From NCBI GenBank assembly GCA_036502965.1, contig DASXXT010000098.1, positions 1 through 59,440 on the forward strand: a stretch of 59,440 nt of DNA. Direction: 5' to 3'. Within the stretch, counting starts at the first letter, position 1. The number at the start of each line of letters is the position of its first letter. Origin of the DNA: Roseiarcus sp. GTDB lineage: Bacteria; Pseudomonadota; Alphaproteobacteria; Rhizobiales; Beijerinckiaceae. This document shows positions 1 to 59,440 of the stretch, in pieces. The position numbers and the translations under genes were made by a program. The notes beneath the pieces are model-generated. The model saw nothing but the letters and a program-made list of their open reading frames with translations, made no database searches and was not told the origin of the DNA.

Positions 1-353
1 TCTACACGGTCAGCGACCGCTGCAACGGCTGCCCTACGGGCTTCCCTGGCGGCCATCTTGCGCGCTGCGGGATCAACGCCGCTTGCGACCTCGCCAATGG
101 CCTCCTGCGCCCTCTTGCGTGCGGTTGCGAGGTCGACCGCAGGATATGAGCCAAGCGTCAGTTTCTTGGGTGCGCCGTCGACGCGATAGCGGACCGCCCA
201 ACTGCGCGCGCCGGACGGCTGATGAACCAAGTACAAGCCGGTGATCCGGTCGTCGGGAATCTCGCGCCGCTTCTCTGGCAGCGGCAGGGATTTGATCGTC
301 TGGTCGGACTTGATCCGCGTCGCTTTGGCGACCACCTGATTTTCCATCAACAT
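1..353 (-). CDS. Tyrosine recombinase/integrase, N-terminal arm-DNA-binding domain (partial; runs off the window edge)
   Basis: Not in the ORF track. Manual translation from ATG 353 (or 347): [95 protein letters not shown]. This is the typical P4-like integrase arm domain, and it lies next to a tRNA 3' fragment. Confidence 0.9.
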
Positions 354-510
354 GTTACCCCGCCCGATTAGGGTAACGCAAACTGGCCGTCTTGGCCCGT
401 TACCCGGTGTCCAAGACAGCTATGGACAAATCGGAGTTTTGTCAAGTGTTGCCGCGCTATTGAGGGAGACTGATTCCTGAATTGTCCGGCTGTGTCTTGT
501 ATCGGCACAT

Positions 511-557
511 GACTGTTAATCGAATGGTCGCAGGTTCGAGTCCTGCTCGGGGAGCCA
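511..557 (+). mobile_element. att site: duplicated 3' half of tRNA-Asn(GTT)
   Basis: GACTGTTAATCGAATGGTCGCAGGTTCGAGTCCTGCTCGGGGAGCCA contains the anticodon loop CTGTTAA, the T-arm GCAGG-TTCGAGT-CCTGC and a CCA end. No D-arm or 5' acceptor strand is present upstream. It lies about 160 bp from the integrase start. Confidence 0.88.
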
Positions 558-588
558 TTTTTATCAAGACCACGGATAGCGGGTCGTA

Positions 589-760
589 TCAGTTTCGAAC
601 TCGCATGGCTTCTCGTCGGACGTCCATCGCCGGCTTGTCTTCCCGGGAGCCGACGTAAAGCGCGTGCCGCAGGAGGCCGTCGGCCGTCCAGGTCAAATAG
701 GTGATCTCGACGACAAGCTTGGCTCGACCCAGTGCGCCCGAGAAAGAGCGCGAGCGGCCC
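589..760 (-). pseudogene. Remnant of an ATP-dependent DNA ligase (LigD/LigC-type) C-terminal OB domain
   Basis: Stitching across two frameshifts gives GPLAL/SRAHWVEP/KLVVEITYLTWTADGLLRHALYVGSREDKPAMDVRRE, matching the ligase HWVxPxLVxE...WT.DG.LR...REDK pattern. Confidence 0.75.
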
Positions 761-761
761 C

Positions 762-1805
762 TCAGATTGGAGGCGGCGTGTTGGCGAGAAGTCGCCGCTC
801 GAACTCCGCAAGCAACTTTCCAGCTCCCCAGCCCTCGCCGTCGCGGCCGGCTTTCAGCGCTTGGAGGATGCCGACCAGGTTCTCGTCGCGAATCCGCTCG
901 AGCTCGCGGATGGACAGGCCAGCTGCCTGCTTGTCCGACTGGGTCGCGATCTTCTCGATCAGAACTTCGTTAAGGTCGACGACGTTGGTGAGTTTGGTCC
1001 ATGGCCATTTGAGGCAGGGGCCGAACTGGGCGAGGAAATGGCGCATGCCGGCTTCGCCGCCGGCAATGCGGTAGGTCTGGAACAGACCCATCTGCGCCCA
1101 ACGCAGGCCAAAGGAATAGCGGATCACATCATCCAGTGTCTCGACGTCGCAGATATCGTCCTTGATCAGCCAGAGCGCCTCGCGCCATAGCGCCTCCAGC
1201 AGCCGGTCCCCGACGAAGGCCTCGATCTCGCGGGCGATGACCACGCCCTTCATGCCGATAGCGTCAAGAACGGCGCAGGCGCGGTCGATTGTCGCCGCAG
1301 CGGTCGCCGCGCCACCGACGATCTCGACCAGCGGGAGGAGATAGACCGGATTGTACGGGTGGGCGACAAACAGCCGCTCCGGGTGGGCGAGCCCCGCTTG
1401 GAGTTCTGAGGGTAGAAGGCCGGAAGTCGAGGACCCGACCAGCGCATCCGCCGGGCACGCGGCGTCGATCTCGGCGAGCACGCGACGCTTGAGATCGATA
1501 CGTTCGGGTATGCTCTCCTGCACCCATTCGGCGCCCGAGACTGCGTCGTCGAGGCTTGGACAGAAGGTCAGGCGCCCGCGGGACGGCAGAGGAGCGTTGG
1601 TCAGTAGGCCGTAAGCTCGTTCGGCATTGGCGATGACCTCGCCGACGACGCGTTCCGCCTCCGGATGCGGGTCGAACACTTTCACGTCGACGCCCGCCAG
1701 CAGAAGGCGGGCGATCCAGCCCCCGCCGATAACGCCGCCGCCGACGCAGGCTGCTCTCGACATAGGGGTGAGAGGTTTCGTGGGCGCGCTCATCGAACTC
1801 ATCAC
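762..1805 (-). CDS. lcdH: L-carnitine 3-dehydrogenase (3-hydroxyacyl-CoA dehydrogenase family)
   Basis: GGGVIGGGW Rossmann motif, SSTSG, HPYNPVYLLPLVE and FTYRIAGGEAGMRHFLAQFGP-like segments; adjacent to BKACE and GlxA genes. Confidence 0.85.
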   Translation of the reverse strand: MMSSMSAPTKPLTPMSRAACVGGGVIGGGWIARLLLAGVDVKVFDPHPEAERVVGEVIANAERAYGLLTNAPLPSRGRLTFCPSLDDAVSGAEWVQESIPERIDLKRRVLAEIDAACPADALVGSSTSGLLPSELQAGLAHPERLFVAHPYNPVYLLPLVEIVGGAATAAATIDRACAVLDAIGMKGVVIAREIEAFVGDRLLEALWREALWLIKDDICDVETLDDVIRYSFGLRWAQMGLFQTYRIAGGEAGMRHFLAQFGPCLKWPWTKLTNVVDLNEVLIEKIATQSDKQAAGLSIRELERIRDENLVGILQALKAGRDGEGWGAGKLLAEFERRLLANTPPPI

Positions 1806-1812
1806 GGCCTCC

Positions 1813-2715
1813 TCAGCGCTTCACCAGCTTGAGCCTCTCGCGGACATCCTGTGGGCCAATGATCCGGGCGCCCATCCCTGTCACGACGCTGGCGGCTTTT
1901 TCGACGAGTTGCGCATTGGTCGCGAGTTCGCCCTTGCCGACATAGAGGTTGTCCTCGAGCCCGACGCGGACATTGCCGCCGGCGAGCACGGCCGCCGCCG
2001 GATAGGCGAGGGCGTGGCGGCCGACTGAAAAGGCCGAAAAAATCCAACCTGCCGGCAGGTTGTTCACCATCGCCATGAAGGTGTTAATGTCGTCCGGGGC
2101 CCCCCACCGAATGCCCATGCAGAGCTGGACCAGCACGGGGTCTTCGACCAGCCCTTCGGCAGCGAGCTGCTGAGCGAACCATAGATGACCGGTATCGAAC
2201 GCCTCGATCTCCGGGCGCACCCCGAGCGCCGTGATCTGCCGCGCCATCTCGCGCAGCATCGAAGGCGTGTTGGTCATGACATAATCGCCAAGATTGAAAT
2301 TCATCGTTCCGCAGTCGAGGGTGCAGATCTCGGGAAGGCATTCCGCGACATGGGCGACACGTTCAGTAGCTCCTGCCATATCCGTGCCTGTTTCGTTGAC
2401 CGGAATGGGAGCTTCAACATTGCCGAGGACGAGGTCCCCACCCATGCCAGCGGTCAGGTTCAGGACAACGTCGACGTCGGCCGAGCGGATCCGGTCCGTC
2501 ACCTCGCGGTACAGATCCCGCCGGCGTGACGCGGCTCCGGTCTCCGAATCCCGGACATGGCAATGGACGACAGCGGCCCCGGCCTTGGCCGCGTTAATAG
2601 CTGATTCTGCGATCTGTTTCGGCGTGATTGGCACGTGCGGCGAGCTACCCACGGTGTCGCCCGCGCCAGTAACGGCGCAGGTAATGAAGACATCGCGATT
2701 CATCGACAACGGCAT
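1813..2715 (-). CDS. BKACE (DUF849) beta-keto acid cleavage enzyme, likely 3-dehydrocarnitine cleavage (CdhC-like)
   Basis: ITCAVTGAG, HCHVRD Zn motif, TLDCGTMNF and RVGLEDNLY; start taken at MPLSMNR. Confidence 0.9.
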   Translation of the reverse strand: MPLSMNRDVFITCAVTGAGDTVGSSPHVPITPKQIAESAINAAKAGAAVVHCHVRDSETGAASRRRDLYREVTDRIRSADVDVVLNLTAGMGGDLVLGNVEAPIPVNETGTDMAGATERVAHVAECLPEICTLDCGTMNFNLGDYVMTNTPSMLREMARQITALGVRPEIEAFDTGHLWFAQQLAAEGLVEDPVLVQLCMGIRWGAPDDINTFMAMVNNLPAGWIFSAFSVGRHALAYPAAAVLAGGNVRVGLEDNLYVGKGELATNAQLVEKAASVVTGMGARIIGPQDVRERLKLVKR

Positions 2716-2805
2716 GGCGGTCTCCAAATTACGCGGGAAACTTGACGGGAAAGGCGAAGCGTGACGCAACTCTTTGCGCAGTCCGTTTTCTCTTCTGCGA
2801 AAGCC

Positions 2806-3771
2806 ATGATCTTTGCCCATTCCGACTCGCCGTTGAACGTCACGCTGCTGCTGTTCCCCGGCCTTTCGCTCCTATCGCTCGCGGCGACGCTCGACCCTAT
2901 GCGTGGCGCCAATCGCGTGCTGGGTAGGCCTGCCTATTGCTGGAAGCTCACGTCTATCGACGGCAAAATGCCGGTTGCGAGTTGCGGGCTACCGATTCCA
3001 GTCGACGGCGTCTTTGATTCCGCCCAGCGGCAGGACGCGCTCATCCTGATCGCGGCCTTCGACGCGATGCGATTTGGGACGCCGCCGGTCCTGAGATTGC
3101 TGCGCGCCGGCGCCAAGCGCTCGGCTATTGTCGGCGGCATCGAATCCGGCCCCTGGCTGATGGGGATGGCAGGGCTGCTCGACGGACGCCGCGCAACAAC
3201 CCATTGGGAGGATCTTGAGGATTTTGCCGCGCGCTTTCCGAACGTGGACGTCCAACCGGATCGTTTCGTGGTGGATGAGCCAGTCTTCACGACGGGCGGC
3301 GCGACTCCCGCGCTCGATTGCCTGCTTTCGCTGATCCGCGCGCGCAACGGCTATTCGGCGGCCCTCGATGTCGCCAGCCTCTATATCTACGAAGAGGTGC
3401 GAACCGGCTCGGACGCGCAGCCGATCGTGTCGCTCGGACGGATCCGCCAGCACGAGCCGCGCGTCGCCGAGGCGATCCGAATCATGGAGACGCATATCGA
3501 CCGACCAGTGACGATCGCCGCCATCGCGCGCCGTGTCGGCGTCTCGACGCGAGCCCTGGAGACGCTGTTCCTGAAGATCGTCGACGCCTCCCCTGGGGCA
3601 TACTTTGTCGCGCTGCGCCTCAACGCAGCGAGACGCCTAGTGCTCGACACCAATCTTCCTATCGCCGAGGTTGCCGAGCGGAGCGGCTTTTCCGCCATCG
3701 CTTCCCTGTCACGAGCTTTCAGGCGGCAATTCGGCGCGCCACCGTCCGCGGCGCGCCGTTCGAGACTCTGA
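2806..3771 (+). CDS. GlxA/CdhR-type AraC transcriptional regulator with GATase-like domain
   Basis: DPMRGANR, GLLDGRRATTHWED and a C-terminal AraC double HTH; divergent from the carnitine genes. Confidence 0.88.
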   Translation: MIFAHSDSPLNVTLLLFPGLSLLSLAATLDPMRGANRVLGRPAYCWKLTSIDGKMPVASCGLPIPVDGVFDSAQRQDALILIAAFDAMRFGTPPVLRLLRAGAKRSAIVGGIESGPWLMGMAGLLDGRRATTHWEDLEDFAARFPNVDVQPDRFVVDEPVFTTGGATPALDCLLSLIRARNGYSAALDVASLYIYEEVRTGSDAQPIVSLGRIRQHEPRVAEAIRIMETHIDRPVTIAAIARRVGVSTRALETLFLKIVDASPGAYFVALRLNAARRLVLDTNLPIAEVAERSGFSAIASLSRAFRRQFGAPPSAARRSRL

Positions 3772-3795
3772 GGGCAGAGCGCTGTCTGCCCTCGA

Positions 3796-4740
3796 CTACA
3801 GACCAAGCCCGCTCTTCACTGCTGCAAGCCCCGACTTGCCGTCGATCGTCGTCACGCCGTCAAGCCATTTGGCCAGCGCGGCCGGGTTCGCCTTCATCCA
3901 GGCGCGCACAGCGGCATCGGGCTGCATGCCCTGGTCGAGGATGTCGCTCATCAGGCGATTTTCGATGGCGGAGTCGAAGGTGAGGTTCGATAGCAAACGC
4001 TCGACATTAGGACACTCTTTCGCGTATCCGGCTCGGGTCAACGTGACAACGGTGGCGCCGCCATCATTCGGCCCGAAAACGTCGTTGCCCTTCTGGAGAT
4101 AGACCATCGGCAAATTGACATTCATCGGATGCGGTTGCCAGCCGAAGAAGACGACGGGCTTGCCTTCCTTGATCCGATGCGCGGTTTCGGAAAGCATCGC
4201 CTGTTCGCTGGATTCGACAAGCTTGAAACCGCCGAGGCCGAACGTATTGTCCGAGATCATCTTCGAGATGGTGCCGTTGGCGCCACTGCCAGGCTCGATG
4301 CCATAGAGCTTGCCGTCGAGCCGGTCCTTGAAGCGGGCGATATCGGCATAGGTCTTCAGCCCTGCGTCATAGGCGGCTTTGGAGGTCGCGAAACCGATTC
4401 GGGCGTCGCTGAGGTTGTTCGCCGCGACGTCGACCTTGCCAGCCTTGACCAGCGGCGCCTGGCTTGGCTCCTGCAGCGGCATCCAGTTGCCGAGAAACAC
4501 ATCGATGTCGCCGTTTTCGAGCGACTTGAAGGTGACGGCCACCGACAGGACTGTGATGTTCGGCTTATAACCGAGGCCGGTCAAAATCTGGTTCGCGATC
4601 TGCGTGGTGGCGGTAATGTCGGTCCAGCCGACGTCCGAAAAATGCGGTTTGGCGCAGGAGGCCGCGTCGCCAGCATAGACGGTGGACGAGACAAGCGCGG
4701 CCGAGAGGCTGAGGCACGCAACGAGACTGCGTAAAATCAT
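3796..4740 (-). CDS. choX: Choline/betaine/carnitine ABC substrate-binding protein (OpuAC family)
   Basis: Signal peptide, FSDVGWTDITATT, DVFLGNWMP, YGIEPG and GWQPHPMN; RBS AGGAGG upstream. Confidence 0.8.
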   Translation of the reverse strand: MILRSLVACLSLSAALVSSTVYAGDAASCAKPHFSDVGWTDITATTQIANQILTGLGYKPNITVLSVAVTFKSLENGDIDVFLGNWMPLQEPSQAPLVKAGKVDVAANNLSDARIGFATSKAAYDAGLKTYADIARFKDRLDGKLYGIEPGSGANGTISKMISDNTFGLGGFKLVESSEQAMLSETAHRIKEGKPVVFFGWQPHPMNVNLPMVYLQKGNDVFGPNDGGATVVTLTRAGYAKECPNVERLLSNLTFDSAIENRLMSDILDQGMQPDAAVRAWMKANPAALAKWLDGVTTIDGKSGLAAVKSGLGL

Positions 4741-5022
4741 TGGGCTCCCTCCTGTTGGCGGTGATGCGCTTCCGCCACGCGGAAGTTTAGCCCCGGCGCT
4801 GCGCGTCGCTTGACCTCTTTTGAAGCACCGATGACCGAATGCGAAGTCTCTGCCGCGCAGAGCATAGCTTCCGTCGCGGCCGGTACGGCGCCGCGTGATT
4901 TGCCCTTGGAGGGAGTCGGTTTGGCTCCTTCGCGGCGGCGGGCCGCGATGTTGCTCCGGTCGATCCATTTGGGTTTTCTTCGCTCGTCGCCGTTGCGCTG
5001 CGAAAGGCCCCGCTTAGGAGCG

Positions 5023-5100
5023 TTGGATTTCCTTGGATTTCCTCGTACGAATCGAGACTTTTCAATGGGTTACGCAGCTTGAAGCGGGAAAATTTTTTCT
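5023..5100. repeat. Dispersed intergenic repeat, copy A
   Basis: TTGGATTTCC occurs twice, followed by core CGAATCGAGACTTTTCAATGGGTTAC (5048-5073), which is 25/26 identical to 45691-45716. Confidence 0.7.
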
Positions 5101-5366
5101 CGGCCCTTTTCCTGGCATTGAGAGGCGCCGGAACGGGGACGATGCGGAAGTGCAGGATTGTTCATGGGGCAAGCTTACCCCAGTTTCTGATTTTCTGCAA
5201 TAGATTGTCGTCCGCGCCACAGCCTTTCGGCCGCCTCAATCCAAAAGCAGCTCGCGGTGGTCGAAGGCCCTGTATACTGAAACCAACTGCAACCTTAGAG
5301 TGTGATCGTATCACCCCCGATGCGAATTCGAATCTGCAGGACCCCGAGACGCTTCCAATGGTCAAC

Positions 5367-5993
5367 TTACGCCGGCTCCCGGACCCGGGCTTGAGCCGGG
5401 CCTCGGTGGCGAATTTCTGTGCCAAGCACTTTCAAGCATTCCCGAATGAAAGCCGCGAGCGCTGTCCACCCCTTGGCCGACACCATCGTACCGTCGACAT
5501 AGGCCTCTGTGGGCGAAAGGTCGACGTAGGTCCCCCCCGCGAGCGTCACCTCGGGTTCGCAAGCGCCTAGCGCTCCAACCTTCTTGCCACGCACAACGCC
5601 GTCCACGGCCACCAATATCTGGACACCGTGGCAGATCGTAAAGATCGGCTTGTCGGCCTCGTGAAAATGGCGGACCATCGCCTGAACCCGTTTGTCAGTC
5701 CGGATGTATTCAGGACCGCGGCCCCCGGCGCAATAGACTGCGTCATACCCACTCAACTCCTTCTCGGCCCCCGAGAAGGTCTTGTTGATCGTGAAGAAGT
5801 GGCCAAGCTTCTCGGTATAGGTCTGATCGCCCTCGAAATCGTGCAACGAGGTCTTGATGCGATCGCCGGCCTTCTTGTCCGGGCACACGGCGTGCACTGT
5901 ATGACCGACTGCTTCCATCGCCTGCTGATAGACGAAGATCTCGTATTCCTCTGTAAATTCACCGGCTAGCATGAGAATCTTTTTGCCTGACAT
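5367..5993 (-). CDS. DJ-1/PfpI family protein
   Basis: KKILMLAGEFTEEYE, AGGRGPEYIR and the nucleophile elbow TICHG. Confidence 0.9.
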   Translation of the reverse strand: MSGKKILMLAGEFTEEYEIFVYQQAMEAVGHTVHAVCPDKKAGDRIKTSLHDFEGDQTYTEKLGHFFTINKTFSGAEKELSGYDAVYCAGGRGPEYIRTDKRVQAMVRHFHEADKPIFTICHGVQILVAVDGVVRGKKVGALGACEPEVTLAGGTYVDLSPTEAYVDGTMVSAKGWTALAAFIRECLKVLGTEIRHRGPAQARVREPA

Positions 5994-6075
5994 CGTTGGG
6001 TCTCCTCACGTTAATCGCAGGGCGGCGCAACCCGCCCGAGATTATTCGCAGCTATTCGCCGCTCGTTTTAATGGC

Positions 6076-7134
6076 TCATACTTCGATGCCGAGCGCGTGC
6101 TTGACAGCGGACTGATCGGCGCCTTGGTCGATGAAGTCTTCGAAGGTCGACTGACTCACCTCGATGAGATGCTTCTTGATAAACTCAGCTCCCTCCCGCG
6201 CCCCGTCGTCGCGGTTCTTGATCGCGCATTCCCACTCGAGCACCGCCCAGCTCTCATATCCATAGACGGATAGGCTGGAGAAGATCGCGCCGAAATCGAT
6301 GTCGCCGTCGCCGAGCGAGCGGAAGCGGCCCGCGCGGTGCGGCCATTCAGAGTAGCTCGAGTAAACCCCCTGCTTTGGCGACGGACGAAACTCCGCGTCC
6401 TTCACATGAAAGGCTTTGATGCGCTCGTGGTAAACGTCGATGAATCCAACGTAGTCGAGCGCCTGCAAGCGGAAATGCGACGGATCGTAATTAATGCAGC
6501 AGCGCTTATGGCCCTTGAGCTTGTCGAGGAAACGCTCGAAGGTCACCCCATCGAATAGATCCTCCCCCGGATGCAGTTCGAAGGCGACGTCGATGCCTTC
6601 GTCCTCGTGCGCGTCAAGAATCGGTTTCCAGCGGCGAGCCAGCTCGTCGAACGCGGTCTCAATGAGGCGCGCCGGAAGCGGCGGCCAAGGATAGAGGAAC
6701 GGCCAAGCGAGAGCGCCCGAAAACGTCACATGGGTCTTGAGATCCATGTTGCGGCTTGCTTTTGCGGCGAGCGTAACCTGCTCTGTCGCCCATTCTTGCC
6801 GCGCCTTCGGATTGCGACGCACATGTTTGGCGGCGAACGCGTCGAAAGCCTGATCATATACGGGATTGACCGCAACGAGCTGGCCCTGCAGGTGGGTTGC
6901 GAGCTCGGTGATCTCGACACCGTGCTTCTTGGCGGTCCCGGTAAGTTCTTGGCAGTAGCCAACGCTTGCGGCGGCTTTCTTGAGGTCGATGAACCGGCCG
7001 TCCCATGCCGGAATCTGCACGCCCTTGTAGCCGAGGCTCGCCGCCCAGCCGCAGATAGAGTCGAAGGTGTTGAACGGCGCCGCGTCACCCGCGAACTGGG
7101 CGAGGAAGATTGCGGGTCCCTTGATCGATTTCAA
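6076..7134 (-). CDS. Sugar phosphate isomerase/epimerase (xylose-isomerase-like TIM barrel)
   Basis: Probable TTG start (MKSIKGPAIFLAQF) after AAAGGA; metal motifs ELHPGED, YDPSH, HVKDAE and VLEWE. Confidence 0.85.
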   Translation of the reverse strand: MKSIKGPAIFLAQFAGDAAPFNTFDSICGWAASLGYKGVQIPAWDGRFIDLKKAAASVGYCQELTGTAKKHGVEITELATHLQGQLVAVNPVYDQAFDAFAAKHVRRNPKARQEWATEQVTLAAKASRNMDLKTHVTFSGALAWPFLYPWPPLPARLIETAFDELARRWKPILDAHEDEGIDVAFELHPGEDLFDGVTFERFLDKLKGHKRCCINYDPSHFRLQALDYVGFIDVYHERIKAFHVKDAEFRPSPKQGVYSSYSEWPHRAGRFRSLGDGDIDFGAIFSSLSVYGYESWAVLEWECAIKNRDDGAREGAEFIKKHLIEVSQSTFEDFIDQGADQSAVKHALGIEV

Positions 7135-7168
7135 GTCGATTTGTCCTTTTCGCGTACTGAACGCCGGG

Positions 7169-8017
7169 TCAGGCTTTGGCCCATTCCTCGCGTAGGAATT
7201 TACCCCCGAACTGGTAGACCTCCTCGCGGTTGGGGAAGAAGTCGCGCCAGACCCGCGTTGCCGCGGCCAAGTCTGGTAAAGCCCGCCCAAAGGCTTCGAT
7301 CACGCACCAGCCGTCGTAACCGCTATGTTTGAGCGCCTTCATCGTCGCCACCCAGGGAACATGGCCTTTGCCGGGCGTCCCGCGGTCGTTCTCGGAGAAG
7401 TGCACATGATTGATCTGAGCGATATTGGGAGCGATGACCCCGACCGGATCCTTCTCCTCGATATTGGCGTGGAATGTGTCGTATAGGAGTCCATAGTTAG
7501 GTTCGCTCACTTGCCTAACGACGTCGGCTGAATCCGCGACCGTATTGAGCACGTAGCACTCGAAGCGATTTAGGGGCTCAACCGAAAGCTTAATGTTGTG
7601 TCGCGCCGCATAAACAGCGGCGTCTTTATGCACGCCCACAACATTGGCGCGTTCGGCTTTCGTCGGCGGCTCGCCGGTGAAGACGCCGAGCGGCTGGTAG
7701 AACGGTCCGCAAAGCGTCTCCCCGCTCGCGGCCACCAGACAGTCGATTGCCCATTTGAGATGATCGAGTCCGGCGGAGCGGATCGCTGGACCTGCGCTGA
7801 CGCAATTGCGCTCTGCGTCTGGGATGACCGTAACCGCCGTAGCCCGAAGGCCGTTGTCACGGATCGCTCGACCGACTGTGCGGAAGTGATCTGGCGTTCC
7901 TTCAAAGATAGGAAGCTCCACCCCATCAAAGCCCGCCCGCTTGATGCCCGCGAACAAGGGAAAGTGCTCCTCGGTGATATGCGTCGACCACAAGAGCATG
8001 TTGAAGCCTAGCAGCAC
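7169..8017 (-). CDS. Ketose 3-epimerase (D-psicose/D-tagatose epimerase-like TIM barrel)
   Basis: EPLNRFE, DTFHANIEE, HFSENDRGTPGKG and IEAF. Confidence 0.85.
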   Translation of the reverse strand: MLLGFNMLLWSTHITEEHFPLFAGIKRAGFDGVELPIFEGTPDHFRTVGRAIRDNGLRATAVTVIPDAERNCVSAGPAIRSAGLDHLKWAIDCLVAASGETLCGPFYQPLGVFTGEPPTKAERANVVGVHKDAAVYAARHNIKLSVEPLNRFECYVLNTVADSADVVRQVSEPNYGLLYDTFHANIEEKDPVGVIAPNIAQINHVHFSENDRGTPGKGHVPWVATMKALKHSGYDGWCVIEAFGRALPDLAAATRVWRDFFPNREEVYQFGGKFLREEWAKA

Positions 8018-8054
8018 TCTTTCCTCCCTGTATTTGAACGCGGGCCAATCGATC

Positions 8055-8489
8055 TCAGCGTCTTAAGAGCGACGTGAGAAGTGCGGCGAGCGCCACGGCG
8101 ATCGCCGCGACGCCCCAGACGAACGGCTGACGATAGAACGGCTCACTCGTATCCGGCGCGACAGCGTTCACAAAAAAGACGCCATAGAGATAGGCCGCAA
8201 CGATCGAGATAAGCATGACCACGAAGAAGGCCAGCGCCACGATGACGCCGGCCGCGACGAGCGACCGCAGGGTCGTTCCCGGCTGACACAACGGCAAGAG
8301 GTTGTTGGCGAGGCCGGCAAAGACAACAAGCGCGCAACCGATCCCGAACAGCGTCAAGCTGAACGGCTGGAAGATCAGCGCTAGCGCAAGAATCCCGAGC
8401 CCTATGAGGCCCCACTCGAGGCGCTGCGCGGTCGCGGGGCTCATGCCACCGAGCGCTCTTTTGGCCGCCATAGCCACTTCATTGCTCAT
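8055..8489 (-). CDS. Small multi-pass membrane protein in the ABC operon
   Basis: About four hydrophobic segments; ATGA overlap with the upstream ATPase. Confidence 0.7.
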   Translation of the reverse strand: MSNEVAMAAKRALGGMSPATAQRLEWGLIGLGILALALIFQPFSLTLFGIGCALVVFAGLANNLLPLCQPGTTLRSLVAAGVIVALAFFVVMLISIVAAYLYGVFFVNAVAPDTSEPFYRQPFVWGVAAIAVALAALLTSLLRR

Positions 8490-9574
8490 GTGCGGACCGC
8501 CTTTCCCGAACTGTCAAACACATGCGTCTCGCGCGCGTCCGTGCGAAGGCTAAGCGCATCTCCCGACTTGACCTTGATCTCGCGCGGCACAACGACCCGT
8601 AGGTCGCTGCCAAGCGGCGTTCGGGCGTGGATAAGAGTCTCAGCGCCCATTGGCTCGATCAGTTCCGCGCGCCCGGCGATCGTATCGGCGCTTCCGGCAC
8701 CGTCGGGGATGAGCGCGCGGGGCCGGATGCCGATTGTGACCTGTCCCTTTGCGAGTTTCTTCACCGCCGGATCCACTGGAAGGCGGATCGGCTGGCCGTC
8801 GACAGTGAACCGCCCGTGCGGCCCCTCGACGCCATCGAACTGCGCGGGGAGGAGGTTCATCTGCGGCGTCCCGATAAAGCTCGCGACGAATAGCGTGGTC
8901 GGCCTCGCGAACACCTCGTGGGGCGAAGCGATCTGCTCGATGACGCCGTCGCGCATGATCGCAATCCGGTCAGCCATCGTCAGGGCCTCGAGCTGATCGT
9001 GGGTGACGATCACAGTCGCCTTCGAGAGCCCGGTTAGAACGCTCTTGATCTGGCCCCGCATGGTCTGGCGGAGCTCGATGTCGAGCCGGCTTAAAGGCTC
9101 GTCGAACAAAAAACAGTTCGGATCACGGACCACCGCCCGCGCGACCGCCACGCGCTGCTTCTCGCCTTCTGAGATATGGTTCGGCAAACGATTGAGCACC
9201 GGTTCGAGTTGGAGCATGCGCGCCACCCGCGCCACTCGGTCCGAACCAGTTTGCGCGTCAAGACCCTCGACGTGCAACGGAAACATGATGTTCTCGCGCA
9301 CAGTCAGCGCCGGATAGAGCGCATAAAACTGGAACACCATCGCGATGTCGCGCTGGTCGGGCCTGAGGTCATTCATCCGCTTTCCAGCGATGACGACGTC
9401 GCCGGCGCTTGCGCGCTCAAGCCCCGCGATAATGCGCAAGGTTGTCGTTTTGCCGCATCCGGAGGGACCCAAGAGGCACACGACCTCTCCCGCCGAGACC
9501 CCGAGGCTCACATTCTTGACGGCGGTGAATCCGCCGAAATGCTTTGTGACGCCCTTAAGTTCGATCGTCGACAT
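8486..9574 (-). CDS. CUT1 sugar ABC ATPase (MalK-like)
   Basis: GPSGCGKT, FLFDEP and VTHDQ; degenerate signature ISEGE. Confidence 0.92.
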   Translation of the reverse strand: MSTIELKGVTKHFGGFTAVKNVSLGVSAGEVVCLLGPSGCGKTTTLRIIAGLERASAGDVVIAGKRMNDLRPDQRDIAMVFQFYALYPALTVRENIMFPLHVEGLDAQTGSDRVARVARMLQLEPVLNRLPNHISEGEKQRVAVARAVVRDPNCFLFDEPLSRLDIELRQTMRGQIKSVLTGLSKATVIVTHDQLEALTMADRIAIMRDGVIEQIASPHEVFARPTTLFVASFIGTPQMNLLPAQFDGVEGPHGRFTVDGQPIRLPVDPAVKKLAKGQVTIGIRPRALIPDGAGSADTIAGRAELIEPMGAETLIHARTPLGSDLRVVVPREIKVKSGDALSLRTDARETHVFDSSGKAVRT

Positions 9575-9578
9575 TAGG

Positions 9579-10523
9579 CTATCTCTTGATTGTGCCGAAC
9601 GTGACGCCGCGCAAGAGCTGGTTCTGCAGCGCGAAGGTCACGATGATCACCGGGATTAAGAACAGCGTTTCGATAGCGGCCAGAAGGCCCCAGCGCACGC
9701 CGATGTCGCCTCCGATCGTCTGCGACATGGCGACCGGAACGGTCCGCGTCTCGACGCCCGACAAGAGAAGGGCGAACAAAAACTCGTTCCAAGTGAGAAT
9801 GAGGCCAAACACGGCAGTGGCGGCGAGGCCTGCCCACACTTGCGGGAGGCAGATCTTGAAGAAAACCCGGACGTCGGACGAACCATCAATGCGAGCCGCG
9901 TCCTCAACGTCGGGAGAGAGTTCGTCGAAGAAGCTCTTCATCATCCAGATCGCGAACGGCAGGTTGAACACAGTGTAGAGAGCGATGATGCCCGCATACG
10001 TGCCAGCGAGACCCGTGACTCGGAACATGATGAAAATCGGGATGATAACGACGATCCCGGGCAGCATGCGCGTCGTCAGAATCATGAACAGATAGGTGTC
10101 ATTGCCTTTGAGCGGATAACGCGAGAAGCCGAATGCGGCCAAAGTGCCGATCGCGAGCGCGAGAAGCACGCTCACTCCGGAAATGAACAAGGAATTGAAG
10201 AAATAGAGTGTGAACCCGGTATTGACCGCGGGTCCGCCAGCCGAATAGGCGCGGCTGAACACCTGGGCAAAATTCTCGAGCGTCGGTGTGAAGAAGAACT
10301 TCGCTGGAACGGCGAGCGCGTCTTCGTAGGTTTTAAAGGCCGTCAGGATGATCCAGAAGACGGGGAAGAAGTAGATCAAGCTCACGATGGCGGCGCCGAT
10401 GGTCCGGCCCCAGCCAGCTTCGCCAACGCCCGAAACCGATCCGCCAAGGCGAATCCGACGAGCGAGCGGCGTGCGCGCTGCGCGAGCGGAACCAGCGGGA
10501 GCGTTCACCGTCATGTCGGTCAT
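9579..10523 (-). CDS. Carbohydrate ABC permease (MalG-like)
   Basis: EDAARIDG (EAA loop), WNEFLFA; true start MTDMTV overlaps the previous gene. Confidence 0.88.
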   Translation of the reverse strand: MTDMTVNAPAGSARAARTPLARRIRLGGSVSGVGEAGWGRTIGAAIVSLIYFFPVFWIILTAFKTYEDALAVPAKFFFTPTLENFAQVFSRAYSAGGPAVNTGFTLYFFNSLFISGVSVLLALAIGTLAAFGFSRYPLKGNDTYLFMILTTRMLPGIVVIIPIFIMFRVTGLAGTYAGIIALYTVFNLPFAIWMMKSFFDELSPDVEDAARIDGSSDVRVFFKICLPQVWAGLAATAVFGLILTWNEFLFALLLSGVETRTVPVAMSQTIGGDIGVRWGLLAAIETLFLIPVIIVTFALQNQLLRGVTFGTIKR

Positions 10524-11596
10524 GAAGCGGGAGCCTCCCTTGCGCGCTCGTTGGCGAAATAGAGATAAAGGTTGGTGAGCACGATGACGGTGAAGAGCAG
10601 GATGTAAGCGAGCGCGGTCGACTCGCTCGTCTTGTTGTTCTCGAAGGCGATGCGGTAGACGCGGAGCGCGATCGTCTCGGTCGCGGTACCCGGTCCGCCA
10701 TTCGTCAACAGGAAGACGAGGTCGAATAGCTTGAAGGCTTCGATGGTCCGGAATAGCAGCGCCAGCAGCATCAGGCCGCGAATGTAGGGAAATGTGATCG
10801 ACCAGAACTGTCGCCAGCCCGAGACGCGGTCGATCGCGGCAGCCTCGTAAAGGTATTTCGGAACGCTGACGAGCCCGGCGAGCACCAGCAGCATGACGAA
10901 CGGCGACCACATCCACGCGTCGGCGAACACAATGCCGATGCGCGAGCCCCAGACGCTGTTCATCAGGATGAAGGGCTGACCGGTGAAGACCCGCACCGCT
11001 TGCGACAGGAGCCCGAAGGTCGGGTCGTAATAGTAACGAAAGAAGGCGCCGACCGCCACGAACGACAGCATCATCGGCGTCAGCACGAGGATGAGCAGGT
11101 ACCGGCGCAACGGGAATTGCTTCGAGAATAAGAGGGCGAGGAGGAAGCCGACCACCATCTGCAAAGACACGGTCATGATGACGAGGGTGATCGTGTTGTG
11201 CAGCCGATCCCAGACGTCGGGATCGCTGAGGACCTTGGCGTAATTGTCGAGCCCGACCCAAGTCGGCGCCCGGGCTCGGTTGGCTTTGTAGCTGAAAAAG
11301 GATAGCCCGAACGACCACACAAGCGGAAAGACGTTCATCAGAAAGAGGAGCGCGAGCGCCGGCGTCACCAGCAGGCCGCCGATGTATTTCCCCCAGGCGT
11401 TTGCGATCAGCGTCACGGCGAAAAGGGCGGCGAGCGCGGACGAAGCCCAGAAGGAAACTTGCGGCGGCAGGGATGCAATCGCCAGCGCCATGCCGGCCAC
11501 GAAAACGATCAGCGCGCCCTGCCAATTGTCCCAACGCGGCGCGATCACACGTTGGAAGAATGGAACAGTTTGAGGAACGTCAGTTGTCGTGGTCAT
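10520..11596 (-). CDS. Carbohydrate ABC permease (MalF-like)
   Basis: VGLDNY, LYEAAAIDRV, LTNGGPG; start taken at MTTTTD. Confidence 0.88.
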   Translation of the reverse strand: MTTTTDVPQTVPFFQRVIAPRWDNWQGALIVFVAGMALAIASLPPQVSFWASSALAALFAVTLIANAWGKYIGGLLVTPALALLFLMNVFPLVWSFGLSFFSYKANRARAPTWVGLDNYAKVLSDPDVWDRLHNTITLVIMTVSLQMVVGFLLALLFSKQFPLRRYLLILVLTPMMLSFVAVGAFFRYYYDPTFGLLSQAVRVFTGQPFILMNSVWGSRIGIVFADAWMWSPFVMLLVLAGLVSVPKYLYEAAAIDRVSGWRQFWSITFPYIRGLMLLALLFRTIEAFKLFDLVFLLTNGGPGTATETIALRVYRIAFENNKTSESTALAYILLFTVIVLTNLYLYFANERAREAPAS

Positions 11597-11712
11597 TGGC
11601 TCGTCAGATCGAAGCGGCGCTGGTTTCGGATACGGACAGTCGACCACAACTTTCTCATGGCCAGTCGGCGCGCCACGCGGGGCGGCGCGCCGTTTCTGAA
11701 GCGCTTTGCGTC

Positions 11713-13140
11713 CTACTTGATGCGGCCAGCTTCCTTCAGCGTCTTCTCCTCGAAGTTGGCGATGTTATCGAGCGTCGTCTTAGCGTCCTGCTGACCGGTG
11801 ATGGCCTTGGTGTATTCTTCCTGCTGCTCGGTCAGGAGCTCAAAGAACTCAGGGATGTGCCAGAAGTCCTTCTGCCAATCGAGGCTCTCCGCCCAGGTGC
11901 GGTTCCAGGGACGGAACGTGAGATAGCTCGGATCGCTATAGACAGACTTCAGGGCGCTCTGACCACCAGCTTTTGCGTAAGCGATCTGCGTATCCTTCGA
12001 CAGCCACCACTTGACGAAGTCCAGCGCCTCCTTGTTCTGGATATCCGAGTTCCAGGTCATCAGCACGAACGGCTGTCCACCGATCACCGACCAGCGCACG
12101 ACGCCCTTGTCGGTCTTGAGGCCCGGCAGCTGTGAGAAGGCGATCTTGTCGGCAACCTTCGACGTCGCCGGAGTGATCGAGCTTTCCGCGAAGCCGATCC
12201 ATTCCAGATTGCTCGCCACTTTACCCGCCCGGAAGAGTTCATCCGTCTTGAAGATGTCAAGGTTGCCAGTCGTCCCTTCTGGCGGGAAGTACTTCACGAG
12301 CGAGAGGAGGTGCTCGAAGGACTTAACCGCTGCGTCCGAGTTTACGACGCCGGCCGCATGAGCGTTGGGCTGCTTGGTCTCGTCCCAAATGTCGCCGCCG
12401 TGCTGCCAGAGGAACTCATAGGCGGAAGTTGTGAAGAAGTCGTAGCCTTTGCCGACTTGGAACTCGATACCGTAGAAGTCATCGTCGAGCGGCTTGTTCA
12501 TCAGCAACTCGCCCTTCTTGCGCTTGAAGAACTCGCCAATATCCTTGTAATTGTCCCACGTGATCTGGTCCATTTCTTCGGGAGTACAAGGCAGTTTATA
12601 GTTGTACTTAGCCTTGAAGTTTTTCTGCTCGGTGCCGTCACAAAAAACGTCCTTTCGGAAGTAATTGACGACAAGATCCGGCATCTGCGGGAACCCGTAC
12701 AGCTTGTCGGACTTGTACGGGTACGTCGAATAGGAGTCCTTGACCGCCGGATGCAGGTCCTTGAACACGGCCTGCAGGTCGGGGTCGGCGTCCACGTATT
12801 TGTTGATGTTGAGGTAGTAGCCGCCCTCGATGAAAGCGCCAAGCCACTGGCTGTCGGAGACCGCCATATTGTATTTCTTTTCGCCTGACGTCAGCGAGGC
12901 GTTGAGGCGGGTGTAGTAGTCCGGCCACGGGATGAAGTCGACGTCGAGCGTCACCTTGTTGCCGGACTTCGGCTTGTAGGTCTTGTCGAACAGATCCTTC
13001 ATGATGTGGGTCGGCGGCCAATCAGGGACCGCCATTTTCAGAGTCACGTCCTCAGCGGACGCAGGCCCGCTCGCAAGGCCTGCGGCGAGCATTAGCGACG
13101 CCGCCGCGAGGCCAGACGCCATCATTGCTTTCATCTTCAT
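11713..13140 (-). CDS. Sugar ABC substrate-binding protein (SBP_bac_1/8)
   Basis: Signal peptide, DSQWLGAF, GGQPF and EALDFVKWW; embedded in the CUT1 operon. Confidence 0.88.
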   Translation of the reverse strand: MKMKAMMASGLAAASLMLAAGLASGPASAEDVTLKMAVPDWPPTHIMKDLFDKTYKPKSGNKVTLDVDFIPWPDYYTRLNASLTSGEKKYNMAVSDSQWLGAFIEGGYYLNINKYVDADPDLQAVFKDLHPAVKDSYSTYPYKSDKLYGFPQMPDLVVNYFRKDVFCDGTEQKNFKAKYNYKLPCTPEEMDQITWDNYKDIGEFFKRKKGELLMNKPLDDDFYGIEFQVGKGYDFFTTSAYEFLWQHGGDIWDETKQPNAHAAGVVNSDAAVKSFEHLLSLVKYFPPEGTTGNLDIFKTDELFRAGKVASNLEWIGFAESSITPATSKVADKIAFSQLPGLKTDKGVVRWSVIGGQPFVLMTWNSDIQNKEALDFVKWWLSKDTQIAYAKAGGQSALKSVYSDPSYLTFRPWNRTWAESLDWQKDFWHIPEFFELLTEQQEEYTKAITGQQDAKTTLDNIANFEEKTLKEAGRIK

Positions 13141-13177
13141 GCTTCGTTCCTCCCTTGGCGCCCATATTTTTGCGCCA

Positions 13178-14275
13178 CTATCTTCGGCTTATGGCCGAAC
13201 CGTTATGACCTCTGAATAGATAGATCTTCGCCGGGTCAATGATAATCGGAAGCTGATCGCCTTCCTTGATGTTCGCAGCCTGCGCCTCCGGCAGGACCAT
13301 TCGGAACGGTTGGCTGTTCGAAATCAGCGATACGACGGTGACGTCTCCGAGCGGCTCGAGCTGCTGAACGGTTGGTTCGCTCGAAGCGGGGGCGCGATTC
13401 GCAAGCCGCACGTCAGAGGGCCGCACGCCAAGCGCCAATGACTCACCGGCGTCCATCGGTTCGGCGAAGCGTGAGGGTTTCAGCGGGCCGAACGGCGTCT
13501 CGAGACTCGCGCCGTCGCTAGCGACCTTCACGTCGAAAATGTTCATGTGCGGTGACCCGATCTTGCTAGCGACATAGCGGTCGACTGGCCTTTCGTAGAG
13601 ATCGTCCGGTGAGCCCTGCTGAACGGCCTGGCCGTCACGCAAAACAGCGATCTCCTCGCCCATCGAGAGTGCCTCGAGTTCGTCCGGAGTCGCGTAGACG
13701 ACGGTCATGCCGAACTGCCGATGCAGCCGCTTTAGCTCGGCGCGCATATCGTACCTGAGCTTGGCGTCGAGGTTTGTAAGCGGTTCGTCCAGAAGCAGGA
13801 GCTTCGGTCTGCGGATGAGCGAACGGCCGAGCGCAACGCGCTGCTGCTCGCCTCCCGACAGTGTCGCCGGCTTCTGCTGAAGCCGATGCGAAAGCTTCAG
13901 CATTTCGGCGGTTTCGCCGACGCGCCGCGCGATCTCCGCGTAAGGAAGACCGTCTTCCACCAAGGGATAAGCCAGATTCTTGAAGACGTCGAGGTGGGGA
14001 TAGAGGGCGAAAGACTGAAACACCATCGACACCCCGCGGCCTCGGATGGGTGCGTTCGTCACATCCCGGCCGCCAATATGAATAGTTCCGCTGTCGAGTG
14101 GCACGAGGCCCGAGATGGCCCTTAGGGTCGTGGTCTTGCCGACCGAACTCGGGCCGAACAATACGAAAAAGCAGCCCTCGGGAACCTCCAGGCTCAAGCG
14201 GTCAAGGGCTCGGACCGAGCCATAGGTCTTGGTCAAGTCCGACAAAGACAATCCGACCGCTCTTGTCGTAGCCAT
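13178..14275 (-). CDS. Second CUT1 sugar ABC ATPase (degenerate Walker A and H-switch)
   Basis: GPSSVGKT, LSGGEQQR, LLLDEP and YATPD. Confidence 0.9.
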   Translation of the reverse strand: MATTRAVGLSLSDLTKTYGSVRALDRLSLEVPEGCFFVLFGPSSVGKTTTLRAISGLVPLDSGTIHIGGRDVTNAPIRGRGVSMVFQSFALYPHLDVFKNLAYPLVEDGLPYAEIARRVGETAEMLKLSHRLQQKPATLSGGEQQRVALGRSLIRRPKLLLLDEPLTNLDAKLRYDMRAELKRLHRQFGMTVVYATPDELEALSMGEEIAVLRDGQAVQQGSPDDLYERPVDRYVASKIGSPHMNIFDVKVASDGASLETPFGPLKPSRFAEPMDAGESLALGVRPSDVRLANRAPASSEPTVQQLEPLGDVTVVSLISNSQPFRMVLPEAQAANIKEGDQLPIIIDPAKIYLFRGHNGSAISRR

Positions 14276-14318
14276 ACCCCTCCCTCGCCTTCCGATGTCA
14301 GTCACTTGAACTTTGCGT

Positions 14319-15485
14319 CTACCCGCTCGCAACGCGACTGTGTGACGGTTGCTCCCACTGACCCGAAGTAGCCGAGCGTAGTACGGCGCCAGTCACCTGA
14401 TCAGTGGCGAAGCCGTCGCGGAATGTTGGCGCAGCTGGCTTCCCGGATTCAAGGCTATCGATGAAATCGGCTGCCTGATGAATGAAGCTGTGCTCGTAGC
14501 CAATCTGCAGCCCCGGCACCCACCAGTGCTTCATATACGGGTGGTCACTGTCCGTGATGTGGAGCGACCGCCAGCCGCGCACGATTCCCTCATCGCGATG
14601 GTCGAAGTACTGCAGACGATGAAGGTCGTGGAGGTCCCAAAAGATCGAGGCGTGTTCGCCATTGATTTCGAACGTATAGAGCGCCTTGTGGCCGCGAGCG
14701 TAGCGAGTCGCTTCGAAAGACGCGAGCGAGCCATTAGCGAAGCGCGCAAGGAAGAGGCAGGCGTCGTCGATACTGACCGGCTCGACCTTGCCCGTAAGGT
14801 TGTGACTTCTTTCCTTGACGAAGGTCTCTGTGACCGCTGTGACCTTGTCGATGCTTCCATTCAGCCACATGGCCGTATCGATGCAGTGCGCAAGCAGATC
14901 GCCGGTGACCCCGCTGCCTGCAACGCTTGCATCGAGCCGCCAAAGCGCCGCTCCGCCCTGCGGCAGGTCCTTGGAGATTGTCCAGTCCTGCAGGAATTTC
15001 GCCCGGTAATGATAGATCTTACCAAGCCTTCCTTCGTCGATGAGGTGTTTGGCCAGCGTCACAGCCGGCACACGGCGATAGTTGTACCACACCATGTTCG
15101 GGACGTTGGCCTTCTCGACCGCGGCGACCATTTTTGCCGCTTCAGCTTCATTCCGACCGAGAGGCTTCTCGCACATGACCACTTTGCCCGCCCCGGCGGC
15201 GGCCACCGCGATCTCGGCGTGCGTGTCATTGGGAGAGGCAATGTCAATCAGGTCGATGTCCTTTCTCGAGACGAGCTTTCGCCAGTCGGTCTCAGAGGAC
15301 TCGTAGTTCCAGTTTTTGGCGAAGGCTTGCACCTTCTGCTCATCCCGGCCACAGACCGCCTTGAGTACGGGCTCGCGATTCAGATCAAAAAACTGGTTCA
15401 CCTTCCCGAATGCATTCGAATGAGCGCGGCCCATGAATCCGTACCCAATGACGCCAACATTAAGCTTCTTCTTTTCCCCAGCCAT
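14319..15485 (-). CDS. Gfo/Idh/MocA NAD-dependent sugar dehydrogenase (levoglucosan-dehydrogenase-like)
   Basis: [33 protein letters not shown] and GDLLAH. Confidence 0.88.
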
Positions 15486-15505
15486 GCCACGCTTGTCCTC
15501 TTTGG

Positions 15506-16552
<1,047 letters not shown>

Positions 16553-16962
16553 GCGTCCTCCCCATTTGCGGCTTCGGGCCAAGTCCGAGAGACTAGAGCC
16601 GACTTGTTTGCCAGCCGCCCGAGCTTCTCGCCCTTTATACTGGTATGGCCAGTAGGCGAAATAAGCAAGGCTTGGCGAAGAGTTTCCCTGGGCGATGCTC
16701 GCCGGATAACGGATGCGAGCTGCGACCAATTTCCCCTCGCTCACGGCGGGCAGTTGGGTACCTCGAAGCGGCAGATTCCAGCGTAAGTGAAGTGACCTGG
16801 AAAATTGCTCTCACATTGCCCTTGAGCGGCTCGAAAACGGACCAAAACCGCGCAAGTCGTTGAACGGACAGCTCTCGACGCCACACCGTACTGCTATCGG
16901 AGTGATCGTCTCACAGGATGCTCGCGCCGGAGAGCGACCCCTCCGACGCGTTGACATGACCC

Positions 16963-18096
16963 CTACTTTCCGCCCCAGGCCTGCGGATAGCCCGGCAGGT
17001 CCTTGCAGCCGCACATGGCGTAGTGCAGCGGCGGCATCTTGTCGTCGACGTACTTGTCGAGGTCGGCCTGCATGATGACGGGCTGCGGAAGCTTCCAGGT
17101 CGGCCCGATCACCGGCTCGCCCTTCAGGATCGCGACCGCCGCGATGACCGGCGAACGCCACTGATAGGTCGGATAGGTCGGCGCCATCGCAGTCAGGCCC
17201 TTCTCCTTCCACTTCTTGAGGAAATCCTCCTGGTCCTCGCCGGTGATGATCGGATAAGGCTTGCCGGCGTCCTCGAATGCTTCAAGCGCCGCCACCGCGG
17301 TAGCGCCCGCATCCATCCAGATCGCGTCGATATTGCCGAAGCGATTGAGATAGTCGTCGACGATCGCCTTCGTCTTAGCGTTGTCGCCGCCGGTGAATTG
17401 AGCACCGACGACGGTGACGCCGTTCTCCTTGAAGATGCGGTTGGCCGCCGACCAACGCGTCTCGAGGACGTCGACGCCGGGAAGAATACGCAACGCCAGC
17501 ACCTTGCCGCCCTTCGGCATCTTCGAGACGATGAAATCCGCCGTCTGGATGCCCCACCCATAGCCGCCGACCGGATTGACGAAGGTCACCGGGCATTGCG
17601 TCAGCACGCCGCGATCAAACACGATCACCGGCAGCTTCTGACACGCCGCCTCGACCGCTGGCGTGAGCGCCGCCGTCGTGTTGGGCGAGACGATCAGGAT
17701 GTCGCAATTGCCGCTCGAGACGAAGGCGTTAATGTCGGAGATCTGCTTGTCGTCCTTGCCCTGGGCGTCGGCGACGGTGAACGACTTGATGTCGGGTTTC
17801 AGCGCCTCGACCTGGGCCTGCATATTGATCCACCCGACCACGCGCCACGGATTGTCGACGCCTGCGTTAGAGAAGCAAAGGCGATAGGGGCCAGGCTTCT
17901 TGTATTTGGAGGTGTCGACCGTCTTGCCACCGAGATTCTGCTCCCACGGCTTGCCGGCGGGACCCTGTGGCGACATCGCGAGCAGATCCTTCGCGGCCTG
18001 GAACTCCTTCGGATCGTCGAAATTCTGCGCCAGCGCGCCGCTGGCGAAAGCCGCCATCGCCGCGCCGATGGCCAATCGAACCATTGCCTTGGACAT
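16963..18096 (-). CDS. CUT2 sugar ABC substrate-binding protein (RbsB-like)
   Basis: Signal peptide, FSNAGVDNPWR, KQISDI and PVIVFDR. Confidence 0.88.
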   Translation of the reverse strand: MSKAMVRLAIGAAMAAFASGALAQNFDDPKEFQAAKDLLAMSPQGPAGKPWEQNLGGKTVDTSKYKKPGPYRLCFSNAGVDNPWRVVGWINMQAQVEALKPDIKSFTVADAQGKDDKQISDINAFVSSGNCDILIVSPNTTAALTPAVEAACQKLPVIVFDRGVLTQCPVTFVNPVGGYGWGIQTADFIVSKMPKGGKVLALRILPGVDVLETRWSAANRIFKENGVTVVGAQFTGGDNAKTKAIVDDYLNRFGNIDAIWMDAGATAVAALEAFEDAGKPYPIITGEDQEDFLKKWKEKGLTAMAPTYPTYQWRSPVIAAVAILKGEPVIGPTWKLPQPVIMQADLDKYVDDKMPPLHYAMCGCKDLPGYPQAWGGK

Positions 18097-18164
18097 TTTC
18101 CTCTTTCCTTCCACTTTCTACTTTGTGCCGATGCTCGGCGTTGCGCGAAGCCTATTTCGCTCCG

Positions 18165-19154
18165 CTAGACCGCGCGCCGCCGGCGCCAAGCGCCGATTGC
18201 GACCGCGGCGATCAGAATTAACCCTTGCGCCGTCTCCTTCAACGGCTGCGGCAAGCCAAGCAGCGTCAGCAGCGTGAACAGCGCGGTCAGCGTCAGCGCG
18301 CCGGCGACCGCGCCGACCAGCGTGCCCCGCCCGCCCATCAGTTGCACGCCGCCTACCACGCAGGCGGCGATCGCTTGCAGTTCGAGGCCGAGCCCCACGT
18401 CGACCGACACGCCGCCGAATCCGCCGAGCAAGACGCCGGCGGTGACCGCCGACAGCGCCGAAATGATGAAGACGCCGAGGCGCACGAATTCGACCTTAAC
18501 GCCCGCAAGCTCCGCCGCGCGGGGATTGTCGCCGACCGCGAGCACTCGCCGCCCGAACACGGTTCCGTGCAGGCCCCATTGCGCGAGCGCGCACACGACG
18601 ACAAGCACGGCGACCGCGATCGGGAAGATCTTGATGATCGGCACGTCATGGAAGACGAAACGGCCGAACATACGAAAATTGTCGGGCAGATAACCGCGCG
18701 GAGAGCCGCCAGACCACATCATCGCAACGCCGCTGACCGAGAGCAGCGTGCCGAGCGTGGCTATGATCGACGGAGTCCTGAGATAAGCGACGACCGCTCC
18801 GTTGATGAGCCCAACCAGCACGCCGACACCGTAGAGCGCCCCGATCGCCCACCAGGTCCTGGAGGGATCGTTGGCGGTCAGCATCGACGCCCCGATCACC
18901 GTCAGCGTCACGAGCGAGCCCACCGAGAGATCGAAGCCGCCGCTCACAAGCACGAAAAGCTGGCCAGAGGCGAGGATCGCCAGCGGCGCCGCGCGACGAA
19001 GGAAGTTCATCGCGCCGGCCGGCTCGAGATAGGTCGGCTGCAGGAGTCCGATCGCGACGTAGAGCGCGAGGAACACGACGACTGCGAGATTCACGCGTCG
19101 CACCAAGGCGACCGCGCGAGCCCGTTCGCCGCTCCGAGGAAGCGCAACAGTCAC
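18165..19154 (-). CDS. CUT2 ABC permease (RbsC-like)
   Basis: GGFDLSVGS, AVGDNPRAAELAG and ELQAIAACVVGG. Confidence 0.9.
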   Translation of the reverse strand: MTVALPRSGERARAVALVRRVNLAVVVFLALYVAIGLLQPTYLEPAGAMNFLRRAAPLAILASGQLFVLVSGGFDLSVGSLVTLTVIGASMLTANDPSRTWWAIGALYGVGVLVGLINGAVVAYLRTPSIIATLGTLLSVSGVAMMWSGGSPRGYLPDNFRMFGRFVFHDVPIIKIFPIAVAVLVVVCALAQWGLHGTVFGRRVLAVGDNPRAAELAGVKVEFVRLGVFIISALSAVTAGVLLGGFGGVSVDVGLGLELQAIAACVVGGVQLMGGRGTLVGAVAGALTLTALFTLLTLLGLPQPLKETAQGLILIAAVAIGAWRRRRAV

Positions 19155-20134
19155 CCGACATGCCCTCGGCTGCGGAAGGTATAGGCCGCGACGGCGAGAA
19201 TGACGATCGCGCCGCGAAGTACAAGCTTCGGATAGGCGGAAACGCCGAGCATATTAAAGGTGGCGTCCAGCGTGGCGAACAGTAGGACGCCGGCAAGCGT
19301 CCCCCAGACGCCCCCGCGTCCGCCCGCGAGCAGCGTGCCGCCGATCACCACGACCGCGATCGATTCGAGATCGTAGACGCCGTCGCGTCCGACCCAGGGG
19401 GCGCCGGACCGCAGGCGGCTCGCGAGATAGAGGCCGGTGAGGCCGGCCCCGACGCTGCAGACAACGTGCGCTCCAATAGTGACGACGTCGGTTCTGATAC
19501 CGGCAAGCCGTGCGCCCTCGGCGTTGCCGCCGACTGCGTAGAGATGCGCGCCGAAGCGCGTCGCCCAGAGAATGAACGACGCGATCGCCGCGAGGACGAA
19601 CAGGGCCGCAACCGAATAGGGCACGACGCCGAACGCGCTATAAGCGACAAGCTGGAACTCGGGCGGCACCGATCCGGCGAAATTGGTGAAGCTCGCCGAC
19701 AGGAGGCCCTGCAGGATGAGTCCGACGCCAAGCGTCGCAATGAACGGATTGACCCGCAGGCGCGAGATGATTGCGCCGTTGATCGCGCCGACGAGCGCCG
19801 AGACTGCGAGGACGATGAGCACCGCCGCGACCATCATCTCTGCCCGGCCCTGCATGATGTAGGAGGCGAGGACTGCGGCGACGCTGATCATATTGGCGAC
19901 GGAAAGATCAATCGATCCGGCGATGATGGCGAAGGTCTGGCCAAGCGCCACGATCCCGAGCGCAACCATGCGCTGAAGGAGGCCAACGACGCCCGACGGC
20001 TCCAGCATCTTGGTCTGTCCGGTCCAGACCGCCACGCCGACGTAGAGGACGACCGAACCGACAAGCAGCAGCGGCGGCGCCGAGAGAGAGCGGCGCCAGG
20101 CTGTTGCGGGAGCGAGTGCCTGCGCGTCGCTCAT
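19151..20134 (-). CDS. CUT2 ABC permease (RbsC-like)
   Basis: GSIDLSV, YAVGGNAEGARLAG and DLESIAVVVIGG. Confidence 0.9.
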   Translation of the reverse strand: MSDAQALAPATAWRRSLSAPPLLLVGSVVLYVGVAVWTGQTKMLEPSGVVGLLQRMVALGIVALGQTFAIIAGSIDLSVANMISVAAVLASYIMQGRAEMMVAAVLIVLAVSALVGAINGAIISRLRVNPFIATLGVGLILQGLLSASFTNFAGSVPPEFQLVAYSAFGVVPYSVAALFVLAAIASFILWATRFGAHLYAVGGNAEGARLAGIRTDVVTIGAHVVCSVGAGLTGLYLASRLRSGAPWVGRDGVYDLESIAVVVIGGTLLAGGRGGVWGTLAGVLLFATLDATFNMLGVSAYPKLVLRGAIVILAVAAYTFRSRGHVG

Positions 20135-21648
20135 GAAGCGAAGTCTTGCGGTTCACGCTCGTGTGCAACAGCGATCGCCATCACCTCTTCCTCGGTGGCG
20201 CCGCCGGGCAACTCGCCGACCAACGCGCCCTCACGCATGACGAGGATCCGGTCGCTGACCCCTATGATCTCCGGAAGATCCGACGAGATCATCAGGATCG
20301 CGCGCCCATTTTTTGCGAGCGCGCGCATGATTCTGTAGATCGCCGCCTTGGCCGCGACGTCGACGCCGCGGGTTGGTTCGCTGAATATGAGGACCTCGGG
20401 GTCGCGCGCGAGCCAGCGGGCGATGATCACCTTCTGCTGATTGCCGCCGGACAGGAACTGCACCTCCTGGTCGAAGCTCGCGGCTCTCACGTCGAGCTGC
20501 GCAAGCCGTTCGTCCGTCGATTGGGGGGACATCGGCTCGGAGGTCGGCGAGCGCAGAGGAGATGCGAAAGCTCGCTCGGTGAGGGTCGCGTTGTCGCGCA
20601 CCGATTGCTGCATCAAGAGACCCTCGCGCTTGCGGTCGTCGGAGAGGCGGCCGATGCCGGCCTCGATCGCGGCGCGCGAGCTGCGCAACATCCGCACCCG
20701 GCCGGCGATCTCCATCACGCCGCTCTCAAACGGCTCATCGCCACATAGCGCCTGCGCCAGCGCGCTTTTGCCGGAGCCTTCGAGGCCGGCGACGCCAACG
20801 ATTTCGCCGGCCCGGACCTCGAAACTGATGTTGCGCAGGCGGCGGTTTCGGCCGTCGCGGACCGCAAGCGCCTGCGGTCCCAACGGTTGCGTCGAGCGCG
20901 GCGGGTAGAAGTCGGACAGGTCGCGACCGACCATCGCGCGCACAAGGCGGCTGGTCGGCGTCTCCGCAAGCGACGCGGTGAGCACCGTGCGCCCGTCCTT
21001 CAGCACGGTGACGCGATCGGCGACCGCCTGGATCTCGGGCATTCGATGAGAGATATAGACGATCGAGACGCGTTCGGCGCTGAGCCTCCGCACGAGATCA
21101 AGAAGACGAGCCGCGTCATCCCGGTCAAGCGCAGCGGTCGGTTCATCCATGACGAGGATGCGGGCGTGGATCGCCAACGCCTTGGCGATTTCGACGATCT
21201 GCTGCTGGGCGATGTGGAGATCCCCGGCGAGCGAATCGGGCGCGACCGACGACCCGAGCCGCCTCAGGAGGCGGCTCGCCTCTACGCGCATCTTGCGCCG
21301 GTCAAGGATGCCGCAGCGCGTGGGTTCGACGCCAAGAAAGATGTTTTCCGCAACCGACCGATGCGGCAGCAGGCTCAGCTCCTGGTGGATGATGCTGATG
21401 CCGGCGCGCCGCGCTGCGACGGGGTGCGAAAACGCAACCTCGCGCCCGTCCAGCCGGATGGTCCCGCCGTCCGGGCGGTAGACGCCGCCTAAGATCTTGA
21501 TGAGCGTCGATTTGCCCGCGCCGTTTTCGCCGCAAAGCGCATGGACTTCCCCGGGCGCGCAGTCGAAGCTGACGTCGTCGAGCGCCTGCACGCCGGGAAA
21601 CGTCTTCACGATGTTGAGCATTTCGAGAGCGGACGCCTGCTCCACCAC
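20131..21648 (-). CDS. CUT2 sugar ABC ATPase (RbsA-like, two NBDs)
   Basis: GENGAGKST, MDEPTAAL and LSGGNQQK. Confidence 0.92.
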   Translation of the reverse strand: MVEQASALEMLNIVKTFPGVQALDDVSFDCAPGEVHALCGENGAGKSTLIKILGGVYRPDGGTIRLDGREVAFSHPVAARRAGISIIHQELSLLPHRSVAENIFLGVEPTRCGILDRRKMRVEASRLLRRLGSSVAPDSLAGDLHIAQQQIVEIAKALAIHARILVMDEPTAALDRDDAARLLDLVRRLSAERVSIVYISHRMPEIQAVADRVTVLKDGRTVLTASLAETPTSRLVRAMVGRDLSDFYPPRSTQPLGPQALAVRDGRNRRLRNISFEVRAGEIVGVAGLEGSGKSALAQALCGDEPFESGVMEIAGRVRMLRSSRAAIEAGIGRLSDDRKREGLLMQQSVRDNATLTERAFASPLRSPTSEPMSPQSTDERLAQLDVRAASFDQEVQFLSGGNQQKVIIARWLARDPEVLIFSEPTRGVDVAAKAAIYRIMRALAKNGRAILMISSDLPEIIGVSDRILVMREGALVGELPGGATEEEVMAIAVAHEREPQDFAS

Positions 21649-21688
21649 TCTCTCAACTCCCTGCGCGAGCGCCCTCGATTCCGCGGCC

Positions 21689-22975
21689 CTACTCCGCCGC
21701 GATGCGCTCCTGCGCCGCGCGCCGCGTCCGCGGATCGCGGTGCAGCTTGCCGTCCTTCATGATCATCGCCAGTCGATCGGGGCCGACGAGCACCGACTGA
21801 TCGACGAGAGGATTGCCGTCCACGAGCAGCAGGTCGGCCAGCGCGCCGGGCTTGACGACGCCAAGCTCGCCCTTGTGACCCATCAGTTCTCCGCCGACCG
21901 AGGTCGCGCAGCGCAGCGCCTCCGCCGGCGTGTAGCCGAAGAACTTGACAAAATGGCCGATGTCGCGGGCGTTCTGGCCCATCGGCGTGATCTTGAAGCC
22001 GTAGTCGCCGCCGATGACCACCTTGATGCCCCGCTTCCTCATTTGCTCGTACGTGTGGCAAGTGGCTTCGAGCTTGCGCGGCAGGTGCATGGATTCGACG
22101 ACCTCACGGGTCATCCCGACGGCCTCGCCCTCGTAGACCGCATTGTGCACGAGACCGAAGGCCGGGCCGACGATGACGCGGTCCTTCGCCGCCTCGAGCA
22201 TGTCGAGCGCCTCTTCATCGGCGAAGTCGCAATGATAGACACAATCGACGTGATTGCGCACGGCCCGCTTTACCGAGGCCGCGGCGCGGGCGTGGCACGC
22301 GACGCGCTTGTTCCACTCGTGGGCGACCTCAACCGCGGTCGCCACCTCGGTCTCGCTCATCGACGTGATCTCGGCGCGCGCGTTGGACACGAATTCATCG
22401 CCCGAGATGTTGATCTTGACATTGTCGACCCCCTCGCGACAGCAGAGGCGAACCGCGCGCCTGACCTCGTCCGGCCCATCGGCGATCATGCCGAAGCTTT
22501 CGGCGTGTATGTGTTGCTTGCGCTCGTCGCCCAGGCCGCCGGTCACGGTGATTTCCGGTCCGGCGGCGCGATAGCGTGGTCCGGCGAGATAGCCGTCTTC
22601 GATTTCCTGGCGCACGACCACGTCAAGACGCAGCTTGGCGGACGCCGCCGAGTAGCAGGAGGTAAATCCGTGATTGAGGATGAGCGTCGCGTTGCGGCAC
22701 GTTCTCAGCAGGTGCTCTTCGGGCGGAATTTCGCCGAGATCCTGATTACGCGCCGGGCCGACGAAAGAAAGATGGCAATGCCCCTCGACCATGCCTGGCA
22801 TGAGGGTCATTCCCCCGCCGTCGATGACCTCAGCTCCGTCGCGGCGAATCTGTTCATGCCCGCGCGCGACCGCGGCGATACGGTTATTTTCAATCAGCAC
22901 GTCGGCCGAATAGCGCTCGTCGTTTTCGCCATCCCAGACCTGCGCGTTCACGATCAAAAAAGCCACGGCGCACAC
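21689..22975 (-). CDS. Metal-dependent amidohydrolase (prolidase-like subgroup)
   Basis: MPGMVEGHCH, GPEITVTGGLGD, ACHAR, GGDYG and G.LADLLLVDGNP; the exact start is uncertain. Confidence 0.88.
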   Translation of the reverse strand: MCAVAFLIVNAQVWDGENDERYSADVLIENNRIAAVARGHEQIRRDGAEVIDGGGMTLMPGMVEGHCHLSFVGPARNQDLGEIPPEEHLLRTCRNATLILNHGFTSCYSAASAKLRLDVVVRQEIEDGYLAGPRYRAAGPEITVTGGLGDERKQHIHAESFGMIADGPDEVRRAVRLCCREGVDNVKINISGDEFVSNARAEITSMSETEVATAVEVAHEWNKRVACHARAAASVKRAVRNHVDCVYHCDFADEEALDMLEAAKDRVIVGPAFGLVHNAVYEGEAVGMTREVVESMHLPRKLEATCHTYEQMRKRGIKVVIGGDYGFKITPMGQNARDIGHFVKFFGYTPAEALRCATSVGGELMGHKGELGVVKPGALADLLLVDGNPLVDQSVLVGPDRLAMIMKDGKLHRDPRTRRAAQERIAAE

Positions 22976-23154
22976 CCTCCCTTTGCGCCGGCGTTTCCAA
23001 TTGACGCCCGGTCGCGTCGAGACATTCTATCTCTCCATGATATGGCGATCGCGGGGACCAAGTCCAACGCTTTTCGGGATCGGGCGGACCTGAAGGGGAT
23101 GCAAGGATAGCTCGCGCTCGTCTCTTGCACACCTCCTGGCCGGCGACGATCCCT

Positions 23155-24390
23155 TTAGGATTCACGGGCGCTCCAAAGTTCGAGAAAGATCGCGGCGACC
23201 CGATCGGCGAAGGCGGGATCGTTGACGTTTAGGCTTATGTCCTCGCGTCGAATGCGCGGGTTCAGCGTGTCGCGAAGCTCAATGCAGAATGCGCTGTCGG
23301 CGGCCTCGTCGATGAACGGCCCATCCGGCCGCTTCTGGTAGCTGTCGAACCCGGCGAGCGGCAACACGACCGCCGTCGGCCCTCGGCTTGCGTCGAGCCG
23401 GCGGCTCATGATCCGGGCCAGTTCGACCGCTTCCGCTCGCGACGTTCTGACAGCCGAGACATAGGGATTGTGGATCACGAGGCGCCTCTCGGGCGTGTCG
23501 AATGCGGCCGGCACGCTGTTTCGGGGACCAAAGTTCAGGACTTCGATCGCGCCGGGAACGACGACCTGCGGAATTCCGCGTCTCCCTGCGGCCGTGAGAC
23601 GGGCGGGGCCCGCGCTGAAGATCCCGCCCAGCAACTCGTCGGTAAGTTCGCTCGTCGTGTAGTCTACGAGGCCGTCGATCAGCCCTTCGTCGATCATCTG
23701 CTCCATCGCGCGCCCGCCGGAGCCGACCGCGTGGAAGACGATGGTCTCGAAACCCGACGCAAGGAGACGGTCCTGAACGCGCAACACCCCAGGCGTCGTC
23801 ACCCCGAACATGGTGATGGCGACGACCGGTTTCTCCCCAACGTCCTCGACCGCGACCTTGGACATCATGCCGACGACGGCTGAGGCGGCGTTCTGGAGAA
23901 TGATTCGCGAGAACCGGTTGAGCCCGGCGATATCGGTAACCGAATGCATGAGAACGAGGTCGCGCGTCCCGAAGAACGAAGCGGCGCTGGAGACGAGCGT
24001 CGTCACCAAAAGCTTCGGCAGGCCGAGCGGCAGCTCCCGCATGACGCCGCTGATGACCGTCGAACCGCCGGACCCCGCGGCGCCGAGCACGGCGTCGCAG
24101 CGCCCCTCGGCCATCAGCCGTTGCACGATGGCGAGCGCGCCCTTGCGCATCGCGTCGAGCGCGACCGCGCGGGTGTCGCTGCCTTCGCGCGTGAACCTGA
24201 GGTTCTCGAGCTTCGCGCCGCCCGCCGCAGCCACTTCACCGGCGGAGACGTCCGGCCTGACGGCCGGATCGCCGAGGACGCCGACATCCACGAGCACGAC
24301 CTCGGCGCCAGCGGCGACAAGGCATTCCCGCATGTACTGGTATTCGCGCCCCTTCGTATCAAGGGTCCCGATCAGGACCACAACGCCCAT
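23155..24390 (-). CDS. Tm-1-like ATP-binding domain protein (UPF0261)
   Basis: [36 protein letters not shown] and VFHAVGSGGRAME. Confidence 0.9.
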   Translation of the reverse strand: MGVVVLIGTLDTKGREYQYMRECLVAAGAEVVLVDVGVLGDPAVRPDVSAGEVAAAGGAKLENLRFTREGSDTRAVALDAMRKGALAIVQRLMAEGRCDAVLGAAGSGGSTVISGVMRELPLGLPKLLVTTLVSSAASFFGTRDLVLMHSVTDIAGLNRFSRIILQNAASAVVGMMSKVAVEDVGEKPVVAITMFGVTTPGVLRVQDRLLASGFETIVFHAVGSGGRAMEQMIDEGLIDGLVDYTTSELTDELLGGIFSAGPARLTAAGRRGIPQVVVPGAIEVLNFGPRNSVPAAFDTPERRLVIHNPYVSAVRTSRAEAVELARIMSRRLDASRGPTAVVLPLAGFDSYQKRPDGPFIDEAADSAFCIELRDTLNPRIRREDISLNVNDPAFADRVAAIFLELWSARES

Positions 24391-24405
24391 GTGCGGCCAC
24401 TCACC

Positions 24406-25236
24406 TCAACGGCTGAGTTTGAGATTTCGATAGGATTCGATGACGCTCGCGAGCAGCGTCTCGACCGGCAGGCGCTCGATGCTCGACGCCGCCAGGAAGC
24501 CATTGACGTCCGTCCTGTCGTAGCAACGCTGCACTTGCTCTGGACTCTCGAACGGCCCGCCGTGCGCGACGACAATCACGTCCTTCCGGATTTCGCGCGC
24601 CGCGGCCGATAACGCGGCGGTGCGCTCGCAGGCCGCGTCGAGATCGAGCGCATGGCCGGCGCCGATCATTCCCCCCGTCGTCAGACCCACGTGCGCGCCG
24701 ACGACATCCGCGCCCGCCTCGACGACGGCGCGCACCTCTTCGGGCGTGAAAGCGTAGGCGATGGTGAAGATGTCGCGCTCCCGGCATCTCCGGATCAGCT
24801 TGATTTCCTCGGGATAGCCGAGGCCCGTGTGATCGATCTGCCACCGGAAGGTTCCATCGTAGATGCCGGCGGTAGGAACGTTGGTGATTCCGGAATACCC
24901 GAGCTCGAGATAAGTGGTCATAAGCGCGTCGATATTGCGGTAGGGATCGGCAGCGCCGATGCCGCCGATAATCGGGGTGTTCGGCGCGACCGGCACGACC
25001 TTGCGCGCGAGGTCGATGGTGATCTGGTTGGCGTCGCCATAAGCGAGGTAGCCGGCCAGCGACCCGTGTCCGTCCATCCGGAAGGGGCCGGTGTTGTAGG
25101 CCATGATGATGTCGATCCCGCCGCGATCCATGGTTTTGGCGACGAGGCCGATGCCCGCGCCGCCCATGATCAGGGGCTTGCGGGCCGATATTTTCCCGCG
25201 GAGCCGCTCCAGGATCTGTGACCGCGAGAACGCCAT
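24406..25236 (-). CDS. PEP-hydrolase-like TIM-barrel protein (TIM-br_sig_trns), copy 2
   Basis: GGAGIGL, YNTGPFRMDGHGSLAG, HVGLTTGG, HGGP and ASSIERLP. Confidence 0.88.
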   Translation of the reverse strand: MAFSRSQILERLRGKISARKPLIMGGAGIGLVAKTMDRGGIDIIMAYNTGPFRMDGHGSLAGYLAYGDANQITIDLARKVVPVAPNTPIIGGIGAADPYRNIDALMTTYLELGYSGITNVPTAGIYDGTFRWQIDHTGLGYPEEIKLIRRCRERDIFTIAYAFTPEEVRAVVEAGADVVGAHVGLTTGGMIGAGHALDLDAACERTAALSAAAREIRKDVIVVAHGGPFESPEQVQRCYDRTDVNGFLAASSIERLPVETLLASVIESYRNLKLSR

Positions 25237-25269
25237 GTCCTCCTCCCTGTTGAATTTCGTCCTGCGACC

Positions 25270-25854
25270 TTATGGGATTAGCGCGCGCCCCCGCCGGAGT
25301 TCGAGAACCTCCGGGCCACCGTACCGTGTGATGACGATTTCGTCCGTCTCGATTCCGGTCGCAGCCGGACGCGGGTTGGGCGCGGACGGGATCGCGAGGG
25401 CGGCCGCGCGCGGTGCATCGCCGAACTGCGTTCGCAGCGAGGCGAGACCCGCATCAACGATGTCGTCCCGAACGAAGCGCGCGAGACGCTCGCGGTCGGA
25501 CTCGGGCGGCTCGAAGCTCGATCGCCATTCGACGAAACAGGCGCCGACGTCCGTCACCGGCCGTAGGCGGAGCGTCGCGACATAGTTTCTGAGCGGCTCG
25601 GGCGCCTCGAGGATGCAGTAGCTGAAGGACATCCGCCGATCGGAAAGCGTGAGAAGCTGCTCGCGGATCCGCGCGCCGCCATTCAGGCGAAAGTCCCTCA
25701 CCGCGCCGACCTGGTCCGCCGGGCCGCCGTCTTCGATGGCGCTTGAGGCCACCGCAGGATGCCAGCCGGAATGACCGTTGAAATCGCGGAGCGTCGCCCA
25801 AACCCGGGCAGCCGGCGCCGGGATCACCGTGGTGCGGCGGATGTCGACTCTCAA
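25270..25854 (-). CDS. SRPBCC (polyketide cyclase/MxaD-like) protein with a truncated C-terminal MDR stub
   Basis: VWATLRDFNGHSGWHP, VGAVRDF and IREQLL; ends with IVITRYGGPEVLELR, the first strand of a quinone reductase/MDR domain. Confidence 0.8.
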   Translation of the reverse strand: MRVDIRRTTVIPAPAARVWATLRDFNGHSGWHPAVASSAIEDGGPADQVGAVRDFRLNGGARIREQLLTLSDRRMSFSYCILEAPEPLRNYVATLRLRPVTDVGACFVEWRSSFEPPESDRERLARFVRDDIVDAGLASLRTQFGDAPRAAALAIPSAPNPRPAATGIETDEIVITRYGGPEVLELRRGRALIP

Positions 25855-26285
25855 CGGGAGAACCGCGTCTTCAGCGCCGAAAGGCCAGCCGCAAAGACGT
25901 TCGTTCCGATGTGCCGCACGAGTTCCTCCTCGCGCCCGGGCGCGTCAAACTCGGCCGTCCATTCGGCGAATGTATGGCCGCTGTCGGTCACCGGAATAAG
26001 CCGGAAGGCCGCAACGTAATTCTCGACGCCCATCGGGCTCTCGAGAATCGCGTATTCGAACGACATTTCGTAGTCGGACAGCGCCAGCAATTGCTCGCGG
26101 ATGCGGCCGCCGTCCTTCAAACGGAAACTGCGCACGCAGCCAACCTGGTCAGGTGGCCGGTTCTGTTCGATGCGGCTCTCCGCAACGAACGGCGTCCAGG
26201 CCGGAAGCGCGTTGAAATCGCGCACCAGCGCCCAGACAGCGTTGGGCGCGGCTGGGATCACGGCGGAGGCGTAGGTCTTGGCCAT
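25851..26285 (-). CDS. SRPBCC (MxaD-like) protein
   Basis: Start MAKTYASAVI; VWALVRDFNALPAW and DQVGCVRSF; paralogous to the downstream gene. Confidence 0.85.
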   Translation of the reverse strand: MAKTYASAVIPAAPNAVWALVRDFNALPAWTPFVAESRIEQNRPPDQVGCVRSFRLKDGGRIREQLLALSDYEMSFEYAILESPMGVENYVAAFRLIPVTDSGHTFAEWTAEFDAPGREEELVRHIGTNVFAAGLSALKTRFSR

Positions 26286-26379
26286 GATCAGCGAAGGTCG
26301 CAGCGCGCGCGCCGCATCTCCGCGGCGCGAAAGGGCGCGCGCCAGATACTGTCTGCTCGCCCCAGGATGAGGCCCCGCA

Positions 26380-28581
26380 TCAGCGTCGGTCGTCGTCGAT
26401 GTCGTCGGAGACCCGCGCGGGCGCCTTCTCGCCGCCACTTCGCTTCTGCGTCAGGTTCTGGATGTCCTTCGCGTCCCGCAATACGTCGGTCATGCGGCCG
26501 AGGCCGCCGCCCTCGATGCCGATCTCCTTCATGAGGCTGTCGATCATCGGCGCCTGCACGCGATAGCGAAGCGCGGAGTCGATAACCTCGTCCGTGACAT
26601 TCCGCTGCCCATTGCCATTCCCGCTTCCGGTCGCACCCTCGACATGCAGAATCTTGATCGCCTCGATCTTCTCCATTGGCCTGACGCTTTCCCGCACGAT
26701 GCCCTCGATACGTTCGAGAAGCTTGCCGCGGAAGCGCGAGAGCCGCGAGGCGTCGGAAAGCAGGTTCTCCGCCTCGTTGAGTTGGGTCGCGCCCCTGGCG
26801 TCGACGTCGTAGCGAGCCGACGCTGCCTCGGCCCTGATCCGTTCGGCGTCGGCTTCGCCGGTGGCGGTGATCCGCGCGGCCTCCGCCAAGCTCTCGGCTG
26901 CCGACTTTTCCGCTTCAGCCTTACGCAATAGACGCACGGCCTCGCGCTCCGCTTCGCGTGTGGCGGCTATGACCTCCGTTACCTTGCGCCGCTCGGCGAT
27001 TTCGCGCTCGCGCACCGTGATCGACCGCTCCTCGGCCGTGATCGCCCGCGCCCGCATGCTCTCGGCTTCGGCAATCGCGCCGGATCGCTCAGCGGAAGCC
27101 TTGGCGACTTCGACGGCGCGCCGGATCTCCGCGACCTCGACAGCCTGATCTCGCTCGACCTCGAGACGGCGCAACTGGCCGTCGCGGGCGATGCGGGCCT
27201 CGCCAAGACCACGCTCGGTCGCGATTCGCGCCCGCTCGACCTCCTCGCCTGATGTGATCTCGGCCTCCTCGAAGGCCTGGCGCTTGGCGATGCTGAGCGA
27301 GTCCAGCGCGCGCTCGCGTTCAAGGCGGGCCTGATCGAGGGCGCGCTCCTGCGCGATGCGGGCAGCATCGATCTCGCGAGTGGATTCGATCTCGGCGCGC
27401 CTGCGCTCAGCTTCCGCCTGCGAAAGCTCCGCGGATTTCACGGCGACGGCGATCTGCCGGCTGATCTCAGCCACCTCGATCGCGCCGCGGCGCTGCACTT
27501 CGAGCTCGCTCTGCTGCCGCTGCCGCTCAATGCGTGCGCTTTCGAGCGCGAGCTCGAGCCTGATCTGCTCCGATTCCGTCAGTTCCCGTGAGCGGATCTC
27601 CGCTTCGTCGATCTGGCGGCGGCGGACGATCTCGCGCTGCTCGATCTCCTCCTGATGCTGGATCCGGGTCTCCGAAAGGTTGCGCTCCTGTGCAAGTCGC
27701 GCCTTCTCGACCTCTTCTCGGGCGGCGATCTCCGCCTGCTCACTCTCACGGGCACGCTCGGCCCGGTCTTTGGTCAGGACCAAGCGCTGGGCGGTTCGCC
27801 GCAGCTCGACGTCGTGCTCCTGTTCGAGCCGGGCGTATTCCCCCTCGCGCTCGATGTCGAGCGCGCGGCGCTGCGCTTCGAGATTCTGCATGCGGATTTC
27901 GATCTGTGTGCGTTGCTCGATCTCGTTGCGCATGCGTCTGCGCGCTTCGATCGTTTCTGTGAGCTGCGTCAGCCCTTCGGCGTCGAAGGCATTGGAGCTG
28001 TCGAAGAACTCGAGCGGCGTCTGGTCGAGATCGACGATGGCGACGCTTTCAAGCTCGAGTCCGTTCTGCGCCAGACCTTCCACCGCCGCGGCCTTGACGG
28101 CCTCGGCATATTCCCGCCGGCGTTCGTGAAGCTCCTCGAGAGTCATTAGGGCGGCAGCGCTCCGGAGCGCGGCGGCGAAGCGGCCTTCGAGCAGATCGCG
28201 GACGCCGTCGGGCTCCAGCGTCCGGCGGCCCAGCGTTTGAGCGGCGCGGCTTACTTCCTCCCGGGTCGAGCCGACGCGAACATAAAAGTCCGCGACGACA
28301 TCCACTCGCATGCGGTTCTTCGTGATCAGTCCCTGCGCCTGCCGCCGCGCGACCTCGATCCGCATTACGTTCATACCGACCGGTGTGATGTCGTGCACGA
28401 CCGGCACGACAAAGGCGCCGCCGCTGATGATCACCTTCTCACCGCCGAATCCGGTGCGGACGAAGGCTGTTTCCTTGGTCGAGCGTCGGTAGAGCCAGCG
28501 CAGCAGGTAGATGGCGATCACCACGACGATCGCCAGAACGATCAGCCAAAGGATCACCGAACCGACTGTTTCGGCGCTCAT
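26380..28581 (-). CDS. Flotillin/SPFH (band 7) family protein
   Basis: N-terminal TM helix, [28 protein letters not shown], a long E/R/A coiled coil, and C-terminal [10 protein letters not shown] and ALRYRVQAP. Confidence 0.9.
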
Positions 28582-29438
28582 TGCAACGTCTCCCTGTCGC
28601 TCGCTGTGTCGAAGGCGATCGCCTTGAATCGGCGGGTCTGATCGGTCATGGCGCGCTCAGTCGGCAGCCGCTCCATCGAGGATGCGCCATAGAAGCCGTG
28701 ACAGCGCTTGGTCGAACGCAGGATGAACTCAGCGTCTTGCGGCTCGGCGACCGGCCCGCCGTGGACAAGGATGATCACCTCCGGATTGACGTCGAGCGCG
28801 GCTCCGGCCCAATCGTCGACCAGTTTCGGGCACTCTTCAAGCTTGCGCCCGGTCTCCGCGCCGATCGTCCCGCCGGTCGTGAGGCCGAGGTGGCAGACGA
28901 TTACGTCCGCGCCGGCTTTCGCCATCGCATGCGCCTCGGCGGCCGAAAAGACATAAGGCGTCGTCAGCATGTCCTTGGTGCGGGCGAGTGCAATCATCTC
29001 GACCTCGAGCGCGTAAGCCATGCCCGTCTCCTCGAGGTTCGCGCGCATGATCCCGTCGATAAGGCCGACAGTTGGGAAATTCTGCACGCCGGAGAAGCCG
29101 AGACGCTTGAGGTCGTCGAGGAAGGGGTCGAACAGGCAGAAGGGGTCGGTGCCGTTCACTCCCGCCAGCACCGGCGTCCGCCTGACGACGGGCAGCACTT
29201 CCTGGGCCATCTCGCGAACGATCTCGTTGGCGTTGCCGTAGGCCAGGAGCCCCGCGAGTGAGCCTCGACCCGCCATGCGGTAGCGGCCGGAATTGTAAAT
29301 GACGATGAGGTCGATGCCGCCGGCTTCCTCGCATTTGGCCGAGAGGCCCGTCCCGGCGCCGCCGCCAATGATGGGCCTTCGGGCCTTTTTCATTGCCTGT
29401 AGCTTCGTCAGGACGGCATGGCGCTCGATCCCGGGCAT
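28578..29438 (-). CDS. PEP-hydrolase-like TIM-barrel protein (TIM-br_sig_trns), copy 1
   Basis: True start MPGIER; [36 protein letters not shown] and GASSMERLP. Confidence 0.9.
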
Positions 29439-31651
29439 CAGGCCCTCCTCTCGCGGCGGGGGGCGACGGACGCGAATGCCCCGGTCGTGGCCGCGATGAA
29501 GGCGTCGTCGTTGATGCTGGCCTTGACGCGCTCGATGCGCCGCCGCGCGGTCTGGCGGATTGTCTGTTCCAGCGCCCGGAATAGGGCGGCGTCGGCTTCC
29601 GGGTCGTGAAAGGGCGCGCCAGGCGCGTCGAGGGCCGAAACGCCGCCCTCGGGCAGAAGGAGGCGTACGGGGCCCTCCATCTGGTTGATGCGCGCGCCCA
29701 TCCACTCGCCGATCGCCCTGTTCTCCTGCGGAGTCGTTCGCATCAGCGTGACGTTGGGATTGTGAATGACGAATCGGCGCGCGCTAAACCTTTCCGGCAC
29801 CGTGTCGCGGGAGCCGAAATTGACCATGTCCATCGCGCCGACCGAGCCGACCCACGGCAGGCCGGTGCGGATCGCGGCGCCGAAACGGTCCTGGTCGGCA
29901 GGAAAGACGCCTCCAACCAGCATATCCGCGATCTCGGTCGTCGTCAGGTCGATGAAGCCCGCGAGCATGCCGGAATCCGCGAGGCTCTCCATTGAACGTC
30001 CGCCGGTGCCAGTGGCGTGAAACACAAGGCAGTCAAAATCAGCCTCAAGGCGCCGCACGATCCCTTGCACCGCGGGCGTCGTCACGCCGAACATCGTGAT
30101 CCCTACCGCGGGCCGCGCGAGACGACGTCGCGCGTCGCGCGCTTCAGGGGATAGGCTCGCCGCGATCATGCCGGCGAGCGCATGTGCGGCGTTGCCGAGC
30201 ACCTGCTCGGTGATCAGGTTCACGCCCTGCACATCGGCCACCGAATACATCATCATGATATCGGAAGCCCCGACATAGGGTCCCACCTGTCCCGAGGCTA
30301 CGGTCGAGACCATCACCTTCGGGATCCCGAGCGGAAGTTTCCGCATTCCGGCCGTCGCAAGCGACGTGCCGCCCGACCCGCCGGCGGAGATCACGCCGCC
30401 GATTCCGCGCTCGCGGTCGATCCAGCGTGCGAAGGCTTCGGCCATGGCCGCGACAGAGGCGCCGCGGTCGCCGCTGAATACCGCCGCTGAGCCGTTCGGA
30501 TGCATGGCCGCGACTTGGCTGGGTGTCACGTCCGCGCGCGAAGGCTTGCCCGAGGTCGAGAGGTCGACGGTGCGTGTCGGAACGACATAGGCGCGGAGCC
30601 GGTCGCGGATATAGCGCAGTTCCGCGCCCTTGGTGTCGAAGGTGCCGACGATGAGCGCCGTCCGTCCGATGCGCTCGGCGAATGGGATCGGCAGCAGCGG
30701 GCGGGAAGTGTCCGGCGCGGCCGCCTCGTGGGCTTCGCGCGGGCGCGCCGGAGCGGCTGGACGCAGGCCCCAGCGGTTCGGAAGGTGATCAGCGCGATAG
30801 ACGGGGGCCACGCCAACGTCCGCGGCTTCGTCGAACCGGGCCACACGGAAGACCTGAGTCTCCGTGGCCGCCGGTGCCGTGGGCGCGGCCGCCGGAACAG
30901 CGTCGGTTTCGTCATGGCCATGCCGGCCGACGCCGAGGAGCCGTTGCTGCAAGTCGCGATCGGACGCGAGCGCGCTCGCGTCCATTATGCGATTTACACG
31001 GCCGTTGACCATGATCGCGACATGATCCGATACCGCGGTCGCGACGCCGATATTCTGTTCGACGACGAGGATGGAGATTTCCTCCTCGCGCGCCAAGCGT
31101 ATGAGGAGGTCGCGCACTTGGCCGACGATCATCGGCGCGAGCCCTTCGGTCGGCTCGTCCATGACGAGTAGCCGGGGATTGCCGAGAAGCGCGCGCGAAA
31201 TCGCGAGCATCTGCTGCTCGCCGCCGGAAAGCTGGCCGCCGCCGTTGCTACGCCGCTCGGCGAGACGCGGGAAGGTCGAATAGACGCGCTCGACGGTCCA
31301 GGCGCCCTTGGGGCGTGCGCTCACCCCAAGAGTCTCGTCAACCGACAGGCTCGGCCATAGGCGGCGCCCTTGCGGAACGTAGCCGATGCCGGCGCGGGCG
31401 ATCTGATGCGGTTCGAGGCCGATCAGGTCGCGGCCCTCGAAGCGAATCGACCCGGACCGGATCGGCAGTAGCCCGACGATCGAATTGCAAAGCGTTGTCT
31501 TGCCCATGCCGTTGCGGCCGACCACGGAAAGGACACCCCGCCCGAGGGTGAGTGACACGCCCTGCAGCGCATGCGACTCGCCGTAATAGACCTGCAAGTC
31601 ATGAACCTGCAGCACCGCCTTCGGTTGAGCGGCTGCGCGGGTCCTATCCAT
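29438..31651 (-). CDS. Fusion of a LivF-type ABC ATPase and a Tm-1-like (UPF0261) domain
   Basis: N-terminal [16 protein letters not shown] and MDEPTEG; Pro/Ala linker; C-terminal [23 protein letters not shown] and VFHATGTGG. Confidence 0.9.
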
Positions 31652-32429
31652 GCCCCGCCCCGAGATAGATCTCCTGCACCTCCTCGTCGTCCTCGATCTC
31701 GTTCGGCGCGCCTTCTTTGAAGATGCGGCCGTTGTGCATCATCGTGACGTAGGACGAAACTCTCAGCGCCACATCGAGGTCGTGCTCGATGATGATGTAG
31801 CCAATATGCGAGGGGAGCGCATTGAGGATCGAAACGAGATCGCGCCGCTCGGTCGGCGAGAGACCGGCCGCGGGCTCATCGAACAGGACAAACCGCGGCG
31901 CGCCAGTCAGCGAGAGCGCGATTTCGAGCTGGCGCTGCTGGCCGTGGCCTAGCGTTGCGACCGGCGTTTCGAGGATATCCTCGAGATGCACCGAGCGGGC
32001 GATGGAATGCGCGTGCGCCATCGTCGCGTCTCGCGGGCCAGGACGCATGAGCGACAGGCGCCGGCGCGAGACGCCGCTACAGGCGACAAAGATGCTGTCG
32101 ATGACCGTCAGACCCGCGAACAGCTGGCTGATCTGGTAGGTCCGGCGCAAGCCGCGCCGGATCCGCTCGTAAACGGGAAAGTCCGTCACGTCCTCGCCGA
32201 AGAAGCGGATGCGCCCAGTCGTTGGCGGAAAGTCGCCGGTGACCGCGTTGAACAGAGTGGTCTTTCCGGCGCCATTCGACCCGAGGATCGCCCGCCGCTC
32301 GCCGGCTTGAACCCGAAGGTTGACGTCGGCGAGGGCGACTAGGGCGCCGAATTGCCGGCCGACGCCCTCAAGCTCCAGCGCCGACGCGCTGTTGGACGAG
32401 AGACGTTCGACGACACTGCGGTCGACCAT
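31644..32429 (-). CDS. LivG-type ABC ATPase
   Basis: GSNGAGKT, LGHGQQRQLEI, FDEPAAG and IIEHD. Confidence 0.9.
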   Translation of the reverse strand: MVDRSVVERLSSNSASALELEGVGRQFGALVALADVNLRVQAGERRAILGSNGAGKTTLFNAVTGDFPPTTGRIRFFGEDVTDFPVYERIRRGLRRTYQISQLFAGLTVIDSIFVACSGVSRRRLSLMRPGPRDATMAHAHSIARSVHLEDILETPVATLGHGQQRQLEIALSLTGAPRFVLFDEPAAGLSPTERRDLVSILNALPSHIGYIIIEHDLDVALRVSSYVTMMHNGRIFKEGAPNEIEDDEEVQEIYLGAGHG

Positions 32430-32457
32430 GGCGGGCGTCTCTTCAACCTCAATCAGC

Positions 32458-33702
32458 TCACGGGCAGTTCGGGTTGTCGCGATTGGCGACGCCGAGCTTC
32501 ATAAAGTCCGCTTCGGGGATGCCAAGCGTCTGATTGACGGCGGGAATGACCTTGACGACCTTATTGTAGAGATGGCCGTCATCGGCCTTCGCAACTTCGG
32601 TCAGATAGTTGTCGGCCACCGCCTGCCGGTTCTTGTCTAGTGTGACCTTGCCGGTCGGGGTGTCGAGGTCGAGATGCGTGAGCGCGTCCCTGAGCTTGGC
32701 TTGATCGCCGGAGACGTCGCCGTTGACCTTATCGAGCGCCGCCAGCATCGCCTTCGCTTCGATGTAGTAGCCCTGCGCGAACAGCGACGGCGACGGGAAG
32801 CCGTCTTTGTAGGCGGCCTTGTACTCGTCGACGAACTTCTTCCACGGAGGGCCCTCGGCGTTGTCGGCGATCGGCCCGGCGGCCGGCGTGCCGATCACAT
32901 AGTCGCGCTGCTTGCCCTGGGTGCCGAGGACGGTCTGGTCGACAGTGATGGAACCGCCGATCAGCGGCGCCGTACCGCCCGCCTGCTGGTACTGGCTGAG
33001 GAAGTTCACGCCGTCTGCGCCGCCAAGCGCCACGTAGATCGCGTCGACCTTGTCTGGGATGGCGGCGATGACTGAGGAGAAGTCCTTGTTGCCGATCGGC
33101 ACCCAGAATTTCTTCGGCACGTGCCCGCCAGCCTTGCAGAAATCGGCCATGAAGCCGAACACCTGCGTATAGGGAAAGGAGTAGTCTTCGGCGACCGTCA
33201 CGACGGTATGATAGCCCTTGTCTTTGAAGGAGTACTCGCCGAGACCCGCCATCCACTGCGCTCCGTCGGTGGTGAAGCGGAAGAAGTTGGGCGCCGGATC
33301 GCGCAGAGTCGTATCCTGGGCGGCCGACGTGCCGTTGATGAAGGTGACGTTCGGCTGGGTCTTGGCATAGTCCTTGACCGCGAGGCCTTCGTCGCCCGAG
33401 AGGGGTCCGATCAGGATTTTCACGCCGTCCTTCTCGACAAGCTTGCGCGCGGCCTTGACCGCGCTGTCGGGAGACGCGTCCGACGAGCCCTTGATCACTT
33501 CGATTTTCTTACCGCCCGCCATATAATTGGCTTCCTTGAACGCAAGCTCGGCGCCGCGAACGCCGTCCTGGCCGAGCACGGTGAAGGGCCCTTCGAGCGT
33601 CGCAAGCAGCCCGACCTTGATCGAATCGTCCGCGCGAGCCCATTGGGGCGCAAGCGCTGTGCTTGAAAGCAGCGCCAGCGCAATTGATGTCTTGATTTTC
33701 AT
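32458..33702 (-). CDS. Branched-chain-type ABC substrate-binding protein
   Basis: Signal peptide, IKVGLLATLEG, GPLSGDEG, NFFRF and AEDYSF. Confidence 0.88.
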   Translation of the reverse strand: MKIKTSIALALLSSTALAPQWARADDSIKVGLLATLEGPFTVLGQDGVRGAELAFKEANYMAGGKKIEVIKGSSDASPDSAVKAARKLVEKDGVKILIGPLSGDEGLAVKDYAKTQPNVTFINGTSAAQDTTLRDPAPNFFRFTTDGAQWMAGLGEYSFKDKGYHTVVTVAEDYSFPYTQVFGFMADFCKAGGHVPKKFWVPIGNKDFSSVIAAIPDKVDAIYVALGGADGVNFLSQYQQAGGTAPLIGGSITVDQTVLGTQGKQRDYVIGTPAAGPIADNAEGPPWKKFVDEYKAAYKDGFPSPSLFAQGYYIEAKAMLAALDKVNGDVSGDQAKLRDALTHLDLDTPTGKVTLDKNRQAVADNYLTEVAKADDGHLYNKVVKVIPAVNQTLGIPEADFMKLGVANRDNPNCP

Positions 33703-33762
33703 TCGTTCCTCCCTGAGTTTAAGTTCCGTTCAGAAACCCTTGAACCTTCTTCCGCGGCAAGA

Positions 33763-35820
33763 TCATGCGTCCCGCAGAGGCTTTTGCGCCAGATGAGGCG
33801 CAAGGCGCCGCCAAAGACCCAGAAGGCCATCCGGCGAAACGAAGACAATGATGAGAAAGATCGCGCCGATCAGGGTGTTGAACCGGTCGGCGCCGACGAC
33901 GTCGATGGCGAAAGTCTTCAGCAGCACATAAAGCGCCGCCCCGAGGAAGGGCCCGATCGGATGCCGCATGCCGCCGATCATGGCAATGACCAGAATGCCG
34001 ATCGACTCGCTGACGCTCACGGTTCCGGGCGAAATGCGGCCGTTGAACCAGACGTAAAGCACGCCGGCAGCGCCAGCGATCAAGCCCGCGAAGAAAAAGG
34101 CGACGATCCTGAGCCAGGTGACATTATAGCCGACCGCGCGCGCGCGCCGCGGATTGTCTCGGCTCGCCATAAGGGCGAGGCCTAAGGTTGAACGCGCGGC
34201 GTAGACAACCGCCGAGTAAGTGAGCGCGGCGACCACGAGGCAGAGATAGTAGAACGGAATCGAGCTTCGCCACGAGACTCCAAAAACGTCGGGCGGAGCG
34301 ATCCCGCGAAAGCCCGAATGGCCGTTGAACAACGAGTAGTTCTGCTGGGCGAGATAGAAGAACGCCACACCGACGGCGAGCGTGATCATGATCGTATAGA
34401 TGCCGGCGGTGCGCACGGCGATCGCCCCGATGAGCGCGGAAACGATCCCCGCTATGAGGATCGAAAGGGGCACGTTGATCTCCCATGGCCAATTAAGGCC
34501 GAGAACGCCCGTGCCGTTGGGCCCAAGGATCGCAACCGCGTAGCCCGCGATGCCGGCAACAGTCAGCTGCGCCATCGAGACCATCCCCCCATACCCGCCG
34601 AGGATCGTAAGCGACAGCGCGATCATGCCAAGGATCAGTGTTTGTGCGCCAAGCTGAAACACGATGAATGGCGAAGCAACGACGGGAAAGAGGACCAGCG
34701 CGACGGCGAGCGCCCCCGCGGCCGGCGTAAACTCGACCGGCACAATGTCGCCCGCTGCGGGGGGGCGTGGCGGGTCCGCGAGCCGAGTCCGGGCGTTGCC
34801 CATGATTCCCTGCGGACGCAGCGCAAGCGTCACCACCATGATGACGAAGGTCAGGACGACGCCATAGGTCGGGATGTAGACGAGGCCCAATTGTTCCGCG
34901 AGCCCGATCAGAAGCGCGCCGATCGCCGCGCCGGTGATCGAGCCCATGCCGCCGACGATGACGACGACGAGCGACGCCATTAAATAGCGCACGTCTTCGC
35001 CGGGCGCGACGGAGAGCGCCGAGCCGCCGATCACGCCGGAAAGCCCCGCTAGAAGGCCGCCGATCGCGAAGACGCCGACAAAGAGCAGGCGAACGTTCAC
35101 GCCCGTCGCAGACAGCATGCCGCGGTCGTCGACCCCAGCGCGAATCATCATGCCAAACCGCGTCGTGTGGAGCGCAAGCCAAAGGCCCGCGCCGACTACG
35201 AGCGAAATCGCCAGGACGACGAGGCGGTAAAAAGGGTAGCGGAGCGTCACGATCTGGCCGTTCGACTTGACGGCGGTGATGATCGGCGTGGCGACCGCGC
35301 CGTCGAGCATCGAGGGAATTGAAAATTGATAGGTCTTGCCGCCCCAGATCGCCAGCATGAGGTCCGCCGCGACGATCGAAATGCCTATGGTGACGAGCGT
35401 CTGCCGCAGGTCGTCGCCCGTCAGCCTCTGGAAGACGAAAATCTGCAAGAGTGCGCCGACCGCGGCGATTGCGAGCGCCCCGAAAACGACGCCGACAAAC
35501 CAGTTTCCGCTCCACGTCGCGGCGTCGAAGCCGATATAGGCGCCGAGGAGGTAAAGCGAACCGTGCGCAAGATTGACGTTGCGCATGAGGCCGAAAACGA
35601 GTGTGAAGCCGCTCGCGACGAGGAAATAGAGGCCCGCAAGCGTCACGCCATTCAGGACCGCGCTGACGAAAGTCTTCTTTCCGCCTAAGAGCCAGTCGAG
35701 CCAGTCGGGCCAGACGCCGAATATCATCCATAACAGTACGGCGCCGGCCAGGAGACAGGCACCGATCGAGAGCTGCCGCGGCGTGGGGCCGGCGGCGGCA
35801 TTGATGACCGCAAGGCTCAT
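33763..35820 (-). CDS. Fused LivH-LivM ABC permease
   Basis: GFTLVFGLMRNVNLAHG (LivH) followed by GYGGMVSMAQ and GIYTIMITLA (LivM). Confidence 0.88.
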   Translation of the reverse strand: MSLAVINAAAGPTPRQLSIGACLLAGAVLLWMIFGVWPDWLDWLLGGKKTFVSAVLNGVTLAGLYFLVASGFTLVFGLMRNVNLAHGSLYLLGAYIGFDAATWSGNWFVGVVFGALAIAAVGALLQIFVFQRLTGDDLRQTLVTIGISIVAADLMLAIWGGKTYQFSIPSMLDGAVATPIITAVKSNGQIVTLRYPFYRLVVLAISLVVGAGLWLALHTTRFGMMIRAGVDDRGMLSATGVNVRLLFVGVFAIGGLLAGLSGVIGGSALSVAPGEDVRYLMASLVVVIVGGMGSITGAAIGALLIGLAEQLGLVYIPTYGVVLTFVIMVVTLALRPQGIMGNARTRLADPPRPPAAGDIVPVEFTPAAGALAVALVLFPVVASPFIVFQLGAQTLILGMIALSLTILGGYGGMVSMAQLTVAGIAGYAVAILGPNGTGVLGLNWPWEINVPLSILIAGIVSALIGAIAVRTAGIYTIMITLAVGVAFFYLAQQNYSLFNGHSGFRGIAPPDVFGVSWRSSIPFYYLCLVVAALTYSAVVYAARSTLGLALMASRDNPRRARAVGYNVTWLRIVAFFFAGLIAGAAGVLYVWFNGRISPGTVSVSESIGILVIAMIGGMRHPIGPFLGAALYVLLKTFAIDVVGADRFNTLIGAIFLIIVFVSPDGLLGLWRRLAPHLAQKPLRDA

Positions 35821-37136
35821 GCGCTGAGGCGCCGCCGCTGTTCGTTCATCCGCGGCGACTTATGGAACTCGCCGTCCTTCATAATGGCGAGGAGCCGGTT
35901 CTTGTCCTGCAGGATGCGGATGTTGGCGATCGGGTCGCCATCGACCAGGAGGAGGTCGGCAAGGTAGCCCTGCTTCACCATCCCGAGTTCGCCGCTCATG
36001 CCCATGATCTCGCCGCCAAGTTTCGTGCCGGCAAGGATCGCCTCCATAGGGGAGAGGCCGACCATATCGACGAAATATTCGAGATCCTTGGCGTTCGTGC
36101 CTTGGGGTGTCCAGGCGAAGCCATAGTCGCCGCCGATCAGCACGCGGATGCCGCGGCGCTGCATCTTGCGGCAGGTCTCGACCGCGTGTTCGAGCTCACG
36201 CTCATAACTGATCGCGACCGGCGAGCCCGGCTTGACGCCGTATTCGCCGGCGTTCCGAGCCGTGTTGATGAGCCAGGCGAGGCCGGGCGCGACGAAATGC
36301 CGGTCCTTCGCAGCCTCCAGCATGTCGAGCGCTTCCTCGTCCGCGAACGAGGCATGGTAGATGACACCGATCCCATGGCGGACGCATTGCTTGATCGACC
36401 CCGATGAGCGCGCATGGGCGGCAAGCGACTTGTTGCGAAGGCGCGCCTCCTTCACGGCCATCGCCACCTCCTCGTCCGACATCGGGGTCTCTTCCGCCCC
36501 CATGCCGGTGATCTCTTCTCCAGAGAGGTTCAGCTTGATCGTGTCGACGCCGTATTTGATCAACGTCCTGACCGTGCGCCTGACTTCCTCCGGCCCGGAG
36601 ACGACGAGACCGAGATTGAGTCCTTCGTGCGGGATGTGCGAGGGTGCCGAATCGCCGAGGCCCCCCACCGTCGTGATTTCGGGCCCGGCCGCGAGATAGC
36701 GCGGCCCCGGGATCATGCCCTTGTTGATTGCGTTGCGAACGACGACATCGAGCCGCGGCTTGGCGGCGGCTGCGCCCCGGCCGGCGGTGAAGCCGGCGTC
36801 GAGCACGATCTTGGCCATTTGCGCCGTGACGAGGGTGTGCTCCTCCGGCGGCATCATCTGGATCGGGTCGATGCCAGGTGCGTTGTTCCACGACAAATGC
36901 AGGTGCGCGTCGATGAGGCCGGGCATCAGCGTCGCGCCCATGCCGTCGATGACTGTCTGCCCGCCGCCTGCGCTTATTCCCCCCGGCAGGCGCGAGCCGC
37001 CCTTCGTAACCTGGCGTATGCGATTGCCCTGAATGACAACCTCGCCGGTGTAGGGATAGTCGCCGCTGCCGTCCAGGATGCGGACATTGGTAAAGACGAC
37101 TCCGCCATTCGATCCGCCGATTCTGTCCTCCGCCAT
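35817..37136 (-). CDS. Metal-dependent amidohydrolase (prolidase-like), paralog of 21689-22975
   Basis: MPGLIDAHLH, GPEITTVGGLGD, AAHAR and GGDYGF. Confidence 0.88.
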   Translation of the reverse strand: MAEDRIGGSNGGVVFTNVRILDGSGDYPYTGEVVIQGNRIRQVTKGGSRLPGGISAGGGQTVIDGMGATLMPGLIDAHLHLSWNNAPGIDPIQMMPPEEHTLVTAQMAKIVLDAGFTAGRGAAAAKPRLDVVVRNAINKGMIPGPRYLAAGPEITTVGGLGDSAPSHIPHEGLNLGLVVSGPEEVRRTVRTLIKYGVDTIKLNLSGEEITGMGAEETPMSDEEVAMAVKEARLRNKSLAAHARSSGSIKQCVRHGIGVIYHASFADEEALDMLEAAKDRHFVAPGLAWLINTARNAGEYGVKPGSPVAISYERELEHAVETCRKMQRRGIRVLIGGDYGFAWTPQGTNAKDLEYFVDMVGLSPMEAILAGTKLGGEIMGMSGELGMVKQGYLADLLLVDGDPIANIRILQDKNRLLAIMKDGEFHKSPRMNEQRRRLSA

Positions 37137-37177
37137 GGTTCGTTCTCCCAGTGGTCTTCCCAAGTTGCGCGCTTGCT

Positions 37178-37957
37178 TTAAGGAGCACTAGTCCTGATGT
37201 GGTCCGTCGCGAGGCGCGAACATTCCTTCGGTTGTTCGAGCGGAGTCCAATGGCCGCATCGCGACAGCACCTTGAGCCGTGCTCCCCTGATCCTGTCGGC
37301 GAGCGCCTGCGCCACGGTCGGGGGCGCAACGCCGTCATCCTCCCCCGTCACGAGTAAAGTCGGACAGCGGATCGCCCGGATGTCGGCGGCCTTCGCGCCG
37401 GCCAACGCCTCGCAGGACTGCGCAAAGCCTTCCGCCTCCTGACGAAGATGCAATTCACGCACGAAGGCGTGGGCGAGCGGATTCGCCTCCTTCGTGGAGC
37501 TCGACAGTCCCGCCGAGGCGACCGCGTCGGCGACGCCGATCATGCCGTCCTGCCGCACGAGGCGGGCCCGATCGCGCAAGCGCTCGCGGGCGGCGTCGGC
37601 GGGTTCGCTGATCGGACCGAACAGCGTCAGGCTCGCGACCGTTTCCGGCGCGCCTGCCGCCACATGCTGCGCAATGAGCGTTCCCATCGAATGGCCGACG
37701 ACATGGGCAGGCGCGCCCGCAACTCGCTTCAGCACATCAAGGACGGCGGCGGCAAGGGCCGTGATGGTGAGCGCTTCATAGGGGCGCGGCGAGCGGCCCG
37801 AGCCCGGAAGATCAGGACGAATGCAGCGAAAGCCGGCGAAGGCGCCGAGCAGCGGGTGAAAAGAGCTCGAGGTCGCGCCCAGGCCATGCACGAAGACGAC
37901 CGGAGCGCCGTCGCCGTCAACCTCGAGCTGCATCGAGCCGACCGTCATGCCGGTCAC
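37178..37957 (-). CDS. Alpha/beta hydrolase (PcaD enol-lactonase-like)
   Basis: FVHGLG, GHSMG, GEDD and GHW catalytic triad; GTG start overlaps the FAH stop. Confidence 0.87.
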   Translation of the reverse strand: MTGMTVGSMQLEVDGDGAPVVFVHGLGATSSSFHPLLGAFAGFRCIRPDLPGSGRSPRPYEALTITALAAAVLDVLKRVAGAPAHVVGHSMGTLIAQHVAAGAPETVASLTLFGPISEPADAARERLRDRARLVRQDGMIGVADAVASAGLSSSTKEANPLAHAFVRELHLRQEAEGFAQSCEALAGAKAADIRAIRCPTLLVTGEDDGVAPPTVAQALADRIRGARLKVLSRCGHWTPLEQPKECSRLATDHIRTSAP

Positions 37958-38826
37958 GCGCGGAGTTCCTTCACCACGTTTTCCAAGACTCCGATTCCGC
38001 CGATCTCGATCCGGGCGACATCGCCCGGAATCAGATATTTCGGCGGGCTGAAGCCGATTCCGACGCCCGCGGGAGTGCCGGTCGCGATAACGTCGCCGGG
38101 CACGAGGGTCACGCCCGCTGAAATCGTTTCGATAATGGTCGGCACGTCGAAGATGAGGTCGCGGGTATTCGCGTCCTGCCGCAATTCGCTGTTGATCCAG
38201 CACTGGATGTGCGTGTCGGACAGATCGATCTCGTCTCGCGTGACGGCCCAGGGCCCCATGGGACAGAAAGTGTCCTGAGACTTTCCGACAAGCCATTGGC
38301 TGTAGAGGCCCTGCAGGTCGCGCGCCGTCACATCGTTGATAATCGTATAGCCCCACACATGGTCGAGGGCCACGGCCCGTTTGATTCCGCGTCCGCCGCG
38401 GCCGATGATCACGGCCAGCTCAGCCTCGTAGTCGATGGCCCGCGTCAGGTCAGGATCGATCCGGACCGGCTCCCGGTGAGCAATCACCGACTCCGGCACC
38501 TTCGAAAAAATGATCGGATGCTTGGGCGCGGCGCCGCTTGCGGCGCTAGAGTCGAAGCCGCTAAGGGCGAATTCCTTCGCGTGCTCGTGGTAGTTTTTCC
38601 CGACGCAGAAGATGTTGCGGCGCGGACGAGGAATTGGCGCTTCCAGAGTGGTTTCGCGAAGGGGAATAGGCGAGAGGGTCGCGGGCGCCGACTCCCGTCC
38701 GACCAGCGCGAGCAAACCTCCCGCCGCCTCATGCGAGGGCAGGTCGAAGGGCGCGACGGTCTGGCGCTTCTCGTCGACGACGCCGATCCTGAGTTCGTCA
38801 CCTACCCAAAACGCTGCAATCTTCAC
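37954..38826 (-). CDS. Fumarylacetoacetate hydrolase family protein
   Basis: IFCVGKNY..H, DYEAEL, NDVTARDLQ, GKSQDTFCPMGP and TGTPAGVG. Confidence 0.92.
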   Translation of the reverse strand: MKIAAFWVGDELRIGVVDEKRQTVAPFDLPSHEAAGGLLALVGRESAPATLSPIPLRETTLEAPIPRPRRNIFCVGKNYHEHAKEFALSGFDSSAASGAAPKHPIIFSKVPESVIAHREPVRIDPDLTRAIDYEAELAVIIGRGGRGIKRAVALDHVWGYTIINDVTARDLQGLYSQWLVGKSQDTFCPMGPWAVTRDEIDLSDTHIQCWINSELRQDANTRDLIFDVPTIIETISAGVTLVPGDVIATGTPAGVGIGFSPPKYLIPGDVARIEIGGIGVLENVVKELRA

Positions 38827-39040
38827 GGCGTCCCCGTCCCGATGTTTGAACCAAGTGAAGGCCAAAGCGGCGCAAAAAGCAAGCCCTGATAGCTTGCTCC
38901 TCAGCGCGTTCGGACGGGCCGCCTTTTAAGGGCGACCAGCCCATCGCTTGCAATTTCTGGCGCTGCGTGCTGTCCCTATGCGCCCTCGAAGGCGTTTCGG
39001 CGTCGTCCGAATGGTCCACAATTGGCTCAACGAGGCTGCG

Positions 39041-39790
39041 ATGCCCAGATGGATTGCGGGAGAGGTCGAGCAATCGTTGCGGCGCCGGATCGAATCGGGC
39101 GAATGGCGTCAGACGCGGCGGCTGCCGAACGAGCGCGAGCTCGCTGTCCAGTATGGAGTCGCCCGCAACACGGTTCGCTCGGCGATCGACAGGATCGTCA
39201 GCGACGGCGCGCTCATCCGGGAAGTCGGCCGAGGCACTTTTCTCTCGAACGACCGGGATCCTGATTTTCAAAGCGTTGTTCGCAAGCTCTCGGGAGCAAG
39301 CCCGCTCGATGTCATGGCTGTCCGCATGATTGTCGAACCAAGAGCGGCGGCGCTGGCGGCCGCTCGCGGCAGCGCTAGCGAACTCGAAGCGGTCGCTGCC
39401 GCCCATGGCTCGGCTACGCACGCCATTGAGAGCGGAGCCTTCGAGCGCTGGGACGCGGAGTTCCATCAGAGGATCTTCGCCGCCACCCGCAACGAGCTCC
39501 TGAACAATGTCCACGAATTGCTTAGATTAATTCGAAGCCAGGATCTTTGGATCGAGCTCAAGCGCCGCTCGTTCAGCGTCGAGCGAAGGTTGCGTTACTG
39601 CGATGAGCACGCGGCAATTCTCGCCGGGTTGCTGAAGCGACACGCGGAAGAAGCGAGCAGCGCGATGCTGATTCATTTACAGACCGTCGAAGAAAATCTT
39701 GCTTCCGTTCCTGCTCTCTCGCCTTCGGCAAATACTCGGCTCTACTCGTCAGCCAGAGATCCTCCGGAGCCAGCGTTTCGACGAAAATAA
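39041..39790 (+). CDS. GntR/FadR family transcriptional regulator
   Basis: LPNERELA..YGVARNTVR...GRGTF wHTH plus FCD domain (DAEFH, EH); divergent from the 33-kb run. Confidence 0.9.
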   Translation: MPRWIAGEVEQSLRRRIESGEWRQTRRLPNERELAVQYGVARNTVRSAIDRIVSDGALIREVGRGTFLSNDRDPDFQSVVRKLSGASPLDVMAVRMIVEPRAAALAAARGSASELEAVAAAHGSATHAIESGAFERWDAEFHQRIFAATRNELLNNVHELLRLIRSQDLWIELKRRSFSVERRLRYCDEHAAILAGLLKRHAEEASSAMLIHLQTVEENLASVPALSPSANTRLYSSARDPPEPAFRRK

Positions 39791-39822
39791 GAATGGAAAA
39801 TAAGAATGGAATGCGAGCTTAG

Positions 39823-40080
39823 CACCGAGCAGCATTGATCGGAACGGCTTAGGCTGGCTGTTCAGCGGCGCCAAACCTTAGATGAAAGCTGGCGGCGCCT
39901 TAGCTGACGGAAGCGCCGGCGCGATACGAAAGGTCTCCGATGCCGCTGTTTCCATCGGCGCCTCAAATCCCCGAGTCTTCGCTACTGCGCAGGCGAACAT
40001 CGCCGAGCTCATGGACCGCCAGCCATTGGTGCTAGGCGCCACCGGCCGGAGCGTCGGCGCCGCTATGGCGGCCGCAGCCG
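39823..40080 (+). pseudogene. Degraded remnant of a membrane-anchored hypothetical protein
   Basis: Frameshifted AALIG./GLGWLFSG followed by IAELMDRQPLVLGA.G..VGAAMAA, resembling the NPL/QPL + TM segments of ElaB/DUF3618-like proteins. Confidence 0.4.
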
Positions 40081-40592
40081 CGCCAAGCGCGCCCGACCTT
40101 CCGCCAGGAATGTGAAGTTACATCCGTCCTTCGCATCATGTTGTGGCCGAGCAATCGCAGATCAGCCCCGGCAATAGGGACGATGTGCGATGGCAGGTGG
40201 AGCAACTCGATTTCGAAGGATTTTCTTCTTTGATCACGATTCGCGCGATAAGGGCGACGTCGGCGGATGCGCCCCGTTCGCTGACGGTCCGCGGTCTGAG
40301 CGGCCCAGTCCGATGGCGGTTCTCTTCATCCATCAAACGGTTGGCGGAAAGAAGGCCAGGCCCGCCATCGGCCCGCGGTCATGCGGTCTCAGCGGCGCGC
40401 GGCGCGGCTTCCGGCGATGAATGATCAATGTCGAACCAAAGTTGCATTGACGCGCCGGCTGTCTATGGACCTAATCTTAGTCATCCGGCCTGCAACCGCC
40501 TGGGATTTGGGTCGATTGCAGGCTAAGAGGAAAGCAGCGAATACGGGGTTCCAGGTCGCGACCGGAATCAAGCCGTCGATGGGAGGAACAAT

Positions 40593-41960
40593 ATGGCCGA
40601 GTTCGTATTCGAAAACGAGGGTGCAGGTACGGTTTCGCGTCGCCACGCGCTGAAGCTGGTGGCGGGCGCGACGGGCGCTACTCTGATACCCCGGTTTTTC
40701 GGCCAAGTGGGCAGGGCGTACGCAGATGACAAGCCGCCGCTCGGCACTTGGCCTGCCGGATCGCAGGGCGACTCGGTCACGATCGGCGCCGCCGTTCCTC
40801 GTACGGGCGCCTACGCCGTCCAGGGAGAGGATGAACTCAAAGGCATGCAGCTTGCCGTTGAACACTTGAATGAGGGGAATGACCTGATCAAACAGATCGC
40901 GCCCAAGGTGACCAAGGGCGTTTTAGGCAAGCAGGTCAATCTTGTCGTCGCCGATTCGGCCGCAAAGCCGAACAATGCGGTGCAGGAGCAACAAGTCTTC
41001 ATTAATGAGAACAAGATCATCGCTATGACAGGGTCGACCTCATCGGCGGTCGCCGTGGCTTTGAACAAGTTCGCCCAGCGCGAGAAGGTTCTCTATCTCG
41101 TAGCGATCTCCGGCTCAAATGACACGACCGGGAAGGATTGCACGCGCTATTCGTTCCGGCAGTGCTTCTATGGAGAGACTGCGGCGAATGCGATCGGCCC
41201 GGTGCTGCTGAAGAACTTCGGCAAGAACAAGAAGGCGGCGTTCATGACGCCGGACTACACCTACGGCCATACCGTCACGAAGTCGGTGAACGACTATCTC
41301 AGTTCGCAGGGCGGCTGGACAATGGTCACGAACCAGATTTCGCCGCTCGGGACGCAGGACTTCAGCCAGTACCTCACCAATATCGCCAGTTCCGGCTCTG
41401 AGTTCATCATCAATGTGAATTGGGGCCGGGACGCGGTGTTGTCGGTGCAACAGGCCAAGCAGTTCGGCCTGACCCCGAAAATGAACATGGTGATTCCTTA
41501 CCAGATCCCCTTCCTCGCCAAGGAAGTCGGTCCGGAACTGACCGAAGGCGTATTCGCCGCCACCGACTTCTGGTGGACGCTGGAGGACAAGTACCCCTTG
41601 GCCAAGATGTTCGTCGACGCGTTCCAGAAGAAGTACAACTACCGGCCGGAATGGGGCGCCGAGAACAGCTACATGCAATTTGCGATCTGGGCGCGCATGG
41701 TCTCCGAGGCTGGCGGTTTTTACCCACCGGATGTGATCAAGCAATATGAGAAGGGCGAGACTTTTCCATCGATGGTGGGCGACGTGCGTTTCCGTCCCCA
41801 GGACCATCAATTGATCCGCCCCGTCGTAATCGTCCGAGGCAAGGCGCCGAAGGATATGAAGAACGAAGAAGACTATTGGGAGGTGCTTGAAGTGGTGCCG
41901 GGTGAGCCGCTGATGCAGAAGCCCGACGCCTTCGGCTGCGATCTCGGCGCCTATATCTGA
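40593..41960 (+). CDS. Branched-chain-type ABC substrate-binding protein with a Tat signal
   Basis: SRRHALK Tat motif, GSTSSAVA and PDYTYG. Confidence 0.88.
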   Translation: MAEFVFENEGAGTVSRRHALKLVAGATGATLIPRFFGQVGRAYADDKPPLGTWPAGSQGDSVTIGAAVPRTGAYAVQGEDELKGMQLAVEHLNEGNDLIKQIAPKVTKGVLGKQVNLVVADSAAKPNNAVQEQQVFINENKIIAMTGSTSSAVAVALNKFAQREKVLYLVAISGSNDTTGKDCTRYSFRQCFYGETAANAIGPVLLKNFGKNKKAAFMTPDYTYGHTVTKSVNDYLSSQGGWTMVTNQISPLGTQDFSQYLTNIASSGSEFIINVNWGRDAVLSVQQAKQFGLTPKMNMVIPYQIPFLAKEVGPELTEGVFAATDFWWTLEDKYPLAKMFVDAFQKKYNYRPEWGAENSYMQFAIWARMVSEAGGFYPPDVIKQYEKGETFPSMVGDVRFRPQDHQLIRPVVIVRGKAPKDMKNEEDYWEVLEVVPGEPLMQKPDAFGCDLGAYI

Positions 41961-42159
41961 CGGGCGCTGAAGCCTTCTCCGCGCCCCTCCACGTGGAGAA
42001 GGGCCTTTACCTGCACGAGCCAAGTCGACGCGAAACGGCGCGTTCGCGCCTTCGACATCCGGCCGCTTCGCACTCACACAATTGGCGGATCGCTCTTCGT
42101 GATAAGAGACATCAGGGCGGGACAAGCTAATTATCGACGTTGAGGCGGCGGGCAGAAGC

Positions 42160-43029
42160 GTGGTCAACTGGGAAGCCTTCATATCGCAATGTTTCAACGG
42201 GCTGGTGCTCGGCGCGCTTCTCGCGCTGATTTCCTCCGGCCTGACAATCATCTATGGTACGCTCGGCGTGCTTAACCTCGCGCACGGCGCGATGTTCATG
42301 CTGGGCGGCTATGCTGGTTGGGTTGCCTACGCTCATTCCGGATCGTTTATCCTGGCGGTTGTCGCGGGTTCGCTCTTTGTGATGCTGGTTGGGTTGCTGA
42401 TGGAGCGGGTGATTATCCGCCATTTCTACACGCGCCCGAACGAGGACCAGCTTCTTGTCACCTTCGGCCTTGGCATTGTCTTCGTGGAGGTCGTGCGCTT
42501 CTTCTTCGGCAGCCTCTCGAAAGCGGTTCCGCCGCCGATCGGCGGCACCACCTCGCTCGGCTTCATGGTTTATCCGACCTATCGGCTAGCCCTGCTCGGC
42601 TTGGTCACCGTGGCGCTGCTCGTGCTCTATTTCGTTCTTTACCGAACGCGCATCGGCATGATCGTACGTGCTGGAATCGAAGACTCCGTTACAGTCGATT
42701 CATTGGGGATCGACGTCTACAAGATCTTCATGCTGGTCTTCGGCATCGGCGCCATGGCCGCAGGTTTCGCGGGCATCGTCAATGCTCCAGTCGTCTCGAT
42801 CTCGCCTGACGTTGGCGAATCGATCCTCGTTCAGGCCTTCGTCGTTGTTGTCATTGGCGGCGTCGGCTCGTTTCCGGGCGCGGTGCTCGGAGGCCTCATC
42901 GCGGGCGAGATCATCAGCATCACGTCGATGTTCAATCCGGGCTATGCGTACGTCATGCTGTTCGTGGCGATGACGCTTGTGCTGGTGATCCGGCCCTATG
43001 GACTCCTCGGCGCGGCAGGCCGCGAGTGA
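42160..43029 (+). CDS. LivH-type permease
   Basis: GLTIIYGTLGVLNLAHG and VVVVIGGVGS. Confidence 0.9.
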   Translation: MVNWEAFISQCFNGLVLGALLALISSGLTIIYGTLGVLNLAHGAMFMLGGYAGWVAYAHSGSFILAVVAGSLFVMLVGLLMERVIIRHFYTRPNEDQLLVTFGLGIVFVEVVRFFFGSLSKAVPPPIGGTTSLGFMVYPTYRLALLGLVTVALLVLYFVLYRTRIGMIVRAGIEDSVTVDSLGIDVYKIFMLVFGIGAMAAGFAGIVNAPVVSISPDVGESILVQAFVVVVIGGVGSFPGAVLGGLIAGEIISITSMFNPGYAYVMLFVAMTLVLVIRPYGLLGAAGRE

Positions 43030-43042
43030 ACGCGGTCCACCT

Positions 43043-44878
43043 ATGAACATAAAGCATCCCTTCATCGCTGAAGCGCTGACAGTCATCGCGTTGATTGCCG
43101 CGCCCTTTGTGCTACCGCACGTAGGCTTCTCGCTCACCACCATCAACCGCATCCTGATTTGGGGTTTGTTCGGGCTCGGTTTCGATCTCTTGTTCGGCTA
43201 CACTGGCCTTCTGTCGTTCGGTCAGTCGGCTTTCTTCGGCACGGGCGGGATGTTCGCCGCCTACCTGCTCACCGAAGCCGACTTTCCATATGTTCTGACT
43301 TCGATCGTTATCGGCGCCGCGGTCGCCGCCATCGTTGGCTATCTGGTCGGTTTGATCGCGCTCAGGCGCACCGGCATTTATTTCGCCATGATCACGGTGG
43401 CGATCGCGGAGGTGTTCTTTTTCGTCGAGTTCAATCCATTGTCCACCTTCACCGGCGGAGAGAATGGTTTGCCCGGCGTGCCCACACCGAGCTTCAACCT
43501 CGGCTTTACGAAGCTGAGCTTCGACACCGACCTGTCGATGTATGCTTTCCTGGCGTTCTGGTATTTCGTCGGCCTGGTCATTGCTCTGCGCATCGTGCGC
43601 TCGCCCGTGGGAGCGATCTTCAGGGCGTTGCGCGATAATCCGCTGCGCGCCTCGGCCCTCGGTCACAGCATTCATGGCTACAAGCTCACCGCCTTCGTAA
43701 TCGCAGCCGCCTACGCCGGCTTCGCCGGCGGTCTCCTCGCCATCCTGCAAGGCTTCATGCCGCCGGATGCTTTCATGTTTGACACGTCCGGGCAGCTCGT
43801 GATGCAGACCGCAATCGGAGGCGCAGGCACGCTGTTCGGGCCGCTGATCGGCGCCACGGTATGGCTCTATCTAAGCGACTTCCTCCAGAATGCGCTTCAT
43901 CTTGGCGCGACCTGGAAGCTCGTGCTCGGCGTCGTGTTCGTGCTGCTTGTCTGCTTCCTGAGGCGTGGAATCGTCGGCGCGGTCGTCGACCTCTATCGAC
44001 TGGCGGCGGGCCATAGGAAGACAACCGAGCCGGTTGAGACGAGTGTCGAGCCAATCGCGCCGCCTGCCGCGGCCAAAACAATGCTGGCGGACCGCCCCCC
44101 TGCCGAACGCGCGCCTGGACCGATTCTAGAGGCGGCGGGCTTGACCAAGCGCTATGGCGGCCTGGTGGCCAACAGCGATATCGATTTCGTCGTCAACCGT
44201 GGTGAATTGCGAGGCATTATCGGGCCGAACGGGGCAGGCAAGAGCACCTTCTTCAAGATGCTGACCTGCGAGACGGCGCCGACGTCAGGCAGGATCGTAT
44301 TCGAAGGCCGAGATATCACCGGGATGAGCGTCACCGACGTCTGCCAGCTCGGACTCACCAAGAGTTATCAGCTCAATCAGCTTTTCGAACGCCTGACAGT
44401 CAGGCAGAACCTCAGGGTCGCGGCGCTTGGCCAGATTCGCGGCAAGTTCAAGCTCGATCTGTTCCGCAGTCTACATGACGTTCCCGGCCTCGACGATCAG
44501 GTCGACCAGACGCTGGCGCTCGTCAATCTGACCGAGCGACCGGACACGCCGGTGTCGGAGCTTGCCTATGGCGAGAAGCGGCGACTCGAAATTGGGCTGG
44601 CGCTGGCCACCCTGCCAAGCCTGCTTCTGCTCGACGAGCCTCTTGCAGGCATGAGCCCGCGAGAGCGCGTCGAGACGGTCGCCCTGCTCAAATTGATTGC
44701 GCGCGGGCGCACGATGATCATCATTGATCATGACATGGACTCGCTGTTCGAGCTGGTTGAAAGGGTAACCGTGCTGCAGGAGGGCCGCGTGTTGGTGGAG
44801 GGCACGCCCGAAGAGATCAAAATCAATCCGAAGGTGCAGGAGGCCTATCTCGGCGGCGTTCACGGAGAGGCAGCGTGA
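43043..44878 (+). CDS. Fused LivM permease and LivG ATPase
   Basis: GYTGLLSFGQ and GIYFAMIT, then GPNGAGKST and LAYGEKRRLEI. Confidence 0.9.
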   Translation: MNIKHPFIAEALTVIALIAAPFVLPHVGFSLTTINRILIWGLFGLGFDLLFGYTGLLSFGQSAFFGTGGMFAAYLLTEADFPYVLTSIVIGAAVAAIVGYLVGLIALRRTGIYFAMITVAIAEVFFFVEFNPLSTFTGGENGLPGVPTPSFNLGFTKLSFDTDLSMYAFLAFWYFVGLVIALRIVRSPVGAIFRALRDNPLRASALGHSIHGYKLTAFVIAAAYAGFAGGLLAILQGFMPPDAFMFDTSGQLVMQTAIGGAGTLFGPLIGATVWLYLSDFLQNALHLGATWKLVLGVVFVLLVCFLRRGIVGAVVDLYRLAAGHRKTTEPVETSVEPIAPPAAAKTMLADRPPAERAPGPILEAAGLTKRYGGLVANSDIDFVVNRGELRGIIGPNGAGKSTFFKMLTCETAPTSGRIVFEGRDITGMSVTDVCQLGLTKSYQLNQLFERLTVRQNLRVAALGQIRGKFKLDLFRSLHDVPGLDDQVDQTLALVNLTERPDTPVSELAYGEKRRLEIGLALATLPSLLLLDEPLAGMSPRERVETVALLKLIARGRTMIIIDHDMDSLFELVERVTVLQEGRVLVEGTPEEIKINPKVQEAYLGGVHGEAA

Positions 44879-45573
44879 GCCTGCTCGAAGTCACGGGACT
44901 CAACGCCTATTACGGGGACAGCCACATCCTGTTCGACGTCTCGCTGCGGGTCGAGAAGCATGAGGCTGTGGCGCTTGTCGGCAGGAATGGAGCCGGCAAG
45001 AGCACCACGCTCAAGAGCCTGATGGGCATCGTCGCCCGACGCAATGGCAGCATCAAGCTCGATGGCGTCGAGCTCGTCGCTCAGAAGGCTCACACCATCG
45101 CGCGCCTCGGCATGCAGCTTGTGCACGAGGATCGGCGCATCTTTGGCAGCCTTAGCGTGGAAGAGAACATCATCCTCGCCGGGCTCACCGCCACGAACAA
45201 ATGGCCGCTCGAGCGCATTTACGCCATGTTCCCCCGCCTGAAGCAGCGCCGCGCTAGCCGCGGCACGGACCTTTCCGGAGGCGAACAGCAGATGTTGGCG
45301 ATTGCGCGCGCGCTGGTGCGCGATCCGAAGATCATCCTGCTCGACGAGCCTTTCGAGGGACTGGCTCCAATCATCGTCCAGGATCTGATGCATACATGCC
45401 GTGAGCTGGCGCGAAGCGGGCAGACCATCGTGCTGGTTGAACAAAATTTGGCCGCGACGCTCGCGCTGGCGGGGCGCGTTTACATCCTCAATAACGGCCA
45501 TATCGCCCATGAAGGCCCCGCCGCGGAGATCAAAGCGCAGCCCGGCCTTCTGCAGCGCTATCTAGGCGTCTAG
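44875..45573 (+). CDS. LivF-type ABC ATPase
   Basis: [17 protein letters not shown] and LVEQN. Confidence 0.92.
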   Translation: MSLLEVTGLNAYYGDSHILFDVSLRVEKHEAVALVGRNGAGKSTTLKSLMGIVARRNGSIKLDGVELVAQKAHTIARLGMQLVHEDRRIFGSLSVEENIILAGLTATNKWPLERIYAMFPRLKQRRASRGTDLSGGEQQMLAIARALVRDPKIILLDEPFEGLAPIIVQDLMHTCRELARSGQTIVLVEQNLAATLALAGRVYILNNGHIAHEGPAAEIKAQPGLLQRYLGV

Positions 45574-45614
45574 CTCCTCGACCGCGCGAAGCCAGGGGTT
45601 CGGCCCGGCGAGCC

Positions 45615-45740
45615 AACAAACGAAAGCAAAAGCAAATAAACGAAAATAAACGCAAGCTAAATTGCTTTCATTTACTTGCATTTATTTTTCCGAATCGGGA
45701 CTTTTCAATGGGTTACAGCCGATTCAAATAAAAAAATTCT
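45615..45740. repeat. AT-rich dispersed repeat, copy B
   Basis: A-rich then T-rich arms (AAAGCAA...TTGCTTT) followed by core CGAATCGGGACTTTTCAATGGGTTAC, shared with 5048-5073. Confidence 0.7.
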
Positions 45741-45844
45741 CCCTTCGCTTTGCTGCTGCGGGTCCCGGCGAGGCGCGTGTTCGATCCGGTGACTGCGAAG
45801 GGTATAACACCGACTTCCGCGTTTGGCAAGAAAATGCACGCTTT

Positions 45845-46000
45845 GGCGTCGTCGCCGGGCTTGTCCCGATCATCCACGCCGCCCCGCCTGAAAGACGAGT
45901 CAGGCCATCGCCTCGGCCGACGGCTGCGTTCTGCAGATTGCTTGTGCCCATTCGATACGGGAATCGCGTGGATGGCCGAGTCAAGCCCGGCCACGACGCC
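45845..46000. repeat. REP/RIME-like inverted repeat pair
   Basis: GGCGTCGTCGCCGGGCTTGTCCCGATCATCCACGC (45845-45879) pairs imperfectly with GCGTGGATGGCCGAGTCAAGCCCGGCCACGACGCC (45966-46000), matching the common alphaproteobacterial GCCGGGCTTGACCCGGCCATCCACG REP type. Confidence 0.8.
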
Positions 46001-46183
46001 TTGGGTCGCGACGACAGCCTGGCGAGGCACATTGCCCCCAGTCAGCGCGTTTTGCGCTTGCACGTGTGCGCAGACTGTGCAGCAATCGCCATTGTGGGCA
46101 GGGAGACCAGTGGACCTGTGATAGAACCAGCGACACTCTCTGGTCTGCGGTTCGGCGACAGCATACTCGCCGCGGAGCAAGCA

Positions 46184-47113
46184 ATGCCGCTCGCCTCCAA
46201 GCGTCAAGCGAGCGACGGCTCGGCGCTATGGTGGGGCGGCGCCGATACGCCCGGGCCGTCACAAATCGTCGCTCCCGGCGCTCAAGCGCCTGTTTTGGTG
46301 GCCGTCTCGCCGCTGCGGCCGGGTCACAGCGTTGCCCTGGAATACCGCGTCAACCGAGGCCCCGTCCGCGAAGCCATTGGCGTGCTCGAGCCGCGCATCC
46401 ACGACGCCAAAGCACGGATTTTTCGAGCGGTTGTGCCGGGGCAATCGGATGGGCTGGTCGAGTTCCTGCCGGTGCTTCGTTTCGCAGGTCAGCCGATTTC
46501 TGCCCGTCTCTCGGAGTTGGAACAATGTCCGCGGTATCAGGTGGGTTGCGGCGCCGCGCCAGTTACGACCTCAGACTTGCCGCCCGGGACCGCGCCTAGG
46601 TTAGCTGACGAGTCTCGCTGGCGGTGGCACGCGAAATTCCTTGGCGCCTGCACGATCCAGCTGCGCAAGGAAGTGGTCGGTGTCGTGCCGGAAGGCTTCC
46701 GGATCATCTGGCACTTTGAGGAGGCGCGCTTCGTCGGACCGGTTCTCGAAGGGCGTTTCCTGCCCGGCGCCGCCGACTGGATGCACATCCGCCCGGATGG
46801 CGTCGCAATCGTCCAGGTCCAGGGGTGCATCGAGACGCGTTCCGGCGCGCGCATCTACACTTCCTATGGCGGCAGCCTCGAGCTGGGCCGAGACGGCTAC
46901 GCCCGGGCGCTGCGCGGCGAGTTCGATTCGTGGCCGCCGTTCGTGTGCGCGCCGACCTATGCGACGGCCGACAAGGACCTCGATTGGCTTAATCGCGCGC
47001 AGTGCCTCATTGTCGGCAGGGTGGACATGAAGGCGCTCAGGGTCGAGTCTGACGCCTACTTCATCGAGGTTGGGGGACGAAAAAATTCGCATGAGCGCCA
47101 GCACGGGCGTTGA
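46184..47113 (+). CDS. Two-domain protein: unknown N-terminal beta domain plus C-terminal DUF3237 (UPF0311) beta-barrel
   Basis: ATG 46184 with GGAG RBS; C-terminal VGVVPEGFR, GRFLPGAADW..IRPDG, IETRSGARIY..YGG and PTYATAD..LDWLN. Confidence 0.8.
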   Translation: MPLASKRQASDGSALWWGGADTPGPSQIVAPGAQAPVLVAVSPLRPGHSVALEYRVNRGPVREAIGVLEPRIHDAKARIFRAVVPGQSDGLVEFLPVLRFAGQPISARLSELEQCPRYQVGCGAAPVTTSDLPPGTAPRLADESRWRWHAKFLGACTIQLRKEVVGVVPEGFRIIWHFEEARFVGPVLEGRFLPGAADWMHIRPDGVAIVQVQGCIETRSGARIYTSYGGSLELGRDGYARALRGEFDSWPPFVCAPTYATADKDLDWLNRAQCLIVGRVDMKALRVESDAYFIEVGGRKNSHERQHGR

Positions 47114-47217
47114 GGCTGGATCCGCTAGGAGCCGAGTTTCATTGTGCTTCAGATGAAGAGCATTCCGTTTCCGTTTTGAAATGAACCTTAGGGCAACTTA
47201 ACCGGAGGGGCGCCGAG

Positions 47218-48147
47218 ATGCCGAACGACCCGCAAGTCCCGTGGACCGACGAGCAGTGGGCCCGCGTCAACCAGGTTGTCCAGGAGGAAGCGAAGCGGGC
47301 CCGCGTCGCTGCGACCTTCCTGCCGTTATACGGACCGCTTGAGGCGGATGCTGATTACGTGCGGGATCAGGGCATTACGTATCCATTCATCGCTGGTGTT
47401 CCACCCCAGCAGTTGGCGATCGATGACAGGGACACGATGAGGCTTGCGACGTTGCAGGTGCCCGTGCCCGTGCGCAACGCACAGATGGCCGATCCCGAGA
47501 TGACCAGCGCGCTGGCGGTGTTTCGCCGCGCCGCCAATGTGCTCGCTCGCCTCGAGGACGCCGTGGTCTTCAGGGGACTGGCGCCGGATCCCGCCAATCC
47601 GGGCGGATTCGCGCCTCCAGCAGGGATCGGCGGTCTGCCAGGCATCTGGGGGATTACGGGCGCGCTGGACGCCCAAGGAATTTGGAGACTACTACCTCCT
47701 CTTCCTCCTCCCGGCCGGGCGATTGTCATTCCGGCAATGCCGATCGTGGGGAGAAGCGAGCGGCTCGTTACCGCAATATCCGACGCCATAGGCCGACTGG
47801 AGGGGAACGGACACTTCGGACCGTTCGCCGCGGTGCTTGGTCAACAGCTGTTTCTTGTCGCGCAGACTCCGGACCCGGGTTCGCTCGTGCTGCCGCAGGA
47901 CCGCATCATCCCGTTCCTCGGCGGCGGTCCGCTGCTCCGTTCCTCAACGCTCGACGAGTTCAGAGGGTTCACCGGCGTGGTCATAGCGCTTGGCGGCGCG
48001 CCGATCGAGCTCGTCGTCGCGACGGACATGTGCCTCCAGTTCCTCCAGGTTACAGCCCAGCCGGCATTCCTGTTCCGGGTGTCCGAGAAGATCGCGCTTC
48101 GCATCAAGGAGCCTGCCGCGATCGTCCAACTCTATATGCTGCCATAG
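47218..48147 (+). CDS. Family 1 encapsulin nanocompartment shell protein (Linocin M18 / HK97 fold)
   Basis: WTDEQWARVNQVVQEEA..ARVAATFLPLYGPL, AANVLARLEDAVVFRG, AISDAIGRLE.NGHFGPFAAVLG, GGAPIELVVATD and FRVSEKIALRIKEPAAIVQL are colinear with known Family 1 shells; strong GGAGG RBS. Confidence 0.88.
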   Translation: MPNDPQVPWTDEQWARVNQVVQEEAKRARVAATFLPLYGPLEADADYVRDQGITYPFIAGVPPQQLAIDDRDTMRLATLQVPVPVRNAQMADPEMTSALAVFRRAANVLARLEDAVVFRGLAPDPANPGGFAPPAGIGGLPGIWGITGALDAQGIWRLLPPLPPPGRAIVIPAMPIVGRSERLVTAISDAIGRLEGNGHFGPFAAVLGQQLFLVAQTPDPGSLVLPQDRIIPFLGGGPLLRSSTLDEFRGFTGVVIALGGAPIELVVATDMCLQFLQVTAQPAFLFRVSEKIALRIKEPAAIVQLYMLP

Positions 48148-48273
48148 GACTTCCCGGATCAGGCACAAAGCCGCGCCGATCAGGAGTGGCGACAAAGACC
48201 TGTAAGGCAATTGCGAACGCGCGCCCTGCGACCATCGTCACAGCGTCAGTCGCAAAAAAAGGAGTGCATAGGA

Positions 48274-48561
48274 ATGGCAAAGTATATCGAATTTAGCATC
48301 TCCCGCGACGATTTGCCTCAAGCGCACCCCGAATTCCCCTTACGCCAAGTCGGCTTAGACGAGAAGGACTTTGACCTCAGGAACGCAAAAGTGTGGGCCG
48401 ACGACGCATCCGTGGAGGTGACGGTACGAGAAAAAGATCGGCTCGTCGTGAAAGTTCCGCTCGCGAGCGGCAAGCCGCGGACAATTGCAGTGACCACCCA
48501 GAACGGAAAGCTCATCGGAATTCTGGAAGGGGATAAAATACCGGTGGGCAAAGAAACGTAG
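48274..48561 (+). CDS. Small hypothetical protein (95 aa), possibly an IPT/TIG-like Ig fold
   Basis: AAGGAG RBS, start MAKYIEF; beta-strand pattern V.V....DRLVVKVP...G..TIAVTTQNG. Confidence 0.65.
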   Translation: MAKYIEFSISRDDLPQAHPEFPLRQVGLDEKDFDLRNAKVWADDASVEVTVREKDRLVVKVPLASGKPRTIAVTTQNGKLIGILEGDKIPVGKET

Positions 48562-48612
48562 CGCAAGGACCATCAAATGGTCAGGGGACCGAAGCCCAGC
48601 GCGCCATGACAC

Positions 48613-51573
48613 ATGCCGACTAAGGTCATCGTACTAGGCGGCGGCGTCGGGGGCATGAGCGCCGCGCACGAGCTGGTCGAGCGCGGCTTCGAGGTTGTTG
48701 TGCTCGAGCGCAGCGACTTAGCGGGCGGCAAGGCCCGCAGCATTCCCGTGGTCGATGTCGGCGAGGACACGAGCGGACATCAGCTCGCCAGTGGCGCCGT
48801 GGGGCCCATCGAGCACCGGTTGCCCGGCGAACATGGATTTCGATTCTTCCCGGGTTTCTACAAGCACGTCGTCGACACAATGCGCCGAACGCCGTCGTTT
48901 GATGGACGACAGGTTGCGGACCATCTGACACCGACCACGCGGGTCGGGATCACTCAGTACGTGAAGCCCGACTTCGTAACGCCGGCGGTCTTTCCGCTCA
49001 CGCCCGGTGACGCCGGCGCTCTGCTGCGCGACATTCTGCTGGCGTTCGACCCCAACACGGATCTCACGCCAGACGACCTCGCTTTCTTTGGGGCGCGCGT
49101 CTGGCAAATCCTGACCTCGTGTAACGAGCGCCGGCTTGGAGAGTACGAGAGGATAAGCTGGTGGGACTTCATCGGGGCTGAGGGCCGCTCAGCGGTCTAC
49201 CAGAAATTCCTCGCAGTAGGCATCACACGCTCGCTGGTCGCCGCCAAGGCGCGCAAGGCCAGCACGCGCACGATCGGCGATGTTTTCGTGCAGCTCATGC
49301 TGACCATCATGAATCCGACCGCGGGATCGACCGACCGGGTGCTGGACGGCCCGACCAATCTCGTCTGGATCGACCCATGGCTTGCCTATCTCGAATCGCG
49401 CGGCGTGCGATACGTCAAGGGCGCTCAGATCGAGGAGATTCTCTGCACTAACGGACGAATTGCCGGCGTCGTCGTCGACCAGCAGGGGAAGCGAGCCGTC
49501 GCGACCGGCGACTTCTACGTGGCAGCGCTGCCGATCGAGAGAATGGCCCTTTTGATGAACGCCAGCATGTTGGCAAGCGACCCCACGCTCGCCAACTTGC
49601 GCACGCTCGCCGCCAATGTGGAGTGGATGAACGGCGTCCAGTTCTATTTGCACCGCAACCTGCCAACCACGCATGGGCACGTGATTCACATCGACACGGA
49701 ATGGGCTCTGACCAGCATCTCTCAGCTCCAGTTCTGGCATGATGTGCCGCCCGAGTTCTTCCGGGACAGCGAAGTTCATAGCGTCTTGTCGGTCGACGTT
49801 TCGGACTGGACCGCTCCGGGATCGACCGGGCGCGCCGCGATCGACTGCTCGCGTGAAGAGGTAGTGCGCGAGACATGGAGTCAGCTCAAGCGCTCCATGA
49901 ACTCCGGCGAGGAATTGCTGCGCGAGGATGATCTGCACTCATGGTTCCTCGACCCGGACATCAGCAGCGATCCCGCGACCCCGGATCACCTCACCAATGG
50001 CGAACCGCTGCTCGTCAACCTCGTCGGCACATGGGCGTTACGTCCAGAAGCGACCACAGGCATTCCGAACCTGTTTCTCGCGTCGGACTACGTGCGCACG
50101 TACACTGACCTCGCGACCATGGAGGGCGCCAATGAGGCGGCGCGCCGCGCGGTCAATGGACTGCTCGACGCCGTAGGCTTCGCCGGCAGCCGCTGCGAAT
50201 TGTGGCCTCTGCACGAGCCTGAAATCCTCCAGCCGTGGCGACTCTACGACGCAGCGCGATACCAAGCGGGCCTACCTTGGGACAATTCCCTTGTGCAGGT
50301 GGCCGCCCATGCCATACGCGGCGCCTCGCCGCTCCTTGAAGGGGCGCGGCCGTTATTTGAACGCATCGCTCCATTCGTGAAGAGCGCCGCCAGCGTCCTC
50401 GAGCTCAGCGATCGAGCCGTTCCGAACGTGCGCGAACTGAGCGCGGCCGACCCAGTCGAGATACGCCGGTTCGCTGGTTTGTCTGCGCCCCAGGCCGCGA
50501 TGCTGAAGATCGCCGAGCCCCTGTCCGGCGCCAGCGATATCCTCGGGCCAGCGGGCTTTCTCGAGCGCCTGAGCTGGTACCGCGAGATGCTGAGCGACAC
50601 GCTTGCAGAGGGAATTCCGAGTTGGGAGCCGCAGCGGCACCTTTACGGGCTCGTGAGAGATTTTCTTGAGCGATCGGGGAAGGGTCTACGCCCTGCCCTT
50701 TGCATCGCGACCGCGAGAGCGTTAGGCGGGCGAACGGAGGATGCGCTTCCGGCCGCCGCCGGCCTGGAAATGCTGCACAATGGGTTTCTCGTCCACGATG
50801 ACATAGAGGACGGCAGCGATTGGCGACGCGGCGTCGCCACGATGCATCGCAGCGCGGGAATTCCAATTGCCCTGAACGCCGGCGATTCCATGAACGCGCT
50901 CGCCATGCGCCTTTTTCGCAAGACCGGCGAGCGAGTGGGACCGGTGGCCGGGATCCGGATCTTCGAGGAAGTTGATCACCTGGTCGTCGAGACCCTCGAA
51001 GGGCAGGCCATAGAGCTCGGCTGGGTGCGAGACAACGATCTCACGGTCACGACGGACGACTATCTTCGTCTCGTGCTGAAGAAGACCGCTTGGTACAGCT
51101 TCATTCACCCGCTGCGAATCGGCGCCCTTCTCGCCAATGGCGACGATCGGACTCTGGACCGGTTCGATCGCTTCGGCTACCTGCTCGGGGCGGCGTTCCA
51201 GATCACCGACGACGTCTTGAACCTCAACGGGAACGTTGCGCGATACGGCAAGGAGATCAACGGGGATCTCTGGGAGGGCAAACGCACCCTTCTGCTCACC
51301 CATGCCTTTGGCCAAGCGAACAGCGCGGACCAAGCGTGGATAAGGAATTTTCTGGCGAGGCCGCGCGCGCGCCGCCTACCGCGCGAGGTGCTGCGGCTGC
51401 ACGATATCATCGCAAGCCACGGGAGCATCGAATGGGCGCGTCAATCGGCGAACGCATTTGCTGAAGCCGCGGCGCGCGAGTTCGACGCCTCAGCATTCGT
51501 TGGAGCGCCCGCGAGTCCCGACCTCGACTGGCTTCGCGCTTGCGTCGACTACCTCGTGCGGCGCGACTCGTAG
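48613..51573 (+). CDS. Fusion of an FAD-dependent oxidoreductase (phytoene/zeta-carotene desaturase/HpnE-like) and a trans-polyprenyl diphosphate synthase
   Basis: N-terminal GGGVGG..AA.EL, GGKARS, EHGFRFF and NLFLASDY...ATMEGA; C-terminal GKGLRP, FARM HDDIEDGS..RRG, GQAIEL, KKT, SARM FQITDDVLN and GDLWEGKRT. Confidence 0.9.
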   Translation: MPTKVIVLGGGVGGMSAAHELVERGFEVVVLERSDLAGGKARSIPVVDVGEDTSGHQLASGAVGPIEHRLPGEHGFRFFPGFYKHVVDTMRRTPSFDGRQVADHLTPTTRVGITQYVKPDFVTPAVFPLTPGDAGALLRDILLAFDPNTDLTPDDLAFFGARVWQILTSCNERRLGEYERISWWDFIGAEGRSAVYQKFLAVGITRSLVAAKARKASTRTIGDVFVQLMLTIMNPTAGSTDRVLDGPTNLVWIDPWLAYLESRGVRYVKGAQIEEILCTNGRIAGVVVDQQGKRAVATGDFYVAALPIERMALLMNASMLASDPTLANLRTLAANVEWMNGVQFYLHRNLPTTHGHVIHIDTEWALTSISQLQFWHDVPPEFFRDSEVHSVLSVDVSDWTAPGSTGRAAIDCSREEVVRETWSQLKRSMNSGEELLREDDLHSWFLDPDISSDPATPDHLTNGEPLLVNLVGTWALRPEATTGIPNLFLASDYVRTYTDLATMEGANEAARRAVNGLLDAVGFAGSRCELWPLHEPEILQPWRLYDAARYQAGLPWDNSLVQVAAHAIRGASPLLEGARPLFERIAPFVKSAASVLELSDRAVPNVRELSAADPVEIRRFAGLSAPQAAMLKIAEPLSGASDILGPAGFLERLSWYREMLSDTLAEGIPSWEPQRHLYGLVRDFLERSGKGLRPALCIATARALGGRTEDALPAAAGLEMLHNGFLVHDDIEDGSDWRRGVATMHRSAGIPIALNAGDSMNALAMRLFRKTGERVGPVAGIRIFEEVDHLVVETLEGQAIELGWVRDNDLTVTTDDYLRLVLKKTAWYSFIHPLRIGALLANGDDRTLDRFDRFGYLLGAAFQITDDVLNLNGNVARYGKEINGDLWEGKRTLLLTHAFGQANSADQAWIRNFLARPRARRLPREVLRLHDIIASHGSIEWARQSANAFAEAAAREFDASAFVGAPASPDLDWLRACVDYLVRRDS

Positions 51574-51745
51574 TGGGGAATTGTGCGCATTGAGCGGTGT
51601 GATAATACTGTGTTTTTGTACCCGATCAGTCCGGTTGAAACATCGGTGTCTAATGGATTTCGACGGGGCGTCGGAGCGTTACCTCGAGCAGGTTGCGCCG
51701 GAAGGGCCTAAGTAAGGGGAGAGCCCCCAAGCTACGGAGAGCCGG

Positions 51746-54700
51746 ATGCCGGGGATTAGAGAGTGGCTGAATTCGCACGGTTTCTCTGAGTATGCGGATC
51801 GCTTTGCCGACAATCGGATTGATCTTTTCGTCCTACCGGACCTTACGGATGATGATCTTAAGGAACTTGGCGTACTACTGGGGGATCGTCGGCGAATTCT
51901 GCGTTTAATTGCCGAGCTCGCCCCCGAGCCGCAAGCCCCCGCTATGCCCGGGTCGCGCCCACTTGAAGGGGCGGAGCGGCGCCAAGTCACGGTGATGTTC
52001 GCTGATCTGGTCGGGTCGACGGCGCTCTCCACCGGCATGGACCCGGAGGATCTGCGAGACGTCTTTGCCGCCTATTCGAGCTGCGCCGAAGAAACGGTGA
52101 CCAAGTTCGGTGGAAACGTCGCCCAATACATGGGGGATGGCATCCTGGAGTACTTTGGCTATCCGCACGCTCACGAAGACGACGCCGAGCAAGCCGTGAG
52201 GGCTGGGCTTGAACTCATCGCGGCGGTCGCCGGACTAAAGACACGCGTTCCCCAGCAGCTCAGAGTCGGCATCGCGACAGGAGTGGTCGTGGTAGGCAAT
52301 CTGACCCCGAGCATCGTCGGCGAGACCCCGAACCTTGCGGCGCGCCTCCAGAGCATCGCCAAGCCCAACATGGTTGTTATCAGCGAAGGCACCCGGCGGC
52401 TTCTTGGGCATCTCTTCGAGCTCGAGGACCTAGGAACGCAGGACTTGAAGGGTATTTCAGCGCCGGTGCAGGTCTGGGCGGTCCTTCGGCCAAGTTCCTC
52501 GACGAGTCGCTTCGAGGCGCTGCACCCGACCGGGATGACGACCCTCGTCGGCCGCGAAGAGGAATACGAATTGCTGCGGCGCCGGTGGTCGAAGGCAAAG
52601 GAAGGAGAAGGCCAGGTCGTGCTTCTGTCCGGCGAGGCCGGTATCGGAAAATCACATCTCACGGTCGCATTTACCGAACGTCTCAAGGACGAGCGTTTTC
52701 TCCGCATCCGTTGTTTCTGCTCTCCGCAGCACACCAACAGCGCGCTCTATCCTATCATCGACCATGTAGAACGCTCCGCTGGTTTTGCGCGTGACGATTC
52801 GCTGCAAACGAAACTCGACAAACTCGATGTCGTCCTCCGACAGTCTTGGTCCTCAGCCGAGGACTGCGCGCTCTTCGTCGAGATGCTGTCGCTGCCCAAC
52901 GATGGGCGCTATCCCGCGGTCGAGCTCGCGCCTCGGCAGCGCCGTCTAGCAACGATGGACGCGCTTGTCAGGCAAGTGGAAATTCTGTCCAGCTCGGGCC
53001 CGCTGCTCGTGATCTTTGAGGATGCACACTGGGCCGACCCTACGAGCCTGGAGTTGATGGGTCGGCTAGCGAGCCATATTGCGAGCCATCGCGTGCTACT
53101 GGTCATTTCCTTCCGGCCCGAATTCGAGTCGCCCTGGATTGAGCAGGCGCACGTGACCGCCCTCGCCCTCAGCCGGCTTGCGCCTCGCGACGTCGACGTC
53201 ATGATTGATCACATCGTCGGCAACAATCCGCTGCCTGCCGCCGTCCGCCAAGACATAATCGAACGAACGGACGGGATTCCGCTGTTCGTGGAAGAGATGA
53301 CGAAAGCCGTGCTCGAGACGACCTCCGAGGACGCGGCGCGGCGGATCGCCGCCTCGGTTCCCTCTCCGGCGATGGCTGTGCCGGCAAGCCTGCACGCGTC
53401 GTTGATGGCGCGGCTCGACCGCCTCGGCGGTTCCAAAGAACTTGCCCAGATCGGAGCTGCTATCGGCCGCGAATTCTCGCATGAACTCCTGCTTGTAGTG
53501 GCTTGCAGGCCAGAGGCGAAGCTGGAAATGCAGCTCGACCGGCTTATTCGGGCCGGGTTGCTGTTCCGCCAGGGCGTGCCGCCCGATGCAACCTATTTTT
53601 TCAAACACGCCCTCGTGCAGGATGCGGCTTATAGCCTGCTGCTACGCGAGCCGAGACGTCACCTTCATGCTCGAATCGCCGAAACCCTGGAGAGCAAGTT
53701 CAGCGAGATCGCCGAGAACAAGCCCGAGTTGATGGCCCGTCATTGCGCGGAGGCGGGCGATATCGAAAAAGCTGCGGCGCTTTGGGGGAAGGCCGGGCAG
53801 CGATCGGCGGAGAGGTCGGCTTTGGTTGAAGCCGCACAACAGCTCAGATGCGCGCTCGACCTGATCGCGACCTTGCCAGGCACGCCCGCGCTGCGCCGCG
53901 AGGAGATCAAGCTTCAGGTCGAGCTCATCACTCCGCTCCTCCATGTGCGCGGCTACGCGGCGCCCGAAACCAGAGCCGCCGTGGATCGGGCGCGTCTTCT
54001 TATGGAACAAGCTGAAGAGATCGGAGAGCCCCCGGAAGATCCCCTGTTGTTGTTCTCCGTTCTTTACGGCCTGTGGGTCGCGAGCCTTGTCGGCTTCAAT
54101 GGGGAAGTGACGCGAGAACTTGCCGTCCAGTTTTTGGCGCTGGCCGAGGCGCAGAGCGCGACCGGGCCGCTCATGATGGCGCATCGCCAAATGGGTTTGT
54201 CCCTCCTCCATACCGGGGACATCGCAGACGGACGAGCCCATCTCGATCGCGCGATTGCGTTTTACGATCCGGCCGAACATCGTCATCTGGCGACGCGTTT
54301 CGGGCAAGACGTTGGCGCTTCGACCTTGGCGTGGAGGTCGCTGGCTTTGTTACTGCTCGGCTATCCCGAAGCCGCGCTTGCGGACACCGGGCAGGCGCTC
54401 AAGATTGGGCGTGACAGCGCTCACGCGGCGACATTGACCTACGTGCTGAATTTCAGCGTTTTCCAGCATGTCTATTGTGGCCATTTCGCAGCGGCAAATG
54501 CGCTCATCGATGAATTCAACATATTGAAGGATCAGATCGGGTCCGTGTCTTGGGGTGGATGGGGATTGGCGTTAAGAGGTTGCGTATTGGCAGGGACGGG
54601 AAAGGCCGCGGAAGCGGTTCAAGACATCGCCTCCGGCATCGCCGCGAATCGATCAAGAGGAAACACGATGTGGACGCCCCTGTTCTTGTCATATCTGGCG

Positions 54701-55111
54701 GGCGCCAACGCAGAAATCGGTCAATTCAACGCAGCCCGGACCAACATTCGCGAAGCGATGACCGCGGTGGAGACAACCGAGGAGAACTGGTACGAAGCTG
54801 AGATCAATCGCGTCGCCGGAGAAATTGCGTTGCTGGAGACGGAACCGGATGCGGCAAAGGCGGAAGCCCATTTCGCCCGGGCGCTGGAGATTGCTCGGAG
54901 ACAGCAGGCAAAGTCTTGGGAACTCCGAGCCGCAATGAGCATGGCGCGCCTCCTGTGCGCTCAGGGCAAGCGAGACGGTGCGCGCGACATTCTGGCTCCA
55001 GTCTATGGCTGGTTCACGCAGGGCTTCGACACGCTCGACTTGCGGGAGGCGAGGCTATTGCTTGAGGAACTGGCGCAAGACCAGCCAATCAATGCGACCC
55101 TGAGCTTATGA
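51746..55111 (+). CDS. SAM + class III nucleotide cyclase + STAND (AAA_16) ATPase + TPR-like protein
   Basis: SAM (WLNSHGFSEYADRF..DLKELGV), MFADLVGST, MGDG, NLAARLQ, Walker A GEAGIGKS, Walker B FEDAHWAD, GIPLFVEE, FKHALVQD and SWELRAA. Confidence 0.92.
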   Translation: MPGIREWLNSHGFSEYADRFADNRIDLFVLPDLTDDDLKELGVLLGDRRRILRLIAELAPEPQAPAMPGSRPLEGAERRQVTVMFADLVGSTALSTGMDPEDLRDVFAAYSSCAEETVTKFGGNVAQYMGDGILEYFGYPHAHEDDAEQAVRAGLELIAAVAGLKTRVPQQLRVGIATGVVVVGNLTPSIVGETPNLAARLQSIAKPNMVVISEGTRRLLGHLFELEDLGTQDLKGISAPVQVWAVLRPSSSTSRFEALHPTGMTTLVGREEEYELLRRRWSKAKEGEGQVVLLSGEAGIGKSHLTVAFTERLKDERFLRIRCFCSPQHTNSALYPIIDHVERSAGFARDDSLQTKLDKLDVVLRQSWSSAEDCALFVEMLSLPNDGRYPAVELAPRQRRLATMDALVRQVEILSSSGPLLVIFEDAHWADPTSLELMGRLASHIASHRVLLVISFRPEFESPWIEQAHVTALALSRLAPRDVDVMIDHIVGNNPLPAAVRQDIIERTDGIPLFVEEMTKAVLETTSEDAARRIAASVPSPAMAVPASLHASLMARLDRLGGSKELAQIGAAIGREFSHELLLVVACRPEAKLEMQLDRLIRAGLLFRQGVPPDATYFFKHALVQDAAYSLLLREPRRHLHARIAETLESKFSEIAENKPELMARHCAEAGDIEKAAALWGKAGQRSAERSALVEAAQQLRCALDLIATLPGTPALRREEIKLQVELITPLLHVRGYAAPETRAAVDRARLLMEQAEEIGEPPEDPLLLFSVLYGLWVASLVGFNGEVTRELAVQFLALAEAQSATGPLMMAHRQMGLSLLHTGDIADGRAHLDRAIAFYDPAEHRHLATRFGQDVGASTLAWRSLALLLLGYPEAALADTGQALKIGRDSAHAATLTYVLNFSVFQHVYCGHFAAANALIDEFNILKDQIGSVSWGGWGLALRGCVLAGTGKAAEAVQDIASGIAANRSRGNTMWTPLFLSYLAGANAEIGQFNAARTNIREAMTAVETTEENWYEAEINRVAGEIALLETEPDAAKAEAHFARALEIARRQQAKSWELRAAMSMARLLCAQGKRDGARDILAPVYGWFTQGFDTLDLREARLLLEELAQDQPINATLSL

Positions 55112-56058
55112 GTCGACGGGCCTTCTTGAATGCGGCAGATGCCACTGGCGACCTCCAGGCGCGTGATGCCCTGCGGCTGATGCAGGTCGTCCCCGCCGCG
55201 AACGGCAACTGTGTGGTCGATTCGGCGCATCTCGTGGCGCGCGCCCTCGCTATCCTCGACCAAGACAAGATGAGCGGCGCCGCCCACTACCGGGAAGCGA
55301 ATATCGCGGGCGGACTGCCGACCCGATCGGTCGGTCTCGAACCGACCCCAGCGGCCGACCTCACGCTGCAGCGGCGCGTCCTCAGCGATGGCGCGGAGTG
55401 TTTTTTGCCGATCCGCTACTTCGACGTTCAATGCCTCGTCGCCACCTTTTTGGTCGCGCCAAATCAGGCCTCCGAGCTTCTAGTGGCAGGCCTGCAACCG
55501 GTCTTGCAGGAGGATGGAAAAGCCGTCGTCGATCTCTTTTGCATCGAGTATCGCAAGACTGATATCGGCCCTTACAATGAAGTTGGTCTGACTGTCCGGG
55601 CGAAGGCGCCGGGCGATCGGATTCCTGCCAACTATGTGGTGAACCTCCCCGTCACCACTGCGGTCGCGAACCAAGCAGGCCGGGAGATTTGGGGCTACAA
55701 CAAGTTCGTCGCGGCCATTGATGTCAACAGCAACGGCAAGGCGTTCTCCACTGCTTTGCGCGATAGCGACAATGAGACCATTTGCGCGCTTGAGGGAGAG
55801 CGAGGCGCATCGGTTCCAACGCCGGCGACCGACATACTCACCTTTACCCTGCATCAAGGTCGACTGATAAAAACGGTCATCAGAGTGCTGACGCCGTCCC
55901 TCGCCAGCAGCGGCGACAGTTTTGTGTTCAAGGTTGGGATGTCGAGGCATCCGATGACGCGCAACCTGCGGACCGTCGCGCTCGATGAAGCGCGTCCCGT
56001 TCTCATACAGTACACTGACCCGTTTCAGGCTCTCTTATTCCCTGGTCGGGCTCTCTGA
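55108..56058 (+). CDS. Acetoacetate-decarboxylase-like (ADC superfamily) protein with an N-terminal extension
   Basis: IEYRKTDIGPYNE, LPVTT and GREIWGYNK (Schiff-base Lys position); ATGA overlap with the cyclase gene. Confidence 0.82.
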   Translation: MSRRAFLNAADATGDLQARDALRLMQVVPAANGNCVVDSAHLVARALAILDQDKMSGAAHYREANIAGGLPTRSVGLEPTPAADLTLQRRVLSDGAECFLPIRYFDVQCLVATFLVAPNQASELLVAGLQPVLQEDGKAVVDLFCIEYRKTDIGPYNEVGLTVRAKAPGDRIPANYVVNLPVTTAVANQAGREIWGYNKFVAAIDVNSNGKAFSTALRDSDNETICALEGERGASVPTPATDILTFTLHQGRLIKTVIRVLTPSLASSGDSFVFKVGMSRHPMTRNLRTVALDEARPVLIQYTDPFQALLFPGRAL

Positions 56059-56146
56059 CCAGGCCGGAGTTCCTTCACTGTTTTCGCCGAAGCTGCTCGC
56101 TCTTCAACGGTGGGCCTAACATTGAGCCCTCGCATTCGCGAGGGCG

Positions 56147-56163
56147 TGCTTAAATCATAGGCG
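56147..56163 (+). promoter_or_regulatory. Possible NtrC-type enhancer site
   Basis: Degenerate 17-bp dyad TGCTTAAATCATAGGCG about 110 bp upstream of the sigma54 motif of glnK. Confidence 0.35.
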
Positions 56164-56271
56164 CCTATTCCCTGATCAGATGCCTCATCAGATCAGGCCA
56201 GGGATTTTTGATCCTCCCCTGAGCGGCGAATAGCGGTTGCTTTTCAGGCTGTTAGAGCGCCCGTCAAGACA

Positions 56272-56286
56272 TGGCACGCACTTTGT
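56272..56286 (+). promoter_or_regulatory. sigma54 (-24/-12) promoter of glnK-amtB
   Basis: TGGCAC-N5-TTGT (consensus TGGCAC-N5-TTGC) about 100 bp upstream of glnK. Confidence 0.65.
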
Positions 56287-56288
56287 AA

Positions 56289-56723
<435 letters not shown>

Positions 56724-56767
56724 GTTACGGCGCGCCGCTCCCCATTCCAGATTCGGAGTCCCGAACC

Positions 56768-58243
56768 ATGAAACTGACACGCTTATTGAGTGGCCTCGCT
56801 CCAGCGCTGGCCGCGGCCGTTTTCATCGGCCTCGCCGCGCCGGCGGCGATCGCGCAGAACAACCCCCCCGCCGCCGCGACCGAGGCGCCGGCCGCCGCCC
56901 CTGCGGCGCCAGCCGCGCCTGCTGCCGCCGCTCCGGCAGCCCCCGCCCCGCCCCCGAGCTGCTCCGCCAGCGTCCTCGAAAAATGCACCGGCAACTCCGG
57001 CGACACGGCGTGGCTTTTGACCTCGGTCGCGCTCGTTCTGATGATGACCATCCCAGGCCTGGGTCTGTTCTACGGCGGCATGGTCGGCAAGAAGAACGTC
57101 GGCGACACAGTGATGACGAGTTTCGCCATCACCGCGTTGGTCACGGTGATCTACTTCATTCTTACCTACAGTCTGGCGTTCACCGGCGGCAGCGCGTTCA
57201 TAGGCGGCTTCTCGCGCGTGTTTCTCCAGGGCATCCACTATGACCTGGCGAGCGGAGCGAACAATCCGAATCCGCTCGCGCCGACGATCCCCGAGACCGT
57301 CTACATGATGTTCCAGATGACCTTTGCGATCATCACGCCGGCGCTCATCGCGGGCTCCTTCGCCGAGCGCATGAAGTTCTCGGCGATGCTGTGGTTCATC
57401 GGGCTGTGGGCGATCTTCGTCTATGCGCCGGTCGCCCACTGGGTTTGGGGGCCGGATGGATTCATGAGCGCGGTCAACGTCGACTCCAAAGGCGCCTTCC
57501 AGGGCGCGTTCCAGGTGCTCGACTTCGCCGGCGGAACCGTCGTCCATATCAATGCGGGCGTCGCCGGCCTCATCTCGTGTCTCGTGCTCGGCAAGCGCAA
57601 GGAGCCCGGCCCGGCCCACAACATGGTGCTGACCTATATCGGCGCCGCCCTGTTGTGGGTCGGCTGGTTCGGGTTCAACGCCGGTTCGGCGGTGACCGCA
57701 GGCCTGCAGGCGGGCATGGCGATGACTGTGACGCAGATCGCGACTGCTGTCGGCGCCCTCACCTGGATGTTTGTGGAATGGGCGCATCGCGGCAAGCCGA
57801 CTGTCGTCGGCATCGCCTCCGGCGCCGTCGCCGGCCTCGTCGCCATCACTCCGGCTTCGGGCTTCGTCGGTCCGATCGGCGCGCTGGTGATCGGCATCGC
57901 CTGCGGCGTCGGCTGCTATCTCGGCGCGACGGCGCTCAAGTCCGCCTTCGGTTACGATGATGCGCTCGACGCCTTTGGAGTGCACGCGGTCGGCGGCGCC
58001 ATCGGCGCGATCCTGACCGGCGTGTTCGCGGTCAACGAATTCAGCGGCCACTCCGGCCTGCTGGAGGGAGACGTCGGACAGTTCATCAACCAGTTCAAGG
58101 GCGTCGCCACGGTCGCGGTCTACGACGCGATCGTGACTTTCATCATCCTGAAGATCGTCGACGTCGCCGTCGGCCTGCGCGTCTCGGAAGAGATTGAGCG
58201 CGACGGCCTCGACCTCGCCCTGCATGGCGAAGTCGTTCACTAA
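56768..58243 (+). CDS. amtB: Ammonium transporter AmtB
   Basis: Signal peptide plus Pro/Ala linker, FQMTFAIIT, DFAGGTVVH, WFGFNAGS and DDALDAFGVH. Confidence 0.97.
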   Translation: MKLTRLLSGLAPALAAAVFIGLAAPAAIAQNNPPAAATEAPAAAPAAPAAPAAAAPAAPAPPPSCSASVLEKCTGNSGDTAWLLTSVALVLMMTIPGLGLFYGGMVGKKNVGDTVMTSFAITALVTVIYFILTYSLAFTGGSAFIGGFSRVFLQGIHYDLASGANNPNPLAPTIPETVYMMFQMTFAIITPALIAGSFAERMKFSAMLWFIGLWAIFVYAPVAHWVWGPDGFMSAVNVDSKGAFQGAFQVLDFAGGTVVHINAGVAGLISCLVLGKRKEPGPAHNMVLTYIGAALLWVGWFGFNAGSAVTAGLQAGMAMTVTQIATAVGALTWMFVEWAHRGKPTVVGIASGAVAGLVAITPASGFVGPIGALVIGIACGVGCYLGATALKSAFGYDDALDAFGVHAVGGAIGAILTGVFAVNEFSGHSGLLEGDVGQFINQFKGVATVAVYDAIVTFIILKIVDVAVGLRVSEEIERDGLDLALHGEVVH

Positions 58244-58251
58244 AGCTGCGG

Positions 58252-58332
58252 CGCCCGGCGGCTTTTGGCCGCCGGGCGAACTTTCCTCCCCGCGGACCTT
58301 GGACGCCCCTCGGGGCGTCCATTTTTCATTTT
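58252..58332 (+). terminator. Tandem hairpins including an intrinsic terminator after amtB
   Basis: CGCCCGGCGGC/GCCGCCGGGCG (58252-58278), then GGACGCCCC/GGGGCGTCC (58301-58320) followed by ATTTTTCATTTT. Confidence 0.8.
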
Positions 58333-58553
58333 CTCACCCTCGCGTTTGTGCGGCTCCGGCGGCTACTGCCCGTTAAGGTTAGGCCTGCATTGTCAATAGC
58401 GAAATATAGACTTACTTTTCAATGACTTAATATCGGAGGCGGTGACTCTCCCAGCTCTCCGTCCATCCCACATCGACAAGGTGAAGACAGCCTATTGCGC
58501 GACGTGCGGGCTTGTGCTGTCTTGGAGGTGAGCCGCTGCTGCTCACCAAGACC

Positions 58554-58613
58554 CCAGCTGACAAAGAAAACCGACCCCTTTTCTTCGCCCGGACGACCGG
58601 GCGTGTCAGTTGG
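58554..58613 (+). ncRNA. Candidate structured RNA (perfect three-way junction)
   Basis: CCAGCTGACA/TGTCAGTTGG encloses AAGAAAA/TTTTCTT and CGCCCGG/CCGGGCG with no linker bases. Confidence 0.45.
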
Positions 58614-58816
58614 AGCTTGTTTGTGAAAGACGCAGAGCACGTCGCGCCGCACGCACTACGTCCTGATCGCGGGCTGCCATCTCCAAAACTACCTGCTCGG
58701 CGGCCGGCGCCTGGCGCTGCGCGCCTCGATCCGCCGCTACCGGGATCAGTGCCTCATCGCCCGGACGAACTTCTCGCGCGCGCCCGAGCCCTGTCTGCCG
58801 CCGCAAGTGACGCGCC

Positions 58817-59305
58817 ATGAGCTTCGCTGCGTCCGTCAGCCCTGAAGCGGCTGCGCTCATCGCCGATATCGACCTCAAGGAGGCCAACGATCCACGCGTT
58901 GTCGTGAGCCGCAAGGAGGCGATGCTGATGCTCGCCGTCAAGCAAACCAAGCTGCTCGAACTGGAAGCCGCCGGCATTCTCAGGTCGTTTTTAGACGGCG
59001 CGTCCAGGCGGATATCCGCGGCATCGATCTACGGCAGATTGCGCGCGCTGGCAGTCGCCAGCCACCCGCTCAACGCAGAGCCGGCGAAAGTGCGTCGGCC
59101 GAAGCACATGCGGCGGCGGCGGGCTTCGGCAGGCCCAGCCATGCACGCGAGGCCACACCATGACGCATGCTCGCCCGCCGCCGCCAACGAAAAAGGGCCG
59201 CTGTCCCGACGAAAGACAGCGGCCCGGCCAAAGCAGACTGCGACGACCAAACCCGATCAAGCCCGGCAGGCCAGCAAAGACCACAAGGACACAGGCAGTG
59301 AATGA
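58817..59305 (+). CDS. Excisionase-like (HTH_17/MerR-type) DNA-binding protein
   Basis: VVSRKEAMLMLAVKQTKLLELEAAGIL.SF..GASRRISAASI follows the Xis/AlpA-like pattern, with a basic disordered tail. Confidence 0.65.
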   Translation: MSFAASVSPEAAALIADIDLKEANDPRVVVSRKEAMLMLAVKQTKLLELEAAGILRSFLDGASRRISAASIYGRLRALAVASHPLNAEPAKVRRPKHMRRRRASAGPAMHARPHHDACSPAAANEKGPLSRRKTAARPKQTATTKPDQARQASKDHKDTGSE

Positions 59306-59440
59306 TCGCATTTCTATTTTGTCGCGCCCAGCCGATGACGGGCGACGGAAAGCGGCGCCACGGTTCGCCGCAAGGAACGAACCAACCGATCGGCTGACCG
59401 ATCAGCTCAGCGGGGCGGGTAGGTCAATCCGAGGCCCGCT
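59298..59440 (+). CDS. Possible partial hypothetical protein running off the window
   Basis: GTG after AAGGA overlaps the previous stop; the frame stays open to the window end. Confidence 0.3.
   Translation, partial: MNDRISILSRPADDGRRKAAPRFAARNEPTDRLTDQLSGAGRSIRGP

Follow-up and report, generated by a model that had tools for sequence, protein, structure and literature searches.

A conserved operon around a Family 1-type encapsulin that may package a small isoprenoid pathway

The locus analysed here lies on contig DASXXT010000098.1 of Roseiarcus sp. (GCA_036502965.1; genome 83% complete), in a window, meaning the whole stretch of DNA analysed, of 59,440 nt. Six co-directional open reading frames on the forward strand occupy positions 46184-56058, flanked by livF (44875-45573) and glnK (56385-56723), with intergenic gaps of 104, 126, 51, 172 and -4 bases in operon order. 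A preliminary description of six co-directional genes between a Liv operon and glnK-amtB was thus borne out, the open reading frames and their domains being found where it had placed them. A sigma-70 promoter scan found no promoter.

The second gene (47218-48147) encodes a Family 1-type encapsulin shell protein with the HK97 fold. Its PF04454 score was 64.5 bits, above the gathering cut-off of 24.3, and its NF041155 (NCBIfam encap_f1) score, which is split by an insertion, was 80.9, below the cut-off of 100. These were the only two models that matched, with no Family 2 shell model and no cNMP domain, and the earlier assignment to Family 1 rather than Family 2 therefore held; relatives in Ruegeria carry annotation as family 1 shells. 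The AF2 model (pLDDT 91), which has an N-terminal helix at residues 11-28, gave 6nj8 and EncA as the best folds (TM 0.70-0.73 by query), viral models reaching 0.65 at most. Variable insertions were located near residues 55-65 and 121-178, and a dN/dS of 0.10 (versus locus L001) indicated purifying selection. The shell is the single PF04454 gene in the Roseiarcus genome (83% complete) and belongs to a large and separate group (316 representatives at E 1e-30). Frameshifts were observed in many MAG copies, at 1.58 events/kb compared with 0.80 in the enzyme gene; the breaks were confined to 29 loci of one MAG series, with none in 11 isolate or other-series loci, and dN/dS was about 0.1 even in most of the broken copies. 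Pseudogenisation was rejected on these grounds, and the frameshifts are most likely assembly errors, perhaps made worse by strain variation. Taken together, sequence and structural model indicate an intact encapsulin of Family 1 type that is closest to the T=3/T=4 encapsulins, and its assembly is predicted.

The core enzyme is a 986-aa fusion (48613-51573; Amino_oxidase E 5e-15, polyprenyl_synt E 1e-57 in Pfam), of which the N-terminal part (48613-50280) is an FAD oxidoreductase domain of the phytoene desaturase (PDS)/HpnE-like group and the later part (50551-51573) a trans-isoprenyl diphosphate synthase domain (PF00348). The FAD-domain model matched rice PDS 5mog with a Z of 33.5 and an rmsd of 2.6 over 444 aligned residues, the runner-up being at Z 26.3, and PDS was the nearest fold in a Foldseek search as well. 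The domain scored under the curated cut-offs of HpnE, PDS and ZDS (67/283, 44/569 and 41/622 bits, respectively). The helices that follow it look amphipathic, in a model of low confidence. In the synthase domain, both aspartate motifs (HDDIED and DDVLN) are present and conserved across relatives, and the nearest solved relative is the GGPP synthase 1wmw (E 8e-49). Domain and fold comparisons of the core enzymes thus supported the claimed link to isoprenoid chemistry.

The first gene (46184-47113) encodes a two-domain protein composed of an unnamed N-terminal domain of ~120 aa, which matched unnamed clusters only, and a DUF3237 barrel (residues 155-292, E 3e-20 in Pfam); its start is uncertain because the frame is open from about 45650. 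The protein shares its barrel family with PhnH, described as cyclising onto an alkene, and with PhcF/PhcG and PinX, described as decarboxylases; the barrel profile reaches PhnH (6jjs) no more than weakly (E 6e-4), and the present protein differs by its extra N-terminal domain. A cofactor-free cyclase, hydratase or decarboxylase is predicted. Between the shell and the fusion lies a 95-aa ORF (48274-48561), a small, fast-evolving accessory protein, possibly Ig/TIG-like, in which no domain family was found above cut-off and whose TIG likeness is weak. An iterated HMM found relatives of it in 21 loci, always immediately upstream of the FAD gene, and it is a gene in its own right. Read-through from the shell into this ORF was rejected: the frame is shared and open in the window, but this holds for only 3 of the 19 loci in which both parts occur. 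The idea that the ORF split off from the fused TIG domain received an hhalign probability of 5% over 29 columns. The fifth gene (51746-55111) encodes a SAM-class III nucleotide cyclase-STAND ATPase-TPR protein (SAM, cyclase, AAA_16 and TPR domains) that keeps the metal-binding aspartates, NxAARL and Walker A. The sixth (55108-56058), whose start overlaps the cyclase stop, encodes an acetoacetate-decarboxylase (ADC)-like protein (PF06314, E 1e-19) with a low-complexity N-terminal extension and a conserved lysine in GREIWGYNK; no real match was found for it among solved structures.

The operon was compared across 45 related genome loci, 39 of which had enough flank for gene-content counts; the loci are related to one another, 29 of all 45 belonging to a single MAG series. 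Genes for an FAD oxidoreductase, a polyprenyl synthase and a cyclase-STAND protein were present in 39/39 loci and the DUF3237 gene in 37/39, showing that the linkage of the shell with these partners is tight. The six-gene arrangement is therefore beyond chance, its gene set recurring in 37-39 of the 39 well-flanked loci. As to the neighbours expected to recur, DUF3237 and prenyl synthase genes did so, whereas ADC or ADC2 was present in only 24/39 loci, indicating that the ADC-like gene is accessory. In 15/39 loci, a zinc-ribbon-type paralogue takes the place of the SAM-cyclase-STAND protein, and in relatives without the rest of the operon the SAM-cyclase-STAND gene stands alone at the equivalent chromosomal site. 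Reciprocally, among FAD relatives at ≥60% identity the shell was present at 21 of 22 loci; among more distant ones it was missing at 10 of 19, which counts against the reading preferred below. Over the 45 loci, the shell tree is broadly congruent with the FAD tree (patristic r 0.91). The operon occurs in Alpha- and Betaproteobacteria, Gemmatimonadaceae, Acidobacteriota and Actinomycetota (taxa as recorded), the cluster being common to soil bacteria of several phyla, and a compact five-gene form is carried on two Ruegeria plasmids; Variovorax and Bradyrhizobium STM 3557 are further carriers. A search of 400 phylum-wide genomes found no shell, which is therefore rare outside certain genera.

As the preliminary description had stated, a domain search of the window found no usual Family 1 cargo adjoining the shell, and no gene of the canonical Family 1 operon types (DyP, Flp, IMEF, hemerythrin, Bfr or fusions) lies beside it. 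Neither a DyP match nor a classical LxxGSL-type C-terminus was found in the Roseiarcus genome (83% complete), no classical GSL peptide was found among the operon proteins, and the sole LTIGSL across all loci sits inside a neighbouring gene. The T=3/T=4 shells, Myxococcus xanthus EncA and the Quasibacillus thermotolerans IMEF shell, share PF04454, the N-terminal helix and the HK97 fold with the present shell and are its best sequence and fold matches, yet they are only 22-25% identical to it in structural alignments; the present shell differs in having two hypervariable insertions and optional TIG, TIR or ADC fusions, and its operon in having no ferritin-like or DyP cargo and no GSL-type peptide. 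The Family 2B terpene-cyclase/polyprenyl-transferase operons (2-MIB, geosmin and PT) also have a polyprenyl synthase gene and genes for tailoring next to the shell gene, and they share a cyclic-nucleotide link with the present operon. Here, however, the shell is of a different family and without the cNMP-binding insertion, the synthase falls below the Family 2 cargo model NF041169 (193.9 versus a cut-off of 450) and is without the long, disordered N-terminal part, a PDS-like flavoenzyme is the partner, and the cyclase gene is inside the operon. The PDS/HpnE group shares the fold of the FAD domain, and relatives of the domain bear RefSeq-type names of 'hydroxysqualene dehydroxylase', but the identity is 17%, a prenyl synthase is fused here, and the operon has no phytoene or squalene synthase.

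The literature consulted presents Family 1 encapsulins as compartments for iron storage or peroxidases that use short peptides of GSL type, and it assigns terpenoid cargo to Family 2 only. Other encapsulins have terpene synthases as proven cargo, and a 2025 review singled out complex operons in which no targeting peptide is recognisable as the open problem (PMC12746231). Our literature search found no account of an encapsulin with DUF3237, geranylgeranyl/oxidoreductase, acetoacetate decarboxylase or desaturase/prenyl partners, nor, among the papers listed, with TIR/STAND/cyclase partners. The nanocompartment had been suggested to be undescribed, and to that extent it is; however, two members (A0A4Y9URH8 and A0A356RFE7), in which the shell is preceded by DUF3237 (-1) and followed by an uncharacterised gene (+1) and then an FAD oxidoreductase (+2), are of the same operon type and are tabulated as 'Minor' in the Supplementary Data of Andreas and Giessen 2021 (PMC8346489), in entries that give no description, cargo, or motif, fusion or range analysis. 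These two aside, the locus likely represents an undescribed kind of Family 1 operon and bacterial nanocompartment.

The conserved helix, the conserved tail on unfused oxidoreductases and the natural ADC-like-shell and TIR-shell fusions are new here. The helix, predicted to be amphipathic (55219-55269, within the ADC-like gene; consensus DPxDLVARALAILxEE), is a candidate shell-binding tag that was found in 41 of 45 genome loci on four unrelated hosts in all, among them the ADC-like protein, free small ORFs and other enzymes. Strong matches occurred in 8/9 shell-positive versus 0/52 shell-negative genomes, the codons vary synonymously across relatives, and the Roseiarcus genome has a single match. 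Its distribution and position suggest that this helix is likely a new packing tag; it could instead bind the cyclase, because the cyclase gene is overlapped at its start by free helix ORFs and at its end by the ADC gene that bears the helix. Of 120 unfused oxidoreductase homologues, 106 carry the motif G[RK]Vx[IL][IL]P as a C-terminal tail after a variable linker; the tail is missing from 10 homologues in which no shell gene was seen, was not found in the window's own proteins, and could dock onto a separate synthase rather than the shell. The window's fused enzyme carries neither helix nor tail, so its loading is unexplained, and this counts against packing in the shell. Two different sequences (P0001 and P0003) have ADC2 fused at the N-terminus of the shell; both are singletons, on contigs of 2.5 and 3.3 kb. 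N-terminal fusions are reported to end up inside Family 1 shells (PMC8346489). N-terminal TIR domains are present on two shells (P0152 and P0179), both also singletons, and C-terminal TIG domains on at least seven (L014, L017, L032 and four more). A STAND-shell fusion, P0002, was rejected as probably a frameshift artefact, being without the shell's first residues.

From the sequences, we consider it about an even chance (probability roughly 0.5) that the conserved operon serves to pack a small isoprenoid pathway into its Family 1-type shell. The synthase domain would make a trans-polyprenyl diphosphate of C20 or longer, and the fused PDS-like flavoenzyme would alter the oxidation state of this chain, or of some prenylated product, to yield a polyene that is hydrophobic and probably oxygen-sensitive. 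The DUF3237 barrel may contribute ring closure, hydration or CO2 removal by acid-base catalysis, like PhnH and PhcF/G, and the optional ADC-like, heme and aldehyde-oxidoreductase partners may tailor or clear carbonyl and peroxide species, the shell shielding membranes and cytosol from pathway intermediates. Loading would occur by non-canonical tags, the DLVARALAIL helix if the oxidoreductase and synthase are fused and the C-terminal tail if they are not, and the cyclase-STAND protein would couple the pathway to a cyclic-nucleotide signal, in either direction. It counts against this explanation that the operon contains neither a phytoene or squalene synthase nor a phosphatase or a prenyl acceptor; PF00494 was not found in the Roseiarcus genome (83% complete). 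A broader reading can be put forward only tentatively as a whole: that a widespread Family 1 branch acts as an isoprenoid organelle holding several enzymes and loaded by a code of its own, in which a portable helix and a C-terminal strand, as alternatives, import the synthase, the flavoenzyme and swappable tailoring/TIR domains, and in which the polyene product is linked to cyclic-nucleotide signalling by Ig-like domains on the surface and by a cyclase-STAND receptor dedicated to it.

It is unlikely, although several observations fit, that the operon is instead a signalling or conflict device, in which the cyclase-STAND protein senses a cue, a lipid signal or pigment comes from the prenyl/flavin enzyme, and the shell is a platform for signalling or effector domains. 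The cyclase-STAND gene is universal in the loci and drawn from two different paralogues, two shells bear TIR domains, the shell tree has 2.3 times the length of the FAD tree, with shell dS often above enzyme dS, several shell-less FAD relatives adjoin cyclases or histidine kinases, and the operon is patchy within the genus (8/36 genomes). However, PADLOC (2023 library) has no model for the shell, DUF3237 protein, ADC or small ORF, and gave for the cyclase nothing beyond generic PycC cyclase domains, the other matches being generic Rossmann ones; close cyclase-STAND genes occur in 23/61 genomes, mostly without a shell, and the TIR-shell fusions are singletons. We regard as distinctly unlikely a role of the shell in storing or coating a hydrophobic product with the enzymes outside, the helix protein being an assembly scaffold and the Ig-like parts surface decoration; ADC2 at the inward-facing shell N-terminus and the linker-plus-motif ends of the unfused oxidoreductases, typical of loading peptides, argue against it, whereas the usually single-copy helix, often on a free enzyme-less small ORF, the untagged core fusion, the TIG fusions and the amphipathic-looking helices after the FAD domain would fit. 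Orphan shells with distant cargo are known, and a cargo gene could be missing because the genome is 83% complete; nevertheless, an ordinary Family 1 shell with DyP or ferritin-like cargo encoded elsewhere and merely co-travelling neighbours is improbable, given the genome search described above, a linkage across phyla that holds in both directions, and a shell that lies below the NCBIfam cut-off in a large group of its own. A decaying phage capsid or pseudogene, to which the HK97 fold and the frameshifted MAG copies might point, is most improbable, since encapsulins match the shell better than viral capsids (E 1e-20 versus 1e-13), no relative was found in phage or viral collections, and the isolate and other-series loci are unbroken, with low dN/dS in most broken copies.

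With an operon that is well defined and spans phyla, a pair of concrete candidate tags, fusions that occur naturally and hosts in culture, the locus makes non-canonical loading, multi-enzyme packing and a predicted isoprenoid product directly testable. A new tag-shell pair could also serve in building enzyme compartments.

The six ORFs that the preliminary description had placed between livF and glnK were borne out, all on the + strand (46184..56058). By Pfam and NCBIfam, they encode a DUF3237 protein (46184..47113), a PF04454 shell (47218..48147), an unnamed 95-aa protein (48274..48561), an Amino_oxidase (FAD) domain fused to a polyprenyl synthase domain (48613..50280 and 50551..51573), a SAM-cyclase-AAA-TPR protein (51746..55111) and an ADC-like protein (55108..56058), and the G+C content of the block (0.60-0.65) is in line with the rest of the window. 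In the upstream ABC operon, a LivM-LivG fusion of permease and ATPase (626 aa; 42998-44878) was observed, which is common to close relatives. A genome scan for the shell yielded 45 loci, where FAD and synthase domains (41 each), cyclase-like genes (43), DUF3237 (40) and ADC-like genes (23) were present. At the 39 loci left after six with short flanks were dropped, which are kin and do not give independent counts, with neighbours counted within 10 kb, synthase and FAD recurred in 39/39, DUF3237 in 37/39 and the ADC-like gene in 24/39. The records were titled Bradyrhizobium, Variovorax, Ideonella, Roseiarcus, Gemmatimonadaceae, Acidobacteriota and Actinomycetota, among others, and two Ruegeria plasmids carry a cyclase-shell-DUF3237-FAD-synthase block amid unrelated genes, the FAD gene being listed on one and represented by a gap of matching size in the gene table of the other. 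A reverse search with the FAD domain retained the top 77 loci among the metagenomes scanned. Of those with 1.3 kb or more of upstream flank, the shell was present in 21/22 whose FAD domain is at least 60% identical and in 9/19 of the less similar ones. The shell and FAD trees of the 45 loci were correlated (r 0.91), with only 10/20 well-supported shell splits recurring, and the FAD tree was 2.3 times shorter. The operon is patchy within the genus (8/36 relatives) and was found in none of 24 other families of the order and in 0/400 phylum-wide genomes.

The reading that we consider most likely, at a probability of about one half, is that the shell packs prenyl-building and prenyl-modifying enzymes inside it and would screen a product that is hydrophobic and reactive; tailoring enzymes would be optional additions, and the pathway would have a link to cyclic nucleotides. 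The synthase retains both aspartate motifs, and its closest solved relative is a GGPP synthase; five residues before the first motif it has G or A where that relative has W, a change that presumably could permit a longer chain. The FAD domain model (pLDDT 86) was nearest to rice phytoene desaturase (Z 33.5, rmsd 2.6 over 444 residues; next Z 26.3), and the domain missed the HpnE, PDS and ZDS cut-offs. The missing substrate for this desaturase-like domain is among the weakest points of the packing reading: the operon has no head-to-head condensing enzyme, and no squalene or phytoene synthase matched in the Roseiarcus genome (83% complete). In 5/5 other host genomes checked, a head-to-head condensing enzyme is encoded elsewhere. 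Partial extra FAD or synthase copies were seen near the operon at three loci (L032:10573-12568, L004:18015-18407 and L100:191).

Concerning the putative tailoring enzymes, the ADC-like protein keeps the lysine within GREIWGYNK, a putative counterpart of the Schiff-base lysine. Some loci also encode ADC2, a second and distant ADC-like family, whose fusion partners are DUF3237, a globin, a P450-like domain or a domain that looks catalase-like from its sequence. Two Bradyrhizobium loci have, directly upstream of the operon, a 1063-aa protein that joins ADC2 to a DUF3237 barrel and a heme domain with weak P450 likeness (L006:5086-8277, L009:4936-8127), and L004 has an ADC2-DUF3237-globin protein. 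In 25/120 ADC2 matches (P0027-type), an unnamed domain of 210-320 aa precedes ADC2 in the same fusion protein; at L100:5226-9613, the genes after ADC2 encode a SnoaL-like protein and an apparently catalase-related one; and many stand-alone ADC2 proteins (P0004-P0122) have a conserved basic, strand-like C-terminal tail, RVRI...AVVLRPKR. According to the parts consulted of PMC11969235, PMC12607616 and PMC9942872, DUF3237 enzymes include the alkene hydroalkoxylase PhnH and the decarboxylases PhcF/G and PinX; PhnH was reached weakly by the DUF3237 profile (E 6e-4).

No classical GSL-type loading peptide was found. A conserved helix (family consensus DPxDLVARALAILxEE), a candidate loading signal, lies at 55219-55269 inside the variable N-terminal extension of the ADC-like protein. 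Searched with a matrix built from 20 ADC copies, 41/45 genome loci had it (two of them with two copies), compared with none of 32 loci lacking a shell gene (200 kb in total); reversed sequence gave two matches, both below 18 bits. The helix was also present in 13 metagenome loci, every one with a shell. For the 29 matches on hosts other than ADC, there is no circularity. Most of these hosts are small, free-standing Pro/Ala-rich ORFs immediately before the operon; two ADC2 proteins bear the helix C-terminally, and the 2Fe-2S subunit of molybdopterin aldehyde-oxidoreductase-type clusters ahead of the operon bears it N-terminally (L003:4431-8395, L032:379-4234), the L022 copy being without it. 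Third codon positions vary, and the constraint is thus on the protein. Strong matches (E 4e-9 or better) occurred in 8/61 whole genomes, each of which has the shell, with the match on the same contig; the helix was missing from one further genome with a shell, and two shell-negative ones had weak matches (E 1e-3 to 1e-2). Close cyclase-STAND genes were found in 23/61 genomes, and the helix thus tracks the shell more than that family. However, the free helix ORFs overlap the start codon of the zinc ribbon that opens a cyclase or cyclase remnant, which counts against the shell as the helix partner.

A cyclase-STAND gene lies within 10 kb of the shell in 39/39 loci, of the SAM type in 24 and of the zinc-ribbon (DZR) type, with ~33% identity, in 15, and its strand is not always that of the operon. 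That the shell serves as a signalling or conflict platform has to be weighed beside these neighbours, and we regard it as rather unlikely. Among five regions fetched, the cyclase stands alone beside glnK in two relatives, one of them between livF and glnK, and a synthase scrap and a worn helix remain in a third, which suggests that the block was lost while the cyclase stayed in place. A zinc-ribbon-like start resembling that of the DZR cyclase precedes the DUF3237 gene at L004, L006, L009, L020, L080 and L110, suggesting that the DZR cyclase may have been deleted there and the SAM type substituted. Shell-less FAD relatives (L082, L095, L119, L111, L120) adjoin response-regulator cyclases, histidine kinases or STAND/TPR genes, and a sensory role of this flavoenzyme group is therefore possible. 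A cNMP-binding protein lies downstream of the operon at L083, with ORFs of equal length at L084 and L085.

The fusion enzyme in the window (986 aa) carries no tag, which is also among the weakest points of the packing reading. Unfused oxidoreductases have a variable linker and then a terminal G[RK]Vx[IL][IL]P, found by strict pattern in 106/120 close homologues (the remaining 14 being mostly near variants) and missing from ten homologues without a visible shell gene. Because tail-bearing loci showed no helix where the flank sufficed, helix and tail may be two alternative tags; it is equally possible that the tail docks on the free synthase instead. That the shell merely stores a product, with the enzymes working outside it, seems to us improbable. 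Natural fusions were also found: ADC2 at the shell N-terminus in two distinct sequences (59% identical in the ADC2 domain) and a TIR domain there in two shells of the same branch (P0152, P0179), all four being singletons on short contigs, and a C-terminal TIG domain in at least seven shells. One ADC2 fusion lies head to head with a divergent shell gene on a contig of 3.3 kb as assembled (L033:1-3262). Relatives of the 95-aa ORF, whose family resembles TIG weakly, occur in 21 loci, always ahead of the FAD gene only, and at L113 the gene after the shell encodes a CARDB Ig-like protein.

The shell passed PF04454, as had been predicted, and scored 80.9 with the NCBIfam encapsulin model, below the cut-off of 100. 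Its gene is single-copy in the Roseiarcus genome, where DyP was not found even genome-wide (83% complete), in agreement with the claim that the usual Family 1 cargo is absent from the window; an ordinary shell with a distant cargo is given little credence. The AF2 model, built from 31 sequences, was confident (pLDDT 91), and its best structural matches were the T=4 and T=3 Family 1 encapsulins 6nj8 and EncA (E ~1e-20). Viral capsids matched less well (E 1e-13 at best) and no relatives were found in the phage and viral collections searched; a capsid relic is very improbable. Two hypervariable insertions interrupt the shell sequence, its C-terminus varies as well, and dN/dS of its core columns against the nearest relative was 0.10. 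Frameshifts in many MAG copies, all within 29 loci from one MAG series and none in 11 loci outside it, are read as assembly errors; most of these copies retained low dN/dS. Since the profile reached 316 representatives at E 1e-30, the shell belongs to a large and distinct branch.

In the parts consulted, PMC8346489 places polyprenyl transferases with Family 2, counts 90 Family 1 systems that have no assignment and tabulates A0A4Y9URH8 and A0A356RFE7 as 'Minor', with adjacent DUF3237 and FAD enzyme, and the review PMC12746231 lists no such cargo. The claim that the system is undescribed must therefore be corrected for these two tabulated members; otherwise it stood, no description of this encapsulin-enzyme combination being found in the openly searchable literature covered. 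The operon is real and conserved across phyla, and it offers testable candidate tags.
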